Shown: positions 1 to 10,381 of the stretch, in pieces
Numbering within the stretch: position 1 is the stretch's first letter
Layout of the letters: every line of letters begins with the position of its first letter
DNA from: a virus
Taxonomy: Duplodnaviria > Heunggongvirae > Uroviricota > Caudoviricetes
Virus record (IMG/VR): IMGVR_UViG_3300021255_001482
Coordinates: 1-10,381 of that record
DNA: 10,381 nucleotides
Direction: 5' to 3' (one strand)
Notes under the pieces: model-generated
Told to the model about the DNA's origin: nothing
Databases searched by the model: none
The model's input: the letters and a program-made list of their open reading frames with translations, nothing else
Made by a program: the position numbers and the translations under genes

Positions 1-291
1 CGTAATGCTGTAAGTATGGTTGCGCGCACATTGTTTTCTGATAAAGAGCTTGAAGGTAAGTCTACCGAAGAGCGCAAGCAAATGATGGCAGAAAAGTATA
101 AGGTGGATTGGAACTTAATTCTTTCTTTCTATCGTAAGGGTGTTTGCGTGCGTAAATATGAATGTGTAGAATCTTTCACGCGGCCGGATGGCACCAAAAT
201 TGAAGTTCCTCGTAAACGTTGGAACGTAGAAAAGTGCATTCCTTCTTTCCAAGAACATCCAGAATATATAAATGAGTTAGTCAATATTTGA
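1..291 (+). CDS. thg1: Thg1-like protein (tRNA(His) guanylyltransferase / 3'-5' RNA polymerase family), C-terminal part; 5' end lies outside the window
   Basis: The frame is open from base 1 (CGT AAT GCT GTA AGT ATG...), so ATG16 is probably internal. The translation RNAVSMVARTLFSDKELEGK...EKYKVDWNLI...RKGVCVRK...RKRWNVEKCIPSF...EYINELV matches the C-terminal pattern I recognise from bacterial Thg1-like proteins (KNS(I)SMVA..F.HK.L.G...WN.L...KRG.C..K...R.RW.V...P...Y...V). The catalytic N-terminal domain is not visible. Confidence 0.85.
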   Translation, partial: RNAVSMVARTLFSDKELEGKSTEERKQMMAEKYKVDWNLILSFYRKGVCVRKYECVESFTRPDGTKIEVPRKRWNVEKCIPSFQEHPEYINELVNI

Positions 292-298
292 CTAACTC
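274..298. repeat. Perfect 11-bp inverted repeat with 3-nt spacer (operator-like palindrome or RNA hairpin)
   Basis: GAGTTAGTCAA (274-284), TAT, TTGACTAACTC (288-298). The arms are exact reverse complements. The repeat contains the thg1 stop codon and the -35 box. Confidence 0.9.
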
Positions 299-316
299 TT
301 AAATTTATGATATAAT
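288..316 (+). promoter_or_regulatory. Sigma70/SigA-type promoter with extended -10
   Basis: -35 TTGACT (288-293), 17-nt spacer, TG at 308-309 and a consensus -10 TATAAT (311-316), directly upstream of the deaminase gene. Confidence 0.85.
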
Positions 317-345
317 AATTATATCAAATGAAGGGAGAAAATATT

Positions 346-771
346 TTGAAAAGTGATAGTCATTTGTTTAGATTGGCGCGAGAATGTAGTTTCAAATCAG
401 ATTATAGCGGCTGTGGACGGGCTCGTATAGGTGCGGTAATATCCTATAAAGGCACCGTGCTCGCAAAAGGCTTTAATACTGACCGCACGCATACTGACCA
501 AGCCAAATATAATAAATGGCGTTATAAAGACAATACTTCAAAGTATCTGCCAGAGAAACTTCATGCGGAGCTCTCTGCTTTGCGGAAGATTAAATATCTT
601 GATATTGACTTTTCTAAGGTTCATATATATGTTTATCGTGAACTTAGAAATGGTAAATTGGGAATGGCTAGACCGTGTTCGGCTTGTATGGCCGCGATTA
701 AACAACTTGGTATTAAACATGTTCATTACACAACCGATAGCGGTTATGCCGCAGAAAGGATAACAGAATGA
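346..771 (+). CDS. Zn-dependent deaminase, cytidine/dCMP/TadA-like (CDA) fold; substrate unknown
   Basis: HAE motif (562-570) and PCSAC motif (673-687), plus RIGAVI, AKGFN and GIKHVHYTT segments typical of the fold. TTG346 is preferred as start because SD AAGGGAG (331-337) lies 8 nt upstream. The ORF-track ATG328 is only about 11 nt past the -10 box and has no SD. Confidence 0.85.
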   Translation: MKSDSHLFRLARECSFKSDYSGCGRARIGAVISYKGTVLAKGFNTDRTHTDQAKYNKWRYKDNTSKYLPEKLHAELSALRKIKYLDIDFSKVHIYVYRELRNGKLGMARPCSACMAAIKQLGIKHVHYTTDSGYAAERITE

Positions 772-1487
772 AACCAGTAGCGCAGATTCTTTATGGAAGT
801 CAGAATTATCATTTGAATGGCCCTGATTCTGACTGTGATTATAAACTTATCATGATGCCTGACTTCAATGATTTTTATAGCTACCATAAAGTAGATAAAA
901 ATGATTTACCCGAAGGCTATGCCCCCGAGCATTATAATGTTATGAGTATTCTTACTTTTGATAAGAATGTTCGTAAAGGTAATGTCAATGCCTTAGAAAT
1001 GCTTTTCTCTCATTATATTAAATGTGCGGGCGATATTGAAACTTATATTGATGCGGCAAAACGTGCATATGCAGAAGGTTATCTTTTCATTGTATGGGAT
1101 AGTTTTATTGCTACGGTTGAAGGTATGATTAAAAATTCGCTTGATCGCTATGGGGCCAACCGTAAATCTGCTTCGCGTGCACTATATCTTATCAATCTTT
1201 GCTCTTTCGTAGCAGAACATGATTTTGCTATGGATAATACAACCTGGGGAGAATATGAAGTTTTTTCAAGTGCGCGAGAACTTCGTTTTAATGAAGAAAG
1301 AGAACTTCCTACAAAAGAAGCAATTTTTGCGACTTTTGAAGATACGAAACGTTTTGCGGATAATTGTCGTAATTATCATCGTCTTATGTATTCTGAATCT
1401 GAACTTAATTTAATTGCGTCTTGGGACGATGATTTGGCAACTTGTATGAAAAATACTGTAAAAGGATATTTAAAGAAAGAGCTATGA
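768..1487 (+). CDS. DNA polymerase beta-superfamily nucleotidyltransferase, RlaP/T4 NrdC.11-like (Pfam PF10127-type)
   Basis: N-terminal YGSQNYHLNGPDSDCD fits GS-x9-D-x-D (Asp codons at 831 and 837). KGNVNALEMLFS resembles the KGNPNxLExL segment of this family. SD AAAGGA at 755-760; ATGA overlap with the deaminase stop. Confidence 0.8.
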   Translation: MKPVAQILYGSQNYHLNGPDSDCDYKLIMMPDFNDFYSYHKVDKNDLPEGYAPEHYNVMSILTFDKNVRKGNVNALEMLFSHYIKCAGDIETYIDAAKRAYAEGYLFIVWDSFIATVEGMIKNSLDRYGANRKSASRALYLINLCSFVAEHDFAMDNTTWGEYEVFSSARELRFNEERELPTKEAIFATFEDTKRFADNCRNYHRLMYSESELNLIASWDDDLATCMKNTVKGYLKKEL

Positions 1488-1702
1488 GTTTATTTAAAAA
1501 AGAAAAACCTAAATCAGCATTATACTATGCTCTTGATTTGCAAGTTAATGAAGCTAAAGAAGCGGGTAGAACTGCTATTTATTATCCACTAAAAGAAGAC
1601 GAAATTAAACAAGCTGAAGCTTGGGCGTTACATCATCGTTATTGGCTAAGAATTAGTCATAAAACCGAAAAAGATTTAGTTTATAAAATCAGTGGATTTT
1701 AA
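1484..1702 (+). CDS. Hypothetical protein (72 aa, MSLFKKEKPK...)
   Basis: ATG1484 overlaps the upstream TGA (ATGA) and is in frame with the ORF-track 1442..1702 ORF. No recognisable motif. Confidence 0.7.
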   Translation: MSLFKKEKPKSALYYALDLQVNEAKEAGRTAIYYPLKEDEIKQAEAWALHHRYWLRISHKTEKDLVYKISGF

Positions 1703-1715
1703 AGGAGGAATTAGT

Positions 1716-2058
1716 GTGAGAAAAGCACAATATGACGACATTTATACAGAGTGGATTGAAAATCATGTGTTCTTGGAGTTTGAAGATTACGAAGATGAAG
1801 AAGCCTTCGCAAGACATCTCAATAGGCTACATCATTGATTTATACAATAAATTCGCTCGGAATGAAAATGTTGTTTCTATTTTTAAAATTCACGGACAAG
1901 AGTATTGTATTAGGGCAATAACCGAATTTGAATGGGGTAAACCTATTTTTGATAAAAGTATAGATGATGACTTTGATGGTTATTGTGTTTATGATACAAT
2001 AGAAGAAGCAGAAGGATATGTAAGATATTTAAAACAATTAGATGGGAGTAGAATATAG
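1716..2058 (+). pseudogene. Hypothetical gene interrupted by an apparent +1 frameshift (about 113 aa if repaired)
   Basis: Strong SD AAAGGAGG (1701-1708) lies 7 nt before GTG1716, which encodes MRKAQYDDIYTEWIENHVFLEFEDYEDEEAFARHLNRLHH* (TGA 1836-1838). The +1 frame carries IGYIIDLYNKF...DGSRI* (TAG 2056-2058). Removing one A at 1821-1822 joins them as ...EEAFARHLIGYIIDLYNKF... Confidence 0.55.
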
Positions 2059-2059
2059 T

Positions 2060-2299
2060 ATGTGCAAGTATTGTGAAAATGCCGATAATGAACTAGAAGT
2101 TTATTCTGATTTACGACTCCGTGCCTCAATTGAAACCAGGAGAGGTAATCCTTATATTGAAATTTGGGGTTCTTTGGATGGCGGATATTTTGGTTATGCT
2201 GACATTGACGGTGAAATTGAAATTAATTATTGCCCCGTGTGCGGTCGCAAGCTAGCAGAAGTAGCCGACGCTGAATTTGGAGAGATACGGAATGAATAA
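2060..2299 (+). CDS. Small putative zinc-ribbon protein (CxxC ... CPxCG)
   Basis: MCKYC at the N-terminus and YCPVCGRKL near the C-terminus. SD GGGAG (2044-2048) favours ATG2060 over ATG2042. Confidence 0.7.
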   Translation: MCKYCENADNELEVYSDLRLRASIETRRGNPYIEIWGSLDGGYFGYADIDGEIEINYCPVCGRKLAEVADAEFGEIRNE

Positions 2300-2834
2300 T
2301 GTTTTTAAACTTTGGTTTCGTCCATCTTATTATTTTAGACATCCTATCAAATTTTTTAAAGAGATTGTCACGAATTTAAAAGCGGCTTGGATGCGTGCAA
2401 CAAAAGGATATTGTTATACTGATGTATGGAATATTGATACTTGGTTTTGTTTAGTGCTGCCGCCAATGCTCCGTCATATGGCTGACCATGGTAGTGCTTA
2501 TCCAGGGAACGAACCTTTTGAGACACCTAAAAAATGGCATGATTGGCTTCATAGCATAGCTGATGTCATAGAAACTTTCAATGATGAAGATTTTTGGTAT
2601 ACAACCAAGAATGAATTTGCGGAAGAATGGGATAAGGTTTGTAAAGAAGCTCGCTCAATAATTATAGATGATTCTGGAAACTGTAAGATGGTAAAGTATA
2701 ATGAAAGTGACCATTATAAAGAAATCAAAGAACTTTACTTTGCCCGAATGGAAGAAATTTCTAAAGAGCGGCAAGCCCTAATAGAAAACACATTTCATGA
2801 ATTAGGAAAACATTTTGATTGCCTATGGGATTAA
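2292..2834 (+). CDS. Hypothetical phage protein (180 aa), Trp/aromatic-rich
   Basis: SD GGAG (2279-2282) 9 nt before ATG2292, which overlaps the upstream gene by 8 nt. The KGYCYTDVWNIDTWF...LPPML...AYP segment resembles a widespread uncharacterised phage family; no function assigned. Confidence 0.75.
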   Translation: MNNVFKLWFRPSYYFRHPIKFFKEIVTNLKAAWMRATKGYCYTDVWNIDTWFCLVLPPMLRHMADHGSAYPGNEPFETPKKWHDWLHSIADVIETFNDEDFWYTTKNEFAEEWDKVCKEARSIIIDDSGNCKMVKYNESDHYKEIKELYFARMEEISKERQALIENTFHELGKHFDCLWD

Positions 2835-2848
2835 GGAGGAAAAGGATT

Positions 2849-2983
2849 ATGCTATATAGTAAGGAAACTACAATTGCACTGATTAATTATCGTATCAATC
2901 TTATGAAGGCCCGCGGAGAGGCCATGAATATGAAGCTTATTGCCGCACTTGAGCGGGAGAAGCGAAACCTGGAGGGAGCATGA
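2849..2983 (+). CDS. Small hypothetical protein (44 aa), below the ORF-track cut-off
   Basis: SD AAGGAGG (2833-2839) then ATG2849: MLYSKETTIALINYRINLMKARGEAMNMKLIAALEREKRNLEGA*. It fills the intergenic gap exactly and its TGA overlaps ATG2980. Confidence 0.75.
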   Translation: MLYSKETTIALINYRINLMKARGEAMNMKLIAALEREKRNLEGA

Positions 2984-3204
2984 TGGCTTCATTTATAAGT
3001 GATTATAATAGTTTTTTACAATATGGTGGATTAAATAGAGAGGCTTTATTTTATATAATTGAATATCAAAAATATAATAACCAGTATGAAAGATATTCAA
3101 TTCTTCAAAATGAAATACTCGCACATCCGCAAGACTTCAAAGAGCGTTTAAATAATAAAGTATATCGTATTTGGCTCACGGTGCCATATGATAACCCTTG
3201 GTAA
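2980..3204 (+). CDS. Hypothetical protein (73-74 aa)
   Basis: ATGATG start overlapping the upstream stop. SD GGAGG (2971-2975) is better spaced for ATG2983. The gene ends at the terminator. Confidence 0.7.
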   Translation: MMASFISDYNSFLQYGGLNREALFYIIEYQKYNNQYERYSILQNEILAHPQDFKERLNNKVYRIWLTVPYDNPW

Positions 3205-3237
3205 GAAGAAAGTTTGAACTTTCTTCTTTTTATTTTT
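3203..3237 (+). terminator. Rho-independent terminator
   Basis: AAGAAGAAAGT (3203-3213), TTGA loop, ACTTTCTTCTT (3218-3228): an 11-bp perfect stem followed by TTTATTTTT, immediately at the end of the small-gene cluster. Confidence 0.75.
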
Positions 3238-3252
3238 ATTACTACACCCGTG

Positions 3253-3263
3253 AAGGAGGGGTG
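3253..3263 (+). promoter_or_regulatory. Strong ribosome-binding site of the giant ORF
   Basis: AAGGAGGGGTG ends 5 nt before ATG3269; the AAGGAGG core is 9 nt upstream of the ATG. Confidence 0.8.
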
Positions 3264-3268
3264 ATAAA

Positions 3269-6200
3269 ATGGCAATGAATGACAGCTTAAGAATAAGTAA
3301 TGATTGGAAAGTAGGCGATGATATTACTAATTATCCTGAAAAAGATTGGGAAAATGGTAATACAATTGAAGCAGATGCTCTTGATAATATTGAAATTGGA
3401 ATTAGTAATAATAGAACATTATTACAAAAAATAAATAAGATGTTAGATGATGATATTATTACTGCGATCAATAATTTAAATGAACGTACTAATAATATTG
3501 ACGAAGAAGGAATAATTGCTAGAGTAACTAGTAGTATTGGTAATAGTTTACAGGATGCTCAGGATAAAATAAATACAGCGTTAACTGAAGCCCAGCAATC
3601 AATAAACACTCAATTATCTAATTTTAATAATACTATTAGTTCATTAGTTACTATAGAGAATATATATGGTAGTAATACGATAGATAATGGCGAACAAACT
3701 TCTTTTAAAGCTTGGGTGAGTAGTCAAATTACTAATTTAGGAGTAGAAACAATAAAATCTAATGTTAATAATTTATTAAATCGTACTACTGCTTTAGAAG
3801 AACAAATAGGTGACGGTTCTGGAAGCGGAACTTTAATTTCCCGTATATCAACATTAGAAGCGTCAAATGGAAACATTCAATCTTCAATTAATAATATTCA
3901 ATCCTTAGTCGGTGAGGAATATTATAATAATTCTAGCTGGATAACAACTACTGATGATATTAGTACGCGTTTGCATGCTTTAGAGACTGCTACGGTAGAT
4001 TTATCTCCTATAGAAGCGCAAATTGATGCTATAAAAGGTGTATTAGGCATGGAAGGTGGTACAGCTGGTAGTACTTCTGATTTGGTTGGAGATGTAAATA
4101 CTGCCTTAACATTGCTATATGGATATACTATTACACAAGACCCAAATGATTCTAGTAAAAAAATAATTACAAGAAATAATAAACCTGATTTAAATGAATT
4201 TTCTCTTACTAATAGTTATCCAACTTTATATAATGATTTTTATAATGGTGCGAATGGTTCTGTTCCTGTTCAATTAGCGGGATTAGCAACAACAGTAAGT
4301 GAAAATACACAAAATATTCGCAAACTATCTACTAAAGTTGATACATATGATACTGCCATTGAATCTATTAATACAAAATATAGTGGTTCTGATATTGTTA
4401 CTTATCAAGACAGCGGGAATACGTATTTAGCACTTAAAAAAGATCGCACTCAAGACGTAGCACAATCAGAAGAAGATATTCAATCAGATACTAAAATTGA
4501 TTATGTTTTATTACCTAAAATGGGCGGCGGAGGCGGTACAGAGTATGAATTAGATGCCAACATCATACAACAAGAACAACTTCCAATCTTCCCAGTAAAT
4601 AAAATTATTACTTTAGGTAATACTTATGAAGCTAATTTTATTTGGCAGGTTACACAAAATAATACACCACAATCTTTGAATGGAGTTTTAACCGTTCGTT
4701 TAAATAATATAGTCGTTGATACTATATATATTATATCTAATACTAATTTTACATTGAATTTAGGACAATATATAACTTCTACTGGTAATAATTCATTTGT
4801 TCTATTAGTAAGTAATCCCGCGGTACGTCAGCGTACATTATATGATACTATTACTGTTTATAATGCAGTTTTAACTTCTACTTTTAATCATGACATAATC
4901 CAAACAGGCTCTACTATTAATTTCCCTTATGTTGCGGCAATTGGTTCTACAACTGTAGAAAAAACTTTACATATACAAATAGATGACAATGATATTACTT
5001 TAACAGGCAATGTAAGTACTTCTGAATCTTTACGTAGTGTTACTTTCGCAACCCCTGCTGCTGGAGACCATATATTACGAATTTGGTTCACAGCTGATAT
5101 TACAAGCAATGGCTCAAATTCAACACTTACATCTAATATTTTATCTTATGGTATACTTTGCGGTAAAAGCAACAATACACGAATCGTTACTAATCTTACA
5201 CAAACATCTATAGAACAATACAATGTTCTTAGATTTGATTATTTAGTAGTAACTCCAAACATGGAAACTACTCTAGTTAATTTTTATATCAATGATTCAG
5301 TAACGCCAATTCCTTATAGAGTTCCGGCAGAGCATAATACTTTTGAATATCCTGTAACTCAAGCTGGTGGCACGTTAACCATTCGTATTGAAGCTAATGG
5401 CGTGGAAAAAATTCTTCAATTAGAAGTTATTACAAGCACTACCTATGATTTTTCTATTGTAGATGAAGGATTAAAAGTAAAATTAGACGCTGAAGGTAGA
5501 ACAAATGTAGGAAATAATTCTGATTTAATGCAATGGAATAATACTGCTGTATTAGAAAATGATGATCCTTATAAACAGTATTATGGAACATTAAATAATA
5601 ATTTCTTATTTTATAGTGAAAATAATTATGACGGTTGGCTTCGTAATGCAAATGGCCATAACTTTTTAAGATTGCGTAACCGTGATAAAGTTAATATTAA
5701 TTTACCCGTGTTTAATTTTTCTATTTCCAATGGTAAAATTTTAGATGGTATGACTTTTGAAATTGATTTTCAAACTTCTAATGTTACTGATTATACAGCA
5801 CCAATTATTTCTTGCTTTGAGCAGGATAATGCGCAAAGTAAATCTATTATTTTTACGCCTCAAGGATTAACTATTAATAATACAACTGAATTAAAAACCC
5901 AATTTAAAGAAGAAGAACGCTTAACTATTACTATTGTTGTAGAAAATAGTGATAATGGTCCTTTATATCAATTATTTAAAATATATATCAATGGTATTTT
6001 ATCCGCGGCTACTATATATGAAACAACAGCCTTAAATTTTACAGATATTTCTAAAGGTATTATTCAAATCGGATCAGAAAAATGTACCTTAGATATTTAT
6101 TCTATTCGTTTTTATAATAGACCATTAACATTCCCAGAAGTTATTAAAAACTGGATTGCCAATGAAGATGTCTATCAAAATAAAATTAATTATTTTAATC

Positions 6201-9200
6201 GTAATAACTATGGTGCAAGTCAAGGCCGCATCACAATGACAGATAACGCTTTTACTTTAGCTTCTCCTAATACTCCTTATATGATTATCACCGGAGAAGG
6301 CGATTGGAATAATGAAGATGGTTTAAATGCAATGCCTACTACTAAAGCGGCAGGCACATTTTCTACTGAAGATAAACAAATCGTAGTAGAATATATTGAT
6401 CCTTTAGATAGCACAAAAAGTTTTACAACCAATTTTGAAGGTGGCTCAGTTGGAGTTGCCATTCAGGGTACTTCTTCTCAAGAATATAAAAGAAAAAACT
6501 ATAAAATTAAATTAAATGTTTTCCGACAAAATGGAATAACCCACGTTAAAAAACCCGCAAAATCTGCAAATAAAGATGAATATTATACAGATAATACTTA
6601 TACTGAATTAAAAGAGGGTTATACTGATAAAGGATATAAATTAATTGACACTTCTATTCCAACTTTTACTTTTTGTATAAAAGCTGATGTAGCTTCTTCT
6701 GAAAGTGCAAATAATGTGCAATTGGTAAAATTATATAATGATATAGTAAAAGGAATAGAATTGACTCCGCCACAAGGTGATAATCCTAATATCCGCCAAG
6801 GCGTTGATGGCTATCCAATGGTTGTTTGGTATTTTAATAATAAAACCAAACAATATATTTTCTTAGGAAAATATAATTTTAACAATGATAAAGGCACAGA
6901 AGAAGTATATGGATTTAAAGACGGTGATGAAAGTTGGGAAGTAGGTAATAATGAAAAATTATTATGCTTCTTTGATGAATCAGAAGATCCAACTTGGGAA
7001 AATTGGCGCACAGCTTTTGAAACACGTTTCCCAGATGATGATGATAGTCTGACAAAAAAAGAAGATCCATATACTGACGAACAGATTGCTGATCGTTTGG
7101 CTGGTTTGCGCGAAATGGTTCATTGGGTCAGTAGTAAAGTAGTATGGGATGATAATACTAAATCTAGCGTACATTTTGACATTACCCCTACTTCAGAAGA
7201 TACGGCTAATGCCGCACGTACTGGTAAATCAGCAGAGGAAGAAGCGTTTAAACGAGAATTTAAACAATATTTTAATATGAATTTAATTACATTCTTTTAT
7301 GTATTTACTGAGTTTTTCCTCATGGTTGATAATCGCGCGAAAAATATGTTTTTAACTCGTTATAAAGTTAGTAGTACCAGACCTAACAGCTCTAGTTGGC
7401 ATAATGCATATGATAGTAATGTAGTTGAACTTGCTTCTTCAACCTCTACACGTGATACGTATACTGGATGGTTTAGTTTACCTTATGATATGGATACTGC
7501 TATAGGTACTAATAATGTAGGTGTTTATACTTTTGATTATCATTATGAAAGTGGAGATTTACAACCAAGCGGTGCTGTCGTATTTAACGGACAAAAATCA
7601 AAATTATGGGTAGCTTTTGCGCAAGTATTCCCATCTGAAATTCAAAATATGTATGAACGATTTCAAACTAATATTTCATATACCTCTCTTGAAAATAGTT
7701 TTGAAGCACACCAAGGTGTGTGGTCTGAAACAGTCGTTAATGAAGATATGGATGCAAAATATATTGACTGGATTACTGCATATGACGCAAATAATCAGCC
7801 TTTAACTCGTGATACTCGTGCGCTCCCTATGTTGTTAGGTCTTAAAACAGAACAACGTAAATGGTGGCTAGAAAATAGATTTAAATATTTTAATAGTAAG
7901 TATGCAATAAACGCTAACACAGATTTTATTTCTTTAGGCGCGCGAAGCGGCCTATTACATATTCCAGTATCTGTTTATGCAGACGCTTATGTAACATTTA
8001 AAGTCGGTGCGCAAGATAGTGCTCCTACTACTATTCGTTTGGCGGCTGGACAGTCGGGAATAATTGAACGTTATGCTACAGGAGAGGGAGGCTCAGACCG
8101 CGTAGAGTCTAGTGTCTCACCAGCTTCTAGAATTAGTTCAATTGAAAATTTAGCATCATTAGACTTATTAAATGTTGATTTTACTAGAGCAACTAGACTT
8201 CAAACATTGCGTCTAGGAAGTGCTAATGTAATTAATACTCGTTTGACTTCTATTTCTTTATCTGGTAATAAACTATTAAGATTATTTGACTTACGTAATT
8301 ATGCTGCTTATACAGCAGACTTATCTGTAAATGAATGCTATAATTTGGAATACATTTATTTAAGTGGCACTCAAATTACAAATGTCAATTTACCACAAGG
8401 CGGCGTATTAAAAACTATTCAGTATCCTACAACTATTAATACTATTAGAATTATAAATCAGCCTTATTTAGAGAATTTAATTATAGGAGCATATTTACCA
8501 GCAGACGAGATTACTGATAGTGAGAACGAAGTTCTCTTTAATGGAAATAATGATTATAGTAATATTACTTCTATTATATTAGATAATATAAGTGAAAATA
8601 TAGATATTCCAACAATGATTAATAATGCTACTAATTTATCTAATTGTAGTTTAAGTAATTTAACTTTCAAAATGACTACTGAAGATTTCCGCGTTTTCTT
8701 TAATAAACTAGTTGCTGTTAATGCCTCTATTACTAATTGCATTATTTATCTTGAAACCGCAATGCCATCTGACTTTACTGTATCTGATATTACTTCAAAA
8801 TTTGATTTTAAAGTTTATGGTAAAACCGAAGAAGGATATGCAGAATATTATAATGTGCGTTTTTATGGATTTAGCAATGAATTAATTGGTACTAGTAGTG
8901 TAGTAAAAGGTGCTAGTATAGATGGCCCAACCTCATACTTTACTGATGAATATTTAGATAATTATAATGGTTTAACTGAAGAAAATAAACCAGAACATCC
9001 AACACGAGTTGGATTTGGTGGATGGAATCCTGCACCAGTAAATATTCAGAGTGATTTGAGCGCGCGACCAATATCGCGTGATGAATATAGAATGGAATAC
9101 CATTATCTAGATGAAAATGTACAACCCAAAATTACTTATACTTATTTAGCTCCAGGTGAACAAATTACTGGTATTATTATCAATGATTTTATTAAAGATT

Positions 9201-10231
9201 ACTATACTTATAAATATAAACACTGGACAAGTGATTCTAATATACCAACAAATTATCCGAATGATGATGAACGTGCGAATGTTTACGATACTGCCTCTAT
9301 TATATATAAACAAGCTAAAGTAGAAGCGTGGTATGCTGTTTATAATCATGATGAAGCGGCTACATATAATATTTCTGTATATAATACAAATATTCATGGA
9401 GAAAAAGTTGGCGAGCCCATAGCTGTATTGAAACGTACAGTGATTGCGGGAACAACCGCTGGGAATACAGTCACAGAAAGTGCTTTAGAACAATATAAAC
9501 CAGCTATAAATGTTTTAGCCGCGGATGGAAGTAATGAATTAAATGTACCAATAGATGAACGTAAATATCAATTCTTGGGTTGGAATCCTCGTATTGATTC
9601 TAACTTTAATTTACGAGTTACTGGTAATCAAGACATTTTGTTGACTTATTATAAAACAGATGATTATTATACTAATTATTTCTTAAATAAGTTAACCAAG
9701 TGTACATTAAATAATATTTCTTCAATTAATGATGGCGCGTTTTATCATAATACTAATTTTGTAAAATTAGAAACAAGAGCAACAACGATTGGAAAATATT
9801 GTTTCGCTAATTTTACTAATAATAATATTCGGAATTATTTTATTTTTAATGGTAATGGTGATATTACTTTAGGTGCCTACTGTTTTTATGGTATAAATAA
9901 TGCTATTATTATTTTTAATAATACTGGTCATATAATAGTAGATAACAGTTGTTTCTATAGAGTAACAAATTGTATTATTATAACACCTAATGCTACATTA
10001 CCAATTATTAATGCTACAGACGCTACAGGAAGTTTTGATAACTTCTTAAATAGTTCTAATACTCTTTATGTCAACTCAACAGTTTATAATGATATTTATA
10101 ATTCCGCAAATGCAAATAATTATTCTATTCCTACTTATTTAATAAACACAGCGAAAGAGCGTATTGTACCAATCACCGCAAACAATCAAGCTACAGTAAA
10201 TAGCCTTATTGAGGAGGCGAATAAAGCATGA
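3269..10231 (+). CDS. 2320-aa multidomain putative phage tail fibre/adhesin with CotH-like kinase, LamG-like, LRR, InlB B-repeat-like and BspA-LRR domains
   Basis: Uninterrupted 6963-nt ORF with a strong SD. N-terminal WENGNTIEADALDNIEIGI motif; coiled coil with RISTLE and RLHALE; MGGGGG hinge (4520-4537); then the domain motifs listed in the entries below. No N-terminal signal peptide is visible. Virion location is inferred. Confidence 0.85.
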   Translation: MAMNDSLRISNDWKVGDDITNYPEKDWENGNTIEADALDNIEIGISNNRTLLQKINKMLDDDIITAINNLNERTNNIDEEGIIARVTSSIGNSLQDAQDKINTALTEAQQSINTQLSNFNNTISSLVTIENIYGSNTIDNGEQTSFKAWVSSQITNLGVETIKSNVNNLLNRTTALEEQIGDGSGSGTLISRISTLEASNGNIQSSINNIQSLVGEEYYNNSSWITTTDDISTRLHALETATVDLSPIEAQIDAIKGVLGMEGGTAGSTSDLVGDVNTALTLLYGYTITQDPNDSSKKIITRNNKPDLNEFSLTNSYPTLYNDFYNGANGSVPVQLAGLATTVSENTQNIRKLSTKVDTYDTAIESINTKYSGSDIVTYQDSGNTYLALKKDRTQDVAQSEEDIQSDTKIDYVLLPKMGGGGGTEYELDANIIQQEQLPIFPVNKIITLGNTYEANFIWQVTQNNTPQSLNGVLTVRLNNIVVDTIYIISNTNFTLNLGQYITSTGNNSFVLLVSNPAVRQRTLYDTITVYNAVLTSTFNHDIIQTGSTINFPYVAAIGSTTVEKTLHIQIDDNDITLTGNVSTSESLRSVTFATPAAGDHILRIWFTADITSNGSNSTLTSNILSYGILCGKSNNTRIVTNLTQTSIEQYNVLRFDYLVVTPNMETTLVNFYINDSVTPIPYRVPAEHNTFEYPVTQAGGTLTIRIEANGVEKILQLEVITSTTYDFSIVDEGLKVKLDAEGRTNVGNNSDLMQWNNTAVLENDDPYKQYYGTLNNNFLFYSENNYDGWLRNANGHNFLRLRNRDKVNINLPVFNFSISNGKILDGMTFEIDFQTSNVTDYTAPIISCFEQDNAQSKSIIFTPQGLTINNTTELKTQFKEEERLTITIVVENSDNGPLYQLFKIYINGILSAATIYETTALNFTDISKGIIQIGSEKCTLDIYSIRFYNRPLTFPEVIKNWIANEDVYQNKINYFNRNNYGASQGRITMTDNAFTLASPNTPYMIITGEGDWNNEDGLNAMPTTKAAGTFSTEDKQIVVEYIDPLDSTKSFTTNFEGGSVGVAIQGTSSQEYKRKNYKIKLNVFRQNGITHVKKPAKSANKDEYYTDNTYTELKEGYTDKGYKLIDTSIPTFTFCIKADVASSESANNVQLVKLYNDIVKGIELTPPQGDNPNIRQGVDGYPMVVWYFNNKTKQYIFLGKYNFNNDKGTEEVYGFKDGDESWEVGNNEKLLCFFDESEDPTWENWRTAFETRFPDDDDSLTKKEDPYTDEQIADRLAGLREMVHWVSSKVVWDDNTKSSVHFDITPTSEDTANAARTGKSAEEEAFKREFKQYFNMNLITFFYVFTEFFLMVDNRAKNMFLTRYKVSSTRPNSSSWHNAYDSNVVELASSTSTRDTYTGWFSLPYDMDTAIGTNNVGVYTFDYHYESGDLQPSGAVVFNGQKSKLWVAFAQVFPSEIQNMYERFQTNISYTSLENSFEAHQGVWSETVVNEDMDAKYIDWITAYDANNQPLTRDTRALPMLLGLKTEQRKWWLENRFKYFNSKYAINANTDFISLGARSGLLHIPVSVYADAYVTFKVGAQDSAPTTIRLAAGQSGIIERYATGEGGSDRVESSVSPASRISSIENLASLDLLNVDFTRATRLQTLRLGSANVINTRLTSISLSGNKLLRLFDLRNYAAYTADLSVNECYNLEYIYLSGTQITNVNLPQGGVLKTIQYPTTINTIRIINQPYLENLIIGAYLPADEITDSENEVLFNGNNDYSNITSIILDNISENIDIPTMINNATNLSNCSLSNLTFKMTTEDFRVFFNKLVAVNASITNCIIYLETAMPSDFTVSDITSKFDFKVYGKTEEGYAEYYNVRFYGFSNELIGTSSVVKGASIDGPTSYFTDEYLDNYNGLTEENKPEHPTRVGFGGWNPAPVNIQSDLSARPISRDEYRMEYHYLDENVQPKITYTYLAPGEQITGIIINDFIKDYYTYKYKHWTSDSNIPTNYPNDDERANVYDTASIIYKQAKVEAWYAVYNHDEAATYNISVYNTNIHGEKVGEPIAVLKRTVIAGTTAGNTVTESALEQYKPAINVLAADGSNELNVPIDERKYQFLGWNPRIDSNFNLRVTGNQDILLTYYKTDDYYTNYFLNKLTKCTLNNISSINDGAFYHNTNFVKLETRATTIGKYCFANFTNNNIRNYFIFNGNGDITLGAYCFYGINNAIIIFNNTGHIIVDNSCFYRVTNCIIITPNATLPIINATDATGSFDNFLNSSNTLYVNSTVYNDIYNSANANNYSIPTYLINTAKERIVPITANNQATVNSLIEEANKA
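5468..6155 (+). other. LamG/concanavalin A-like beta-sandwich domain (within the giant ORF); boundaries approximate
   Basis: Starts GLKVKLDAEGRTN; contains TFEIDF and FKIYINGILS; ends IQIGSEKCTLDIYSIRFYNRPLT, a typical LamG C-terminal strand pattern. Confidence 0.65.
6270..7903 (+). other. CotH-like atypical protein kinase domain (within the giant ORF); boundaries approximate
   Basis: IQGTSSQEYKRKNYKIK (6461-6511), FCIKAD (6671-6688), GKYNFNNDK, MVDNRAKNMF (D at 7328, N at 7343), PYDMD (7481-7495) and WWLENRFKYF. Confidence 0.75.
8132..8660 (+). other. Leucine-rich repeat region (within the giant ORF); boundaries approximate
   Basis: LQTLRLG, LTSISLSGNKLLRLFDL, LEYIYLSGTQITNVNLP, LKTIQYP, LENLIIG and LSNCSLSNL give recurring LxxLxL periodicity. 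Confidence 0.7.
8846..9656 (+). other. About three InlB B-repeat/Flg_new-like units (within the giant ORF)
   Basis: Units begin YNVRFY, YRMEYHY and YNISVY, and contain GFGGWNP, YKYKHW and YQFLGWNP respectively; the last ends VTGNQDILLTYY. Confidence 0.6.
9704..10180 (+). other. BspA-type (LRR_5) repeats with C-terminal cap (within the giant ORF)
   Basis: SSINDGAFY, TTIGKYCFA, ITLGAYCFY and IVDNSCFY repeats, then LYVNSTVYN...ERIVPI, resembling the usual BspA C-cap. Confidence 0.7.
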
Positions 10232-10381
10232 TATATGATCCAAGTATAAGTTTAGCAAAATTAGAGGACTTTTTTTCAAAGTCCTCTAATTTAACTGAAA
10301 TCAATATACCCGAATTAATTAGTATTGATGATAATCCTAGAGCCAACTATAATGGAATAGTATTATTAGATACAAATGCAA
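10228..10381 (+). CDS. 5' end of a further gene, probably a BspA-type LRR protein; runs off the window
   Basis: SD GAGGAGG (10211-10217) lies inside the last codons of the giant ORF, with an ATGA overlap. The open frame reads MIYDPSISLAKLEDFFSKSSNLTEINIPELISIDDNPRANYNGIVLLDTNA...; NLTEINIPELISI fits the BspA LxxIxIPxxxxI motif. Confidence 0.7.
   Translation, partial: MIYDPSISLAKLEDFFSKSSNLTEINIPELISIDDNPRANYNGIVLLDTNA
10258..10292. repeat. Perfect 15-bp inverted repeat with 5-nt loop
   Basis: AAATTAGAGGACTTT (10258-10272), TTTTC, AAAGTCCTCTAATTT (10278-10292); the arms are exact reverse complements. Confidence 0.9.

Follow-up and report, generated by a model that had tools for sequence, protein, structure and literature searches.

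A Thg1-like protein, a dCMP-deaminase-like enzyme and an RlaP-like nucleotidyltransferase encoded in tandem in a large uncultured phage: probable RNA-end repair genes with a likely nucleotide-pool neighbour

Introduction

Bacterial Thg1-like proteins (TLPs) mend 5'-truncated tRNAs (PMC3061083, PMC6471195), and the motif HINNLYN serves anticodon recognition in eukaryotic Thg1 (PMC6471195). At the other end of the molecule, RlaP extends damaged RNA 3' ends by one or two NMPs, and heavily damaged tRNA needs it to recover aminoacylation; the RlaP fold consists of a Pol-beta core with three conserved catalytic Asp residues and a C-terminal helical domain that forms a cleft, and RNA is the only substrate of the homologues tested so far (PMC12776372).

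RlaP and Thg1 are both listed as RNA-repair genes of jumbo phages (Iyer et al. 2021, PMC7824862), and the concept of phage RNA repair by these two families is thus already published. The complement described there comprises RlaP, RNA ligases and sporadic Thg1 and is read as a means of RNA-end restoration after attack by host RNases; the word 'deaminase' is absent from the main text of that paper, and a kinase-fold neighbour is unmentioned. Our literature search found no assay for any phage TLP or for any member of the divergent RlaP branch considered below. Phage T4 combines an Rnl1-type ligase, a polynucleotide-kinase-type P-loop kinase and an RlaP-superfamily nucleotidyltransferase (NTase), the last being NrdC.11 (PMC12776372). 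Its kinase and ligase genes have a dCMP-deaminase-type gene a few kb away, in the order ligase–kinase–deaminase, the whole rnlA–alc–pseT–cd span falling within 5.3 kb.

Here we describe a phage locus that shares elements with all of these systems. A sequence-only reading of it had proposed that its first three genes form one tRNA repair-and-editing unit.

Results

Genomic setting

The window, by which we mean the whole stretch of 10,381 nucleotides that was analysed, is the start of its contig (G000:C1:1-10381) and begins inside an early-gene island of an uncultured, large phage of about 170–185 kb with its own tRNA set (29 tRNA genes). The thg1-like, deaminase and NTase genes all lie on the plus strand within the first ~1.5 kb (Table 1), and the motifs that the sequence-only reading had reported for them (a Thg1 C-terminal region, HAE/PCxxC and GS..DxD, in three consecutive genes) are all present, as is the ATGA coupling of the last two. 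A megablast search with the first 3.3 kb gave no match among GenBank phages, an Rfam scan of the window gave no family and the 2320-aa ORF had no Pfam match. The island further holds a homing endonuclease and many small ORFs without known function, and its counterpart in one relative (G002) includes a PurZ-like nucleotide-metabolism gene. The 72-aa ORF that follows the NTase has homologues (MxLFKK...) directly 3' of the NTase in the ORF lists of L006–L009, with no Pfam or PHROG match.

Table 1. Features at the start of the window (positions are those of the window)
Feature	Position	Strand	Remarks
TLP, C-terminal 96 aa	1–291	+	Frame open through contig start; C-terminal third only
Perfect 11-bp palindromic hairpin	274–298		Spans thg1 stop codon and -35 hexamer
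Sigma-70-type promoter, TTGACT-N17-(TG)TATAAT	288–316	+	Predicted to drive deaminase–NTase operon
CDA-fold zinc deaminase, dCMP-deaminase-like	346–771	+	141 aa from TTG 346; 147 aa if ATG 328
Divergent RlaP-superfamily Pol-beta NTase, 239 aa	768–1487	+	ATG 768–770 overlaps deaminase stop TGA 769–771 (ATGA)
Conserved ORF, 72 aa	1484–1702	+	ATGA start/NTase-stop overlap at 1484–1487; same operon

The Thg1-like protein

The fragment encoded at the contig start matched phrog_4717 ('tRNA-His guanylyltransferase') with an E value of 1e-13 over residues 1–95; homology to the C-terminal (fingers) domain Thg1C is recognized through this match, the direct hit to Pfam Thg1C (E 1.3e-3) lying under the cut-off. 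The fragment shares 86–89% identity with the C-terminal part of full-length proteins (273 aa) from relatives; these contain the motifs RLDGKAF and QSDEIS, and the sole relative that was scanned (L006) matched Pfam Thg1 (PF04446) at 4e-30. The original family call is therefore upheld, and the Thg1 catalytic domain, whose absence upstream had been named as evidence against the proposed unit, is present in the relatives. The catalytic N-terminal two thirds of the window protein lie beyond the contig start.

At the position aligned with HINNLYN, the window protein reads RNAVSM, the pattern in the window and its relatives together being (Q/E)RNAVSM. Because HINNLYN is absent, we assign the protein to the TLP type; a eukaryote-type G-1 adder was also considered as its identity and was rejected for lack of this motif. 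In the PF04446 domain and the RLDGKAF and QSDEIS motifs of its relatives and in the absence of HINNLYN it resembles bacterial TLPs such as that of Bacillus thuringiensis (PMC6471195), with the difference that the window carries just the C-terminal third. Annotated TLP homologues, about 40–46% identical, occur in 164 phage records. In several close, near-identical relatives thg1 has been deleted with a 3' remnant left behind; the TLP is therefore dispensable, an accessory gene lost by deletion in close relatives.

The deaminase

A Shine–Dalgarno sequence (AAGGGAG, 331–337) stands 8 nt before TTG 346 and the deaminases of relatives begin at the equivalent codon, both of which point to TTG 346 as a more likely start than ATG 328, the codon given by the sequence-only reading; the annotation should be shifted to 346. 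The CDA-fold assignment itself is sound, with matches to PF00383 (7e-11, 42.3 bits, cut-off 25) and to the dCMP deaminases of phrog_174 (4.5e-15). The zinc site consists of H79-A-E81 and P116-C-S-A-C120, of which the His, the Glu and both Cys residues are invariant across 18 family members. The nearest solved structures are the dCMP deaminases 4p9c (6e-8) and 2hvv (2e-5), whereas TadA chains match the profile weakly (E 0.006–0.5) and at positions 3–51 only, the N-terminal ~50 residues. TadA uses a C-terminal helix to contact tRNA. The window deaminase appears to have no room for such a helix, because its chain ends 11–27 residues past the last core strand. A TadA-type tRNA adenosine deaminase was considered and rejected, full-length similarity to that type being absent.

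Classical dCMP deaminases carry a G(Y/W)NG motif, represented by GWNG and GYNG in 4p9c and 2hvv; the window deaminase has GFNT at this site and the second subclade AHNT. The family also has invariant residues of its own and an insert of ~10 residues, YRExxxGxxA, before PCxxC that is absent from solved dCMP deaminases. The enzymes of S-TIM5 cyanophage (4P9C) and Streptococcus mutans (2HVV) are thus alike to the window deaminase in the whole-domain profile match, the HxE/PCxxC zinc site and the long segment between GxN and HAE, and differ from it in the GFNT/AHNT site, the insert and the family-specific residues. Searches of two complete relatives detected neither thymidylate synthase, ThyA or ThyX, and searches of five genomes gave no RtcB, ThyA or ThyX.

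The nucleotidyltransferase

The NTase matched phrog_388 (4.5e-13) and gave no match to PF10127 (RlaP), either by hmmscan at E <= 0.1 or when all six frames of the genome were searched at E <= 10. PF10127 is matched by 14 of its 43 phmmer homologues (best 5.5e-11), no other family being comparable, and two RlaP members from Bacillus and Brevibacillus phages (PF10127 at 8.5e-7 and 7.6e-10) match the HMM of the clade NTase at 2e-18 and 1e-20. The RlaP assignment of the sequence-only reading is therefore right at the superfamily level only, by way of homologues, because a direct PF10127 match is missing. The catalytic motif (G10-S11, D22-x-D24 and D65) is intact and conserved, and the AF2 model (pLDDT 94) places beta strands in residues 2–60 (NTase domain) and helices in residues 90–238 (helical domain), so that the three Asp residues, Pol-beta core and C-terminal helical domain of the RlaP fold are all found.

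A phmmer search against PDB sequences returned only noise. Foldseek and VIA-align retrieved only generic Pol-beta NTase folds (HalB, GlnE and the aminoglycoside nucleotidyltransferases, ANT), none of them decisive; the best structural match, Hailong HalB, is weak (Z 6.5), and the PDB copy searched returned no match to the PfRlaP structure. Because the RlaP model itself was not reached and the best structural match is weak, a substrate other than RNA is possible. The protein resembles RlaP (PF10127; PfRlaP and PaRlaP of Pseudomonas) in its GS...DxD...D Pol-beta core with a helical domain C-terminal to it, in the gradation of its homologues into PF10127 and in the presence of RNA ligase genes in its genome, and it differs in falling below detection on PF10127, in forming a clade of its own without a precomputed Pfam label and in having no adjoining ligase. 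This family of 239-aa 'hypothetical proteins' can be named RlaP-like.

Transcription units

The promoter that had been placed between thg1 and the other two genes looks real: with 11 of 12 consensus matches and a TG extension it is the best in the region, it recurs at at least four other positions in the genome and it is kept in relatives that deleted thg1. The hairpin that overlaps it is a terminator-like site on both strands, is absent from the other copies of the promoter in the genome and is a possible terminator of the upstream thg1 unit. The TLP thus appears to belong to a transcription unit separate from that of the deaminase and NTase.

Gene neighbourhood

About 18 related contigs share the gene order Rnl1 ligase ... 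kinase-HD (Pnk-like) ... kinase-fold protein – TLP – deaminase – NTase, and this synteny holds down to 38% NTase identity. The deaminase is directly upstream of the NTase in 18 of the 19 NTase-bearing clade contigs, frequently with a 4-nt overlap, and the TLP is within 5 kb in 14 of them. Every clade contig with enough upstream sequence has the kinase-fold and kinase-HD genes and, 7–15 kb upstream, Rnl1; over the relatives, the ligase and the kinase-HD end-healing candidate stand 3–15 kb upstream in the same orientation. The kinase-HD protein joins a kinase domain like that of bacterial Pnkp (1e-10) to an HD domain like that of CCA-adding enzymes. PF09511 (Rnl1) was found in four of five genomes and a PF09414 ligase in three of five, including the phage's own, where it lies at 48541–49053, 47 kb away; neither this ligase nor the Rnl1 of the relatives adjoins the NTase. 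The upstream flank, in which the sequence-only reading had suggested looking for RNA ligase, Pnkp and tRNA genes, accordingly yields an Rnl1-type ligase and a Pnk-like kinase-HD candidate in the relatives, and the repair role proposed in that reading gains support.

At TLP loci outside the clade, the deaminase is present at one of 75 (absent from 74), an RlaP-like NTase lies within 10 kb at seven of 75, roughly no more than the chance level in a 180-kb genome, and a Pnk-like kinase (E <= 1e-14) is ~2 kb off at 12. No deaminase, Pnk or kinase-fold partner was found in the neighbourhoods of the distant RlaP genes of Bacillus and Brevibacillus phages, or in those of the TLP genes of Bacillus and Staphylococcus phages. 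In L075, L080 and L081 the deaminase has no NTase, TLP or Pnk gene within 10 kb, and in L084 and L088 it is found in other arrangements, again near Rnl1 and kinase-HD genes.

Discussion

The TLP and NTase are probably RNA-end repair enzymes and the deaminase a likely dCMP/dCTP deaminase bystander. Family membership, intact catalytic motifs, gene order, promoter and overlaps are observed, and we infer from them all of the biochemical activities and the biological role. RNA-end repair by the TLP and NTase is well supported, though only by inference, because the genes follow the order Rnl1 ... kinase-HD ... kinase-fold – TLP – deaminase – NTase. As in studied members of its family, the TLP would rebuild missing tRNA 5' nucleotides by 3'–5' addition, with the acceptor-stem 3' strand as template, and the NTase would add one or two nucleotides onto damaged RNA 3' ends. 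Acting jointly with two enzymes whose genes lie a few kb upstream in relatives, the Rnl1-type ligase and the end-healing kinase-HD protein, they would restore host or phage tRNAs that host anticodon nucleases or other RNases have cleaved or trimmed. The TLP and NTase thereby fit the big-phage tRNA-repair kit (PMC7824862), the NTase of the window clade being a divergent branch. The deaminase would act on dCMP (or dCTP) and so supply dUMP to the host thymidylate synthase, serving an AT-rich genome; it has a promoter in common with the NTase and is translationally coupled to it, probably without a mechanistic tie. It is most likely a nucleotide-pool enzyme neighbouring RNA-repair genes, by analogy with phage T4, in which cd likewise stands beside pseT and rnlA; the PurZ-like nucleotide-metabolism gene of the G002 island also favours this view. 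The parallel with T4 has its differences: the kinase is fused here to a phosphoesterase of the HD kind, unlike that of the T4 kinase, the NTase adjoins the deaminase and does not lie elsewhere, the locus has a TLP and a kinase-fold protein in addition, and its repair role is a predicted one.

The editing role given to the deaminase is the sole new element of the proposed unit and its weakest part. A single tRNA repair-and-editing kit, in which the deaminase would act on tRNA or RNA (C-to-U or A-to-I) with the NTase and TLP, draws on a deaminase and NTase that are almost always adjacent and often overlap, which could reflect a functional link, on the family-specific residues and insert unseen in solved dCMP deaminases, on the lack of a phage thymidylate synthase in the two complete relatives and on the recurrence of the deaminase near Rnl1 and kinase-HD in L084 and L088. 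We nevertheless regard it as very unlikely: over its full length the deaminase groups with dCMP deaminases and not with TadA, its C-terminus is too short for the TadA tRNA helix, it stands apart from the other genes in three related phages and is nearly always missing from outside TLP loci, distant RlaP relatives have no deaminase neighbour, and T4 has a like neighbourhood with a proven dCMP deaminase. A more elaborate form, in which the coupled deaminase and NTase are a two-enzyme device on one RNA (the deaminase editing or marking, for instance, a cytidine in a damaged end or loop of a tRNA, which the NTase then rebuilds) and the TLP perhaps also re-synthesizes the mismatched 5' strand of the phage's unusual tRNA-His, would constitute a phage-encoded tRNA editing-and-repair pathway and seems to us similarly unlikely.

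Two further readings concern the TLP and the block as a whole. That the TLP matures the phage's own tRNA-His, by G-1 addition or by rebuilding a mismatched acceptor 5' strand, and does not repair damage, is quite improbable, even though the own-genome tRNA-His (38303–38376) has U73 and not the bacterial C73 and, alone among the 29 tRNAs, shows two mismatches in its acceptor stem (4:69 and 5:68). These features recur in the G002 copy, and the G001 copy has A73 with CCA not encoded. With tRNA-His typed by Rfam tRNA matches and aragorn (BLAST with tRNA-His genes being too insensitive in other relatives), the TLP is present in all three genomes with tRNA-His, which is lacking in both genomes without TLP; however, no tRNA-His was detected in G003 and G009, two complete genomes that do carry the TLP, and the association does not reach significance (n = 7). 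The mismatches are also at positions 4–5, outside the positions mended by known 5' editing (1–3, not 4–5), and G at -1 is already genome-encoded. TLPs add Watson–Crick-templated nucleotides, poorly opposite A73 (PMC6471195); opposite U73 the TLP would add A, and it has no anticodon-reading HINNLYN motif. Alternatively, the genes may have no functional connection, being unrelated early-region nucleotide-handling genes held together by clade ancestry only, with an NTase substrate other than RNA. The promoter and hairpin that divide thg1 from its neighbours, the repeated deletion of the TLP, the PurZ-like gene, homing endonuclease and many small ORFs of the island, the HalB, GlnE and aminoglycoside NTase structural matches and the origin of all block-bearing contigs from one phage group are consistent with this reading. 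We consider it unlikely, as four or five RNA-end enzymes (Rnl1, kinase-HD, TLP, RlaP-like NTase) in 15 kb on one strand exceed a random draw, TLP–Pnk proximity is seen again in unrelated phages and the RlaP homologues tested so far act on RNA only (PMC12776372).

Because the TLP is predicted to have a transcription unit of its own and several near-identical relatives have lost it by deletion, the trio amounts to a block of lineage-specific synteny and not to a demonstrated unit. If RNA-end repair by the TLP and NTase is the true role, this phage group has one of the fuller RNA-mending kits, with a ligase, an end-healing kinase/phosphoesterase, an enzyme that adds to 3' ends and one that rebuilds 5' ends, and would be a good source of enzymes for studying how phages reverse tRNA-cleaving host defences.

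Source contig and transcription units

The window is the opening 10,381 bases of an IMG/VR viral contig 103 kb long, with an estimated completeness of 58%. The genome is AT-rich, and megablast of its first 3.3 kb against GenBank phages gave no match. Since the window begins at the contig start, the upstream flank is absent and the first open frame is cut by the contig end.

Features of the window, the source genome (G000) and related phages. L006 and L008 are loci in relatives; L091 is a locus in the source genome. TLP, Thg1-like protein; NTase, nucleotidyltransferase; kinase-HD, 293-aa kinase and HD protein.
Feature	Position	Strand	Remarks
TLP, C-terminal fragment	window 1-291	+	96 residues; PHROG 'tRNA-His guanylyltransferase' 1e-13
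Perfect 11-bp hairpin/palindrome	window 274-298		spans thg1 stop codon and -35 hexamer
Promoter TTGACT-N17-TATAAT with TG extension	window 288-316	+	11/12 matches, best in region
Deaminase	window 346-771	+	PF00383 7e-11; PHROG dCMP deaminase 4.5e-15; HAE and PCSAC
NTase	window 768-1487	+	phrog_388 'nucleotidyltransferase' 4.5e-13
72-aa ORF	window 1484-1702	+	conserved directly after NTase in 4/4 close relatives
Kinase-HD fusion	L006:3181-4062, L008:3142-4026		AAA_33 (Pnkp-like) and HD phosphohydrolase domain
259-aa protein	L006:5676-6455	+	directly upstream of TLP gene
tRNA-His(GTG)	G000:C1:38303-38376 (L091:204-277), outside window		G at -1 encoded

The promoter that the sequence-only reading placed between thg1 and the two genes that follow looks genuine. 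The same ∼60-nt, near-consensus extended -10 motif (TTGACT-N17-TGnTATAAT) recurs at four other sites in the genome (near 45101, 48366, 53618 and 55769), with a Shine–Dalgarno sequence ∼15–25 nt downstream of the copies, and the 11-bp palindrome accompanies the window copy only. Because promoter and hairpin stand between thg1 and the deaminase gene, thg1 is assigned to an upstream transcription unit, and the next is predicted to begin with the deaminase, the NTase and the 72-aa ORF. The ATGA overlap coupling deaminase and NTase is present as claimed (768–771), and a second (1484–1487) joins the NTase stop to the ATG of the 72-aa ORF, for which no family match was found. Further downstream, a terminator-like hairpin (3203–3228) precedes a single ORF of 2320 residues (3269–10231, + strand) that matches no Pfam family at E ≤ 0.001.

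The Thg1-like protein

The first frame was correctly recognized as the C-terminal part of a Thg1 protein, although Pfam Thg1C reaches the fragment at only 1.3e-3, under the cut-off. Three of four related contigs retrieved via the NTase carry a full-length TLP of 273–276 residues at the equivalent place, all three with the RLDGKAF and QSDEIS motifs and two with 86–89% identity to the window fragment over its length. Scanning the L006 protein gave a Pfam Thg1 match at 4e-30; searched in six frames, all three records yield Thg1 at ∼1e-30. Given these full-length homologues, the window thg1 is almost certainly an intact gene cut by assembly. At the position of HINNLYN, the anticodon-reading motif of eukaryotic Thg1 (PMC6471195), the TLPs of the window and its relatives carry (Q/E)RNAVSM and are therefore grouped with the template-dependent Thg1-like proteins, which mend 5'-truncated tRNAs (PMC3061083, PMC6471195). 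GenBank has 164 phage records with an annotated Thg1-like gene.

The nucleotidyltransferase

The GS..DxD motif reported for the third gene belongs to a Pol-β signature (G10-S11...D22-x-D24 and D65). The protein itself has no Pfam match and does not reach PF10127 (RlaP), and none of the 76 clusters (39–97% identity) from a word-indexed search bears a Pfam label. HMMER, run in full against 1.8 billion representatives, recovered 231 relatives; 14 of the 43 sampled match PF10127 (best 5.5e-11), with no other family close. Nucleotidyltransferases annotated in Bacillus and Brevibacillus phages, found by tblastn, match both PF10127 (8.5e-7 and 7.6e-10) and an HMM of the NTase clade (2e-18 and 1e-20). 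AlphaFold, supplied with 24 homologues, gave a confident model (pLDDT 94.3, pTM 0.90) in which a helical domain comes after an N-terminal α/β NTase domain, the architecture of PfRlaP (PMC12776372), while structure searches return generic Pol-β NTases only (Hailong HalB, Z 6.5; GlnE; aminoglycoside NTases). Because homologues reach PF10127 but the NTase does not, and the structural matches are generic, we file it as a putative divergent branch of the RlaP superfamily rather than a certified member; the RlaP-like assignment thus stands through homologues and not by direct match. Characterized RlaP enzymes extend damaged RNA 3' ends by one or two NMPs, and RlaP is required if heavily damaged tRNA is to be aminoacylated again (PMC12776372).

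Conserved neighbourhood

Of 19 NTase-bearing contigs, the window included, 18 have the deaminase immediately before the NTase, often overlapping or abutting it and in some cases with a small ORF or as much as 1.4 kb in between. The TLP directly precedes the deaminase in 13 and is 4 kb off in one more. Wherever upstream sequence suffices, the 259-aa protein lies directly before the TLP position, kinase-HD 3–7 kb upstream and an Rnl1-type RNA ligase (PF09511) 7–15 kb upstream; the RNA ligase and Pnkp for which the sequence-only reading looked to the missing flank thus have candidate counterparts in the relatives. The block is conserved down to 38% NTase identity, and genes downstream vary in place. 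The kinase domain of kinase-HD resembles that of bacterial Pnkp (1e-10) and its HD domain, which replaces the T4-type phosphatase, is similar to the one in CCA-adding enzymes; the fusion is a plausible candidate for an RNA end-healing enzyme. The source genome has a second ligase (PF09414) amid its tRNA genes, at 48541–49053; RtcB was not found in the five genomes searched.

The 259-aa protein has no Pfam or PHROG match. It carries protein-kinase-like motifs (VKFD lysine, CERE glutamate, NDLHxxN and IDYSG), and its confident AF2 model (pLDDT 88.8) gives weak matches, all to kinase folds (AceK, SidJ and Mps1). In one rearranged relative (L084) its gene lies between those of Rnl1 and kinase-HD.

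In the complete related genome G002 the same island holds a PurZ-like adenylosuccinate-synthetase homologue (L007:4185-5261; phrog_1211, 4.5e-33), a hint that the DNA of this phage may contain 2-aminoadenine; its presence fits the earlier caveat that such early regions gather unrelated nucleotide-handling genes. Downstream of the block in relatives lie a phosphoribosyltransferase-like protein (L071:7184-7972, weak PF00156 match) and the region L007:11257-12590, in which the ORF at 11257-11778 has an N-terminal sequence that we take to be reminiscent of isochorismatase/nicotinamidase. These are possibly NAD-salvage or counter-defence genes.

The deaminase

The gene was placed at its tabulated position because ATG 328 would have almost no leader if transcribed from the 288–316 promoter, TTG 346 is preceded by a Shine–Dalgarno sequence (AAGGGAG, 331–337) and the relatives begin at the corresponding codon. 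The PF00383 match and both motifs uphold the HAE/PCxxC deaminase call, and the enzyme is probably active, since its catalytic His, Glu and two Cys do not vary across 18 family members. A profile built from these members matches the dCMP deaminases of cyanophage S-TIM5 (4p9c, 6e-8) and S. mutans (2hvv, 2e-5) along the entire catalytic domain, whereas TadA chains match only the first ∼50 profile positions (0.006–0.5). The family shares a long GxN-to-HAE segment with dCMP deaminases but differs in having GFNT or AHNT instead of GYNG or GWNG and an extra insert of ∼10 residues before PCxxC. Enzymes of the TadA type have a C-terminal helix, for which the 11–27 residues past the last core strand leave no room. 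The protein is thus most likely a nucleotide-pool enzyme sharing the NTase operon, and the tRNA/RNA-editing role once proposed for it, though possible, is unsupported and in our estimate very improbable. Searches of two complete relatives revealed neither ThyA nor ThyX, so that the host enzyme must take over if the product is dUMP. In T4, rnlA, alc, pseT and cd are co-directional within 5.3 kb and cd is a biochemically proven dCMP deaminase, which thus offers a precedent for such an enzyme beside RNA-repair genes without a known functional link.

Linkage of the three genes

The TLP is dispensable, being wholly absent from one complete genome and one estimated to be 91% complete (G006 and G016), and an identical deaminase protein is encoded on contigs with and without it. 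Compared with L071:4000-5100, the TLP-less L072:2470-2800 retains ∼50 nt from the 3' end of the thg1 coding sequence, fused after the upstream gene and followed by the intact promoter; from this remnant and promoter, the TLP-less form is a clean recent deletion that spared the promoter of the downstream operon. The deaminase occurs without NTase, TLP or kinase-HD within 10 kb at L075, L080 and L081, and without NTase at L084 and L088. Of 75 TLP loci from phages outside the clade, 40 have a Pnk-like kinase close by (12 at E ≤ 1e-14, ∼2 kb away), seven an RlaP-like NTase (±10 kb) and only one a member of the deaminase family. Seven is about the chance expectation for this interval in a 180-kb genome, so selection for TLP–RlaP adjacency outside the clade lacks support; the two genes are tens of kilobases from each other in Bacillus phages FADO and PK-3. 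With the TLP separately transcribed and dispensable and the deaminase found alone, the proposal of a single three-gene unit is not supported.

Possible substrate of the Thg1-like protein and the proposed repair set

A minor alternative to RNA-end repair is that the TLP acts on the phage's own tRNA-His, which is unusual: in the source genome and G002 it has an encoded G-1, position 73 is U rather than the bacterial C, and pairs 4:69 and 5:68 are mismatched. It alone among the 29 tRNAs of the source genome (all with encoded CCA) has two acceptor-stem mismatches, which are consecutive, and in G002 C5 is changed to T with the mismatch retained. The tRNA-His of G001 has A73 and no encoded CCA. All three genomes with tRNA-His have the TLP and both TLP-less genomes lack it, but G003 and G009 have the TLP with no tRNA-His detected, and the association is not significant among the seven related genomes. 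Moreover, TLPs are inefficient at placing G opposite A73, and with U73 they would add A (PMC6471195). The tRNA region of G003 (L014–L042) also contains a tRNA with a CTA anticodon, called 'Pyl' by aragorn, possibly an amber suppressor hinting at stop-codon reassignment late in infection.

The original observation of the three genes stands and its interpretation is supported in part, for repair but not for the editing role or the three-gene unit. On balance, we favour the view that both the TLP and the RlaP-like NTase are part of a set of RNA-end repair enzymes that also includes Rnl1 and kinase-HD. T4 NrdC.11 is an RlaP (PMC12776372), and RlaP, RNA ligases, CCA-adding enzymes and sporadic Thg1 in large phages have been read as an RNA-repair complement (PMC7824862). 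That complement being already known, what these phages add is a divergent branch of RlaP, with some neighbours specific to the lineage.

Follow-up and report, generated by a model that had tools for sequence, protein, structure and literature searches.

A divergent CotH-family kinase-fold domain with a conserved catalytic set in a giant, probably fibre-class phage protein

Does a giant phage protein carry a functional kinase, and where and on what would such an enzyme act? The question is raised by a window of 10,381 nucleotides (positions 1 to 10,381 of the IMG/VR record IMGVR_UViG_3300021255_001482, which represents a phage of at least 103 kb at a CheckV completeness of 58%), in which the initial annotation placed a CotH-like kinase with an apparently complete active site between the lectin-like and leucine-rich-repeat (LRR) domains of a putative fibre. 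That annotation remarked that CotH domains in large phage proteins were not new, and published descriptions agree: CotH domains in giant tail-fibre-like phage proteins are common and have been reported several times. Giant DGR targets combining LamG and CotH domains were described as category 'f1' by Wu et al. 2018 (PMC5758913), as cluster PC_00012 by Roux et al. (bioRxiv 10.1101/2020.04.01.020958) and as domain group 3 by Macadangdang et al. 2024 (bioRxiv 10.1101/2024.11.15.621889), and the phage members of the CotH family have been called 'currently unstudied' (PMC8008677). Few proteins of gut and rumen phages that lack an explanation are as widespread as these giant fibre proteins with a CotH domain, to which the target of hypermutation in the ubiquitous Hankyphage also belongs.

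Domain organization of the giant protein

All coordinates refer to the window and to its plus strand. The protein is encoded by a single, uninterrupted open reading frame of 2320 aa (P0001; 3269–10231), which is preceded by a ribosome-binding site (GGAGG, 8 nt 5' of the start) and has the multidomain make-up of the tail-fibre class of phage proteins. Its matches in PHROG were phrog_14959 (E 1.7e-84) and phrog_24896, both families without a function, whereas a Pfam search with the whole protein returned only a weak match to LRR_4. No signal peptide was recognisable in the giant protein. The N-terminal region of about 480 aa (3269–4708), a variable anchor or stalk common to only 6 of the 150 best-scoring relatives, is probably a coiled coil; its sole Pfam match is a weak one to the coiled-coil family DUF7310 (E 0.003).

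The kinase domain is bordered by the two domains that had been predicted on either side of it. Directly N-terminal to it lies a lectin-type domain of the LamG/concanavalin-A-like kind (aa ~770–1030; 5576–6358), which is found in 142 of the 150 best-scoring relatives. The Pfam family Laminin_G_3 was matched by 10 of 46 aligned members (best E 3.6e-7), and the LamG-like segment of this phage itself gave no match to it. Directly C-terminal to the kinase domain, an LRR solenoid was modelled (aa ~1575–1800; 7991–8668; AF2 pLDDT 90), and the first ~180 aa past the kinase domain are common to 144 of the 150 relatives. The top 50 matches to the LRR model in VIA were all LRR proteins (Z 10–13); the assignment was based on this uniformity, as the Foldseek E-values alone were insufficient, with nothing significant and a best E of 7e-3. 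The C-terminal tip (aa ~2130–2320; 9656–10228) carries BspA-type LRR-like repeats and is common to only 10 close relatives. The tips of five close relatives match Pfam LRR_5, one of them above threshold (30.2 bits) and the others below, and a Pfam search with the tip of this phage itself yielded neither LRR_5 nor a lectin family. Both ends of the protein are variable, each being common to only about 6–11 of the 150 best-scoring relatives.

Fold and family assignment

The CotH-like fold proposed for the central region was borne out by an AF2 model of the kinase domain (pLDDT 91, pTM 0.92). Compared in VIA with the CotH structure of Bacillus cereus (5JDA), the model gave a Z score of 24.7 at an rmsd of 3.3 Å, with 322 of 359 residues aligned, and the only significant matches of a Foldseek search of the PDB were 5JDA and 5JD9, both of them B. 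cereus CotH (E 3e-7). The next kinases in VIA did not exceed Z 11 (CtkA 10.7, HipA 9.1, Fam20C 6.9). Profile–profile comparison of the phage clade with 22 canonical CotH domains by hhalign gave a probability of 96.8% (E 2.7e-10), and 76 of 106 homologous segments matched PF08757 (best E 1.2e-15). The assignment to CotH follows from the homologues, the profile–profile comparison and the structure, the direct match of this phage's own segment to PF08757 (15.6–16.2 bits) being below the Pfam threshold of 23.8. No match was obtained when the whole record was searched with PF08757 in six frames, nor in NCBIfam with the giant protein or in PDB sequence searches with the segment and with the 106-sequence profile, and the link to 5JDA in the PDB came from structure comparison alone. 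Standard annotation by the Pfam threshold or NCBIfam thus overlooks the CotH domain in this copy.

The region delimited by the fold and the family profile comprises aa ~1029–1556 (6353–7936), as supported by AF2, Foldseek, VIA, hhalign and the PF08757 matches of the homologues. The domain itself therefore stood, whereas the limits originally given (aa 1001–1545; 6270–7903) had to be shifted. This region is almost certainly a divergent, atypical kinase-fold domain of the CotH family and a homologue of the CotH fold. CotH has been described as distantly related to Fam20C (PMC7821199), and the initial annotation had mentioned both proteins as points of comparison. The likeness to CotH was evident in the structure comparison, whereas the link to Fam20C proved to be a distant one: the Fam20C structures 4KQA and 4KQB matched the model at Z 6.4–6.9 and an rmsd of ~5.3 Å, no better than PI3K or HipA, and sequence similarity to Fam20C was not detectable. 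A close kinship with Fam20C is improbable, Z 6.9 lying in the generic kinase-fold range.

Conservation of the active site

Every motif named in the initial annotation was found at its place in the 2320-aa reading frame. Conservation was assessed in an alignment of 106 sequences (relatives 35–97% identical, mean column identity 25%), which was drawn from the best-scoring 150 homologues, a choice by score that is slightly biased towards sequences with intact motifs. In the N-lobe, QGTSS (aa 1066–1070; 6464–6478) and KRKNYKIK (aa 1074–1081; 6488–6511) form the motif QGTSS..Y..KNYKIK, present in all 106 sequences with residues Q1066–S1070, Y1073, K1076 and N1077 invariant. The block is homologous to the canonical CotH sequence 'RGxSS....KSYKI' (local hhalign, 78% probability, E 1.8e-5), and its position in the model topology, together with its invariance, suggests that it takes part in nucleotide binding. 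On the same grounds, K1138 may represent a second lysine resembling the beta3-Lys. It belongs to CIKAD (aa 1136–1140; 6674–6688), of which K1138 and D1140 are invariant in 106/106 sequences, and is situated at the end of a beta-strand before a long helix (strand E106–110 and helix H120–135 in the model). The canonical CotH profile aligns with the QGTSS..KNYKIK block, whereas its alignment at K1138 is unreliable.

The catalytic-loop motif VDNRAKN (aa 1353–1359; 7325–7345) was supported by both conservation and profile alignment: D1354, which aligns in hhalign with a near-invariant Asp of canonical CotH, is kept in 105 of the 106 sequences, and K1358 and N1359 are kept in all of them. The metal-binding motif YDMD (aa 1406–1409; 7484–7495) is likewise invariant at D1407 and D1409 (106/106), and D1407, a DFG-like Asp, aligns with the Asp that is invariant in 'PWDFD', the corresponding canonical motif. 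The two catalytic aspartates on which the proposed active site had been built are accordingly present, essentially invariant and profile-aligned with the Asp pair of CotH. In Bacillus subtilis CotH, the mutants D228Q and D251A are both inactive (PMC7821199). The consensus spacing of the two aspartates is 23 in the phage family and in canonical CotH, equal to that between D228 and D251 of B. subtilis, so that D1354 would correspond to D228 and D1407 to D251, a numbering derived from the spacing. In this copy, D1354 and D1407 are 53 residues apart, as opposed to the 23 of both the family consensus and canonical CotH; between them lies a Ser/Thr-rich, lineage-specific stretch (aa 1362–1402; 7352–7474) with ~30 residues that are absent from the family consensus.

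Across the homologues, the catalytic residues were kept in 105–106 of the 106 sequences and did not drift freely, with K1076, N1077, K1138, D1140, K1358, N1359, D1407 and D1409 present in all relatives, and the catalytic motifs persist at only 23–24% identity in Hankyphage p00 and gp353 of phage G. Judged from the alignment, D1354, K1358–N1359 and D1407-x-D1409 are under strong purifying selection. The near-complete conservation of the catalytic set makes a freely drifting pseudokinase unlikely, and the sequence data point to a domain that is probably a catalytically competent enzyme.

Distribution of the domain

With the segment as query, 1,390 representatives of clusters formed at 50% identity were matched at E<=1e-3, of which 354 reached E<=1e-30, a number well beyond what chance would produce. 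The core composed of LamG-like, CotH and LRR domains was present in at least 494 IMG/VR contigs, and also in the DGR target of Hankyphage and in gp353 of Bacillus phage G. The carriers are phages of the gut and rumen as well as prophages in Clostridia, Bacteroidales and further bacteria of these two habitats. No GenBank phage was matched by the whole window in a megablast search.

Genomic context

In this lineage, the giant reading frame is preceded by Thg1-like, dCMP-deaminase and nucleotidyltransferase genes and by small open reading frames. Tape-measure or baseplate genes were not found within 10 kb upstream, either here or in a 97%-identical relative, and the nearest tail-fibre-like genes lie ~10 kb downstream of the giant reading frame. 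A placement within the tail module, in keeping with the putative fibre of the initial annotation, was seen for relatives in prophages: in NatCom_3357 the gene is preceded by those for the tape measure and Dit, in Hankyphage by that for the minor tail protein, and of 80 bacterial loci at least 16 have a tape-measure homologue upstream. We infer that the protein is a virion appendage of the tail-fibre class whose N-terminal stalk or anchor and C-terminal binding tip both vary; that it is a component of the virion at all is probable.

The giant protein of Hankyphage has been named a tail fibre (PMC12135933). Mass spectrometry of Hankyphage detected tail proteins in PEG-precipitated particles, and non-structural proteins were also contained in the sample; this is no proof of incorporation, because the labels are ambiguous for the giant protein and because of the non-structural proteins present.

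A kinase–phosphoesterase cassette was rejected for this genome for want of an adjoining metallophosphoesterase gene. The neighbouring genes contained no Metallophos domain, and the only PF00149 matches in the record were two small reading frames (222 and 272 aa) at positions 44 and 75 kb, 34–64 kb distant from the giant one. A reading as a DGR target was likewise rejected: no DGR reverse transcriptase (PF00078) was found in the 103-kb record, which is an estimated 58% complete, no TR/VR-type repeat of any part of the giant reading frame occurs elsewhere in these 103 kb, and the tip is BspA-LRR-like and not a C-type lectin.

Possible function of the CotH domain

The best explanation as a whole, to which we assign a probability of roughly 0.55, is that of a CotH-family domain in a fibre-class appendage that serves as a phosphotransferase at the time of assembly. 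The giant protein would be synthesised inside the infected cell, with ATP and Mg or Mn at hand, and its CotH domain would act on itself or on co-assembling fibre or tail proteins, while the LamG and LRR domains on either side would keep the substrate in place or, at a later stage, attach to the host surface. The assembly-time role is proposed by parallel with Bacillus CotH, the spore-coat kinase of CotB and CotG, which is a structural component of the coat and phosphorylates these two proteins while the coat is being built. On this analogy, a protein kinase acting during assembly is a tentative proposal, at somewhat below even odds. Several points were counted against the best explanation: a virion-exposed kinase would be outside the cell, where ATP is normally absent; the segment of this phage scores below the Pfam threshold; its gene lies outside a recognisable tail module; no repeat like that of CotB or CotG was seen in the protein; and K1138 has no reliable counterpart in canonical CotH. 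It is improbable that the CotH domain acts on the mature virion, be it by phosphorylating a protein or glycan of the host surface to which the LamG and LRR domains hold on or as an ATP-sensing adsorption switch. In the former case, the nucleotide would come from the gut or rumen lumen or from a leaking target cell; in the latter, the switch would license irreversible adsorption.

The domain could also be active without being a protein kinase, either by phosphorylating a glycan or a small molecule or by a different reaction that depends on a nucleotide, for instance AMPylation or glutamylation. Among the Fam20C relatives, Fam20B is a xylose kinase and POMK an O-mannose kinase, and the kinase-fold proteins SelO and SidJ catalyse AMPylation and glutamylation, respectively; SidJ is itself one of the weak structural matches (Z 3.0). 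The nature of the acceptor does not follow from the conserved catalytic Asp, Lys-Asn and DxD, and a LamG domain of the carbohydrate-binding type, fused directly upstream in 142/150 relatives, might present carbohydrate of the host envelope or capsule. We nevertheless consider an activity of this kind unlikely, given that the characterised CotH enzymes are all Ser/Thr protein kinases, that the match to CotH is far closer than that to any non-protein kinase and that a host-surface glycan would have to be phosphorylated with no obvious source of ATP outside the cell. The same shortage of ATP for catalysis around the extracellular virion would suit a non-catalytic domain, which might give the fibre a rigid structural element or a ligand-binding site or might be a nucleotide sensor that changes fibre conformation. 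Nucleotide-binding pseudokinases can retain the Lys and the DFG-type Asp, and the two domains that flank the CotH domain are of the binding type. A precedent is provided by fungal CotH proteins, which are host-cell ligands (PMC9973265), CotH3 being an invasin that binds GRP78. A non-catalytic role is, however, decidedly unlikely in view of the retention of D1354 (105/106) and of K1358, N1359, D1407 and D1409 (106/106) against the mean column identity of 25%, and of the full catalytic set at 23–24% identity, which is unexpected of a pure scaffold.

A different objection concerns the virion. The protein might be no fibre but a non-structural giant protein, such as an intracellular kinase for host takeover or an adhesin-like factor that is released upon lysis and modifies neighbouring cells. 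Such a role would suit the position of the gene among genes of nucleotide and RNA metabolism and small, early-type genes, both here and in the 97%-identical relative, as well as the lack of an assigned function in the matching PHROG families and the presence of non-structural proteins in the Hankyphage sample. On the other hand, the relatives fill the slot of a receptor-binding protein after tape measure, Dit and minor tail genes, the DGR diversification of the C-terminal tip at no fewer than 16 of 80 loci fits receptor binding, the modular swapping of the N- and C-terminal ends is typical of fibres and tail-fibre-like genes are found among the downstream neighbours. There is thus little chance that the protein is non-structural, and we retain the fibre-class appendage with an assembly-time phosphotransferase as the preferred reading.

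Comparison with known systems

Bacillus CotH shares with the phage domain the atypical kinase fold, the N-lobe pattern G-x-S-S...K-x-Y-K, the catalytic Asp and the metal-binding Asp, and both proteins belong to large self-assembling shells or appendages. The two differ in that their identity is only ~12% and that CotH is a protein of ~360 aa on its own, whereas the phage domain is embedded in 2320 aa. In the phage clade, moreover, K-N is invariant behind the catalytic Asp, and so is K1138, which is not reliably matched in CotH; the phage domain also contains insertions of ~100 aa, ~30 aa of them between the catalytic loop and DxD. A Ser/Lys/Arg-rich repeat like that of CotB or CotG was not seen within the giant protein, and a family search of the neighbouring genes, repeats apart, gave no match to CotB- or CotG-like substrates.

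Hankyphage p00 (~2245 aa) resembles the protein in its giant size (within a range of ~2000–2400 aa) and in its core of LamG-like, CotH and LRR domains; the family profile scored 278 bits on p00, with all catalytic motifs kept. Hankyphage-type DGR targets have a C-type-lectin variable region, whereas this copy lacks one and ends in the BspA-type LRR-like tip instead. It also lies outside a recognisable tail module and in a much larger phage, at an identity of ~23%. In Bacillus phage G, also a large phage, gp353 (2055 aa) carries the same CotH-type domain at 24% identity. It was the best structural match in BFVD (E 2e-21) and scored 219 bits with the family profile, with QGTSS, D..KN and YDxD kept, but differs from this copy in its flanking domains and its host. 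Directly upstream of gp353, phage G has the metallophosphoesterase gene gp352, which is absent beside the gene of this phage.

The LamG–CotH–LRR core and the catalytic set are retained here in a lineage that lacks a DGR and has the gene outside a classical tail module, so that the putative kinase function does not depend on hypervariation. Should the domain prove to be an active kinase, these phages would possess a kind of enzyme whose other known settings are spore-coat assembly and the eukaryotic secretory pathway, and phosphorylation would enter as a new factor into the way virions assemble or recognise their hosts. A virion-displayed enzyme or switch, if true, would amount to a new enzymatic receptor-binding apparatus in hundreds of gut phages, with or without a DGR. 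As the phage is uncultured, this copy offers experimenters no new way in, and Bacillus phage G or Hankyphage would serve better for tests.

The giant reading frame is coupled by an ATGA overlap to a downstream reading frame of 471 aa (10228–10381, continuing to 11643 of the record), the TGA stop codon of the former overlapping the ATG of the latter, and the orthologue of the 471-aa reading frame in the 97%-identical relative shows only a faint match to DUF6273.

Identification of the CotH kinase-like domain

The window forms the first 10,381 nt of the record IMGVR_UViG_3300021255_001482, which comprises 103,239 nt with a G+C content of 35% and a CheckV completeness of 58%. Its giant gene (window 3269–10231, plus strand) encodes the putative tail-fibre-class protein P0001 as a single ORF of 2320 aa, with a GGAGG site 8 nt ahead of the ATG. 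The initial annotation had placed a CotH-like kinase with an apparently complete active site at nt 6270–7903, corresponding to aa 1001–1545. For whole P0001, Pfam returned only a weak LRR_4 match and no CotH, and NCBIfam gave no match. A six-frame search of the whole record with PF08757 (CotH) was negative, as were searches of the PDB for the domain by phmmer and by the family profile. On the excised segment, PF08757 scored 15.6–16.2 bits, short of its gathering score of 23.8.

On sensitive profile comparisons and the predicted structure, the segment is unambiguously assigned to CotH. When 1.84 billion cluster representatives were searched exhaustively with phmmer, 1,390 relatives passed a cut-off of E≤1e-3, and 354 passed E≤1e-30; almost all the relatives listed measured 1,500–2,900 aa. 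In an alignment of 106 CotH-domain segments from these homologues (A1; 35–97% identity to the P0001 segment, mean column identity 25%), 76 segments individually matched PF08757 (best E 1.2e-15). The AlphaFold2 model of aa 1029–1560, built on A1, was very confident (pLDDT 91, pTM 0.92). Foldseek retrieved two significant PDB matches, 5JDA and 5JD9, both B. cereus CotH (E 3e-7, target-normalised TM 0.66), and VIA-align superimposed 322/359 residues on B. cereus CotH at Z 24.7 and 3.3 Å rmsd. The runners-up were other atypical kinases (CtkA 10.7, HipA 9.1, PI3K ~7, Fam20C 6.9). Aligned by hhalign with 22 canonical CotH domains from Clostridia genomes (180–240 bits to PF08757), A1 reached a probability of 96.8% across the C-lobe (E 2.7e-10) and of 78% for the N-lobes alone (E 1.8e-5).

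Conservation of the predicted active site

The motifs quoted initially were all found at the residue numbers given: QGTSS (aa 1066–1070), KRKNYKIK (aa 1074–1081), CIKAD (aa 1136–1140), VDNRAKN (aa 1353–1359) and YDMD (aa 1406–1409). In profile alignments, the N-lobe block paired with the canonical CotH block RGxSS....KSYKI, D1354 with the Asp that is nearly invariant in the NxD catalytic loop of canonical CotH, and D1407 with the invariant Asp of PWDFD. The QGTSS block may act as a nucleotide-binding loop. In the AlphaFold2 model, K1138 closes the strand ahead of a long helix, which is the beta3-lysine position, suggesting a role as a beta3-type lysine; in the alignments it did not pair reliably with any canonical CotH residue. 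A spacing of 23 residues separates the catalytic-loop Asp from the metal-motif Asp in the phage-clade as well as the canonical consensus; the same distance lies between D228 and D251 of B. subtilis CotH, in which D228Q and D251A each abolish catalysis (PMC7821199). Because of this equal spacing, D1354 and D1407 probably correspond to D228 and D251. In P0001 itself, ~30 additional Ser/Thr-rich residues within aa 1362–1402 separate the catalytic loop from YDMD.

Free variation of catalytic residues, which would have marked a pseudokinase, was not observed. D1354 was retained in 105/106 A1 sequences, and Q1066–S1070, Y1073, K1076, N1077, K1138, D1140, K1358, N1359, Y1406, D1407 and D1409 in all 106. 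The QGTSS, KN, D..KN and YDxD elements were also retained in the distant homologues from NatCom_3357, Hankyphage p00 (23% identity) and Bacillus phage G (gp353, 24%), the sole changes among the three being D1140 to Asn and R1356 to Leu, both in gp353.

Domain architecture

Among the best 150 of the 1,390 relatives, a segment equivalent to aa ~770–1030 preceded the kinase domain in 142, and ~180 residues C-terminal to it were common to 144. Laminin_G_3 was matched by 10/46 aligned members of the former segment (best E 3.6e-7), with no match for P0001's own sequence. The model of aa 1556–1900 (pLDDT 90) gave no significant E-value in Foldseek, and its best 50 VIA matches were all LRR proteins (Z 10–13, model residues 20–245). 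The kinase was therefore correctly described as lying between lectin-like and LRR domains. Of the same 150, just 6 close relatives had the first 480 residues in common with P0001, and no more than 10–11 the last 420; BspA-type LRR_5 was matched in the tips of five close relatives, once above threshold. Given the wide sharing of the LamG/CotH/LRR segments and the narrow sharing of both ends, P0001 consists of a conserved core flanked by termini that are exchangeable, as would be expected for a phage fibre.

Genomic context and proposed function

The homologue in phage NatCom_3357 lies downstream of the tape measure, Dit and two more genes, with holin and endolysin after it. That of Hankyphage p00 comes after the minor tail protein; its 3' end carries the DGR variable repeat, with the template repeat and reverse transcriptase further downstream. 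The Hankyphage homologue has been named the tail fibre, and the DGR mutating it is active (PMC12135933). Unlike Hankyphage, the 103-kb record (CheckV completeness 58%) lacked a reverse transcriptase, and nowhere in it was a stretch of the P0001 ORF repeated. The domain was present in at least 494 IMG/VR viral contigs and in 21 BFVD viral models (E≤1e-3), some labelled 'CotH kinase protein' or 'Spore coat protein H kinase fold'. Among 80 loci examined in bacterial genomes, for the most part MAGs of Clostridia and Bacteroidales from gut and rumen (202 matches in total), at least 16 had a DGR-type reverse transcriptase 3–5 kb downstream of the kinase-domain match and at least 16 a tape-measure homologue upstream.

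The fold, the homology, the conserved three-domain core and the retention of the catalytic residues are established by these comparisons. P0001 would be made inside the infected cell, with its supply of ATP, and no signal peptide was recognisable on reading its sequence. In the simplest model, the CotH domain would act as an assembly-time kinase, phosphorylating itself or partner fibre proteins, just as Bacillus CotH phosphorylates CotB and CotG during coat assembly (PMC7821199). The same catalytic set might instead act on an acceptor other than protein or carry out different nucleotide chemistry, which we consider unlikely. A non-catalytic binding or sensing module, to be set against the near-invariance of the catalytic residues, is somewhat less probable still.

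A non-virion role for P0001 is the least probable alternative. Upstream lie small ORFs and three consecutive genes (window 1–1487) with PHROG matches to tRNA-His guanylyltransferase (Thg1-like), dCMP deaminase and nucleotidyltransferase; in a 97%-identical relative (65-kb contig), the same arrangement extends further upstream, with no tail genes there. Downstream follow a coupled 471-aa ORF, a CBM_5_12 protein, a PRPP-synthetase-like gene, two tail-fibre-like genes ~10 kb off and an endolysin-like gene. The giant phosphoesterase partner of phage G, where gp352 (annotated metallophosphoesterase, 866 aa) lies directly upstream of CotH-bearing gp353 (both within 259582–268352 of the phage G genome), was absent next to P0001 and from the 80 bacterial loci searched with gp352.

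The LamG/CotH giant-protein fusion has been described repeatedly: in ~2000-aa DGR targets whose motifs include CotH and Laminin_G_3 (Wu et al. 2018, PMC5758913), in a viral DGR target cluster that has a kinase resembling CotH (Roux et al., bioRxiv 10.1101/2020.04.01.020958), in a 2021 paper (PMC8008677), and in Bacteroides variable proteins >2,000 aa in which CotH active-site motifs stand beside LRRs and motifs for carbohydrate binding (Macadangdang et al. 2024). P0001 is therefore not a new kind of system but a DGR-less, annotation-resistant addition to a known, functionally unexplored kind, and cultivable relatives are already at least as testable as this uncultured phage for the question of CotH function.

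Additional observations

The 471-aa ORF (window 10228–10381, continuing to record position 11643; L005, the downstream stretch, 229–1644) is translationally coupled to the CotH gene, whose TGA overlaps its ATG (ATGA). It had no Pfam or PHROG match, and its orthologue in the 97%-identical relative matched only DUF6273, faintly; its product could be a partner, chaperone or substrate of P0001. Two genes after P0001, a 229-aa protein (L005:1595–2284, record 11594–12283) matched CBM_5_12 just above threshold (26.9 bits) and a tail-fibre PHROG weakly. The PRPP synthetase (ribose-phosphate pyrophosphokinase) homologue (L005:3364–4182, record 13363–14181; PHROG E 1e-52) lies downstream of the giant gene, ahead of the tail-fibre-like genes, and the 97%-identical relative carries an NMN-transporter gene ~8 kb upstream of its giant-gene copy. 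A 313-aa protein (L005:9971–10912, record 19970–20911) matched tail-fibre N-terminal PHROGs, and the orthologue from the relative carries the annotation Mtd_N (BPP-1 DGR tail fibre N-terminal domain), yet the 103 kb lack a reverse transcriptase. Viral contig IMGVR_UViG_3300031867_004305 (181,042 nt), whose CotH domain is 64% identical to that of the window, may be a near-complete relative suited to locating the structural module, since 181 kb fits the size implied by the completeness of the window's record.
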